DNA of 63,603 nucleotides, the filler included, from Choristocarpus tenellus KU-1152 (Eukaryota > Protista > Phaeophyceae), in NCBI GenBank assembly GCA_964200185.2. It is 11 parts of 11 records of this genome, joined end to end, with 100 filler letters (N's around TTAATTAATTAA, not from the genome) between each part and the next. Parts side by side here need not be neighbours in the genome. Positions count along the whole stretch, not along the records: positions 50,251 to 60,997 come from CAXNAD020002739.1; 10 more parts are not named here. One strand, given 5' to 3'. The notes under the pieces were generated by a model. That model searched no databases. It saw nothing but the letters and a program-made list of their open reading frames with translations, and was not told the origin of the DNA. Below are positions 1-63,603 of this stretch, piece after piece; the first letter of the stretch is position 1; every line of letters begins with the position of its first letter. Position numbers and translations under genes: made by a program.

Positions 1-108
1 AGGAAACTGCCCTCACACCTGAAACGTCCACTCAAATGAAATGAATATCACTAAACAAAGGTTGACCCCAAATGGACAGCCGCCACCCCCTCCCAGATAC
101 TTTGAGCC
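1..108. mobile_element. Right end of a MITE-like element, cut by the window start
   Basis: Ends in CCCCCTCCCAGATACTTTGAGCC, the terminal motif shared with other copies. Bases 1-66 are identical to 278-343 inside the neighbouring element. Confidence 0.75.
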
Positions 109-120
109 AATGCAAAGAGA

Positions 121-391
121 GACCCGTTGTATCTTAGAGAGGTGTTTTAGCCCAGGTTGTCCATTTTGGGCTTGACGAAGTGTTTTAAGATACCCCAGTT
201 TGATGCCCATTTTGCGAGTGATTTCCTTTGGATTTGGTTCAGGCAGGGGAGTGGAAAAGGAAGATGCGTCCAGATGAAGGAAACTGCCCTCACACCTGAA
301 ACGTCCACTCAAATGAAATGAATATCACTAAACAAAGGTTGACACAGGCCCTGAATGGACGCCTGACCCTCCCTCTAGGATACTACGGGTC
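121..391. mobile_element. Complete MITE, 271 bp, TSD AGA
   Basis: TIR pair GACCCGTTGTATCTTAGAGAGG / CCCTCTAGGATACTACGGGTC. AGA at 118-120 and 392-394. Confidence 0.8.
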
Positions 392-1719
392 AGAGACGGA
401 GAAAAGACAGAGAGGCTCAAGTCCTCTGTCATTGTGTCAAGTGTAAACTGGTATTGGTATTGTATTGTGTATAAGCCCAGGTGAAGACCAGACACCTTAA
501 ATCCTTATTATTCTGTAGCCTCCTGATTTCTGTCCCTTGCCTCTCTCTCTCCCCCTCCACGTTTATGGTCCTATTCCAATTATGCTTTTGCTGTCACTTG
601 TCGGGGGAGCAAATTTGTCTCCAACAGAGAAAGTTTTCTTTCCTCTAGGGAACTCCATGGTGACAATGTCCCTGCCGGCGCAAAAACGGCATAAAATAAG
701 TTCTGCCCGAGGGTACTGGGTGTCAAGTTTGGTTGCAATGTGTAGTGTGACTATGGTACATGCCCCGACTGACATTTTGCAGGTGTTTTCAGGGAGGAGA
801 TAAAATTCTTTTTTGATTGAAGTATGATTACATAAGAGTTGTTGATAGAATGAGAGAATATCATCAACTATACTACAAAAGTGCTAGAGAAACAAAGGAA
901 ATCTGATGCGCCCCACAACACGGACTACTCCGAATTGTGGAGAGTTGGTGTGTATCATGAGAAGAACTCTATTGATATTCTCAAGTGTTTTTCAGATTTA
1001 AGTATTGCCCGCACTATCTGCCAATGAAATTAAATCATGTTATGAGCATACTGCAAGGATTGATGCCGACTAATTGTGGTATTGACACTCTTCTCTACTG
1101 TACAAAAGTATGAAATGCGAAATGTATCTTGTATTAATAGCAAGTACTAGTCATTTCTAAGATGCTTGTTGTGTCCTCAGATATGACATCAAAAGACACT
1201 GTTTTTCATCCTGCATATATGCAATATGCCTGTGGTTGATATCCATCATTCATCCTTCATTCTATAACTGCAACAATTAATAGAGGGGTACGTGTGAATT
1301 AATATTCCCATCAGAAGAATTGCTTAGGCTCTAATGGCTATTGACCAATCAGGAGCAGCAAGATCTTATTGCCTGTCAATTGTTCACTGCAGTACGTCTG
1401 CTAATAGTGAAAGGAAAAGGCAAACACTAAAACTGCTGAATTACTACTCAAAAATACAACATTTATGCAGTAGTATATATAAGTGAGGTAAAACCCATTG
1501 GCGCCCTTTGCTTGCTTGTTGCAGAAATGCTTGGAACATCCTAAAGCAGAAAGGTTTGGAATATCAAATGTTTCATGTGTTGCCTGGTCTCTGAGTCTCG
1601 TGGCAATCTCACCTCCCCCTTTCCACACTGTAGTTGTCCAGTTTGATACTTGAAAGGTGAGTAGCGCATGGCCTGGCACACTCCCCGAACCCATCCTGAG
1701 AATGTAAGGCAGAATGTTG

Positions 1720-1977
1720 AAGTGAAAGTATTTTAGAGGGTACGAGTTTTGCCCTGTTTGTCCATTTGGGGCTTGGCTTCCCATGGGTTTTTGATGACAT
1801 TTTCCTACTCCAAGATGTTTAGGAGTAGGTAAAATGTATACGTTATGAAAAAGTGTGTCCAAAACGTAGATATTGACACTTTCTAACAAACACGATGGCC
1901 AAAATTACATCAAAATCGCAACATTGGATTTTGACCCACAAATGGACGTGGCTCTAACCTCTGAGATACATTGACTC
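1720..1977 (+). mobile_element. MITE family A copy, 258 bp, TSD TTG
   Basis: Degenerate TIRs (AAGTGAAAGTATTTTAGAGGGTA ... CTCTGAGATACATTGACTC). TTG on both sides. Colinear with the copies at 38450, 40724, 43157 and 53049. Confidence 0.85.
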
Positions 1978-2882
1978 TTGGGAACAGTTATTTTTGTATG
2001 TATGTTCTTTTTGTCAATAATCAATACCTCGAAGTACTGGGAACAAGCTATGGCTGAGGATTATGAACATAACAACAAATACTTTTGATTATCATGGCGG
2101 TAAAGATATTGATTGAGAAGACCAATAATCATCAGGCTGAGGGGGTTGAGGATGTTTCAGAAGTGTTGAATTCTCTGGACTCAACTACAACATGTAGAGG
2201 CTGTTGTATCAGTATCTTATGGTTGTCCTTTCGCATGTCCCATACAGCCTCGAAATGGGCATCACTCAGTCAACTCTGCTCATTGGACTTTCTTCTGGTC
2301 CTACAAACAGTGTATCGGAGACACTGCTTTTGTTTATGCAATCTAAGTGCAGCTCCCTGAGCAAGGCAATTTTTATCAGATCTAGTTCAGAGCTCCAGAG
2401 TGGAGTTGAAGAGAAGAATTCAGAGAGACATGCCAAAGAAAGCAAAACATGTGAAGCATAGTACAAATTATTCTGTGGGTAGGCTCCCTACCTCTGATCT
2501 TATCAAAATCAGAGGCTGTAGGTTAGAACACTTGCTGGGCGGTTTTCCTGAGTCTCTGTCCGGTGGGAGGACAAAGTAGTTGAGTCAGGGTCCTGGAAAT
2601 AGGACTGAATGGCAGAATCAAACATCATGTTGACGAATAGGAAATACCCGAAGAACCCAATTGAGAGTACACAGGTAATGGGAGAGCGATAGCCCATGGA
2701 TTCTCCTAGACAGTGCCCTGGCCTCTGATTTCGTCAGGGCTTTAAGATAGAACTATACCACTGAGCCAGTATTCCTACTCAAGGCGACTGGCTTGGTGGT
2801 ACAGTGGTACCTCAACATCTTCACAGCTCATTACTTTACCCTCAAAACTAGGATGATAGGAAAATATGATGGTTGTATCTGT

Positions 2883-2930
2883 GACCCAAAGTATCTTGGA
2901 GGGGGGGGGGGCCTACACCAGGGTGTCCAT
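2883..2930. mobile_element. MITE family B end at a contig break
   Basis: GACCCAAAGTATCTTGGAGGGGGG...CACCAGGGTGTCCAT matches the reverse complement of the 3' end of the complete copy at 30494-30674. Confidence 0.75.
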
Positions 2931-3030
2931 NNNNNNNNNNNNNNNNNNNNNNNNNNNNNNNNNNNNNNNNNNNNTTAATTAATTAANNNNNNNNNNNNNN
3001 NNNNNNNNNNNNNNNNNNNNNNNNNNNNNN
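2931..3030. other. Artificial contig spacer (44 N + TTAATTAATTAA + 44 N); also at 6173-6272, 9265-9364, 17703-17802, 29359-29458, 36430-36529, 42268-42367, 46671-46770, 50151-50250, 60998-61097
   Basis: Ten identical 100-nt blocks, each containing a linker with stop codons in all six frames. Confidence 0.98.
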
Positions 3031-3968
3031 CTAGAGAAGTGTTTTTCTTGGCGAGAGGTGTGAGTAGGATGTGGGCGCGTGTCTAGATTATACAGGTCCC
3101 AGAGGGCATGGAAGACATCTAACTGGAGTGAGGTGAAGCTATGCATAGCCTCTTTCTCGGTGACCCAGTCTGACATCTCTCCGTTCTGCTACTTTCCCCG
3201 GTATTCCCAGTGCCATACATTGGATGGCGACAATACTGCTTTTCTGTCTGTAAGGGTGTACATGGGGGTTGCTACCATGGCTTGCTCTGCTAGACCCAGG
3301 TCTGACTCCCACACTAGTTGGGCATATTCCTCTTGGAAGCTATGTCCCAAATGGATGGGTCTTACGTGGAAGGGTTTGACACAAGAAGCATGAACATTAC
3401 GCGTGCGCATTTGCCTACCTAGCAATTCTACTGTCATGCTACTACTCTTGTGTGAAATTTCCTTCACAGTCCACGGTCCTGTCCACCTTTCATGTACTAG
3501 CTTCAGGCCTACTCTTGTCTGGCCTAATTTCTCCCCATAAATAGAGCTGTCTGCTTCTTTTACTAGAAATAGGTCACCTGGCTTGGATCCTAGTCCTGGG
3601 GAATACCTAGCAATCAAAGCATTGGCTTTCTCTCTCTGTCTCTGCCTAGCGGACATCCTTCTCTCCAGGACTTCTCGTACCTCCCTGAAGTTCTGTCTTC
3701 GTTGCTCTATGAAGGAATCCAATCCTCCAACATCTATGTCCCCATCCAACTTCGGTATGACGGCATCTAGCTGTGTGTGGGGGTCACGGCCAAACAGGAC
3801 TCGGAAGGGAGTGGGGTTGAGAGGGTCAGAGGGATCTGGAGTAGTGCGCTGTGCCCAACATGCCGGAGATACATACTCATCCCATCTATCTGGCCACTTA
3901 AAACATAATTCTGACAAGACTTCAAAAAGCAGACCTCCCATCTTTTCTACTCCCCCTTGTCCCCTCAA
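3031..3968 (-). mobile_element. Degenerate Ty3/Gypsy integrase C-terminal region with a possible chromodomain-like tail
   Basis: ORF 3189-3968 carries WDEYV..ACWAQRTTP, TPFRVLFGR and W(T)GPWTV (GPY/F-module-like). It reads on past an in-frame stop into WEYRGK*QNGEMSDWVTEKE. Confidence 0.85.
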
Positions 3969-4185
3969 TTACCAGTTGGTCCATAATTGATAGGGACCTT
4001 CAAAAGTTACAAAATACATAGCTCTGATTGGGCATACAATTCATACCTCTTCCGTTCCAATCTTCCCAGTTACATAAATGCAAGTGCTATTAAGGATTAG
4101 ACATATTTTGTTCATGACCTACACAGCAGCTGATTATTGCCTGTCCTATGCCCCCCCATGCACAAAGCATACTCAAGGCTGCTAG

Positions 4186-4490
4186 TGCGCAAAACAGGCA
4201 ATGTCAAAAAATTAAATAAATAAAGAAGGGCCAATGAGAGCAACAAATAGTACTAATACTAGATAAAGAGAAAAAAAGAAATAAAAATAATGTGTGGATG
4301 ATGAGGGTAACAAAGTGGAAACTGAATAGTAAATAAAATAAAATAAAAGCACAAAAACTAAAAAGGAAAAAGGGAAAAAAAGAAAAAAGACTCAGTAAAT
4401 AAGGAGAGTAACTATGAAAAGAAAATGAAATTAAAAATCATGGGATGATGGGATGAGAACTAAAAATAAATAAACATTAGAAAACAAAAC
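4186..4490. repeat. AT-rich dispersed repeat, inverted homologue of ~36830-37125
   Basis: Shared blocks such as TGCGCAAAACAGGCAATG and GATGAGG-TAACAAAGTGGAAACTGAATA. Confidence 0.75.
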
Positions 4491-4898
4491 TGGGCAAGAG
4501 TTGTTCTTGGGTGGAAACATTAGTTGGATATGGTCTTGTGTTAGGGTTGTGAAGGTCCTAGAAGGCATGATAACATCCAACTGTAGTAAGTTAAAGCTGT
4601 TCATTTCTTCTGTTTAGTTACCTAGTCTAACAACTATCCATCTTAGAACTTTCCTATGTACTACAATGCCATTTGCTAAGATCTGACAAGGGTACATCGT
4701 TACTGCTTGATCTGAGTGTTGGGATCTTGACAAAAGGTGCCCATGGTGACAGTAGTGATGATTGGGAGCATTGAACTTCTCTAAATAACAGTTCCCTCTA
4801 GTGTTGCCTACAAAATGTTGCTCCTAAAAATATTTTGTATGGCAGCCCCACCATTATCCTAAAAGTCATATTTCGCACTTTTTCCTCTGGGGAAAACG

Positions 4899-5930
4899 CT
4901 ATTGGAAGTTTGCATGACCACAGAACCAGCATTGGTAGAATATTGCACCCTCAGAGGTTGTTGCATTTAAAGTACCTTTGTCTGCTATGTTGAGCTGTGG
5001 TAAGTAATTTTCACAAAAATAGATGAGACCTGCACCTGTGTCAAGTAGTACCTGGGCAAGCATTCTCGAGTGGACTCTGTGTGGGTGACATGGCAGAGCA
5101 TATGTCGATACTTTACTAGTACCATAGGCCGGTGTCATGGTAAATATTATCGAGGTGAAAACTAAAGTCTAAATGTCTATAGATGGAATGACACGACTGG
5201 AAACTCAGACTCCATGGTGTAACTTCAAGACGATTCTGCAGCGTCCGAATCGGTTGGGCTTCTCGCGAATAGTGAAGGGAGTTTCGAGTATTGCATCGCT
5301 GCTAGGTACTGTAGATGCGTTTCTATTAAGGCTACCATCGTACGAGACTCTGCAGTCGATTGATTAACCTGAGGTCCTCAGTGGGTTCCCGAAAGGTATG
5401 AGTGGATTCCTCTGGGAACTAACGAGTGGCATTTTGTATACCTGCACTCGTCAGTTATAGACATGAAGCAGTCTTGACTACAGGCATGATGAAAGCAAAC
5501 TTGGTGTGCCTTTAGCCATATGTCGACTTCGTCTTGTGGAGGTAGAAGATGAAGGTAAGCCTTTGCCCAAATCGTGCCGAATTCTGTCGTTCGTGTTGTC
5601 TGTGACTGAAGCAGATGGGGATCAAAGCACAGGCTGGGGAACGGATGTGACTAGTCGAACCGGTTTTGATGCCTTGCTTTTTGGGGGAACGAACGAGGTA
5701 CTGTGTTTGCTGGGAACGGAAGAAGGTTCGGTATTTAAGGCTGCACAGACAGCGGGCGAGGAGTTCTGGGTAAAACAGAAGCATCGGTACAAGGGCTGCT
5801 AGTACATGGTTGACAACCTCTCCATATAAAAGTGAAGTTTGGCTTGATACCTATTCGCGCATGGAAGTCCTGTTGTGGCGATATAGTCCCTGTTTCTTCC
5901 TGACGATCAGGGTTTCGACTGAGGCAGCGC
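4899..5930 (-). mobile_element. Degenerate Ty3/Gypsy gag-protease region
   Basis: Retropepsin motif VLLDTGAG in ORF 4899-5138, on the same strand as and upstream of the integrase. Bases ~5030-5520 are homologous to 42497-42990. Confidence 0.7.
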
Positions 5931-6272
5931 AAGGGTGTGACATGCTAGCAAACAAGCATCTCTACCACCTAGCCAAAACGATGTAAGTCTCCTCCTTGTC
6001 AATGTAGGTTTTGTAGCATGTTTTGATTGGCTGGGATAAATCAGTCGCTTCGATTGGATAACTCTTTTATGAGATCAATAATCCGTTAGGTAGGAAAGGA
6101 GTAGTTAAATCCAGACTACTGTGGAAAGCATGTTTGTCTGTTGTTATACCCTTATTGCCGTATGCCATATACNNNNNNNNNNNNNNNNNNNNNNNNNNNN
6201 NNNNNNNNNNNNNNNNTTAATTAATTAANNNNNNNNNNNNNNNNNNNNNNNNNNNNNNNNNNNNNNNNNNNN

Positions 6273-7510
6273 GGGGGGCGCTCCTTCTGGCTCACTCTCC
6301 TTGGAAGGCGTTGGGCTAGTGGAGTCTGGTCTGTGCTAGTGCCTATCCCCCCCTCCCCTGCCGGAGTTACCTCGCCTTGCCCTTCTTCTGCGGAGCTTCC
6401 GTCGCCCACCCCTCCTACCAAGGTGTCTTCTCCTTTAGATTCGTGTTCGGTAGACCCTTCAGGGGACACCCTATCCATCCTTGTATGATTTCTCCGATTC
6501 GGAGGGACATAAGGAGCTCGTACATCTCTTGAAATCCTAGCCTCTGTCCGAGATCTACTAATGCTTCCATCAAGATTACCTTCAGAACCAAACTGAATGC
6601 GTGCCTCCGGCCACAGTACTCCAGTCGACTCCTCATCTCCCCCATCTCCATCCCATTTGTTTTTGTTGTCCAATAATGAACCTGCACCTGTTGCACACTC
6701 GCGAGGCTGCTGTTGTAGAATCTCCGCAACCACCTTTCCTTCCCGATGCTCTCCCTTATCCCTCTCAATGCCCATCTTCGGTTCGGGAGGTTGTGGTACA
6801 GTAGTCGTCTCGGTCACTTCATCCAACTCGTGCTCCTTGTCATTTGATATCGAGAGATCAGGCTGCCCACATTCTCTCCCTGCCACTTCCCCGGCACTGG
6901 GAGCTGACGAAATGATCTGCTGCATACCCCTTCGCTTTGGGGGGACATACTGCTGCCAGCCTCTTCTGCTTGGGATCACCCTTTTTCCCTGGTCAGTATT
7001 GCCAACAACTTCCTGTGCTCCCTCGTCTGTTGAACTCCCATCCGAAACATCGTTAGAGTGTCGCTGTGTTCCATCCATTTTACGTCCATCTTTTACTCCT
7101 TCAGATGCAGCATCTATCAGTGGGATGTTAGATATATCTTCAACTTTGAAGTCCCCGACAGCTTGGTCACCTTCGCCTGGAAGTGGTGGAAGTGCATGTG
7201 ACTGGACGTTGGTGCAGCCTCTTGGAGCTATCATAGGCTGAGGATCGAAAAGTGGACCCTTCACATGTCCCCTTAGTGCATCGCTATGTTCGTGAGAATG
7301 ATCAGCACTCTGTGTTGTGGTCTCGCAAGAGGCTACTCCTCTGACTTGGAACTCATCTTCCTGCTGTTGTGCCTTCGACTCGGGGTTGCAAGGTGGTCCA
7401 AATGTCCGACGACTCGGTGGGATATAGACCCCGGCACCAGGGCGAGGCGCTCTCCTTCTGCCCGATGCATCCCGTACACCTGCAGAGGCTCTAGCAGTTG
7501 GGGCATGCAT
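6273..7510 (-). CDS. Low-complexity protein with three Y[IV]PPxRR motifs, R3HCC1/R3HCC1L-like; 3' end truncated by the contig end
   Basis: Open frame of ~412 codons, rich in E/G/D. Motifs RPGAGVYIPPSRR, YVPPKRR and YVPPNRR. The family call is tentative because no RRM or R3H domain is visible. Confidence 0.6.
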
Positions 7511-7842
7511 TCTCGCAGGGACTGTTGAAGTATCAATTTCTCACAAATATTGGTGTACATACTTGATTGGATAGTGACACAAATCAAAATCTAAGGGATG
7601 TGATAGAATCCCTAACCCTACTGGAGAGTGAATCCCAAATTGAAGCGAGAATAGGCAGAAAGCGTATCGGCATTGCCTCCCTCAGTTGGGTGTTGACATT
7701 GCACACATCACTGCAGCGCAGGATTTCGTATTAGAAACTCAAGGGATCCGTAGGTGGCCTCCTTATAGAGGTAGAAGAATCTCATCAGAGATCGTCAACT
7801 CTGGAGAGAAGGACGTGACGGGACGGAGAAAGTGAACACATT

Positions 7843-9264
7843 ATGGCATATCTCTGCAGACCAGCGACCTTTCAACGAGGTATCGCTAGTTTCCAGGTGA
7901 CTCAGACTGGTCTCCTGGTGGGGATTTAGAGGGGAAATCAATACATGATTCTCCACTCATGTACAGTAGGTCGTCCCATCACAATGTGTCCACAACGCTG
8001 TTGAAGAAATTTTGGGGCCCTGACTACAGACATAATCGCGTCCCTTCCACCTCACGGATGATACGTTCCTTTGGACACTGAACATCAGGCCCCTTTAAGC
8101 TCTGGTCGAGCAAGGTATGCCCCTGGTGGAGGTGTATCGCTGTTCAACGCTGGGCGCGTACAAAGAGTCGTTGCAGGAAGCAAAATTGGAAATAAGTCTC
8201 CGTCAGGTCAGGGACTGACGTGTCCAAAGTGTCGCGCGTACGTGGAAAACGGCACAGACTGGTGTACCAATTGTAAGGGCTTCTTGTCCACCAGAGCTGC
8301 ACCACTGACTACGGCGAGTAAGGTCGGTCCAAGGATTGTTGCCGTTGACCCCCCTACCCACTGCTGCTATAGTTAGCTTAGATGTATGGCATTTGCCTTC
8401 GAAGACACTCACTGCAAGCTTGATTGTGGCCTCCGTCGTTGTTTCCTACTGCTGTGCCTTGAAGCGTTTGTGTCGAGATCGAAGCATGATATCTGGCGAC
8501 CTGACTCTTTCCGCGTCGAACATCTCCCACCTGTTCGTCCTCTCTCGCTTCCAACTTCCCAGCCATATCCTTGAGCGCCCAGTAAAGAACTTCAGTGTTG
8601 GATTCACATTCCATCCACGAAAAGTCAGTGTTGAACTAAAGTTTACCACCGTGCAGACCAGCGTATATATTATGTCACAGGGTGCAAAATTGCGTATGTA
8701 CAAATTTACCGCACATTGATCTAAACGGTGAAGAAAACCCGCAATATAAAGTGCTAGATATTCTACCATCCCAAACTCTCTTTCTTATGACATGCGCACC
8801 CTGTCCTCCTCACCATAAAGCCACTAACACATGCCCCCACTCACATCATGCACCCACACCAATTCTCTCTGCAGTCCCCTCCAGGTCTAGGACGTAGAAC
8901 GAGGCACCCAGACTTCGATCAGCTGAGAACTGGCCCATTCCACCCCATTGAGAAAGGTGTGACCTCACCAATTGACCAACTGCCCCAAAGTCAATCCCAC
9001 CAACCACAGCAACATCAGGGGATAAGAAGCAGCCGCAGCGGCAGTGCTAGTCCTCGTGGGTCAACACCAGAGGTAGGGGGGAGAAGAGGGAGTGATACGG
9101 CCCCACGAATTGGGGGTGGAAGTGCTGTGGGAGTGGCAACACCAGCAATTGGAGGTGGGGGGGGGGGGGGAGCCAGCAGGGGGGGCAGCAGTGTGGGAAG
9201 GGCGGGTAAAGGATTGGTCATCACGTCTCCAAGAGAGATATTCAAGGGACTGGAAGAGCATGTT
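7843..9264 (+). CDS. CLPX: Mitochondrial-type ClpX ATPase, N-terminal part; truncated by the contig end
   Basis: Zinc ribbon LTCPKC...WCTNC in an exon ending ~8322. Exon 8875-9264 ends in ITSPREIFKGLEEHV, matching the conserved P.EI...L...VIGQ entry to the ClpX AAA+ domain. The first exon (7843-7896) and 5' splice structure are uncertain. Confidence 0.8.
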
Positions 9265-9820
9265 NNNNNNNNNNNNNNNNNNNNNNNNNNNNNNNNNNNN
9301 NNNNNNNNTTAATTAATTAANNNNNNNNNNNNNNNNNNNNNNNNNNNNNNNNNNNNNNNNNNNNGTTCAGAAAGGAAGTGAAAGATGAGACTGAGGCATG
9401 CTGGGTGTATGTTGACAACCTCAGAATGCCATGTGGATCAATCTTCAATGTGGATAGGTTGTGACCAGTCAGAGCAGGAAACACAATCTCGACTTTGCTG
9501 GTTTGAATCCACCGTTCATGTCGGGGTTACCGCGTGCCATTCCTGCGTCTGACCCACACCACATCACTTCCCCTAGACTCAATCGGAAAGGTGTCGCGCG
9601 CAAATGTATATGACCGTGGATGTTATCCTCATCAATGATAAAATCCAAAAAAATGTGACCTGTCCCTCACATTACTATTAATAGTAAATATTATATTCAA
9701 TAATATTGGAATGATGTATTTCCTCAATAGAGCCAGTTCCTCGTGCGATCTAACATTTATCTCGACAACTATCAACACTCATCCAGTGTGTATGATATTG
9801 TAGCGTGAAGGGAAGAAGTC

Positions 9821-10822
9821 ATGGGCATTTGGCTGCTTCATTTGCTAATGGCAGGTGTGTTTCCGCTGCTCTGTTCTCCACGGTTTACTCTCTCCCCAGA
9901 GGTCTTGACTCCATCACACTCAGTCTGTTGTCCCCAATACCGACCCTTACAAGAAACAACAGAAATCTCCTCATCATGGAACTGGTAGAGTTGGGTCTGT
10001 CATGACTACAGGAGCCCATTCGAGTAACGATGTGTATATTTTACATCAGATTGCTATGATCTATACTAAAATATCCTACATTGTTGTTCGAGACCAGGGT
10101 TGTTCTTGCTCGCCCAAGGACACGCTATTCATGTGCGACCACTGCGCATGCTTTCACCATCAGATGCGAGACCAATCCCAAGTCCACAAGGGCGGAAAAT
10201 GATGAAGGAAAGTCCTCTCTCCCGTCAACATATACTTGCAGAACTTGCAAGTTTTGTTTTGCCCGTCAGTGCTGGTATTGCGGTCGGCGGGCTACGGGCT
10301 GATGCTGTGGAAGAGGTACCGAAAACCTGTGGTTTGTTTTGTCTGTTCATACTCTGCTTGCTTGTTCGTCTGAACTTACGTATGCTCCGCTTGTCCTGCT
10401 GCTATCCTCCCAATACATGCCACGATCAGCCAAGGGTGGAATGGATCTCTGGGAAGTCTGCCCAGGTCAAGGGGAGTGATGTGAGATGCCAGTCCATTTG
10501 CGTCAAGAGATATTATGGTGGTGACAGTTGACTTTCATACTTTATTAGAAGCAGTGGTTTACTACGTGTGCAACGACTTGCCCCTAACCCCCCCTCCTCC
10601 CATGCGCCCTAACATTCGACACCATATTATTTGTCTCTCAAGGACAAGACGGGGACAAAGAAAGAGACCAAGTATCTTCGGTGTTTGAGCAATTGCCTCG
10701 CAGATTGCCAGAAGCCTACATATGGCCCCGAGAAAGATAGGGAAGAGTGCCTCCAACAGTGCCAAGACGAATGCTGCTCTACTTACGAGCAATGCACCTA
10801 CACTGTCACACAGAATCGATGA
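9821..10822 (+). CDS. Uncharacterised ~160-aa Cys-rich protein with plastid/thylakoid-lumen-type targeting
   Basis: Phase-consistent GT-AG exons 9821-9854, 10098-10315, 10430-10480, 10643-10822. Signal peptide, transit region, second hydrophobic stretch ending ADA, then Cx3Cx3Cx13Cx3Cx3CCx5C. Confidence 0.75.
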
Positions 10823-12234
10823 AGTATGGATCAAATTGTCTGCTTGATTGTGCTGTCTCTCAAGGCACCAACTCAAGCATCTTTGCAATGGTGAACCAAA
10901 TATTAATATTTTCCCCTCACTTTGTGTCATTCACATTCCTTTGCTCTATTTTCTTTCTCAATTGCAACAACATAGAGCTGTACAGTAGATAGCAGTGACA
11001 TAATAGTAAAGAGAAACAAAATTTCTCGACCGAGTATGGAAGATACAACCCTGATTGTCCATTCACCGCAATTCACCTTTCCAAGAATTCTTGGAATATA
11101 TATATATATATCAAGAGGTGCTTCACTCAACATGGACTTAATGGAACAGACAAGCTCTTGGAGGCAACGCAGTATCCAAACTCCTGCCTCAAATAAACAA
11201 AAAAAACGGTACAACTAACTTCCTCCACTGATGCGTGTATCCAATGGCTGGATTCAGACACGTCAATGCATATTTTCTATTGGTCAGGTCAACAGAACCT
11301 GCTTAAGTTAACCCACAAGGTAATGTACACTGTTGTCCATACAAGTGATATGAGATCGTTGTTTGCCGAGCTTTTGACAAGGCCTCCTTGAGTGGATGTA
11401 GCAAGGGTTATGAATCCTGTTACAGGTTCAGGGGTGGGGGGTTGGTATGCAAAATACATTTTCCATTCTACTCTGCTGCCCATCAAGTTCCATCAATTGT
11501 ACCATACTGGTAATACCTGCTTTGCTTAACATGAAGTGGGTTGATGAGTGATAACCATCAGGGAGATGGGCAGGGTCATCAGGCATGAGGATGAAAGGGA
11601 CTGTTCAACTTCAACCCTTTCATACTCCCCCAAGAATTTATTTTTGCTGTTGCTCCCTCTCTGTGCACTCTTGACTAGCAAACTTGGCACAACTCAGGGC
11701 TGGGTATTTTTTTTTCTGGCAGGACCTAAGTATATTAACACTACTCACACACTTGCAGGGGGAGGCATGGATGTGACACTCAAGTGCAATTCCCTTTGCA
11801 CAGACACCAAAACACAACAGTTTCAACACTTGACAACAACACTTCACACTGTGGCTCTTTTGTTTGCTCTAGTATTTCATGGTGTAATGAACTGTATAGA
11901 TCAAATGTATCATGCACGCAATGGGACAGAAAACACACTTCACCTCTTCGCAAACAGTGCAAGTGAACAGAGCCCATCATGCTTAGCTTAATGCTCCTAC
12001 TGCATCAACATCATAGTGGTAGTGTGTTTCAACTTGCCAATTTCATAACCTTGTGCAAAAAGGAATCATATCACAAAAAATAATATAAAACAGGTGTAGT
12101 GCATTTTATCATCAACACAGAAGATGGTCCAAGAGCATATTGTAGTCTATGACCGCCACTGGTATTGCCATATATAATAATGCAGTGGGAAACCAGACTT
12201 CTTGTTGGGGCCATGCCATTTGCTCCTTTACATT

Positions 12235-13883
12235 TCACCATCCATACTTGGCCTGTGTCTGTGATTTCGTCAACGAGGATGCCCCCCTCATCTCCATCAA
12301 CTCTCTTTCCCTGTTTGCTGCTTGGAAAGCCAGTTGATTGATTTGATGCTTGCGCTTCTGTGTAGAGGTGGGTGCAGATGTTGTCTGCGGAAACAATGAT
12401 TGCGGCATTGGGTGCGACGAGAGCAAGGAAAGGATAAACTTAGTTTCCTCCATCATCCAATGTATAGAAGTAGAGCTGGCTGGCTTCGATTCCAATCTGC
12501 TGGATTTCAAAAGTGGACTGCACGGAAACCTTCCAAAGCTGATACAAAATACTATTTCACATCTTTCAAAAGGAAACACATGAGCATTGTCAACAACCAA
12601 GTCAAGGCATGAAAAAGGAGAAATGCACATACAAAAAAAGAAGCATTATTTGCAGAAATTATTAAGGCTCGCCTTTCCAAATTCCAAAAAGTACGATCAA
12701 TTGACTTGAAGCATACAAGAATGTCCAGTTGACCTCCCAAGAGATATTTTCACAAGGGCTTGGTACTTAAGTCCACAGCTCCAGAGAGGACTTCCCCAAT
12801 TCATTACACAGGGAAATCATTATTGTGGGTGTGAACATAGAGCTCAAGGACTACCATCTACAGTCTTGTGAGGTTACTTTGTAATAGTAGCAGCGGTCTT
12901 GAGTTTTGTGCAGAGTTATCGCAGACTCCTCCTCACTTGCCAAAAAATCAACAATAAAATCTGAAGCTTTGCCAGATACAAAGAATGAACAGGAATGCCT
13001 GGTCCCCCCCCCCCTTGTCCACACTGTTGTAGGCCTCACCATTATCTTTCCTGTCGTTGGGTTGTACACACTAGACTCAATATTTACAGACTCCCTTTGA
13101 ACCACCGTTGGCATCGGTCCCTGGCGCAAGGGATTGTAATCATTGCTGCCCTGTTGCAGACTCTTGGTCGGAACCTGCAATTGGTGTGGGAGGGAAGGAG
13201 GGAGAGTAGAGGGAACTTCTGGAAATATGATATTCTGAATTCCAGATTGCATAAACATGGTATAACTTACCAATTTAACATCTAAAGTGTGATGATACCA
13301 CAAAATTCATGATGCACAAACACATACTGTGGTAGGATTGCTGCATTTTCCCTAAATGTAATGGGTGAAAAGTATCACAACTGCTCCAGTACATTTCAGT
13401 AATTCAAAACAGCAATATTGAGTGCAGAATGCATGTGGAATCAATTGCACATATTCTGAGTTGTGGCAGTCCATATTTGGTGTGCTCTAGATTTGAGGAG
13501 TCGCAACCCTTCAAAACAATACAGGATGCGATACCTCAACAGGAGGTCCTTCTATCATCAGCATTTGACACAGCAGTGTTGCCTGACACTACAACAAGAC
13601 AAAACAGAGCTGGAAGGTAAAAAAACGACAACATAATATTCCAGAGTACAAGCAAGCATCACTGTGTCAGAAATGACAAGGATATTCTAGTAACAGCGGA
13701 CAGAGCGACAATCAATCTTATTACAATGTGTTACAGAAAGTATCAGTAGGTGTCAAGGTCTCTTCCCTGATGCAATCTGACACAACAGTATTTTATCACA
13801 GGGCGGATAGAGTTCACTGGATGACAGAAATCTATAATGGTTCATCTATGAGTAGCTGTAACGATAGCTACACAGAGTGACAT

Positions 13884-13921
<38 letters not shown>

Positions 13922-16310
13922 CAACTGTAAGGACAACAATAGAACAAGCCCTTACAATATGATCTACAACCTCTATACATCCAGATGTATCACTGTGCCA
14001 TGAAGTCAACTACAATTATTAAACAAATTTCCATTTGCAAAAGATGCGGTATATCAGAACACTAACTTCCTGCTACAAAAGAGGGATGTAAGAGTAACTG
14101 TATGGTACAAAGTTTTCCAACTCTCTCCTTTACAGGCAGCAAACTTTCAACTTATCGCATGTCACTTCTTGGAAAATTGCCCAACGATGTGGAATTCAAC
14201 TGTTTTGACAACTCTCAAACCCATGTCATGGAGTTCAATATGGTACAGACATTCATAGAGGGATAAGGGGAGTGCTATAGCTCAAAATGCCTTCCTAATT
14301 CTTGTCAGGAACTCTCCCTAAAATATGCCACTAACCTTATCTCCCAGAGCACCTAGATTTCCCATTGCAAGTGCCCTTTCCATGTCCCTATCTCTGCGTC
14401 TGCCTGCTTTGCCAGACCCAACCTGATAATTCCCTATGGCATCTCCTACATCTGCTCCTGTATCAAATTGTGCTGCTGTTGCAGTACCACCTGGATGCCC
14501 CTGCTGGTGGTGGTGGTTGTACCCCTTTGTTCCAAGGGTGTACAAGAACAGGGAGGAAATGTATTGTTGTTGAGGTAGAGAGCGGGGGGAGAATAGGCAG
14601 TGTTGGTGCCAGAGATATTTGTTTCAAAAAGGAACAATAGGAACACCTTAATTGATGCAAGATCAATACTACTTATCACAACATAAAAAGTACATTGGTC
14701 ACTTGTGTGGAAACACACATCCCTATCACAAGTGGAACTCCTGACACCGGAACAAAAATACAAGAATCAACGACAGTCATGCTGAGAGGAATCAAGTACG
14801 AACAACAAGTAGTTTCTGCAATGGAGATTGCACCCAAACAGAGTTCCTTTCTCTCTTAGCCCAGCTTTTCAATCGTTGGTAGTCCGTAGTGGAAGGCATC
14901 ATAAAACCTATTATAGGTGAGCATCTGGACAACTGAGAATGCAAGGTGAACCACAGAGCTGCATTATCTTGGCATGCACAGAGCCATCTCTAGAGAGGGC
15001 ACCTGGATCACCTGGCACTGCTTCCATGAACCATCAAATTCTCACTAAGACAAAGTTATTCCATTCCACATTTTCACACTAAAGCTTCCTCTTCAGATAC
15101 AGATAGAGGTACGCCTTGCATTAGCCTACCTTCATGCAGTTGGTATAGGATAGACAGGGGCATGGGCACCTGATTCTCAAATGGCTCAATGCCTTGATGC
15201 CATGCTGCCTACTCTGCCTACCTGGTAGCCACTGTACCCTCGATATTGCTCCTCCTGCAAGGGTACTTTTCCCACGCCATCCCCTGTAGATTGTGTTGTG
15301 CTGCTGCCAGTAGTATACTGTTCTCTTTGCTGCTCCACCATATACTCCTGCACTTGTTCCTGCCCCTGCACCTGTCCCTGCAACCATCCACCCTGCCACT
15401 GCCCTTCGATTGGTTGCGGGGCCTCATCGGCATGCCCCACATCACCCTCAGGATCTTGTTCTACTGCACTTGCTGACGAAAGTCTAGGCACGCGAGCAGG
15501 CGCTTCAACGGTTGAGTCTCTCCCAACTTCCATCGATTCACCTTGCTCAGTCTTAGCTTCTACCTGATTCACCCCGCCACCTAGTACTCTTGGTACTAAC
15601 CCTTGCCTTGTTTGGGGCTTCAAACGTTGTGGGAGGGTGAACAAAGGTGCAGGTGCGTCTGACTCTCTATAACCGTCACCACCTTGTACTACAAGGTCCT
15701 GTACACCACCATCTTCATCCGAGCTTTGGCCTCGTCCAGAATCTTCACCTTTCCCCTTACCCTCAGTGGCTTCCCCCTGAGATGCTGTTGCCACGCCGTT
15801 CAAGCCCTCCCCCTCACCTGGTGCAAAATCAACCTTAGGATTCTTAGCGGTTGTTGCTCTTCGCTTGCGAGACTTGGCCAGGAGATCATCCGCCCCAGCT
15901 TCAGAGGCTGGTTGGGGAAGAAGCGAGAGAAGTTCGCCACGACCATCGGAATTTGTCACTCGTGGCGACTTCTTCTTGGTGCCTTCTCCGTCATCAGAGT
16001 CGGTGTCGCCAAGCGTATCTCCACGCGCCAGCGCTGCCTGTATCTCTGAAGATAGAACTAGCTCATTTAGTTTAACCTTTTTCTTCTTTCTCTTCTTCTT
16101 TCCTCGACCTGAAGAAGTTGTCCTCCTTTTATTGTGACCCTCTATGTGAGCTGTGTCAAGAAGTTTTCCCTTCCCCTTACCCTTTACCTTCTCGGCAGCT
16201 CCTTCTCCAGCGTTGGTTTCCTGTGGGGGTGCGAGTAGGGTAGGTTTACTAACTTCAAAAGCTAGAGTCTCTTCCTCAGAAGAAGATCCGTACCCACCAA
16301 TGAGATCCAT
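12235..16310 (-). CDS. PRCC: PRCC-family protein (~520 aa)
   Basis: Phase-0 exons 16310-15222, 14524-14336, 13174-13040, 12384-12235. N-terminus MDLIGGYGSSSEEE. Diagnostic C-terminus QKRKHQINQLAFQAANRERELMEMRGASSLTKSQTQAKYGW. Confidence 0.9.
13888..13916. repeat. (CT)n microsatellite in a PRCC intron
   Basis: Direct CT run. Confidence 0.9.
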
Positions 16311-16576
16311 AGGACTCTGCAGTTCTTTAGGGTATGGTTTCTCTAGGTTACGGATGCGCTCATTTCACTTCTTCCCCCCAAACGCCTCCAATATATGTGT
16401 AACTGTCAGCTCTACTATACTTACTATCCACAACAAATGCCGCTCCACCTTCCTTCTCGACCGTTCACGAAGCAACGAATACACGTCTAACTACAACTAT
16501 ACAACTGCATATCATGCTACTGCTAATAATTCTTAGGCTACTACACTAGGTCTGCGGGATTGTCAAATATAAGAAG

Positions 16577-17636
16577 ATGAAAGGAGAGGCATCAACAGGG
16601 AGGTGGGTGGGTGTGGAAGTGCGATGTACTCCTCTATGAACAAAACACTCGTACTCAAATATTAACCTCATCGAAGCACCCCAGGTTTGCGACGCAGTGA
16701 GATAGCATCACGTAGTACAGCAATTATTTTCTTTATTCATATATTAGAAGCAGGGGAATATTGCTACAAAGAAAGGGTTCACCGAATAACATTCCATGAT
16801 CATGTGGCAAAGAGAGCACGTACATGCTTACGGCAATTTATTCCACACTAGTAGCACGGTGGAATCGCAACTGTCTATGATGTGGACTCGTCTTTTCCCC
16901 TCAATGGCTCGTTAACAATCTAGAGGGAAAGTAGTCATCTAAACATCCTCTTGTTATGTTAAATTTATTTCCTCCCCACGTACCACAATCAGCGTGAGGG
17001 ATTCCCTTCTGTTCAAGGCAAAGATATTCTTCATGGTGTCTCTGATTGTCGCAGACATCGGGCTAAACAGCAGTGTCGAGTTCGATCGGTATGGCCTTAA
17101 TGCAGGAAATTCCTCTGGCACAGTCCTGGCTCTCATCTTGGGGTGAGTTGAATGCTGGTCACCTCGCTGTGTGTCAATCAACGTAGATCGGTCGTGACTA
17201 CAGCACTTTAGATCGGTTTTCTGTGGAATAGCTCTTCTACAAAAAAAATCATTACCAAGATGATGAGTGGGCTTCGGTTAGGGGAAGATTTGACAGTCGC
17301 GATCTCGGTTCTGATTGTGTGCATGAAACCTACGAATCTAATCTAAATAGCACATCGACGGCTAGCAAAACACAAAATATCAAAACACATGAAAACCACT
17401 CCAGCATGGTTATGTGCTTAGACAGTCCCTCTTCGATCTTCCGATACCTCCTGCTGCTGGGCAGTCTGCAGTTGGTGATCCAGGCATCCATTTTTCTGAG
17501 CCTTTTTGTGATGATGTTCGACACATACCCCTTTCGGGTTGGTCTCATGGGCATGCTAATATCACAGTATCTCTCTGTGTACGCAATCAATGCCACCTAC
17601 TTCCTGATGACAGCATTCATATATGGATATAGGGTG
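16577..17636 (+). CDS. TMEM138: TMEM138-like ciliary membrane protein; truncated by the contig end
   Basis: Exons 16577-16606 (tentative), 17018-17142 and 17465-17636, with a consistent phase-2 join. Translation includes ADIGLNSSVE and FVMMFDTYPFRVGLMGML, resembling the TMEM138 D..N..SE and F.T..F..GL motifs. Confidence 0.75.
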
Positions 17637-17674
17637 GTGAGTTACAGTAGTAGCTGTTCGCCAGGTTTAGTTTT

Positions 17675-17702
17675 GGCTCAAAGTATCTGGGGGGTGTGGA
17701 GG
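17675..17702. mobile_element. MITE terminal repeat at a contig break
   Basis: GGCTCAAAGTATCTGGGGGGTGTGGAGG. Confidence 0.7.
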
Positions 17703-17802
17703 NNNNNNNNNNNNNNNNNNNNNNNNNNNNNNNNNNNNNNNNNNNNTTAATTAATTAANNNNNNNNNNNNNNNNNNNNNNNNNNNNNNNNNNNNNNNNNN
17801 NN

Positions 17803-18429
17803 TTGGTGTGACTTGTTGGTGTGACTTGTTGGTGTGACTTGTTGGTGTGACTTGTTGGTGTGACTTGTTGGTGTGACTTGTTGGTGTGACTTGTTGGTGT
17901 GACTTGTTGGTGTGACTTGTTGGTGTGACTTGTTGGTGTGACTTGTTGGTGTGACTTGTTAGTGTGACTTGATGGTGTGACTTGTTGGTGTGACTTGATG
18001 GTGTGACTTGATGGTGTGACATGATGGTGTGACTTGTTGGTGTGACTTGATGGTGTGACTTGTTGGTGTGACTTGTTAGTGTGACTTGATGGTGTGACTT
18101 GTTGGTGTGACATGTTAGTGTGACATGATGGTGTGACATGTTGGTGTGACTTGTTGGTGTGACTTGTTGGTGTGACTTGATGGTGTGACATGTTAGTGTG
18201 ACTTGATGGTGTGACTTGTTGGTGTGACTTGATGGTGTGACTTGATGGTGTGACTTGATGGTGTGACTTGATGGTGTGACTTGTTGGTGTGACTTGTTGG
18301 TGTGACTTGATGGTGTGACTTGTTGGTGTGACTTGATGGTGTGACTTGATGGTGTGACTTGTTGGTGTGACTTGATGGTGTGACTTGATGGTGTGACTTG
18401 ATGGTGTGACTTGATGGTGTGACTTGTTG
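17803..18429. repeat. 13-bp tandem satellite, (T/A)TGGTGTGACTTG, about 48 copies
   Basis: Directly visible. Variants TTAGTGTGACTTG and ..GTGTGACATG also occur. Confidence 0.97.
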
Positions 18430-18449
18430 AAATCTCGATGCGATACATT

Positions 18450-19088
18450 CTGTCTTTTTGAATGTCTTTTTGAATGTCTTTTTGAAGGTGATAACAGTGA
18501 CGCGGTTTACTTTCTAGTGCAGCATGTGGTTAGTATTTTGGACTCTTGACATAGCGGTGTCGAGCTCTATGACGGGTGACGTTTTGTTGTGGTTGTTTCT
18601 TTTTGTTGTTATTGCAGTTGTTTCTTTTCTCTTTTATTGAAGTTTTTTCTTTTTCTTTTTCGTTTTTATGTTTTAAGAAACTTGATGCTCTTCAATGTGT
18701 TGCTGCGTAGTATTTTGTTTGTCGTCTGTATGGTACTTGATAATTGGCACTTGGTACTTGATAATTGGTACTTGGTACCTGGTACCTGGTAGTGTAGAGG
18801 ATTTTGTTGTGCAGTCCTCTCATGGTGGTGCATGCACACTGAACAAGACCCAAAAGTGTGGATGGTTTTCTTGCTTTTTGACAAAATTGAATGTATAGTG
18901 AATGTATCGTTTGAATGTATCGTTTGAATGTATAGTGAATGTATCGTTTGACTGTATAGTGAATGTATCGCTTGTACTCGTGTAAATGGTGCGTACTCAA
19001 TAGGATGAAAACATTTGATATAAGCACCAGGAGAACTCACTCCGTAGCAGGAGAACTCACTCCGTAGCAGGAGAACTCACTCCGTAGC
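18450..19088. repeat. Cluster of short tandem duplications
   Basis: TGTCTTTTTGAA x3 (~18450-18485); TGGTACTTGATAAT-type (~18730-18790); TGAATGTATCGTT-type (~18888-18970); GGAGAACTCACTCCGTAGCA x3 (~19029-19089). Confidence 0.85.
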
Positions 19089-19173
19089 ATTCCATCAGAA
19101 TTTGAAAAGTTTTTGCAGCATTTTGGAGGTGGAGAGTTTGATTTGTGCATGGAACTGCAATCACTAATCTGCC

Positions 19174-21908
19174 CCCTAACCCTAACCCTCACCCTAACCC
19201 CAATCACTTGGGATACAACATTTTCATCAGATCCTACACTCAACTATTTTGACAGAGAGGTAAACCAGGGTCTTAGTTTTGAACCAGCATGGTACCAAGT
19301 ACAATTTAGTAATCAATTTTTAGAATTGTATTGATTCTGAAGTACATTTCCGTGTAATGGTACTAACCCTAACCCTATCCCTAACCCGATTATATTTTCT
19401 TGTGGGTACCATGGTCCTTGTTGTGTGGATAATAACATTACCATTGTAATGATTGACTGTTGTTGTGCTAACATGCAGGGATGTGTTCGGCTTATCCAGA
19501 CATCTGTTCAGATTTACCTGGACAAACACCATCAATACCACAATGAGGAGACTGTTGAGGTGATGGCCATGAAAATCTAGACATACCTTGCCTTGCCTTA
19601 CAATGCCTTGTCCCGTATCTATTTATGACACCGGGTGAGTGATTGATATCACAGTTATCGCTGTTTCTATCACAAGTATTACAATGTTGTTACTAATTTA
19701 TTCTCTTTTTATTTATTATTATTTGCTTCACATTAGCTCAGAGACTGTCCCGGCAAGTCATCAGAGGCACTACACAGTGCACCATTAGTACTTCTCACAC
19801 TGACTAATGTCACAGCCTGTTGCACTACATCTAGTTTCACTGCCTCTGTTGTTCCCTTGGTTCTTGTACAATGGATTGGGCCGTCTCACTGGTTCTCACT
19901 CTGTCTCCTACCTTGAGTGTTGTGTTCACTGTGTACACTGTACTGTACATAGAATACTTGATGAATGTTAATGCAACATACCTCATATTATGCTTAGGGT
20001 TATAGATAGGGTGACAAAGAGTTGATTCAAATGAAGTAACCAAAGTGTCCTCATTGCTTTTGCCCTGAAGTGCCTAAGGTCATAGTGTTGATCAACACGG
20101 AAATTTCTTGGAAATTTCTTAGGGTTTTCTTGTTGAACGGAAAGTCTAGTGTGACTGACAACCTGTACCTCTTGCTGTTAGCACTTTTATTTATTTTTGT
20201 GTGTGCATGTGTATGCAGCAGAGCAACCCCTGCAGTGTGAAAATAATGATGTAGTGGGAAGTATTTCATATTGCGCTGTTGACTGTATGTATGCATTTGA
20301 GGTAATTTCGAGGACTTTTTTGGTGGTTTCATGTGCATGTGCTGGGTGTGGTGACCTCTCTAGGTCTGCTGTCATTCCATGGACACCATACTGCTTAAAT
20401 TGTATTGTATAAAAAGAATAAAAGTTCAGCGATCCACAAGGGTGGTGTATCCATTTGTACATTCTGCACCTTAGAATATTAGAAGTCATACTTCATCCCT
20501 AACCCTAACAGTGCCTTTTGTGCCAAGGGTACATGTGAATGAATTCTTGTTCTGGAAATGATAAGAGTAGGTGGGCTTATTTTGAAGTCACGAACTATTG
20601 TTCATGTTTTCATTATGGCACTTACTGTGTGTGTTCTGATTAGCCCCTAACCCTAACCACACTGTCATTTGTTTCGACCATTGCCTAACCCTAACCCTAA
20701 CCCTGATTGTTAATGTCACTCTAATGTACTTGTTACTCTCATTCCTATACCTCTTGTTTGCTCTATACCTTTAAATGATATCTAGCCCTAACCCTAACCT
20801 TAACACCCTGTTTTTCACTGTGCTACACCTTTTATTGACTTCATACCCTAAGTTGTCAACAGATGACCTGGTTTTGCTCATGGCATGGTGTGTGGTGGGT
20901 GCATACCCTGAATCGTGTTCCCTGTTGAAAGATTTAGACTACATCAAATCGTTCCACTTCTGTCACTCTGACATGAGTTCCCTTGGCTTCACCCTATCAA
21001 TACTCGAGGTGAGGAGGGGATATTATTGTTATTGTTACTGCTATTATTTTTATTAAAAAGTGTATCATTATTATTGGTAGTTCTCGAGTTGTTGGAATAG
21101 TGTTGATGGTGTGTTGTTGACTGCACAGTAGTGACTAATTAGAGGACCTATCAATGGTGCTAGGTTTCATATGGGGTTTGTATTGGGATAATTGATACCG
21201 GTACTGTTGGGTTTAGGGTTAAGAAGGTGCACTTTCATTTTTTATTTTTTGTTATTGCAAGAGTCTGATACAACAGTGAGGGGTAGAAGATAATGCTTTG
21301 CGGCTTAGGGTTAACGTTAGGGTTAGACCTATCGCGAGAATGGCCTCACATTGTAAGCCCACCTTGGGTTTGTTTTGAAGAGTGCGGAGTATGGAAATAG
21401 TGAAGTAGTCAGTTAATTGGCTTCTCACTGTTTGATCAATCATGGATGGAGGTTGATTGAATTGGGTCTATTGTATTGGTACTCCTTTACAATGCAGTAA
21501 TGGTGTCCGGTTTGTGAACTGGATTAGACACTCAATAAGTGATTGTGACCCCTGTAAGTGGATGACTGCGATGGTGACATTCATCAGAATGAAAAGTTTG
21601 TAACTGATTTTCCTTTGGTAATGCATGTGTTGGAGTGTGTATCCTTCTTTTTAATGGAATTGGGCTGTTTTTGTCTGTGTTACACCAAAGTTTGTGGGGT
21701 TCATGTTTCAGTCGTGGTAGGAGTTGTTGTGGCAAATTCCCCCCTATTGACTTTCACATATTGGCATGATACACACACACCGTATGTTGTCTTATTCTTG
21801 GTTAAGAAATGAATAAAATTATGCAGTCACTGTTGGAGCCTCTTATATGCTCACAAAAGAGGAGCATTGGACATCTTTAGGGTTTAGGGGTTAGGGTTAG
21901 GGTTAGGG
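19174..21908. repeat. Region enriched in short interstitial (CCCTAA/TTAGGG)n arrays
   Basis: Arrays near 19174, 19364, 20497, 20644, 20684, 20786 (CCCTAA) and 21208, 21305, 21877 (TTAGGG). Isolated arrays also at ~7611, 23086, 29704, 35995, 48309. Confidence 0.85.
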
Positions 21909-24900
21909 GTGAGACAGTTACGTAGGAAGTGACGGTTGTTGATTGTGCAGTACATTGAATTTTTGTTTTTTTTGGAAGCATCTGCTGCCTCTTGCGTGTG
22001 TTTTCTTTCTTTTTTTTGTGAGAACTCTTGGCATGCTAAAAATGTTGCAAGTGTTTAGAGCGAACACACTTTATCTTGTTTATCTGCCATTCTATGCCAC
22101 CCTCCCACGTACCTGGCAATGTCCTGACCCCTCTAATTGCGACCATCACTTCTTGCTGAAGGTGTCTCTGGACTGGCTTATAGCCAAGGTAGGCTACCAG
22201 CTTAGAGAGGTCGTGTCCAAGGAAGGGTGCATCGTCCTCCACGTTGAGCCACGGCCCACCTCCACGCCCCTGGTTAAAGCTGGTGGGGAAAGCCTAAACG
22301 ATCTGGGGCGCCCAGAGCTGGGTGAATGTAATGACAGCAGCAAAGTTGGGGCAGGGGGGACAGGAGAAGCCCAGGAAGTGTCAGAGAATATGATAAATAC
22401 TGACAGGGTTGAGGTTGATGGTAGTGAGCATAGTGATGTCACCTCTGCTGCTGTGCCTGAGGTGAAGGAGGAAGGATGGGGCACTGAGGTGGGCATGTGG
22501 GCAGTAGGTTCTGACTTGGCCCTAAGGCAGAATGTTGCTTGTGAGCTTGTGACCAGGGGGCTCTCATTGGAAGACTTTGACGATCCTTTGATGAATCTGC
22601 CAACCTCCTCGGAAGTGGAGGGGAAGGATGTGAAGCAGGTGGAAGAAGGAGTAAGAGGCCTTTGTGGAGAACACGACTTGGTGAAGGACTTGAGACAGGA
22701 ACAGGGACAGGGACAAGGAGAAGATGGTACTGTCAGTGCTGTCAGTGAGGATGGAGGGGGTATTGCTGGGGCATCGGTTGACAGGGGGTTTGTCACTCCA
22801 CAAGCATCATCTGAGCAGGAAGCTGCAGGAAGGCGTGTGATGGTACTTGGGAATGTTTTGAGGGGAATGGCGGAGGTTTTGGTTTTATCTGGAGATGATG
22901 AACTGAGGAGACCAGTCAGGGTGAGGCAGGTAAGAGTGAATGTTATTAGTAACTGTGAGTGACAGTGTAGGTTCTAGAGTTTGCCACTGTATTTCCCGAT
23001 ACGGGTGGAGTCTCTTGTCTTTTTTGGTTTGGTGAGCATGATTTCAGCTGCTTTGTTCATGGCTATGGTACACATGGTGTGTACCTAACCCCTAACCCTA
23101 GCATTGGTATTACTTTTTAAGTGATAAATTTGTACTGTGAAGTAAAGTGATGGACGTTTGTATCATAATATTTTCGGTTTGTAAGGTGGAATGTGGTGAG
23201 CACTACTCTGCTACTCTCACACAAGAAGGGGAGCTATACACTTGGGGTCAGGCGGAAAAGGGATGTCTGGGTCACGGAAGAGATGAGGACGGTGAATTTG
23301 TCCCCCTTATAACGCCTACCAGGGTTATGGGACTCCACACCAAGAGATTTCTGCAGGTATGTTGCAGTTTGTGGGACGCAGAAATGAACATTGCCCCTAA
23401 TTCCGGTGTTGTGCCAAGGGGACAATAAAAGGACAGTCAAGCTTGAAGGATAGAGTTATTTTTGACTTGGATTGTGTGCTCCAGTGCATCTCATCCATGG
23501 TACTCGTCTGACTTAGGGGATGTGAGTGGGCTTTTTGTGGTCATTGTGGAGGAGGTTTGCTTGAGGCGAAAAGTTCTCTTGCATGTGTTACCTGTACTGG
23601 TTTGCATGTGTTCTAATTGGGTGGGGGGGGCACTATGATAGAGTGTGACATGTCCAGATGTTTTTTTTGAACCGGTGAGGTGTGAGGATGTTTTTATGCA
23701 TCCTGTTTATGTTCACCTTGTATTTGATTTGGGGTGTGGTTTTCTTGATGACGATGGATTAGAAGTGGACCGAATGAGCAAGTATAGTGTGGGAAGATGT
23801 TAGCCTTTTTTGTTCTGCAAGGGGTTAGTGCGTATGGTTTTGACCCAATTACCTATGCATGTCCTCTTATGTGTATGCAATAAGAGGAGAAAAGGTATTT
23901 ACTTTTTGGTAATTTGGTAGTTACAGGTGCTGGGTAATATTGATGAAAATTGCCAGCACAGCCTGGAGTTGTCTGTAACAAAATCTAAGTGACTCAATGT
24001 CCAATGGCCAAATGTAGTATGGCACAGCTTTTCTTTTTTTTAAGCATGTATTTGATATCTCTATAGTGATTGATAATTGGCAAATACTGTTCTCACGGAT
24101 TTGTTTCATGATAATGGTTGCAGGTTTCATGTGGTGTGCATCACACCTTGGCTATCACAGTTGCTGGGGAGTTGTTTGCATGGGGGGATAACAGTAGTGG
24201 CCAGTGTGGACTATCGTGTACAAGTGGTTCCGGAGGGGATGGTGGGGCGAATCAGGATGGCCCAGGATCTCTGCTGGGGGGTGGTGGATCAGGAGCACTC
24301 ATCGCCCAACCAACACAGGTGAGGTGAATCCCAGGTTTTTGCAGTGGAATGCTACTAATAGTGGTACCTTATTGAGGTGCTTTGTAAGAAATGCAACTGC
24401 CGGGTGACTTGAGATGAAGATTGTTGTGTGCAGTTTTTCCTGTTTTTGGAAGTTGTGTTTTCAGGTGAGAATATGGTATATAGTGTGTACTTTGATTTAC
24501 AGGTTTATGAGTGTAGGGATGTGAGAGATTGATGAAGTGTACTTGTATTAACAGTACCTATCAAGGTTAGAGCTCTTTGCAGCTTGTGCTCAGGAATGAT
24601 GTTGATATTGATATCATTAGCAGCATCTGGTCCGCAGTCCACAGTTACTTTTGTATGTACGGAAGATACATATTTTTAATGCTTCTGCCCCATCCAACCC
24701 CAAAGCCAATCCTAACCAATTCACTATTTACCAACTAAATGGACCCGACTGAGTTGCTTGCTGACATGCTATTTTAATTGTGCCTGCTGCGTTTTGTATT
24801 CTATGTTTCTAGGTAAGCAGGTTTTGTGTTGTATCATCTCGCCGGTTGAACTCACAGATCAGTGCCATCCCCCCCACCCCCTCCCCCTATCTTTTGTGTA

Positions 24901-27210
24901 TGTTAATAGATTCTGGTGTTACTGGATGTACCGATTGGTGCTAGTTTTTGTTGTTATATTTGCCCACTCTGCCACTGAAATCCCCGTAACATGTGTCAGG
25001 TTGTGATTGGGAGTTCTGCTAGTCGTGCCTCCCAAAGGGCGGAAACACCAGTTCGAGTGATGCAGGTTTGGGATGTATAGAAGTCACCGCATTATGTAAT
25101 AGGGGCCTAGAGTTTGTGTAGAGAGGTGGTTTGTTAATTTTTTTGACCTGCTCCTCTTGAAGATGTTGACACTCCCTGCTGCACAAGATGAGCTTTAGAA
25201 TGCAATCATATGCTTGAAGGGGTGAGAGACCTAGATGAATGCAACCCTTTACTTTGAACTACAAATGTGTAAAAGGTAGCAGATGCCCCCAGGTCTGTTT
25301 CAATTTGGTCACAGTTGGACAGTATTTGTGTTGGAATTCATCCTTATGAAAAGCACCTTAGCAAATGTATTTCTTTGAGGTAGCCTTGAAGTATGATCCA
25401 ATGGTGCCATACATAAACTCAGTCAATAGTACCACACACACAAACCAGTCAAGTAGCTGTGGACTCACCAGGCACTCTACAAATGCTCCTAATATTATTC
25501 AGACAAATCAGTTTAGTAGTTGTGAGTACATTACTTTGATCACTTTTTTGTCTCCCCTGTATCCTTGTTCTATATATTGGACATGGCTGGACCCATCCCT
25601 CTTTTGTTTGGCTAAATGAAGTGCCATTCTTGTAGTATATTCCAATACACATGGTAGCAGATGTTGGGAAGTGTTTTATGTCATGCCAACACTGAGTAGT
25701 AGCAAGCATGTAGAGTAGTGCTCCAGCTATCCATTCCAGGTTTGAAGTAGATTCAAAGTGGGGCAAGGTCCTGCACTTTAAGAGCATACAAGCGGTATGT
25801 CAGTTGCTGTGCACTTGTAGACATTTGAACTTGTCCTTGGCAACACATCCTTGGCACTATAGATGTGTGTTACAGAAAACATATTCAAACATGCACTGTT
25901 AACAACACCTTCCAATGTATCCTTTTGACTCAGGTGGCGTGTGGACAGTACCACTCCTTGGCGCTGGTATCACACTCCATGGCTGAATCACACCCTAGCC
26001 TCCCCAAGCAGTCATGGAGAAATGGTGGCAGCAGTGGAGTAGGAGCAATCAATTCAGGCAACAGCTCTGTTGGTAGCAGTAATGTGATCTACTCTTGGGG
26101 AAGAGCTCAATGTGGCCGCTTGGGAAGAATAGCTGTTGGTATGCAGCATAAAGCCTACTACACTCCAGCACCTGTTGTAATGGACTGGTCGTACAAGGTT
26201 AGTGATCATCGGGAGATGGGGAAACCGTTGATGGTTTTTCTCTCAGGAGGTGAGAGATCAAGAGAGGAAAGTGCTGGACCTGTTCATATTGCTGCTGGGT
26301 GGAGTCATTCAGTGGCAGTGACAGGAGAAGGGGCTGTCTTTACATGGGGGTGTGGTGTGCAGGGGAGGTTGGGGCAGGGGAGCCATGCTGATGTGTTTGT
26401 GCCTCGCCAGGTACGAGGCATTTGTTGAGGGTAGAAGGCATTTGCAATGCTCTGTATCACTAGATGAAGAGGTTTGGACTTTTACCTGCTGTGCCTGTTC
26501 AGAGGTACACCTTTTCTTATTGAACCTCCTCATTTTGAAGGCTGTCTTTGCAGTCAATTTTTTGTATCCCTTTTTTTGGTATATCTAATACAACGAAGTT
26601 ATGTTCCGTGAAATACCCCCTCCCTGTCCTCACCCCCTGCTCTCATGGACAGGTGAGGGCCTTGGCATCCCGAGCCATTCGCATCCAATCTGCAGCAGCA
26701 GGTCGTGGTCACACCCTCTTCCTGTCATCTTCCGGAAGTTTGTTCACGTGTGGCTTAAACCAACGTTCATATTATAGACTGTACTCAAATTGCACTAATG
26801 TGAAAGCCAACATGACTTGTCCTGGACAGAGTCAAGCACTGAAGGATGAAGATGGCTTGGTCTCTGTGGACAAATTGTCTAGACCAGAGGAGTCTGAGGT
26901 GTTGTCGCCTCTTCCAGTTCTAGGTGCCCTAGAGGGCCTGAAGGTGGTAAAAATTGCAGCTGGGGAGAACCACTCTAGTGCTATTACATTGGGCAATAGA
27001 CGGACACGTGCGACCCTGATAGGGGAAGGTTGTCTAGAGCCTGATCCAGATGCCTGTCAGGGACACAAGGTATTTTTATGGGGGCTGAATTCAGCAGGTG
27101 AATGTGGTGAGACAGAGGTGGAAATGGTGGATGAACCAAGAGAGGCAGAACAATTTAGAGGGGCCAGTGATGTTGCATGTGGAGCAGAGCACACTGTTGT
27201 CATCCTCTAA
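20863..27210 (+). CDS. VPS9-domain (C-terminal half visible) plus RCC1-repeat protein; 5' exons unresolved
   Basis: Phase-consistent exons 20863-21008, 22162-22929, 23186-23356, 24124-24318, 25000-25065, 25934-26410, 26653-27210. VPS9-like DDLVLLMAWCVV...YIKSFHF...LGFTLSILEVSLDWL. Multiple RCC1 repeats (VECGEHYS..LYTWG..GCLG, VSCGVHHT..LFAWG, IAAGWSHS..VFTWG..GRLG, IAAGENHS, VACGAEHT). Confidence 0.85.
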
Positions 27211-29458
27211 TCAGTGAATGGAGCCCTCATGAAGATATTGGTAATGGGAACATAACGATAGATATTACATTTGTGTACTTGTCTGAGTATATTTATTGAA
27301 AAAGGGATTCCATAGGGTTAGGAAGGTCATAGAAAGTGACAACAGCATCCATTGGTGAAAGTGGTCTATGTCGGGAAATAAGTGTGATGCAGTAGTGCCC
27401 TCTTGATCTGCAATAAAGGCCTTACCTTGTGAAAGGGATCACAATATTGATCTGGGTTCAGGTTTTAGGGGAAGCCTTGAGATCCCCGCGCCGACGTGAT
27501 GTCTGGAGAGTTGACAGGGATCTCAGGTTCATGATGATTCCAAATATTATGTGCAGAGTTTTCATATGGAGGAGTTGTTTGAAACGTTCTGTTTGAAACG
27601 TTCCTTGTGGCGACCACTCATGAAATTGCACCCCTTGTAGTTTGAGTAACAGAATCTCTTCTGTTGTCTTACAGAAATGGTGTATTTGGCTATCGTTTGG
27701 TTCTTGAATGGTCATCAGTGTTTTTTATTTATCCCTGTTGCAGCGTCGATTTAACTTTTCCAGATTGGTTCGGACTTGAGTCTATGCACTTTTGACCTGT
27801 TTGTGCTTTTAAAAAAATTTCCTTACGCTTCTTTTTGGATTTGACACCTCACAAACACGTAGTCATGATACAGGTATTCCTTCTGTTTGATTTGATGTGA
27901 GATTTACAGTAAAATTCTACATAGTGCAAGATTGTGTGTGGGGCACAAAACGTGGGCAGGCGTTTCTCTTCCATTTTTAAAGTATCATAGTGTGTGTGTG
28001 TGTATGTTTATGTTTGTGTAGTCAGCGCACCCTACATGTGTGCCTTGAAAGGACATGCATTTTGTGAGTTGAGAATGAGATGATATTTTTTCTTTTGCCT
28101 TGTTAGGTCAAGTGTTGATAGGTACGAGGTCAATACTTTTTTGCATCTTTCCATGTCAGTCAAACCAATTTATATTTTCATCCTCAGTTTAATCTTTGTC
28201 TTCTCAGTTTTATTGGAAATATAATTAACACAGTAAATGAGGTTGAACTCTTACCAAGAGCATTTAACCTGTTGTGCCAATGGTCAACGCAACATAACAA
28301 TCACTATATACTGCCTAACACATACGGAAGAGTCTCCAAAGGTTGGGGATGCGACATCCCTATAGTTGTGGTCCATGAAGTGTAATATTGTGGATCACAT
28401 ATAGATACATTCTTGGATATGATGTTCTGCTCACCAACCATCATATCACTGTAGTCTCAAGTCATTCCCAGTAGGTGACAAGTCATTTCGGACAATTCAT
28501 GCCGAAAAAACAGTCTCATATTATTCTCAGAATTATTTTCAAGGCTGCATTTGGAATCCTTTCGTTGAGGCTGTCGTTATCGCGCTTTCATCTTCCAATT
28601 CCGTAACCTTAGCGAGGTATTGCCTGACACTCTCTTCCAATTATTCTGGTGCATAGACAACATGTTCTCATCACATAGAAAGTAGTTTGTTAGCACTCAC
28701 ACAGTACTAATGTTAATGCTATTATTATGACTACTTTTGCTTAGTGTGCTACTCCACATGCTGAAAATGATTATTCTTTGTCATGGTGATACTAGGATAA
28801 TGAACGGAGATTGATTTTGGTCCATGGTACGGTATGCCAATGGACCTTGGAAGGCACTTCTTTTTCTTAGTCCACCTCTACATTCAGCAGTGAAGTTCCT
28901 CTCATGGCCGTCAGGATAACTCTTAGGGTTAGTTGTTAAGAAAGTTAGGGGATTTGCCGGAATAGTTTACAACTCCCCCAAAAGCGACCTTATCGATTTC
29001 TTTGAGCAGTAATAAGTTAAATGTCTCAAAGACTAGGGGCCTGAAGGTGGTGGAGGTATTGATAGTATGATACTCCAGAAGTGGTTCTATGTTGCAATAG
29101 TAGGTCATTCCTAAAAAGCAAAAATAAAAACTCTTGAGCACTCATTGGGTTCAGGCATCAACAAGCTCCTACCCTGTTTGTAACTATAGCATCTTCTAAC
29201 ATAATAGTACCGCTAGCCTTCATCACCAGTCTCATACAAAGAGGTAAGTCATTCCTGTTTGGTATCATAGACTCCACCTGTAGAGTGAAGACCAAGGTAA
29301 TATGTATCATGATTACAAAAAAAAAAAAACAGCACAACAAAAAGGGACAACACACCACNNNNNNNNNNNNNNNNNNNNNNNNNNNNNNNNNNNNNNNNNN
29401 NNTTAATTAATTAANNNNNNNNNNNNNNNNNNNNNNNNNNNNNNNNNNNNNNNNNNNN

Positions 29459-29482
29459 CCCCCCTCCCAGATACTTTGGGTC
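29459..29482. mobile_element. MITE terminal repeat at a contig start
   Basis: CCCCCCTCCCAGATACTTTGGGTC. Confidence 0.7.
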
Positions 29483-30493
29483 CATCTGAATATACCAATT
29501 ACGTTTTGCTGGTCTTGTGAATCTCTTCCTCTCCTCCTCACCACGTCTTGCCCTTGCACCACTCTCTGCTCAGTGCTGCTTTGTTTTTTGGGTTGACCAT
29601 TCTCACTTCTCTTTTTCCTTTCCTATCCTCTTTTTTTTTTGTGTGTGTGACATACTACTCCATTGCTGTTTTCGGAACAAGTGTACCTCATTGATCTTCC
29701 TGACTAACCCTAACCCTAACCTCTCCACCGAAAGAGAAGGCATGCCTATAACATGGAGGAGGAGGAGATAAGTAGGGTGATTTGTCTACAGAGTTTACCT
29801 GGGGATCTAACACCATTTTTTGTAGCGAGTGGAATCCCAGCAGTAATTATTGAGCCATGTTATCCTAGAGCATGGTCGATTTCTGCCCTTTTGAGAGAAA
29901 GGGGCCTGTAAAAGTTTCTGCCTGACACTCCCATCCCCATGCCCAAAATGTAGCTAACCCTTATCAGGAGGGTGTGACTGCAGCAGTGCTTAAAAAAAAA
30001 AAGCATAGAGCCCAGCAGGCCGCCAAATATCCCAGAAATTTCCTATATACAGCCAACTTAGAAATCGGCACACAGCAGAGCAGTATGACACTATACATTT
30101 ACCCCAAAACACTGTTTTCACATATACCATGACAGATTTCTCACGGCGGTCATATTATGCCACCGACTAAATCAAAACCAAAACCCAATTTTATCACTTG
30201 ACTGAAGAAAAGGAGACAAACTTTCATCCATCTCAAACATGAAATCAACCTTCAGAACACTGGTGAGAAGAGCACATATACCACAAGGCAGTGGAAAGGA
30301 CCCTGCTACCCAACGGCATTCCCCTTCGGGATACTATAGATCATGCATTAACATATATAATAGCATTATTATGGTTTTATTTTTGCCTGAGGGTCCCAAA
30401 AAGGTAGCAAAAAAAAACAAAAAAAGGACACAGTACTTAAAAATATACAAATACTACAGTAATGAATATATTAAGAAATAGAAGAAAAAATCA

Positions 30494-30674
30494 ATCTCAA
30501 AGTATCTGGGGAGGGGGGGTGGAGGTTGCCCATTCGGGGTCAATTTTTTTATGTCACGATTTTTGGTGAAATGGTTGCATACGTCGGATGGATGATGTAA
30601 GTACACCTTTCCCTGTTATGGCCCAAATGGACACCCTGGTGCAGACCCCCCTCCCCCCCTAGATACTTTGGCTC
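30494..30674 (+). mobile_element. Complete MITE family B copy, 181 bp, TSD TCA
   Basis: ATCTCAAAGTATCTGGGGAGGGGG ... CCCCCCTAGATACTTTGGCTC. TCA at 30491-30493 and 30675-30677. Confidence 0.85.
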
Positions 30675-31249
30675 TCAGGATGGCTAAGGGTAAGGAGGGC
30701 AGTCGAGAGAAAGCACAGGCATAACGCACTACCTCCCCACAGGTGGGTGGGACAGGACAAACCTGGCAACAACATGAGTGACAGTGTCTTATGGGAAAAT
30801 TGATGAAAAGAAGAAATCCTCAGTATCATGCCCAATTCATCCAATCCGAACAATACTCATGACATATCTCACAAAGGAAATAGTAGCATGAGGATATCAA
30901 TCACATACCCAACCGAAAAGAGAAAGATATTAATGACAAAGGCATTTTCAACATTTAGCATGCAATGGGGAGTGCTCATGAGCACTGATTTGCTTGGGCT
31001 TCCATAACCGCTGTTCTGGCATGATGTTCGATGGTTATCACGACTTCTCTGGCATGCCACTAATCCATAGAGCTCTTTGTGCCATTAATCACACACTCAT
31101 ACACCGTGTTTTGGTTTATTGACCTTCTATTACATCCCTCACCCGTGATCCCAAACTTCTCATAGATATGTTACAGGTACATCACCTACTTCTTCTCCTG
31201 CCCGCACAGCTTCCCATTTGAATCTGCAAGGTCTCTAAATGCCAATGCC

Positions 31250-32100
31250 ATCGGGAGTCAATTATCCCCCATGCACACTACTGATCCTGTGAATACTAGT
31301 GTGTGTTTTTGAACAATTGCCTCAATACTGCGATACCCAGTATTCACAGGGTCATCTTTGTAGGAGAGTGTGAGATAGGGGTATTCCCATTGCAAAATAT
31401 TGAAGCAGTGCTGGAGGAATTTGTAATGATGAGTGGACCTGGAAGAGTCTCCATGTCTTACAAACATATAATAGGACCTTGATTTCTTCAGCCTTAAGCA
31501 TGCAAATCTTAGGCTCAAGTGACGCGCAAACAGTTCAGTAACAAAGCACTTGGTTATACAAGCAGAAACAGTGCCAACAATTCTGAGACATTTTGACATC
31601 ATCAGCTGATCTTAATGATGATATCAATTCCATCACTAATGGTGCCTCCGAGGTAAACAGATTGATCAGTCTGCTTGTAGCTCTGGCTTGAAGCCTGGGC
31701 TGCATAACATTTGGGGTCTTGTTAGGAATTCAAAGGCCCATGGATTCTGCCTCAACCTAGACGCAGATGGCCTGAATATTCTTGCTACTGTCACAGTCAC
31801 TATCGTCTTCCTGGCCAGACTTCCTTTGGTCTTAGACACAACGCCACATTATCCCTTTAGAAAAATACCCAAAAGGTGCCATCACTCTAGAGTTAACCCA
31901 TTTTCTGTCACTCCAACTACTCTGACCTTGTAGTTTCTCATAGCTCCCTTGATGACGACAAGGTCCTTGGACATGGCTTGGTCAGTGTTGCATTTTTATT
32001 TGCATCATCCGCTCCCACAGTTCTAGCCGTCTTTGCTTTCTTCCTGCAGGCAAAATTATGAGATGTGTGTCCAACCCAAGTCCTGGTCTGTCTGTGCCCC
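31250..32100 (-). mobile_element. Degenerate LINE reverse-transcriptase remnant
   Basis: Minus-strand fragments CGVVSKTKGSLARKTIVTVTV (post-YADD region) and YKQTDQSVYLGGTI (RT YLG motif), broken by stops and frameshifts. Confidence 0.65.
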
Positions 32101-33581
32101 TCTTCTTCAGTGCTTCCTTGACACTACTCGTATACAGAGAGATACCCCGCCAAAAAACCTCATCATTGTGCCTACAGTCATGAGAGAGGGAACAATCTAT
32201 ATTTTCCTTCTCACCTTGCAGTCATAGCCCTTAAATCCAGGACCTCCTACAGCATGATATTAAGTTTTTGCTACTCTGAAGGGCAATTCAAGGTCAGAGC
32301 TTGCCTTAGCAAGAGAACTAAGCGACCCAGTATCCGACCTCCACATATTCGTCTAGCCTATGAAGCAGCTTGGCAACCGACCTCCCTTCCTCCGTTGCAC
32401 CAGCACTCCTGTCTTTCCCACCAATTTGGTCTAGCATTCAGCAACCCCGCCTCAATAATACCAGGATGCTCGTCTGTCCTTTCCACTGGTATTGCTTCCC
32501 TTGTATATGAGTACCAGGTAAGCTATCACATACTCCTATACTGGAAATTGAGACATAACTGTGGATGGCAACATTCTATGATCCGAATGGTCAATACTTC
32601 TACCAATATGGTAAAAATAAAATCTATTGGCCAACAACCTGCATGTGAACGAGGCTACCTGAATGGGGGGAGCAGCCCTGTGTCTTGCATCTGACTGAAG
32701 ATTCTCCTAGGAAGACTCTTTTGAGTGGTGAACGACAACATAACTACGTAAAAGGTCTGTTGATAAGCATGCTAAACTACAATAGTGGAACTAAACAAAT
32801 CTTATTGAATGAAGATGTTCCTCAGCCGTCAAAGGGCCGATAGCTCTAATCAAGATGTTCTTAGCAGTTTGGCGAAAACTCTGACGACTGAGCTCCTGTT
32901 CTTAATGAGAAAGGCAAGGCTACAAATTGACCTCTGTGTCAGTTCCATCTAACCTCAAGAAAATATGTGTCTACCCTACCTCTCACTGATATGTCTGGAC
33001 AGGGCTTGGTACTGGGTCATCCAAACCTCTCAGGTGCACACAGTCTTCCGGGGACTCAGCGGGGGGGCTACCCAATACAGGAATTGAAGCAGCCAAGGCA
33101 GCCCGGCTTGCTTCAACCATCATATCAGTGGGGTCAACATATGATGTTGAGGCAGAGCTGGAAAGGCTCTCAAAACGGGCAACAATAAAACACGAGTGAG
33201 GATTTCAAGTTTTGTTTTGAGAGAGGGAGGAGTAGGGATAAATGCTAGGGACACATGCACTAGAATAGGACGAGGGCAAAGGGCAAGCACTACTGGAGTA
33301 GCCAAAAAAGGATGATTAGAGACAGAAATATATATGTAAATTTATTTTCCCAGAAAAGCTCAAGAGAGAGAAATGGTGATTGACTCTTGGTTCGTACTTG
33401 AAGCATTAGTACGCCTTTGCAACATGGACCCATTACTAGACTCTGCACTCTCCTCCACCATACAGCACAGGAATACCTTGCTGTAAGATCAATTCCACTT
33501 TTGAGCACAGTGTGGTGGAGTAGACAAAGCAGGGTGAGAGATAGAGGATATAGTATATTATTCATCTGGAAATGATGTAAT

Positions 33582-33723
33582 GCGTCAAAGTATCAGAGGG
33601 TAGAGCCCCATCCGTTTGGGACCCAAAATCTAATGTTGGGATATTGATGTAATTTTGGCGATCGTGTTCTTTAGGAAATGTCAATATCCTTATTCCAGAC
33701 ACACCTTTTCATATAACGTAGAC
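33582..33723 (-). mobile_element. Truncated MITE family A copy
   Basis: GCGTCAAAGTATCAGAGGGTAGAG..., colinear with the first ~140 bp of the copy at 53049. Confidence 0.75.
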
Positions 33724-34081
33724 ACACAGGTATCAGCCAATTTCCTATTCTTCCCCACCTCCTTCCCCCCCAAAGGTACACATGCGGGCAAGACGTGTTC
33801 TTGTCAAGGACAAAACCTGGTTGGCTAGGGTCAGGAATAAATTCTTCAACTCCAGCCATGATGGGGATGGCTTCTGTGGCAAGTCCAGATCCCCCTGCCC
33901 TCAAATTTTTGTCACTTCCGGGTTCTACAGAGGCTAGTCTAGGGGGACGTGCCTCCTTGCAGTGGAGGTGAAGTTACAGGGGTTGGGATGAGTGAGTGGA
34001 AGCAAGTATGAGAATAGCAGGATAGAAGGGTCGTAAGTTTTTGAGAACAAAATTCTAATTGAGCTCCATTACACTTGTCAG

Positions 34082-34845
34082 TAGAAACTGATCGAGGTGA
34101 TGCAGATCACGCGCTTGATTGTTTACTCTTCTGGTTCCAAGAATTACAGGTGCGTTGCTTTTGTGCATCCAGTGATCTCATGTCCAGTCGAGGAAGGAAT
34201 GCAGTAGCCCAAACTTTGAAGACCACGCACCTGCTTCTTTGCCTCTGTCTCTAGATCCGCAGTGAAACTATCTTCCTGCGAACTGAGATACAATACAATA
34301 CTGACACCTCACATCATGCCTTCAACCTCTTGAACAATGAAAAAACTATTGGTGTATTATGCATCAGGGACAGCTCATCTCCACTCTTCAATAGTCAAGT
34401 CAAGCTAGGCTTCTCATCAGAAGCACAATCACAATTTGCACCAGAGGGGCCTTGTGCCAGTCCCGAAGGGCAGGAGTTTTTGCCCACTGGAAGGGTCAGG
34501 TGCGAATTTGGAGGGGGAGGAAGTGAGGAAAGTAGTGGAAGTGGAAGAGAAATTTCAGCGGCAAGACAGAAGGCAGAAGGAGGTGTAATAGCAGCAGAAG
34601 CCGAGGAAAAAGGAGTGACTGTGGGGGTAGGGGAAGAGACAGGAAGAAAGACCATCACATGGAAATGGAGGGAACTTCCAGTGGCCGAGGTGGGTTGTGC
34701 GGATGATCTCCAGGCCTTATCCTCTTCTGTGAAGGAGGAGCTTGATTCCATTGAACAAGCAGCAGCAAACCGCTCGAGAGCAATGTCTGCTGTGGACGAT
34801 TCTCGGGGTAACTTGACAGAGAAAGGAGGGGCATCATTGGCGTAG
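34082..34845 (+). CDS. Probable last exons of an uncharacterised gene
   Basis: Putative exon 34082-34149 (ETDRGDADHALDCLLFWFQELQ, donor GTGCGT) and an E/A/G-rich terminal exon ~34405-34845. No recognisable domain; upstream exons not resolved. Confidence 0.45.
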
Positions 34846-36235
34846 ACTAGGATTGAAAGGAAGTTTAGAGCTAAGGATTGATGCGTCATTTCTTCACTCT
34901 TGTTGTTAACAAAATCTATTCCGGAGCGCTTGCAAGGATGTAAGAGGGGAAAATAAAAATGGTACAAGATGCAGAGGCCACAATATTGAGGAGGATTTTG
35001 GAATATGGCATGGTAGATGCTCTACCATTTCACCACAGTAGCACGTAGAAGCTGACCAGTTACTTGAAATAGTGCAATTCAGAATAAGCAGCATAGATGA
35101 AAGAATATCTTCCATGCTCTACCATGAGAAAATAGAAATTTGTACTTCACTTGTTTTCTATTGTAATGAAAAGATCACCTTACAAGTATTGCTACGGCAA
35201 TGTGCTAGTGATCACAGCTTACACATCTTCTTTTGGTTGACTAAGAGTGCGTTCATCCCTAGCACATCCTGGGAGTCGCGCTGACCCACAGAAAACGCAT
35301 CAGGCAGAGGTGAGCCTTCATGTATGTAGAAGCACTTCCATCTTCATTGCATGATGAGGTGACACATAGAAGTTTGTTGACATCTCTAATACAGGCAAGT
35401 AGGAGGCGCTCTTACTTGCATGTGGGATGAGGGGGAGCATACCTCCTGTGAAGAATTCATTCTTGTAGCAGTTTCTTGCCCTATACATATCCCTTACACT
35501 GTATACTGGTCAAAGATCACGTGCAAATGCACTGCTGCACAGGACAAGGTTCCACTAAGGATAGAAATCACGGATTGTGATCCCTTCTTTGAAGCCCAAT
35601 TATCACAATGAGCATTGTTCAAGTAGGTTAGGGACAAATGAAAAAGAGAAGTACCCAGGTTTTTTACTGTATTGCACTTTAAGCCACTATTTTTCATGTA
35701 TTGCAATTCATACTTATTTATATGGATGGAGTGCTAATATTGACTGACTTGAGAGAGATTATTTCTCTATCAAGTGAAAAATCCCAACATAATTCAGAAA
35801 AACCACTATACTCATTGTGTAAACCTCGAAATTCTGGAAAATATTGTCATTCCTAAAATGTAACCCGGTTACATCTTGTGTACTTTGACTCATACCTTGG
35901 AAAGTATCTAGTGATGAAGTCAGAATGATCTAAGAATGAAGTTGCATCAGGGGTTTGCAGGATATACTGCACATGAGTACAAATGCCATCTGAGTTAGGG
36001 TTAGGGTTACAGAAGGGAGCTCCAAATAAAGTGTGCTGTTGCTTGGAGGACTAGGTATTGTTGGCTATACGAGGACATTTTCACCGAGGAGACCAAGCGC
36101 CCACGTCAGCAGTCTTTGGTATATCATGGTGCCTTCAAAATAATTGGATGGGAAGGGTACTTCACTTTGGATAATTACCACAAGGGTAAATGCGACTAGT
36201 CTATGATGAAAAAAACGGTCAGGATGCCGCCACAT

Positions 36236-36429
36236 GACTCAAAGTATATGGGAGGGGGTGGTGGCTGTCCATTTGGGGCCAATTTTTTCAAGTAGCGATT
36301 TTTGTGTGGTTGGGTTGCATAATTCGGATGGATCATATAAGTGCACTTTTCCTAGTTATGGCCATAATAGACACCCTGGTGTTGACCCCCCCCCCCCCCC
36401 CCCCATCCTTTTGGTTCCTCCCTTTTTTT
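36236..36429 (+). mobile_element. Family B-related element, left part, running into a contig break
   Basis: GACTCAAAGTATATGGGAGGGGG..., colinear with 30494-30650, then continuing into other internal sequence. Confidence 0.75.
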
Positions 36430-36529
36430 NNNNNNNNNNNNNNNNNNNNNNNNNNNNNNNNNNNNNNNNNNNNTTAATTAATTAANNNNNNNNNNNNNNN
36501 NNNNNNNNNNNNNNNNNNNNNNNNNNNNN

Positions 36530-37311
36530 TACACTGAAAGTCTCCTCTGTCCCTGGGCCCTGGGGCCCTGGGTTGTGCTAGGAGTACACTCGCTCCCTTG
36601 GAGATTCCTCCATGGTGGTGGCCCAGAGCTGCAGCGCGTTCCTGGCGGGATTTAGGGTCCTCTTCAGGGGCCTCCCTGCGTCTATTTGTAATATACATCG
36701 GTTGTATAGGCTGAAGTCCTTAAAAGATATAAACACTGAACTCACTACTTTTTTATTTATTTATTTTCCTCTTTTCTATATTGTAATAACTCTCTGTGAT
36801 CTTGATATTTTTATATCTTCTATATCTCACTTCTATTTTTCTAACGTTTATTTATTTTTAGTTCTCATACCATCATACCCTGATTTTAATTTTTTTTTTC
36901 ATAAGTTGTTACTCTCCTTATTTACCAACTTTTTTCTTTTTTTCTCTTCTTTTTTCTTACTTTTTTGTTCCTTTTATTTTATTTATTTTATTATTCAGTT
37001 TCCACTTTGTTATCCTCATCATTCACACATTATTTTATATTTATTACCAATTTTTATTTTCTATTTATTTCTTTTGTTTCTCTTTATTTATTTATCTTTA
37101 TTTTTGTCATTGCCTGTTTTGCGCAATTTTTGTCATTTTATACAAACGTGCGTGGGGAAATTTCTATGTTCTGTCGACAAAAAAAATCGAACAATAGAGA
37201 AATAGCACTCTCAAATCAATGTCAGTACATCATTTATAGAAATATGGGGGAATTGGTGAAGAATGAAAAGTGGCTTAAGACGCCGCCACTCCCCCCCATA
37301 TACTTTGACCC
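36530..37311. mobile_element. Longer non-autonomous TIR element with an AT-rich interior, right part
   Basis: Ends CCCCCCCATATACTTTGACCC. Interior is homologous to 4186-4490. Confidence 0.6.
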
Positions 37312-38449
37312 ATTTATCTTTTGGAAGGGATGCGATCTCTCCCATTGTGTCTATGTGTGCAATATTTGTGAGAATGCTAGGGGGGCTAAGTCTTTCTTTG
37401 TGAAGTGTAGTGTGGCATTGCTAGTAAGGTAAGCCACTACTCTTCATGTGCCCTATCAAAGGTAGACTTACACTGATACTTCAACTATCATATGCTTAGA
37501 AGGTTCAACATACGAACATTACTTTCACAATGAAAGAATAATATTTGTTTCTCCTTCTCAATACATACACACATACTGGACACAGTGGAGACCTCACCAT
37601 CTCTTGATGATCTCCATGTTTCAACCCACATAAGGGTACAACACACAAAGTTGTCAGCATTGGCAGAATGGTATGATTCGAAGAAACAGATTATGTTATG
37701 AGGAATTGAAAAATACTGCAGCAGTATGTATCAATACTGGGGTTATACAATACATTATAACGTCATAATGTTCCGCCGATCACCTAATATCTGATTGGCA
37801 CAAAACATCAATTTGGTCTCAAAATGAACAACCCAAATATTTGTTGGCTATATCTGGTACTATTATTATGACCTTGATGTCATAAATGTCTTTTCTTTGG
37901 GCTACAATACTGCCTGGTGTCTTTGAACGGTCATCTGGATCATGGAGTGAGTGCGGAGTTCTCACATTCCGTCAACTACTAGAGAGAGTTTGTCAATCAA
38001 ACTAACCTATCAACTTTATAAGTTTGGAGCTCCTTCTAAGTTGCTGTCGATACCACTTATTTCCAAATAGTGTAAATCGACTAATGAGTCATATCCTATT
38101 GGTCTTTACAAGTCTAGTGCAGCAAAACTATTTCTATGTTAGAGTTAACAGGGCCCTCTTCAAGGAACGCTGATTATACTCTTCATTTAAGATGATCACA
38201 GACAATTAAGGATATGGTGCTATCATGGAGGGAATATGAAGAAACATAGGGCAGAGAGTACAACAAACATGATAACAACAGAGCCAGTGCTTCTTACAGG
38301 TAAGTACTTTGTAGACAGGAACAAGAGTTGTAGATTTCAAAACAACATAAGCCAGCTAACTACATTATACCCTACAAAGGTTGTAAGCAATGTAAACAGA
38401 ATTAGAAAAAGGGCAATCTCCGAAACATTCAACACTACTTAACTGCAAT

Positions 38450-38693
38450 GAGTCAAAAGTATGTTAGAGGGCAGAGCTGTGTCTGTTTGGGGGATAAAAC
38501 ACAATGTTGCGATTTCGATGTATTTTTTACTATTGTGTTTGTTAGGAAGTGTCAACATCCTTGTTCCAAACACACCTTTTTAAAACATAATATATTTAAT
38601 TACTCTGGAAATGTCGTAAATTCCTCGTTGGATGTCAAGCCCCCATAAAAAAGAAACAGGGCAAAATTCGTACTCTCTAAGATACTTTCACTC
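38450..38693 (-). mobile_element. MITE family A copy, 244 bp, TSD AAT
   Basis: GAGTCAAAAGTATGTTAGAGGG ... CTCTAAGATACTTTCACTC. AAT on both sides. Confidence 0.85.
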
Positions 38694-38709
38694 AATATCA
38701 CCAGAGGCC

Positions 38710-40484
38710 TTACCCACATCCACGGCTTGTTGGGTCCCTTCTGCAAGCTTCTTCGTATACATACTTCTGCGCTAGTTCAAAGTACTGCTCAGTTGCCTTT
38801 GGGTTCCAAATATCATAGTTGCGCCGGACCTGACTACCCACATGTCTGAAACAAATATGACTGTCGATCCCGTGGCGATCAATCGTTATGAAGTTGAATT
38901 CCTCTGGCATGTACAGCCGACCATACATGTTGAGGATGTTGAGCTCAGAGAATAATGTATCCGTTACCTTGTCGTGCGATGAGGGGGTAAGAATAAAGCC
39001 CAGGAGGGTAAAGGTATATTTTATGTTGAAGGTCAGAGGACATCTTCCCTGCATTGCATGCGCATCACACTAGGAAGAGTGCCTTTGTTATTGTACCTGC
39101 TATATGTAATAAAGTACCTACATATCCTCCGTACGGTGCTAATCTGCTTCAATGCTGCTTTGATTTTGTTTACAATCAAAGGATACCTTTCACATCCGAA
39201 CAGGATCTAGGTTCAAACCAAATGTTCGCCCAAGGCTAAGTTTGTGAGCTCCTGAATGCAATTTGCAGCGGGCAGTTGAGCAATTAAACTGGGCAACATT
39301 GGCCTACTTCAGAAGTTTGCTCACCTCCCACCCCTTGCTGTGCCCGGCGAAGTAGTCTTCCATGATGTGAATAAGAGGTTTCCCAAGATGATTTTCAATA
39401 TGATTACGCACCCTCCCGAAAATCTCCCTGGGATATAAAAATGGTGACTTCATCAGACAGTCTCGGTCCATGGGGACGCCTAGAGCATGTTCTGTTCCTA
39501 CCTTCCAGATGTCGCAGTTCTCTCCACACCACTTCACGTCTCCAAACATGCGACAATTGCTCATGATCTTTCCCTGCTCACAAGAACATGAGGGTGGTTT
39601 ACAAACAAGGTAAAATGATGAGTTTTTGGAACAGTACGGCATTTCTGTTCATTCAAATAGTCTATCACATCAGAGATAGGAATTGCAAACCTGGTTCGCG
39701 CCCTGAACACTAACAATAGACCTCTGAAGCATGCATTGACTGATTTTTAAATGTTTCCAACTATTGTCTGATAACACCAATGCTTAAGTGCACCCTACCT
39801 GGCACCACAAACGTTTGAAACAAGAAGCACACTCTAAGTTCACAGTTCAGTCCTGACTGGCACCTGCAGCAGGGGTCACCTCTCTTGTAGATTGAAAGGG
39901 CACTTTGAACGTTGAATAATCAACATGCTGGTCATCAATAGGAAAAGAGCACAGACAGTCGCTCAGATGTAGTACTCAAGAATGCATCAGAGTACTAGCA
40001 ATGGAGCAAAAACAAGCATAGATGATGTAGTGACCTTAAAATGTATTGTAGTATCTTGGAATGGTCACAGTTGGAATTATTGTACAAAGTAGGGTAGAAC
40101 TACTCTGAGCAAACGTGGGGGTATACACTTAGCCCAATCAATTACTCAAGGCTCGCTGGTGATGAGGAAAAGTTCTGCTTCTAAGAGTGTTATAATACTA
40201 GATTAACACGACCACAAATACTACTATGGAAATATCTTACCCATGACCTCTCTTTGTGAGAATGAAGTGCTGAGCTCAGAAATCGATCCCCGATGTTGGA
40301 GATTCGCCAATGATCATTGCCTACTGCTTCTCCAGATGACTACTAGAAGGAGTATGTTCCTTTTATTTCTACGAGGGGAATGCACACTGGTAATGATCAA
40401 TGGCAAAAACCATGGTAAACGGTATTTCTAGTTGTTATCCAAAAACTCTTTGTACAAGAATTGCAGCGTGCGTGGTGTTGAATG

Positions 40485-40515
<31 letters not shown>

Positions 40516-41959
40516 GCTGTTGCTATATATTCCAGTGTTTGCTTGGACTACACGCACATAGGTTCCAGGTCTCGACCGCACCAAGAGCTCAAAATGGTGA
40601 ATATTCCCAAGCACCCCTTTATCTGAGATATTACGGGACCAAAGTCCAAGACCATGCCAGTCATGAAATCAAATCAATAGGGTCCTCCAAATATGGGGGT
40701 TGGGAGTGGCCGACGACAGTTTCAAAGCCAGAGTATCTTAGAGGGTACGAGTTTTGCCATGTTTGTCCGTTTGGGGCTTGGCTTCCTACGTTTTTTCATC
40801 TGTTTTACCTACTCGGCAGTGTTTCGGAGTAGGTAAAATGTGTACGTCATGAAAAGGTGTGTCCGGTAAAAGGATATTGACACTTCCTAATAAACATGAT
40901 AACCAAAATTACATCAAAACCGTAACATTAGATTTGGCCCCCAAACAGAAACAGCTCTACCCTCTAAGATACTTTGACTCTTCATGTATCTCTGGATGTA
41001 GGTTCGCTTTTGCGTGTAGTGCCTACGACGTACAGGAAATTGACGTAGGGGTCTTCCAATAATCAGGATTATTCCGAGAAATGCCAAATTCCTCTTGCTA
41101 CAACACAGCTCCAGCAGTGGAACAACCAATCCGTTGACGTTTAGAAAAAAGTCGCAAGTATGGTTTGACCTTCGCTTGATGCACACCGACAACCCGCTTC
41201 TAATTAACGATCTCTATTTGTGAATACGCATGTTCCAGTGTATCACACCATTGCCTATTTGAACGCACCTGCTCGTCGAAATATCCTTCCCTAACAGCAC
41301 TGCTGGATTGTACAAGGTCCGTCTCCAGGATGAGCACATAGTCATTCGACGTAAAGACATCAGCATACATCTTTAGAAATTGTTGTGTTAGGTATCCAAA
41401 CTGAGGGGGAAGAGGTTCACCCACCACGAAGACATATGCATAAAGCGGGATCACTGAGAACAGCATGCTGATCGACTGAGGTTCTATGAGTACCACAAGG
41501 TCACCGTAGCATGGCGTAAAGAGCTCCAAACTTCGAAACAGAAACGGGGCGAATAGCGAGTCTTTCGGTCCAATAGGAAGAAATATATCAATCCTCTCCA
41601 AACGATCATCTGACTCGTAGGCTCCTTCTCTTTTACTGGATGGCGAAATGACACGATGCACAACCATTTCTTGAGGTATCTGACCCTTTGACGCTTCGTA
41701 CGACTCCTCAAGCGCGCCACCAGAAACCTGTGTGATCATGCTGCACATTGTAAAGATGCTCACTCATGTCAAGAATCTCCAGGAAGACACCATCGTTTAC
41801 CCCCTTGTTGATTGTAGAATGTTGTTGTACTGTGTGTGCTTGTGTTGTGATGTTATGATCAGGGAAGGTGATCGTATAAATGACATACAGTACCGATACG
41901 CCGATTTTGTTCACCCATGGGTATGCCCGAAAAAAGCAGCACAGCATTGATGTGGACAA
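38710..41959 (-). CDS. DUF6492-like putative nucleotide-diphospho-sugar (GT-A fold) transferase
   Basis: Phase-0 exons 41959-41801 (start uncertain), 41727-41269, 39573-39325, 38967-38710 (may splice further). Motifs GYLTQQFLKMYADVFTSNDYVLILETD, PFLYPRE and FSELNIL. Confidence 0.7.
40724..40980 (+). mobile_element. Intronic MITE family A copy, probable TSD TTC
   Basis: ..GAGTATCTTAGAGGGTACG ... TACCCTCTAAGATACTTTGACTC. TTC at 40721-40723 and 40981-40983. Confidence 0.8.
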
Positions 41960-41976
41960 TATCGTTTTTGTAGTAT

Positions 41977-42267
41977 TTAATCGTGGTTAGCTGGGAAATC
42001 AATCGTCGAAGCAACCGATTAATCGTGGCATTCCCGGGAAATCAATCGTGGTGAGCTGGGAAATCAATCATCGAAGCGACTAATTAATCGTGGTGAGCTG
42101 GGAAATCAATCGTTGAAGCGACTAATTAATCGTGGCGAGGTGGGAAATCAATCGTCGAAGCGACTGATTATTCGTGGCGAGCTGGGAAATCAATCGTTGA
42201 AGCGACTAATTAATCGTGGCGAGCTGGAAAATCAATCATCGAAGCGACTAATTAATCGTGGTGAGCT
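41977..42267. repeat. 42-bp minisatellite, about 7 copies, running into a gap
   Basis: Unit approximately AATCGTGGTGAGCTGGGAAATCAATCGTTGAAGCGACTAATT. Confidence 0.92.
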
Positions 42268-42496
42268 NNNNNNNNNNNNNNNNNNNNNNNNNNNNNNNNN
42301 NNNNNNNNNNNTTAATTAATTAANNNNNNNNNNNNNNNNNNNNNNNNNNNNNNNNNNNNNNNNNNNNTGGAATGCGCAATAAATAAATGAACACTAACAA
42401 CCAGTGCAGTGCACCAATCAACAGTCAGTACAAGCTGGTAGATGTGTATCATATCAACAAGAAACAAATGAGTAGCCTATGTTTTAACAGTCAATA

Positions 42497-42990
42497 CATG
42501 GCTAAAGGCACACCGAGTTTGCTTTCATCATGCCTATAATCAAGGTTACTTCAGGTCCATAAGCGGCGAGTGTAGGTAGACACACCACGACGATGTAGTT
42601 CCCAAGGGATACTTCTCATACCTTTCGAGAACTCACCAGGGATCTCCAAGCGTTCAATCCACTGAAGAGTGGCGTACGATGGTAGCCTTAACCGGTGCAC
42701 ATCTCCAATACCTAGCAGCGATGCAAGACTCAGAACTCCCTCCACTATTCGCGAGAAGCCCAACCGATTCGGACGCTTCAGAGTCGTCTTGAAGCTGCAC
42801 GCTGGAGTCTGAGGCTCAAGGGATCTCTGTCATTCCAACTATAGACAGGAAGACTCCTTCCCAACTCGACAATATTCGCCATGACACCTGCCCATTGTAC
42901 TAATCAAGTATGGATATCTGCCCTGCTATAGCATCTGCGCAAAGTCCACTCGAGAAGGCCTGTCCAGGTACTCCTTGACACAGGTGCAGG
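42497..42990 (+). mobile_element. Second decayed copy of the Gypsy gag/protease segment
   Basis: Reverse-complement homologue of ~5030-5520, sharing GFSRIV.GV.S.ASLLG on the antisense frame. Ends at the GACACAGGTGCAGG (DTGA) codons. Confidence 0.8.
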
Positions 42991-43156
42991 AGGGGGGAAT
43001 TACTCTCGTCTGTTTTTTAAGACTAAGAACTAGGACTAGTTCTACTACTGGCGCTCTACCATGTACGCATAGTAAGTGATAGCATTTGTTGGGCACAGAT
43101 AGAACTTACCTTGTAAAACAATACTGGGATGATTCCAACCATATCTGTGGTGCATT

Positions 43157-43415
43157 GAGTGAAAGTATCTTAGAGGGTAAGAGTTTTGCCCTGTTTGTCC
43201 GTTTGGGGCTTGGCTTCCCACAGGTTTTTACGTCATTTTACCTCTACTGCGAAATGTTTCAGAGTATGAAAAATGTGTACGTTATGGAAAGGTGTGTCTG
43301 AACAAGGATATTGACACTTCCTAACAATTACAATAGCCAAAACTACATCAAAATCGCAACATTGGAATTTGGTCCCCAAGCGGACGCGACTCTACCCTCT
43401 AAGATACTTTGACTC
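43157..43415 (+). mobile_element. MITE family A copy, 259 bp, TSD ATT
   Basis: Near-perfect 23-bp TIR GAGTGAAAGTATCTTAGAGGGTA / TACCCTCTAAGATACTTTGACTC. ATT on both sides. Confidence 0.9.
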
Positions 43416-46400
43416 ATTCTCAGCCCAGTTGATTCTTGCCAACAATATCATATCGTGCATGTATCACGACATTTAATCATGACTTCTGCAAAAGAATATA
43501 TCGAAGTCCTGGTCCTCACAGTAGAACTTCCCCACTTCTCCGCATTGTTATGTTATTTCCAAGAAAGAAAATTTCAAGTACAACCTATACTATTTGTAGT
43601 AATAATGTTTTGCATTAACATAATAAATATCACTGTATAAATCAAAATCTATCCCTCCGTCCCAAAATCCTTCCCCCACCCATGACTCAGAATGACACTT
43701 ATACATAGGCTTTATAGCAAGTTATGTACGGTATTTTTTCCAAAACTCTGTACACCCTCGCAATTTCAACCTCCCTCAAAGCTTACTCAGCATTTAGTCG
43801 TGGAGGCGACTGTGGAATAGCGGCGTAAACTCAATGCCAAAAGCCTGGTCAAGTTTGACCTTGATGCCACCACATCATATAGAGAGGGACTTCTACTGCC
43901 AACGACTGGGATATAGGCTTGATCGCAGAAGGATTCCAAATGTGAGGTGTTCAGGGATAACAACTGGGATGATAGCGATGGCGAGGATGGCAAGTTTTGG
44001 AAGGGATTGTGATGATGGTGAAGATAATGGAGGTGGTGAGGAGGATGATGTCATACATCATGATACAGGAGACAGGAAGAGGCAGAAAGGAAATCAGTGT
44101 GGAGTGCAAGAGTGATGCCCATATGTTCCTCCTTATGGGTGACTGTCACTTGATACTTGGGCAGATCATCAACATAGCAGCAGCAGTAGCTACGTTTGCG
44201 TTCCCGCCAACCTACGTCTTCTTCACACCGGAACAGAGGACAAAGAAGATCGGGGAGAGGAATTTGAGGATACCGTGCAAGAAGGAGGAGCTTTGAAGTA
44301 CCCGAAGGGATTGATGTTGACACAAGCTGGGAGTGAATTGAAGGGGTGGTTGCCTGCCACTCGCGACAAACTCAACAAGAACTTTCTATCGACCTACAGT
44401 TTGGAAGTCATCAAGGAGGTCCTGAAACTCAAGGAGAAGATTGTGTTGGGAAGCTCAAATGGGCTCTGCAGGCACCACTGCTATTGCTACTGAGAGTGCA
44501 TTGCTGGGGTAGATCCTGAAGTGTGCTACATTGCACTACGCCTCATTTATTTGTCCTCTCCCTTTGCCCATCCATCCATTCCTTGCAGACACTTTCTACT
44601 CGTTTTGTCCTCCTTCCTTATACTTCATTATTGTTTCAAGTCTATATAGCACTCCCAGTATATACTGTGTACGGTTTAATCTTGTGTGTATTTTCCTATG
44701 CCTTTTATGTTGCAGTGAAATTACCTTGCCTAATGACATTACTGCTTCCAGACTACTACCATGAATGGGCAGAAGAACGAATTAGCAAGCATTTTCAGGC
44801 CTCGTTGCACAATCCCATGTGGGATATATCTCTTTTATTCCCCATAGAGTTTCCCTGGTACATCCATCATTATGTACACCCCTCCACAGACTCATTGCTC
44901 GAATGAGTGTTAGAAATCTTGTGTATTTTCTTTGAATTTTATTTCACCAAAAAATATCTCATAGGTATGTGTGTGTCTATAGTAGTACAGAGCTATCCTA
45001 TGTAAGAAGGGGGGTATTGCTGAGTGCTTGAGGCCCCTGTGACCGTCTTCTTGATCATGTGCTTACAGCACTCTGAATCTCGTTATTTTCGAACTTACGA
45101 GCGTTTGTTTTCTCTTCTGCACCTACAGCCCCCTTAGAAAGGTTTAAACCATCCTCAACACCTAAAAACTCGAGAATAGGGATGAAAACAGATCCCCTCG
45201 GCATTTTGTGACCCTTATGTATATACTTTGTCCAGAATATATATGTATGTGTCTGTGTACACTATCTACTGAGATGTATTCTGTTGGAGTGTATCATTCA
45301 TTCAAATATCGTTCGCTCAATGTGTTTAGAGATAGTATTCCATCATTTGTTGAAGTTATCGAGTAAGAACTTGTGCGTGCCATTTCGAAACAAGAGATTG
45401 ACACACTACATGGAATACACAACAACTACGTACATTTCTTAATATCGTTGCTGTCACTGCGACTATCCAACAGCATGGATAGGTGTATTTATTCTCTATT
45501 GTTATTTGTAATTATAGCATATGTGTGTGTGTGTGTGTTTGTGTGTGTGTCACATACACCATAGCATGTACGGCATACTGCATAACAATTACAAAGTCAT
45601 TCATCATCTGCTTCATTCTTCCTTCTTGTGGTGTAGCCGAGAGATATTCTACCATTCATTGACACACCACGTACTGCACAGAAATGATATATGGCAGACA
45701 ACACTAATAATAAAGAGCAGCAGTGGCAACTAGCAACCACCAAAAAGGATAATCATCACGAGTGGCTGATGATGGCCTTGTCATATTTTTCTTGCTACCA
45801 TCATGGTTATTGCTGCCATGATTTCTACTCTTATGCTCACTACTCCTGCTACTTTTGTTACTAAGTGGAACTACCAGGAGTAAGTCAAAACACAGGCCAC
45901 TTTGGGGAAGAGGGGCGTAATTCACCACATTCGCATACGAACTTTACAGTATCAAATTTGACAGACATCATTCTAAGGTCCTCAAAGACATGACACAACG
46001 GATGCATACATGAAAATACCACGAAAAAATAAGACTTCTTTGCCTGGTCTCCTGGTTGAAATATACTACTCCGGAGTAGCAGATAGGACACCCCATTGTA
46101 CAACACTACATGCATGTCTGGGGTATACTCTGTGTCACATGGATATTGAGTCATGATCGAAAAAGAGACTTCAGATGAATAGTGCATGTGCCTCCTCAAG
46201 ACAAAATGACACATGGAGCTCTGATTGCAGATGCAAGGAAAGATTTACTTCAATTCTAGACACTCGCAGAAGTACGGACTACTCAGACGTGATTAGGTCA
46301 CATACATGTGACCATTCATAAACGTCAGATAGTGCACAAGTGCACACACATATTTTGAGTCGACTCGACAAGCATTATATGCAAAGGAAAAGGACAAGAG

Positions 46401-46770
46401 ACACAGGAAGTGTTCCCCCCATTTTCCCCTGCTCCCTCGTCCTCGTAGTAGTGGGTTCCTAACCAAGATAAAACACAGCTACAGAGTCAACTTTTGATTC
46501 ATGTAGTATTTTTCAAAGACTCAAGGATCTTAACAGATTACTTCATTGCTCTTTCAAGTCTGGTCAAACACGCCAGCATTCCTAAGCCTGACCATTTACA
46601 TAAAACAGCCCATTTCAAAAATTGAGGATGGAGCTTGTTATTGAGGATGGGCTTGACCCAAAATTGACTGNNNNNNNNNNNNNNNNNNNNNNNNNNNNNN
46701 NNNNNNNNNNNNNNTTAATTAATTAANNNNNNNNNNNNNNNNNNNNNNNNNNNNNNNNNNNNNNNNNNNN

Positions 46771-46805
46771 CCCCTCACAACCCCACCCCCCAGATACTTT
46801 GACCC
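46771..46805. mobile_element. MITE terminal repeat at a contig start
   Basis: CCCCCCAGATACTTTGACCC. Confidence 0.7.
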
Positions 46806-46859
46806 ATGCCAGGATCACAAGGAGGGCACAACACGAGATCACCCGCCTCTGAAACAGGA

Positions 46860-47715
46860 TCCACTTCAACTCTTTCCGGGCACAATTGGCCGCGTTATCT
46901 GATGAAGCTGAACAAGGGAAGGAAAGTTCCTCGCTAGCCCTGGCCTGCCATCGGAGTCAGTGTGGACAAGGGATAAGTGCATGGGCCTCCACACAACCCC
47001 TGAAATCAGCATGCCAGTTCCCTCCCATAGAGTTTAGACCCACTGCCAGCAGATTCCTAAGGGGGGAGGAGGCCCTATCGAACAGGTGGCCGGTGGCTGG
47101 GTGCAGGAAGGCAAAATGTGGACACTAGACATGCTCGTACCTACCCTAGGGCAGAAGGGCAGGTACGATAACACATACCAACAGTGAAGCGTCTAGGTCA
47201 ACTCTGCAAAGAATTGGGCATCTCTTGCACTCTATGGAGGACGGCACTCATTCACAGCGGAGAAAACGTTCCGCATGGATCTTGTCTTCCATGCTGGGGC
47301 ACTTGCGGATGCTGAATCAGCTCTCTACTGGGACAAAGGCATCCTGCTAGATGTTACGTTTGCAGAAGTGCAAGCAGCCTCCCATATACCACACTCATCC
47401 ACCAGCAAGGGTGTAGCTGCTGCTGTAGCTAAGGTGCAAAAGCACACCCACTACGAGGGTTCTTTTGACCCTTTAAGGTATAACCTCAAAACCTTCACAG
47501 TGGCAAGTTTTGGGCGCCTCAGTAAGCAAGCAGGAAGTTTTCTGGCTGAGTTAGCCACGCACACGGTAGAGGGGAGAGGGGCAGGAGGATACAACAGGGA
47601 ACGGACTGTCGAATCCCGTCTACGACAGATAGTGTCTGTCACTGTGCAATATAGGCTAGGCAGTCTATATGGAGTTATATATTTAGTGAACAGTGGAATA
47701 CAACAGAAGTACTGA
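46860..47715 (+). mobile_element. Degenerate non-LTR retrotransposon 3' region with a restriction-like endonuclease (CRE/R2-group-like)
   Basis: RMDLV...ILLDVT...AAA...K.THY...SFGRL...A..FLAELA fits the RLE pattern (R.D...D.T...K..Y). The upstream frame is broken. Confidence 0.7.
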
Positions 47716-49023
47716 CTGAGTAGAGTAAGGGTCAAGGATTTGATTTGGCGTGCTTCGAGTCGCAGGCTCGAGTTTCAATGGATTGATTTCTTATTTTGTT
47801 CAATATAAGTGGCTGACGTAGTGTGACTGACACAGACACATTTTGACGTTTCTGATGACGTGCGCAATAGATAATAATATAAGGAAGAGCACCCACCACC
47901 AAGGGCTGTGCTCACTCCGCTAATAAACAAATCCATACAACTTAAAGCAAAGACTATTGGAAGAGTTCTCTTTTGCATAGTCACAACACAAGTAGCTCTA
48001 TCTAGACGTGCCAATCGTTTTAAGTCGGAGACACAAGGGAGATGGGCAAGGAGGAGCTTGTTAGAATATTGGGATGCTTCCCCAGCTCCTTACACTGGTG
48101 TACAGGACTAAGTTCGGTTGGAGGCACAGAAAGGCAGTGGTGTAGCATAGCTGGTGGTAAAATAGTAAGTAAATAATAAAATATCTTTCGCATTTACAAC
48201 TGTTAATTTTTTAGGAGTTGTTCTGACATTTGGTTTTTCATTGGCTTTCATTTGACACGCCTTCAATATGTCAGAGGGCATAATAATAAAATTGTACATA
48301 TAAAATGACCCTAACCCTGTGTGTACTTGAGTCCTGAGTTAAACATTTTTTGTATGGGAAACAAATAGTGTTAGAAGAATTTGTATTCTACAAGAAACCT
48401 TACTCCTAATAGAGAATACTATATATATATTATGATGCCCTTTAACATTTTGCTGATGTGTTAGGGGAAAAGTCATTTTTATACTATCATACAGCCTTTA
48501 CCCCCATCTGGTCAAGTGCATATATAAGCCAAGATACACGACTTCCCCACAGTTCACATAATCTGTTACAGCGTGCCCCTGAACTTACCTCCACAGGATG
48601 TGTAACTCAAATCCAACGACCCTAAAACGACACTATGGGAACGTTGCCCATGGTAACAGTTTGTAGGGTGTCAGATAGCCTTCTCTCTTGATATTCCACT
48701 CAGTGCTTAGCTCTAAGCTCGACTCAAAGTTTCGTTCAAGATAAAAAGACTGGTAAGGGGGGTAAAGGTGTTTTCACCAAAAAAAGCCCTCTTATTATTT
48801 TCATCATCCACCCAATTTCTTTGGTCTTCTATGCAACTGCTCTATACGTACTCCAATCATAAACCTTTATTCTGCAACTTCTTCTTAGGAACTTTGAAAT
48901 TTTCTTCTGTAATGTTACGTATGCATTACGAATCTTACTCTGTATCTTCTACGAAATCAGCATTTATTCTGTAAAGCTACCTATGTGTTACTATTATCGT
49001 ATATTGTTCGCAATTGTTAAAAC

Positions 49024-49176
49024 GCGAGAAACAATGCTCGCACTATTCGCTGTCACAAATGTTCGTGTTTGCTAAAACATGAGAAGAAATATTCGCGCTA
49101 TTCGCGTGTAACAAATGCTCGCACTTTGTTAGAACATACAAGAAGAAATGCTCGCGTTATTCGCCTGTAACAAATC
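49024..49176. repeat. Degenerate ~57-bp tandem repeat, about 3 copies
   Basis: Recurring GAGAA..AATGCTCGC.CTATTCGC.TGT.ACAAAT. Confidence 0.7.
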
Positions 49177-50041
49177 CGGTTTGTAATTTCAGCATGTGTG
49201 GGTTGAAGAAACAATAGTTGGTATTGTGTCCTTTACGCGATTTTGCACTACAGCCGCGAAACTCACAAAGGTTTCAGGAATTGGCATGTAAGTACTTCTC
49301 GGATTTCCCAAGAGTAGGTATATTTAACGAGTTGAGGCTGCTGGGGTGGTTCGTTTCCGTTTTCTCAACATTTCTAGTTTAGCTTGCTGTTCTTGGATCA
49401 ATTTATACAAGCTCAAGGTTGGAAAATCTCAGATCCATCACTGGTAATGACAGTAGGTTTTCCAGTGCAAGGGTTGAGATCGTAGCACTGCAGTACAAAT
49501 GGTCCTCCAACTCAAGGCCTGATTATGATGCATCTGCTAATACAGCATCGACCAGGCAATCAAAATGCTTGAGTGGGTTGGGCAGGGATCAGATGTCCTG
49601 TAAAATTGAGGTTTGGGCACCAAGGTTGAACGTGCACATAGATCCAAGGTTTGCTCATAGTCCTCATGCTTGTTTGCTGGAATTGATTCCTTCTTTACCT
49701 TGACTAACAAACAAATTCTGGACCGATATTGTGAGAATATCAAGATGAAGTCTGGTGCAGCAACACATTGCCTACTATTCTTGTCAGATTCAAATAATTT
49801 AGTCGTAGTCGAGTCCTTAGCTGAGAGAGTGATAAGGATGTAAGGGCGATTAGCTATTCGAGCATTGATTGAACATATATGCCCACCACTTGGACGCTGG
49901 TTTGAGGATGCCTGAAGTGCTGAGACTACTTATTATGATCGTGGAGTCTGCTGAAGGTGAAGCCCATGACAATTGTGGAAAAATAGGACAATCATAAGGT
50001 GTACCCTATTTTATGCATGTGAAATTACGGGATTGGATTGA

Positions 50042-50150
50042 AACCCAAAGTACCTGGGGGGGACGGTTCTACACCAGGGTGTCCATTTTGGGGCAAAGTC
50101 AGGAAAAGTGAATTCACATTATCCATCCGAAGTATGCAACCAAATCACCC
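50042..50150 (-). mobile_element. MITE family B copy cut by a contig end
   Basis: AACCCAAAGTACCTGGGGGGG..CACCAGGGTGTCCATTTT, matching the reverse complement of the 3' half of 30494-30674. Confidence 0.75.
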
Positions 50151-50385
50151 NNNNNNNNNNNNNNNNNNNNNNNNNNNNNNNNNNNNNNNNNNNNTTAATT
50201 AATTAANNNNNNNNNNNNNNNNNNNNNNNNNNNNNNNNNNNNNNNNNNNNGGAGTGAGAGAAAAGTTTTTAAAAGAAAAGAAAGGTTGAAAACCAAAAAG
50301 ATGAAGGGGGGGGGGGGGGGGGGGATCAGTGCAGGTTAACGGTATCATCCACAGCAAAGCACTCTATCCAACCTGTAACTACACT

Positions 50386-50841
50386 GCAAAGGAATATTTA
50401 CCTATATTCCTCAACATATTAAAGGCTCTAGTATATTCATCCTTTATCTTCATTGTACCTCTGATGATATTATCTGGAGGCGTAAGTCAATATCTGAAAT
50501 ATTGCGCCGTAGTTTTTAGCTTGCAGATTTGGCCGGCATTAAATGCAGTGCTAAATCTATTCATAGAGTTATATAGCAAAGTAAGAGCAACAGGTATTAC
50601 TGGCGGTAGCCTAACATTTACTAACTTTAACGGCATTCATGAATCAATAGATACAATTGTACTTGTTGCTAGTGGTTTGCAGATGAGTATACCGTTCTCA
50701 AGTTTTGCAATAGTGCAGGGCGGAGTTGGAAGCTTTGTACATCTAGCAAGTAGCATCCAAGGCGCAAGCGCAGGAGCTGCAAGCGTTGCATCCGGAGAAG
50801 TGATAACCGGAAATAGAAGCTTTGATAATATTAGTCAAAAC
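50386..50841 (+). pseudogene. traG: Fragment of a bacterial F-type conjugative mating-pair stabilisation gene (TraG_N), Rickettsiales RAGE-like
   Basis: 152 uninterrupted codons, AKEYLPIFLNILKALVYSSFIFIVPLMILSGG...FSLQIWPALNAVLNLFI...SGLQMSIPF.SFAIVQGG...ASGEVITGNRSFDNIS, matching the TraG_N membrane region. No introns; A/T-ending codons predominate; both gene ends are missing. Confidence 0.8.
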
Positions 50842-52052
50842 ACGGGATGTATTTTACTTCAATCTCAAGGGCACCACGCCAAAGTCATCCTATGACTGCA
50901 CCTCATCATGAAATCACTCTCCTCTGATGTGCTGCATCAGTTAAGTTAGGGACAGAAAGGAAATTTCACAGGAAGGGAATAAATATAGCATAGTCTACGT
51001 AATAAGCGTAGGGTGCCGATCTTAGCAACATATCAAAAATTGCAACAGACTCAACGTTGGAGCCTCATCAGGCAAAATAATGGATTCATGCCTACCGCTG
51101 ATGTGTAGATGTATATTATACTCTTGAAAAAAGAAAGCTGTTACCTTCACAGTACCATCAACTCCATTTTTAAATTTACTTCCTACTCCAAGGCCAAGTC
51201 TCATTTAAAAAGAGCCATTAAGTCTCAGTTCATTATTTTCACAGGATGAATTTCAAAGCACTTAGGCATGGACGGCGTGCCTAACATCATCGCTTTCCCA
51301 AGTCAACACCCAGTACGTCTCAGCAACTCATCCGTTCAGGACCTTGCAGTGGAGGTGGGGGGGTATACAGGAATGGTTCAGATCCTTTCCTGTTCTAATT
51401 GGACCGTTATGTGCCACGCAAATCTAGTCTGCATGTCCTGTAGGACTGAGGGAAAATGTTATAATTGTGAACAGCAATCAAACCTACCTGCCTGCTTATT
51501 CAATCCCATCAGAATATGACATAGAATGCTGCTGGCAATACTGGCCCAATAGCAAAAACGATTAGAACCCCTACAGCTTGGTAGGTAAACCAGTTTGAGC
51601 TTTAGCGTAACATAACCCTGCTCTATCTTTGGGGTGCCTTTTCACTAATACTGTAAGCGCTGCCCAACACCAAATGTATGTTATTACCGAAAAGACTACT
51701 TTTAAAAGCTTCAGCTGTGGATACGCATTCAGGAAAGAGCTCTACCTAATCTGACAAGAAACTCCAATACGGTCAATAAGCGGAAACATAGTGCTACCAT
51801 TTTCAGCATCATTGGTTCACTTTTTCGCCACCAGTGCCCCAAAAATAAAACATGTCATAAAACATCACGATATGAGCTCAATCTGACTACTGCCAATCAT
51901 CCACCCATTTCTCGCAGTGCATTACAACTATACATCCACTGCATCACACAAGCCTACAGCGGCACAGAGAGTCGAAATGATCGACCCCAGCCGTCTCCCA
52001 ACCCCCTATGCTGCTCCAATATAGGTACCCCTTCCCTCTGGAGATGCCAACT

Positions 52053-55000
52053 TCATGTGCTTCCTTTCTTACTCTTGCGGTTCTTCTTACTACTCTTAAA
52101 TCCAGAGGAGCGGGGCTCCAACTGGTTGTCTTTGTTCTCCCCTTCCCCTTCCCCATCTTCTGCCTGAGGTTCAGGAAAAGAGTGTTGAGAAGGACAATAT
52201 AAGGTGGTAGACAAACATACTGAATTGGTGCTGTGCTAAGTACATAATACAAACAGTGCACATCATGCATGTACTCGCAAATATCAAATGGAGTACTCAT
52301 ACAATCATTCATAAATAAGCGTAACTGTTGGACCAAGTATAAAACACAAGGGGGACAAGATGTTCAGTGCTTGGAATACCACACCTGTGATGTACCTCAT
52401 GACCATGATTATTCAACATCATGGGCTGAGCACTTATTTCTTGTAAACTTTTGTGACCACACATGTCACTTGTGCTGTGCATCTATACAAAAAGTGAGGC
52501 ACACGCATATACATATACAGCCTTCCACATACCTGTTTTGTCTTGACACCTAGAGCGACACAGTAAGGCTCAACAAGGTTCTTGACCACATTAATATCCA
52601 CCTTTCCAAGTGCATCACGAACATCATCCACCTTCAAGGAGACAGCAACAGGGTGGCACAATGGTGGGGTAGAGTCGTGAGGGCTGGATAGCGTGGGAGA
52701 ATGGGGAGGTGTGTGTTTGGGGGGAGGAGTGGAGGGGGGAAGCTCTTGTCTTTGCTCACATATACACATGTACAAATCTTGGATTGTGGATACATTGATT
52801 GTATAAAAAATCAAGACAGAAAGCTTTTTTTTCCCATTTTGTATTTGGAAGTGCGGTTACGCAATAATTTGTCTTTTTCCCTCAAGTCTGATTCTTTGTA
52901 ATTGTAGAGATGTTCTATTAATACACATGGACAGCACCATAAAACAGGCAGTCCCACAGTTAAACCCCACACCTGTACTTCGTGGTATTAGCACATTCAG
53001 AATGGAAAACCCCCCCAACATAAGTCATGCCAATTCAATTCAACAAAAGAGTCAAAAGTATCTTAGAGGGTAGAGCCACGTCCATTTGGGGACCAAATTC
53101 CAATATTGCAATTTTGACATAATTTTGACTATCGTGTTTGTTAGGAGATATCAATATCCTTGTTCTGGATGCACCTTTTCATAACGTATACATTTTACGT
53201 ACTCCGAAATGATTTCGGGGTAGGTAAAATGTCATTAAAACCTGTGGGAAGCCAAGCCCCAAATGGACAAACAGGGAAAAACTCGTACCCTCTAAGATAA
53301 TTTCACTCAAAAGGCCTAAACTCTTCTACTGTTTCCATAAAACAGTGCAGTACTGCAGCACAGGGAACATTCAACGCAACAATTGCTTCAAGTATCATTT
53401 TGGGGCATGTTTAACCAGAAACTGTCACACCATCTGTCTTCCCACATAAGTAGGACATGTGTCACTCTGAGGGGAGGTGGGGGGGCAAAATCAGAGGATA
53501 CAATTTTGTAGCCCAAAATTGAACAGGCCCCCAATTTTGAAAGAGAAGTCAAGGATTCTACTGAACTCAATATTGGGGAGTTGACAGGTTGGTATAGCGG
53601 CACAAGGTAAATCAACAACAGTATGAGCAGAATCCATCATACTGTCGCTGTTTTCTTTCACATGCATACTGTACTGCTGACTAAAAACTGACCCCCTTTA
53701 CGTCCCTCAAACAAAATCTACAAAAAAAAGAAAAAAGCTTAAAGATTCTTGTCTTCGGATAGAACATACCCAGCTTCTGCATGGCAAAAATGAAACTACA
53801 ATAAAATTTCCAACCCATTATATGCTGGGTGTACTTTTCAACCAGCTGCACTCTTATTAAAATAAAATATCATTTCAAAGTAGTACTAGTACATGCAATG
53901 AAAAGACATTCTAATGGTACAAAGGGTGAGTGGGGTGGAGGGGTATGAGAAATGGGACCTGTGAAGCATTTCCTGTGGCAAGGTTTTTCTGTTAAATGCA
54001 CACCTTCAACATGTTCGGACTGTTAAGTTTGGGTGATGTTTAGCACCAACACCATGCCTAACAACAACAAGAGGACCAAAGTCATACATAACACCATTAA
54101 TGCAGCAGTGGAGAGTTTAAGTGGTAGGGTAATTGCATCTTGTCTCCTCAAAATGTGAAGTATACCAATTCTGCCCTTAAATTGGTGCAAATGCCATTCT
54201 AGGACCATGCACCCCATTTCTCAACTATTACAGCGTATCACCTCACTCAAATACTGGGATGGGTGGGTAAACACCTTTGTGCACCACACATTCTGGCAGT
54301 TGTTCAGTCAGAGTACACCTCACCTACCTCACCACCAACAATGATTGGCAACATTGCAAGACCCTAATCCAGTCACAATCATCCCCCCCCCAAAAAGGCC
54401 TAAGAAACGCCTCTTAAATTGATGCCAGACATCCAGAATGAACCACTCTTGGAACTACGTTGCTCCAAATGACCTTGTCCAGAGAGCAGTTTTGGGCTAG
54501 GTAGATATCTTAAGGCACTCAGGTCATCATATTCCAAAAACATGCCACATACTTGAAGCACTCCTGTCCTGATCCCCCTTCCCACCCAGCCAGAGTTTTC
54601 CTCACCAGTTTCCCAGGTTCTCCTTTCTCCACAAACAACAGTGTTCCTCCAGGCTTGAGCACCCTAGCCACCTCTTGAATCAGCTTCTTGGTTTCCCCCC
54701 CGGTCCCACCCTCTGAAAAGCCATAGACTGACACAACAGTGTCCATGGTACCTGTAGGGCAACCCAAAGTACCATCCACCTGTTTCCGTATCAAGGCCAA
54801 TGGTACACCTGCCTGCACTGCAGCTGTATTGACTAGTTTCTTTTTTTTTAACAATGTGAGAAGGAAAAGAAATTACAAGGGTGGGCAATGAAACAGCAAC
54901 AAAAGAGCGGTGGTTGTGAGGGGTTTGGCACATCATCATATCAGTGTTCAGAATAGAGGATGTTCAGTTGGCAGGCCACTGGATAATCCATAATATTACA

Positions 55001-56505
55001 CCATTTCTGCTGACTTCAACGGATAGGCAGCAGAGCATCATGAAGTTTTGACATCTACCACTCACAGTGTCAGCAACGGTTTCATAGGTCGTCATACTGT
55101 ACTGATAACTAAAATACTGCATCATCCCATCGTTCACACCTGGCTAGGAACACCTCTCGAATCTCTCTATTTGCCAAGTTTTCGTTCATTCCATTACTAT
55201 TGATAAGTGCCTCAAATTAAACACTGTCATGTACACACTTGTTAAACACATGCTCATGGAATAATCAATCTCAATTGGGTATATATACCCTTCACTCTTT
55301 GGCGATTTGGGGCTAATACTTCTATCAAGACTTGCCTTCTGCACCAAGAACGGGCATGGAAAGGCAAGTAATGGGTGTTCTATTGACCACAGAGAGGTGT
55401 GAAATCTTTCCCCGCCATCATACCCAATTAATGGGAGCGTAATCATCGTGACACTACATCAATGCCGCAACACTTAGCTGCAAACGAGCCTTCCCTCTAA
55501 TATCAGCACAGCACAATCTTCCCCTTCAACAAAGGTGACATAGTGAATATATTGAACCTCCTGGCCCCGACAACACACATGTGCAATGGCGACTTTGCCT
55601 TTGCCTTGGAGTATGTGGAGGGGACGAGGTGTTATGAGAACGAGGAACGTAGGGGAAGAGAATGCAGAAATCATGGAAGGTAATAATGTACGTATTTATG
55701 GAGTCCAAATATTGATCCAGCACAGTATCAAGCTCCCATTCAATTTTTGGAAACCAATTCCCATCCCCCAAGAAGGGCTATACTCCCTTGGGGTGGGGTA
55801 GGTTGGGTAGTTCTCATTGACCGATGCTGACCTCGTCCAGGTCTTTCACAGCGGACAGGATGACCCTCTTGACACCACCGTTAGGCATGTAGTACAAGGT
55901 TTTAGAGTCCTTGCTACTCAATTCCAAGACTTCCGCACCTCCGGGCACTTTCGGGATGCGGTTGCTGAGAAGAGCTGCCACCTGTTCAGATTGGGTTGTT
56001 GATTGGGGCAAGGTGATTATTTGTAAAGCGAGACCTTTCTATGCGTACGGCGTAAAATCGAAGTTAACTTCTGACTAGATATCCTCGATAGATTGGTGAG
56101 GAGCACCGAGAGGTGAGGAAAAACAAAATATCCTAGTACCACAAATATGAAGCTGTACTAGATTGCGACCGTACCTTGTACGATACTCACAATATATTGC
56201 ATGCGCCAATAGACGCCAACCTTGAACAGGGCACCCGTGGCTACAGCCCCAGCTGCCCCGACCGCCAGTGCCGTGCCAATCGTCGCAGAATCGGGGCCGG
56301 CATCAGCAGATAGAAGCGTCCAGAAAGGCAGGGTTACGGATGGGACCAGGTCGATGGAGCTCAATTTCAGCTGCGCGGATCGTCTGCCACCCCATGAATA
56401 AGAGGGGATGCTCGAGGGCAAGAACGCTGTCGCAGGGCCAACGGAAAACAAGATGGTGCAGATGGCACCCAGGTTCCTAAAGGGAATGCCAGGAAACATG
56501 ATCAT
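52053..56505 (-). CDS. Plastid-targeted SAM-dependent methyltransferase-like protein (~302 aa)
   Basis: Phase-0 exons 56505-56191, 55981-55832, 54839-54606, 52631-52533, 52163-52053. Signal peptide with an ATA-FLP (ASAFAP-type) motif. Methyltransf_11-type EVARVLKPGGTLLFVE. Motif I (VLELSSKDS) is atypical. Confidence 0.8.
53049..53308 (-). mobile_element. Intronic MITE family A copy, 260 bp, TSD AAA
   Basis: GAGTCAAAAGTATCTTAGAGGGTA ... TACCCTCTAAGATAATTTCACTC. AAA on both sides. Confidence 0.88.
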
Positions 56506-56646
56506 GTCACGCAAATGTGTTCATGTGATGGAAATGAAGAAATGGAAAAAGCGAGAAACTGCCTCTATTTCTTGGAACTCAAACACATAGATTATCCTAT
56601 GTTCAACTTTCACTTCATCTTCACTCCAATCAAAACCAATTGACCA

Positions 56647-58893
56647 ATGTTCCAACGGTTAGCAAATACTCGTGGTAAAGGGGGAAATTCACCTCTCCTA
56701 CGTGGGTTGGGCACCCTCGTAAGGGTTGTAGAAAATGGGAGACTTAAAAGGTAAGGGATGCTAAGTACTGAGGATGCACAGTGATTATCAATAGTTTTGG
56801 TTTGGCGGGTGTTACCAGTCTTCTTTGCTGCTAATATTGCGGCATGCGTTCAGGACCCCCTAGGCTGGGGGATACATCACTGTTAATGCGCTCGTCTCGG
56901 ATCTTACAATCCTGTCGCACGCTGCGGCTGCTCCTAGATCTGTAACCAGGTGCATCACGGACGAGCCACCCCCCGCACCACAACATGTGCTCGTTAATAT
57001 GCATGCAGCAGCCTGCACTCCATCCGACCTCAATATCCTCTTTGGGAAATCGATACTCCATAACCCACCACCCTTTATCGGGGGTAGCGAGGGAGTTGGC
57101 AAGGTGGCGGCGGTGGGTAAGCGAGTCTCCTCCTTGAAAGTTGGCGACACTGTCGTCCCCATATGGTCAACGAGTTGGCAGGGGACTTGGAGATCAACCG
57201 CACGTCTGCTAGAGTCCGAACTTGTGCGAGTGCCAGAAAATATGCCTCAAGAAGTTGCGGCACATGCGTCCGTGAGCGTGGCAACGGCGCTCAGGATATT
57301 GACCGACTATGTTCCGCTTGTGAATAGCGACCATGTCGTCCTTACTGGGGCGTCATCCGCCGTGGAACAGGTGCTTGAGGATACAGATTTTTGCATGGAT
57401 TTTCTCAAGGCAGGAGTGCAGTCGTACCTAAACGGTGGGGGAGGAGTACTGAATTGCAAGTTGCACGACAGTGGGTGGTTGTGCCCTCTAGATTTCCACC
57501 AGTTCTAAGTTTGTGCCACCATCCGTTTGGTGTAGACTGAGCATGTGTAGGTAGCATAGGCAATTCCCCTTTCCCAATCATATGTTTAAATCCAGTCCTC
57601 TCCTTCCAAGACGATCTTTTGCATCCTCTTTTATTTGCAAAAGGCCCTACTGCAGCTGGCGTCACGAAGAGGTCTCAATATTGTGTGTGTTGTGAAAGAC
57701 GATGCCGAGAGGGGTTTTGCACAGGAACTGGGGGCGTGGAAAGCAGTCAACCTGCAGGAGGTGAGCCTTCACCCGTCCTTCTCTTCTTTCTACGCCTATG
57801 CTTTCCTCGCTTGTTACTGTTGACGATATGGAAGTGGGAATCAACCATCCTTTCCCCATTGTGATTGCACTGTAAGTGAGAAGCAGCATGAGGTTGTCTA
57901 CATGAACGAAATGTGAAGGAAGTAAACATAGCCCTGAAATCGTACCTTTGGCGTCGTTTTGCATTCTGGGAGTATTCGATAGGCATACATTATTGCCCTC
58001 TCTTCTCTCACCCCACCCCCGTAATCCCTGAAGTTCAAGGCTCTGAGGATGAACAACGCAGCACTTGTAGCAGATGGGACAGGGGGCAAGATGGGTGCCA
58101 CAGTGGCGCGGTCGCTGAAGCTAAGAGGTTGCTTCTTGTCATACGGGGACTCTTCTCAACAAGGAATCAGGTGCTACCATACACCCCATTCAGTCTCTCA
58201 TCATCAACTGTTGCCACACATACCCCAGCAGCCTATGAGAATCAATTGCTCCCCATCCTATCTCATTCTGCCACGGGAGGGATGATCCTTATGCCTGTTT
58301 ACCATTGCTGCCTTGCATGCATCTGGAGTCCCTCCGTGCTTTACCTTTTACCCTAATCTGTGTGTCTCTTGACACTTAGCTGAGGACCACTTTGAAAAAC
58401 ATTCAATTTGAACCTCACACAACTATCCCACCATAGGTTCTGTGATTTGAAGGGACTGCTTGACTCCTTGATGTAACCAAAAATCTGCTGAAGACAAAAC
58501 TATTGATGAAATCAGATTGAATTTCAGTATACATCATTTTTATTACAGGTGTTTGTCCAGCTAATGTAAGTGTCTTGCTTCATGACAGTCTCCCTCCTCT
58601 TAAAACCATTCTGTTTTCCCCTCCCCCCCCCCTACCCCCCACCCCCCACATCCAGCTTGCCAATTGGTGGTCTCATCTTCAATGACACATACTGCCGTGG
58701 CTTCTCTATGAACCGGTGGGTCCGTGAGCAGCCTGAAAACGAGGTTTGTACTATGGTGAAGGAAGCACTTTCTGAGGCCCAGGGACTGCGCCTGCTGGGA
58801 TCTCAACACTTCCCAGTGTCAGAAGTGGAGAGAGCGGTGAAGGCAGCTGGAGGGGAGTCAGTGGCTGGTGGGGTAGTGGTATTGGATTGCTGA
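56647..58893 (+). CDS. MECR: Mitochondrial trans-2-enoyl-ACP/CoA reductase (MECR/ETR1) homologue, MDR superfamily (~356 aa)
   Basis: Phase-consistent exons 56647-56718, 56864-57370, 57644-57760, 58034-58170, 58656-58893. Arg-rich presequence. Motifs PSDLN, GGSEGVG.V.AVG, GTWRS, SYG and LIFND..RGF. Confidence 0.85.
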
Positions 58894-60353
58894 TAGACTG
58901 TGCAGTGGAGAGTGAATACAGAGGTTGAGTATGAGGGATTGGGATTTTGTGGGCTGAGTTTGTACTTTTGGTGTGTGCTTTGTTGGATTTGCTGCACTAT
59001 TTGCTATTGTAAAGAGAATGGTGGAGGTCTAGTATGTGTCTTAAGATAGGGGAGGGGTTTGGCCTTACTGTGGCTTTAATAGGCTCACGAGAAGAGGAAA
59101 CATACTTCCAGATAGATGTTGAAATGAGGTATTTTCTGATTGACATTGCTAGCATGCCCCACCATTATTTTGCGTTTTGTTTCACTGCTGGTAGATATAT
59201 GGAGGATTACCTGCAACAAAGAAGATTTTTTTTTGCTTGCACAACTTGCCTGGCTTGATTCTTGCTAATGCTTATCTATGCAAAGTAGCACACGGGAGAA
59301 CTGGGTGAGGGTGAAGGATTTTCTCCACATGTCAGATTTGATTATCTCAATCTGACATCAGTACAACACTGCTTCAGGTGTGTTTTTGTCATTGATACGT
59401 TGAATGGGTATTCAAAACAATTGCCTCATTGTAGTTAAATCAACCCATAGTGAGTCGATCAACAGTTTCCCCTCAATTTCATAGAGGGAAGGAGTTGAAG
59501 CTCTTCCCAAAATCCCTTGCTACAATATTGCTGTATGGTGTATTTCCTTATCGCTCTCAAAACACACTTTGTTCCAGCCAGGGATATATGGCTTCACAGT
59601 TGCCACAGGTGTGCTGCCATCACCAACTACATCGTGGACCAGCATGCACAGAAACTGGTTCAAGTCCTTAGGATGCAAATCACATCATTCACATGTTGAT
59701 ATCTGTGCTGACCCTTGCCTTCTGTCTGCTACCATCTACAAATGCATTGGCCAGTTCTTAAGTTGTGTCAGCTCAATGTAAAAACAGAGCACCACCAAAT
59801 GCTGGATGTTAAAAGCAATAAAAGTACAAATCAAACACACATAGAGATTCAATCTCCAATGGCAAGTTTATGAAATGATATACTGTGTACTGTGCTGCAG
59901 TCAGTTCAAGATCAGTACAATATCAAAGAGGCAATCCAGAGTGCGTAGTATATGACAGAATGTACATGTACGAGCTGTCCATGCCATAGCCCCTCTGTGA
60001 ACAGGTAAGGGTTTACATTTTGAAGTTATAAAAGATACTGCAACAAAAATATAATTGATCTAGAAACCGAGATGCACATCTGTAAAATATTTCTATGTGC
60101 ATTTCAATGGAATATAGCCCTCTGTTAACTCACCAATGTGAAGCAAAGATCGCTCTGGAGATGTTAGAGAAGATCAACAAGGCATTTGTTTGGGATAGTT
60201 GGGACTTCAGGGTTCCATTGAATGAGTTGGATCGGTGACATGACTGTCCCTACAGGAAGAGAATAGAGATTGAAGTGGCCACTTGGAAGTATGGTGGAAC
60301 AAGTGGGCAACCACCCCCCCCTTCTCCTATCTCCTACGTTCAACAAAAACGCC

Positions 60354-60584
60354 CTATTTTTCCTCCTCCAATTGGAGATTGTCCATTGCTGAACGTGCTT
60401 CCTCTGACACCATATCTTCCTCCATTGTACTATGCTTGGTATCGGTTTGCACCATCCCACTATTGCAAGCTTCACGTCTCCTCTCAAGATCCCTTTCTTC
60501 CTTTTCCTGTCGCTGTTGAGCTGACATGGAGGACTTGAGGGCTTCCTCCGCGTTGCAAACAGTTTCAAGTAGGCTGCCAATCTC
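60354..60584 (-). CDS. Probable terminal exon of an uncharacterised E-rich/coiled-coil protein
   Basis: Acceptor TTGCAG followed by EIGSLLETV...QLEEEK*. The rest of the gene is presumably off the contig. Confidence 0.45.
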   Translation of the reverse strand, partial: EIGSLLETVCNAEEALKSSMSAQQRQEKEERDLERRREACNSGMVQTDTKHSTMEEDMVSEEARSAMDNLQLEEEK

Positions 60585-60928
60585 CTGCAACAAGGGTCGG
60601 GGGGCGATTGATGTGGAATTTTAGTACTGGGTAGGGTTGGGCATTAATTTGAATAAGGTTATGATATAAAACTTAAATGTGTTGAGTCTCAACGCTAATC
60701 GAAGTTAGGTACAACGGAGTTCGAGAAAACAGGTACTGAAAAGAAAAAAGGAGATCTACCTCAAAATCGAAACCCAGTATTTATCGAGAAGTTATTCTTG
60801 TTATCCTTAAACCCATACTTATCAACAAAGCTGTCACGATGTATAACATTAGTCATGCTCGTGAACAATCCTCACCTGTTACTTGAATGAGGTTATCATA
60901 CAAAACAAATACAAAATAGAGGACACTT

Positions 60929-60997
60929 GGCTCAAAGTATCTCGGGGGGGATGCCGGCTATCCATTTGGGGTCCATTTTTTCATGTCGTGATTTTTG
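60929..60997 (+). mobile_element. MITE family B left end at a contig break
   Basis: GGCTCAAAGTATCTCGGGGGGG..TCCATTTGGGGTCC. Confidence 0.75.
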
Positions 60998-61097
60998 NNN
61001 NNNNNNNNNNNNNNNNNNNNNNNNNNNNNNNNNNNNNNNNNTTAATTAATTAANNNNNNNNNNNNNNNNNNNNNNNNNNNNNNNNNNNNNNNNNNNN

Positions 61098-61166
61098 CAA
61101 AAAAGTGAAAATCGAAAAAAGGGTGAAAAACGGACGCCATCACCCCCCCCCCAGATACTTTGACCC
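61098..61166. mobile_element. TIR-element right end at a contig start
   Basis: GACGCCATCACCCCCCCCCCAGATACTTTGACCC, similar to 37279-37311. Confidence 0.72.
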
Positions 61167-63603
61167 AGCTGGTTGTGCATCGTTAAAATCATTAATCAAG
61201 TGAAATTCAACATGTGGCATGAGTATATAGCTATATGGATTGATGGACACCAATGATTCAGTCAATGTATGTATAGCAATAATTTACTAGGAAGGTCCAA
61301 AGAGTGAATCAGCCAAAAGGAAGAGGAGTAGTGGGTGGGCGTGTGAGAGAGAGAGCAACATACTGACTCAGAGTAAGCGAATTAGAGGCATTAAACAATG
61401 GACTCATCTGACCACCTCCATCAAGAGAGGTGAGTGGAGGGAAGATGGGTGGGTGCTTGGAAGACTCTAAGTAGGTACTGAACCCTATATGGTGGATATT
61501 GATGCTTAACAAAAATGAAAATATAATGTAATCAGGAGTATGTTGTGAAGAATTTTCTTATGTGTACATGTGTTTGTGTTGGTTTAACGGCCACCACATT
61601 CTGCTGATGCTGTTATAGGCTCCTTCACCTTAGATCCTCATGTGCAGAGCAACCAGTTTATTCGATGTCACAGGGAGGTCAAGACCAGACCATGAATGAA
61701 TGCACTGAGCTTTGCAGCACTTCCTTTCTAATATAATATCGTGCAGTTACCAATGGCTCATCAAGTCGATCCTCGTCGCATCTTTAGCTCCATAAAATAT
61801 TATCGTATTAGAAAGAGTGCCCTGGAACGATTCACCCAGGAAATACGCCATTTTTTTATCTTGGGGTCGGAGCAGTCCGTAGTCACTACAGTTGGTCAAG
61901 CTATCAACTTCTGTGAATGTGCATTGGTACGCCATGCACTGAAAAAGCGAAATTATAAATTAAATGTACACCTTGTCCCCCACCCTGACTTTCCTCGTCG
62001 CCATTATCTCCCCACGGAAGTTGCCTCCTTGCCATTAGGTAGGGGTGAGATTGATTAGATGGCGACCAAGGTTGTAATCGAGTGACTATTATTATGGAGC
62101 GAAGGGGAGTATTTAATTCGGTCAAGGAATGGCATTTTGGCTTTTTCAGGAGGAACCGATCCCTTTCGATGTTTTGTAACAGTAGTAAGGGCCCGGATAT
62201 GACACAGTGGTGCCAGAACGGATTTACCGCCATATTGGGGTCACACCTTAGACTGATATAAGATGGTAACCCCCTTGCATCTACAACTGTGCCGTCTGAA
62301 ATTTTGCGTATGTGTCAGGGGAAAAAGAGAACTTCGTCACAATTCCTGTAAATATACCAGCTGTCGTCCATGCAAATGATACCTCTCTTAAAGCTATTTT
62401 CCATTTGAAAACTTGCAATTACAATATTGCCTCCTTGCTACATACATATTATTATGCCCTCTGACATTTCCCAGGTGTATGAAGGAAACATTTGTTCAGG
62501 ATTTTTATTTGTTCAGTATCCTGCATAATAAGGTGATACCACCTTACAAGATACCCGATGCAAGGCGGGAACTGCCCTGTATACAGGTTGCACGCCATTG
62601 GTGTATCCATAAAATACGTGTACTTTGTATGCACTTCCTAGTTTGTAATGCTATAACTGTACACTACTGTACATTATTAGGGTACATAGGCCCCAATAAT
62701 TTCGTTCTAAGTCTTGCACTTGTAAGGGGATGCTCAAGTTCACAGAAAGGAAAGGAGGGGAAGTAGGCCATACGTACACACCCTGGTGGCACCCAGTAAG
62801 AAACAAGAGAACAGAGGATTGTAGTAGTACTGTACATAGCACTGTAGAGAGATACCAGAAAAAAAATATTCGAGGAAAGAAAAAGCCGCCAAGAAAAACT
62901 CATGGAGCAAAACAGAAAACGGTGCAAGAAGCACTGTGTATTGTACCCAGCAATCCGAAAGGCAAACTGCAACAAATCAAACTGATGATTGCAAAACCTT
63001 GTCTTGAGCAACCTGATAGGGGGTCGTCCCCTAAGAAAAAATTAGAGGACACCTTCAACACCACAAATATGTTCAAATAGGAGTACGGTTGGTGCTTATG
63101 CTAGGATCATGCCACCTGGACCGACTAATGTGTAAGGTCCGGTCCGCCATGGTGGGGTGTGTGATGCAGGGGTAAGTGTGCTGTGCCATGTCACAATTAG
63201 TAGGGTTTCCGCAACATGTGGAGATTTTTTTTCTACTCAACTTACATAAGCATTCATTCCATAGGTGCTGTATCGCCTCATTGAGGGTCCGTACCAATAT
63301 AAAGGGGTGACCGTTCGTTGTACAGCAGACTGCAGTCATGCCAAGAGATTTTGCCCCCCTTACAATGGGCCCGGCTAATATCCTCCCACCCTACATTGGG
63401 GTCCCCAGTACATAGGGACCCTAAATAACATCCATCTTCGTCCTGATAAGCATGGTTGTTCTTGGGTAGTATTTTATCCTTCGAAGAATGCATGATATAT
63501 ATATATATATTTCTATATTTCTATCTATAAATCGTATGATTCTGTGACGGCATGGTTGGTTCAGGTAAGAACAGTGGATTTTAAAAATTGAGGATGGAGC
63601 GTA

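Follow-up and report, generated by a model that had tools for sequence, protein, structure and literature searches.

A traG fragment of probable Megaira-like origin in the nuclear genome of the brown alga Choristocarpus tenellus

The DNA analyzed in this study (the window) is a stretch of 63,603 nt, along which all coordinates given here are counted. The piece examined, positions 50251-60997, is identical to the 10,747-nt contig CAXNAD020002739.1 (GCA_964200185.2) of Choristocarpus tenellus, an early-branching brown alga which is among the long-read species of the Phaeoexplorer project. The deposited annotation of this contig comprises three genes, namely a model of a TraG fragment, a methyltransferase and a reductase, the latter two being intron-bearing host genes (Table 1). 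Homology to bacterial traG DNA sets in sharply at 50385 and ends at 50852, which corresponds to an insert of 468 bases located 134 bases downstream of the contig start. A preliminary description of this DNA had reported a stop-free stretch at 50386-50841, about 135 bp from the contig start, adjacent to a G-run and approximately 1.2 kb from an intron-containing gene. The boundaries of this stretch proved to be almost exact, and its surroundings are as described, with 20 G at 50306-50325 and the next host coding sequence ending at 52053. The frame of the insert extends by chance 19 codons upstream and 14 codons downstream into the flanking DNA, resulting in a mechanical ORF of 188 aa, and when the 465 in-frame bases were shuffled, none of the 20,000 shuffles stayed open. 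No exact match of the 188-aa product exists among the annotated proteins, the deposited product being the shorter one of 150 aa.

Table 1. Features of the traG insert and its surroundings on contig CAXNAD020002739.1 (positions in the window).
Feature	Position	Strand	Basis
20-base G run	50306..50325		X1 k-mer contig begins here; first bin at repeat-level depth
Unique 5′ flank, 59 bases	50326..50384		No similarity to traG or donor neighbours; X1 contig depth 18.1
Mechanical ORF, 188 aa	50329..50895	+	No ATG at start; flanks unlike donor DNA
Inserted Rickettsiaceae F-type T4SS traG fragment	50385..50852	+	Pfam/NCBIfam matches, nucleotide identity, tree
Deposited single-exon gene model, 150 aa, TraG_N	50386..50835	+	GCA_964200185.2 annotation
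Spacer between insert and neighbouring transcript end (X3), 162 bases	50853..51014		Bridged by X2 contig 50599-50905; X3 contig from 51015
Methyltransferase last exon and ~1-kb 3′ UTR	51015..52162	-	X3 contig; spliced to 52532-52632
Host methyltransferase, 302 aa, several introns	52053..56505	-	Deposited model; Methyltransf_11 on exon 54519-54854
Host enoyl-reductase/zinc-ADH-like gene (ADH_N/ADH_zinc_N), 298 aa, introns	56999..58893	+	Deposited model, domain matches

TraG is a mating-pair stabilisation protein of the F-type T4SS, encoded on a plasmid or an integrative element. The translated insert matches the Pfam profile TraG_N (PF07916) at 4.8e-20 with 72.4 bits, which exceeds the gathering score (36.1) by a wide margin; the match spans positions 322-460 of the 462 in the profile. 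The NCBIfam TraG equivalog is matched over positions 319-479 of 922 with 77.5 bits, a score which is far below the full-length cut-off of 600 because only a piece of TraG is present. An exhaustive HMMER search yielded 888 homologues, nearly all of them with a length of ~900-950 aa, to which the fragment aligns at approximately residues 320-480; relative to a 923-aa TraG it covers about residues 330-485, within the TraG_N region. The 156 TraG codons of the insert thus make up ~17% of the gene, with both ends cut in comparison to TraG proteins of ~920-950 aa, and the insert represents part of a gene rather than a TraG protein. The TraG_N identity and the truncation at both ends proposed in the preliminary description are both borne out by these profile matches and by the fact that the best relatives in the HMMER and tblastn searches are TraG. 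The context of an F-type tra operon, with traH upstream, is absent, and no further similarity to tra genes was found in 50251-60997. A tblastx comparison of the whole 10.7-kb piece with six donor-type tra loci likewise yielded no second bacterial fragment. A word search using the 155-aa fragment as query returned three bacterial or metagenome proteins within the length range covered and no further TraG fragment labelled as algal, which is weak evidence in view of this length limit.

To judge the junctions of the insert, sequencing reads were used in the form of Logan contigs, whose depth is given per contig and is neither that of raw reads nor a true local depth, and in which rare variants may be invisible. 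The runs X1, X2, and X3 belong to one study and probably to one culture strain, with X2 coming from a different sample than X1, while X4 is a run from another organism and another study. A 2777-nt contig from X1 covers 50306-53075 with 0 differences and crosses both junctions free of the branching expected from a co-present bacterial traG. From X2, a 307-nt contig covers 50599-50905 and reaches 55 bases past the 3′ junction, and a 215-nt contig lying entirely within the insert has a depth of 5.22, compared to 5.2-6.4 for four host contigs. None of the contigs from X1-X3 continues into the rest of a bacterial traG, unlike in X4, and these contigs contain neither an empty-site joint nor extra traG depth. 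Junction-spanning sequence and a depth comparable to that of the flanking host DNA, two of the checks put forward in the preliminary description, were both obtained at the level of contigs, the first at both junctions in X1 and at the 3′ junction in X2, the second in X2.

These data bear on the possibility of a chimera or contamination, in which a read from culture-associated Rickettsiales would have been joined to the end of an algal contig, perhaps at the poly-G run. The position of the insert only 134 bases from the contig end and beside a 20-G run of a kind typical of sequencing artefacts, the non-axenic state of the Phaeoexplorer cultures, which required bacterial decontamination, and the size of the fragment, which is close to that of one short-read insert, would all be in line with such an origin. 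However, a chimeric molecule is expected at a depth near 1, and the insert was found at host-level depth in two libraries; the difference-free passage of the X1 contig through both junctions, the bridging of the 3′ junction in another sample, and the lack of any X1-X3 contig extending into the remaining traG likewise speak against it. The evidence on the 5′ side is narrower, since this side is anchored by only 59 unique bases and the sole contig bridging the 5′ junction comes from X1, a run that may have served to polish the assembly; the 55 bases 5′ of the G run (50251-50305) are not linked to the rest by the X1 contig. Taken together, the chimera or contamination reading is very unlikely and largely refuted, and the insert is a genuine nuclear insertion, continuous with intron-bearing host genes in independent read sets and at host-like depth.

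Both flanks were compared with donor-type bacterial loci by blastn-short, which gave chance matches of 10-13 bases only. The insert lies in unique-copy surroundings, an overlap of a few bases at most is possible at its borders, and its 3′ junction can be placed somewhere in 50843-50852. Four differences that are specific to the insert in comparison to all close bacterial relatives (50835, 50844, 50846, and 50848) are clustered in the final 18 bases ahead of the 3′ junction. Error-prone repair when the ends were joined may have produced them; alternatively, the junction proper may be situated near 50843, with a chance GTAT match behind it.

In a tblastn search against one genome per prokaryotic species, the best match of the insert was the traG of an uncultured Rickettsiaceae MAG, CAYGNF010000018.1 (L001), with 86% amino acid and 84.9% nucleotide identity over 50385-50852. 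Among plasmids, the best match was TraG of Ca. Megaira (Megaera) polyxenophila pPCS148 (69-73% amino acid identity), compared to ~40% for TraG of Rickettsia plasmids and ~26% for that of sphingomonads. Even closer relatives are found among metagenome contigs, with nucleotide identities of 95.9% for L014 and 95.7% for L015 over the parts covered; in both, traG adjoins genes for PLD and the coupling protein TraD. Run X4 contains a bacterial contig of 1425 nt that is 93% identical at the nucleotide level over exactly 50385-50852 and carries on at both sides into sequence like the traG of L001.

A maximum-likelihood tree of 72 rows places the insert as sister to L001 (ultrafast bootstrap/SH-aLRT 99/93), and the two nest in a clade of nine rows (98/97) which contains the TraG of pPCS148 and otherwise mostly metagenome proteins. 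The terminal branch of the insert (0.053) is shorter than that of its sister L001 (0.13). The phylogenetic position points to a Megaira-like Rickettsiaceae bacterium as the likely donor and is in accordance with the Rickettsiales origin assumed in the preliminary description. The same cannot be said of the RAGE or ICE source named there, which is not established, as the nearest named relative is plasmid-borne. In L001 and pPCS148, the F-type cluster has the order TrbC, unknown gene, TraN, TraF, TraH, TraG, with traG as the last gene, and traH also lies upstream of traG in the donor-type loci L001 and L005; pPCS148 additionally carries an integrase and traD. None of the RAGE hallmarks (an integrase, integration at the side of a tRNA gene, or Ti-like TraA/TraD beside F-T4SS genes) was found in the window.

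The closest metagenome relatives have short traG reading frames (L014:4-645 and L015:162-632). The frame of L015 is internally deleted relative to the insert, and that of L014 begins at the contig end. At least from L015, this suggests that the tra clusters of the donor clade may themselves be decaying.

Since the insert shares 93-96% nucleotide identity with bacterial contigs (X4, L014, and L015), it appears to be young. Its recency had originally been argued from the undecayed frame. The young age itself stands, on the grounds of its identity to living bacteria, whereas the argument from the frame does not, given that a mere 3.9% of all single substitutions in the insert frame create a stop. 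The probability of the frame staying open is 0.73 after 8 random changes and still 0.55 after 15, so an open frame is weak evidence for youth and no proof of selection. Substitutions were polarised using the X4 variant, rebuilt from 27 listed differences, and L001, L014, and L015 for comparison. A hand count by codon, in which a serine switch (AGT>TCG) was scored as a single synonymous change and the four changes at 50835-50848 were assumed to be X4 differences absent from the list of 27 and to belong to the insert lineage, assigned at most ~12 changes in 468 bases to the insert lineage, of which ~5 are nonsynonymous and 7 synonymous, and ~10 to that of X4, of which 1 is nonsynonymous and 9 are synonymous. 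A scripted count per site gave 3N:5S for the insert and 4N:8S for X4 (p = 1), and the nonsynonymous/synonymous contrast between insert and X4 is not significant; nor does the dN/dS of the insert lineage distinguish constraint from neutral decay. Judged from the sequences, this pattern would be compatible with most of the change having occurred while the gene was still bacterial.

Next to its age, the expression of the insert was considered. Run X3 behaves RNA-like, as it contains a 1994-nt contig of depth 272 on the minus strand which comprises 51015-52162 and 52532-52632 and thereby skips a 369-base intron with GT..AG ends on the minus strand (joint 52162/52532); introns and spacers are empty in this run. 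In contrast to the depth of 272 on the adjoining methyltransferase transcript, the depth in X3 is 0 across 50385-50920. RNA-seq coverage, which had been proposed as a further check, is thus lacking over the insert in this RNA-like run. The insert contains no start ATG, no intron, and no targeting signal, and represents an arbitrary internal cut of a polytopic membrane domain. Because the neighbouring transcript reaches a depth of 272 and nothing lies over the insert in X3, the deposited 150-aa model is probably a mis-annotated pseudogene fragment originating from homology-driven annotation.

It could be argued that the alga has domesticated the fragment, i.e., retains the open TraG_N membrane segment for its own use, as would follow from the deposited model. 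The frame is open over 188 codons, the insert has a short terminal branch in the protein tree, and the ratio of 5 nonsynonymous to 7 synonymous changes in the insert lineage is under the neutral expectation. Nevertheless, most of these changes can predate the insertion and thus stem from the bacterial phase, and at such a young age an open frame is expected by chance (P ~0.7 after 8 changes). Given also the zero RNA in X3 next to such a strongly covered neighbour and the arbitrary internal nature of a piece devoid of ATG, intron, and targeting signal, domestication appears extremely improbable. The insert is silent, has no likely function, and drifts as a pseudogene.

As to how the fragment reached its present location, we consider it quite probable that a piece of a Megaira-like traG was passively captured by the C. 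tenellus nucleus, where it now exists as a young, silent, drifting pseudogene that surfaces as an annotation artefact. DNA released from a lysed Megaira-like bacterium, living inside the cell or closely attached to it, would have reached the algal nucleus, and end joining would have incorporated a short piece of traG at a double-strand break, as is the case for NUMTs, NUPTs, and Wolbachia inserts. That a tra gene was hit may simply be due to chance, these genes being multi-copy in such bacteria; several tra clusters are found on Megaira plasmids. After its insertion, the fragment would do nothing and drift as a pseudogene. Since the pre-insertion allele is unavailable, we infer end-joining repair at the break rather than reading it from the locus.

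A more active route would be delivery by a T4SS or an ICE, in which the conjugation machinery injects DNA of the element into the algal cell in the style of the Agrobacterium T-DNA. The fragment does derive from a conjugative gene cluster, and trans-kingdom conjugation is known in the laboratory. However, the locus shows neither an oriT nor a relaxase, an integrase, or an end of the element, the piece comes from within one gene and is accompanied by no other tra remnants in 10.7 kb, and multi-copy tra genes account for the sampling without any such mechanism. Active delivery is for these reasons highly improbable, and the ICE-related DNA transfer to the host that had been raised in the preliminary description finds no support, as an internal piece of 468 bases resembles passive capture.

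To our knowledge, only a handful of cases of Rickettsiaceae in ochrophyte algae are known. A precedent for such an insert is found in the nucleus of Volvox carteri, where ~9 kb of rickettsial DNA was documented although the strain no longer contains the bacterium (Kawafune et al., 2015; PMC4324946). As in C. tenellus, DNA of Rickettsiaceae (Megaira-group) lies in an algal nucleus as the trace of a past endosymbiont. The V. carteri insert, however, is ~9 kb long, carries four genes of the chromosomal type, and belongs to a green alga, whereas the one described here consists of 468 bases from a single conjugation gene and is found in a brown alga, i.e., a stramenopile; tra genes are not mentioned for V. 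carteri (PMC4324946). With the TraG of pPCS148 and of the MAG CAYGNF01, the insert shares the gene and the clade (73% and 86% amino acid identity over the fragment, respectively), but in contrast to these it makes up only ~17% of the gene, lacks an operon, and resides in eukaryotic DNA. Nuclear Wolbachia inserts as well as NUMTs and NUPTs are similar in that short to long pieces of DNA from intracellular residents are ligated into chromosomes and are mostly silent and decaying; they differ in that the DNA here was donated by a mobile element of Rickettsiaceae and received by a brown alga, with the repair mechanism being assigned by analogy. [quoted passage not shown] This case likewise shows truncated rickettsial pieces including T4SS genes in a eukaryotic genome, although there the target is mitochondrial, the T4SS is of the P-type, and the inserts are many, in comparison to one known nuclear insert of an F-type traG in C. 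tenellus.

Megaira-group bacteria were detected in sequence data of the brown alga Nemacystus decipiens (PMC10132079) and in data of Ectocarpus sp. (bioRxiv 10.64898/2026.03.27.714854). The group is thus associated with brown algae, yet in both cases bacterial genomes were found alongside the alga and not as integrated DNA. No earlier description of rickettsial DNA inserted into the nucleus of a brown alga was found, in a literature coverage that is incomplete and hence not proof of absence. In the Phaeoexplorer screen for horizontal gene transfer, in which Rickettsia is unmentioned, singletons were excluded to avoid contamination and recent transfers; inserts of such a kind would therefore have been filtered out.

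The insert constitutes physical evidence that Megaira-like Rickettsiaceae were present within the cells of an early-diverging brown alga or intimately associated with them, and it shows that DNA of bacterial origin entered the germ line of this multicellular stramenopile. Whether the C. tenellus nucleus contains a wider and as yet unreported set of inserts from Megaira-group Rickettsiaceae, of which only this one has become visible, is doubtful, albeit conceivable; if so, the lineage would once have hosted, or would still meet, an intracellular rickettsial symbiont which has since been lost from the culture. The significance of a single 468-base fragment is modest, and consists in recording contact between host and bacterium in a little-studied lineage and in correcting the annotation, as the 150-aa model deposited for it is better regarded as a pseudogene. 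The insert also represents a candidate marker for surveying isolates of Choristocarpus and Discosporangium.

Some additional observations concern the host part of the contig. An exon of the 298-aa reductase is 98% identical to an ‘unnamed protein product [Choristocarpus tenellus],’ the one protein returned by a word search, while a comparison of a host exon with protein clusters gave generic ADH_N clusters only, with no taxon attached. The N-terminus of the methyltransferase (56410-56505, minus strand; MIMFPGIPFRNLGAICTILFSVGPATA, followed by FLP...) resembles a bipartite plastid-targeting signal of ochrophytes with F at +1 (ASAFAP type), and such a putative signal would fit the designation of this gene as a plastid gene in the preliminary description. 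An intron of the same gene harbours a MITE-like element of ~259 bases (53050-53308) with terminal inverted repeats (GAGTSAAA..TATCTTAGAGGGTA), of which a partial second copy is located at 60961-60995. In X1, the summed contig depth of this element is 1e5-1.3e6, compared to ~18 for unique DNA, which would imply a copy number in the tens of thousands for this genome. Its borders, 53055 and 53308, are sites at which many contigs end or join. Several X1 contigs fuse the 20-base G run directly to the start of the element (50325>53055), and these joints may reflect G runs flanking other copies of the element or poly-G sequencing artefacts.
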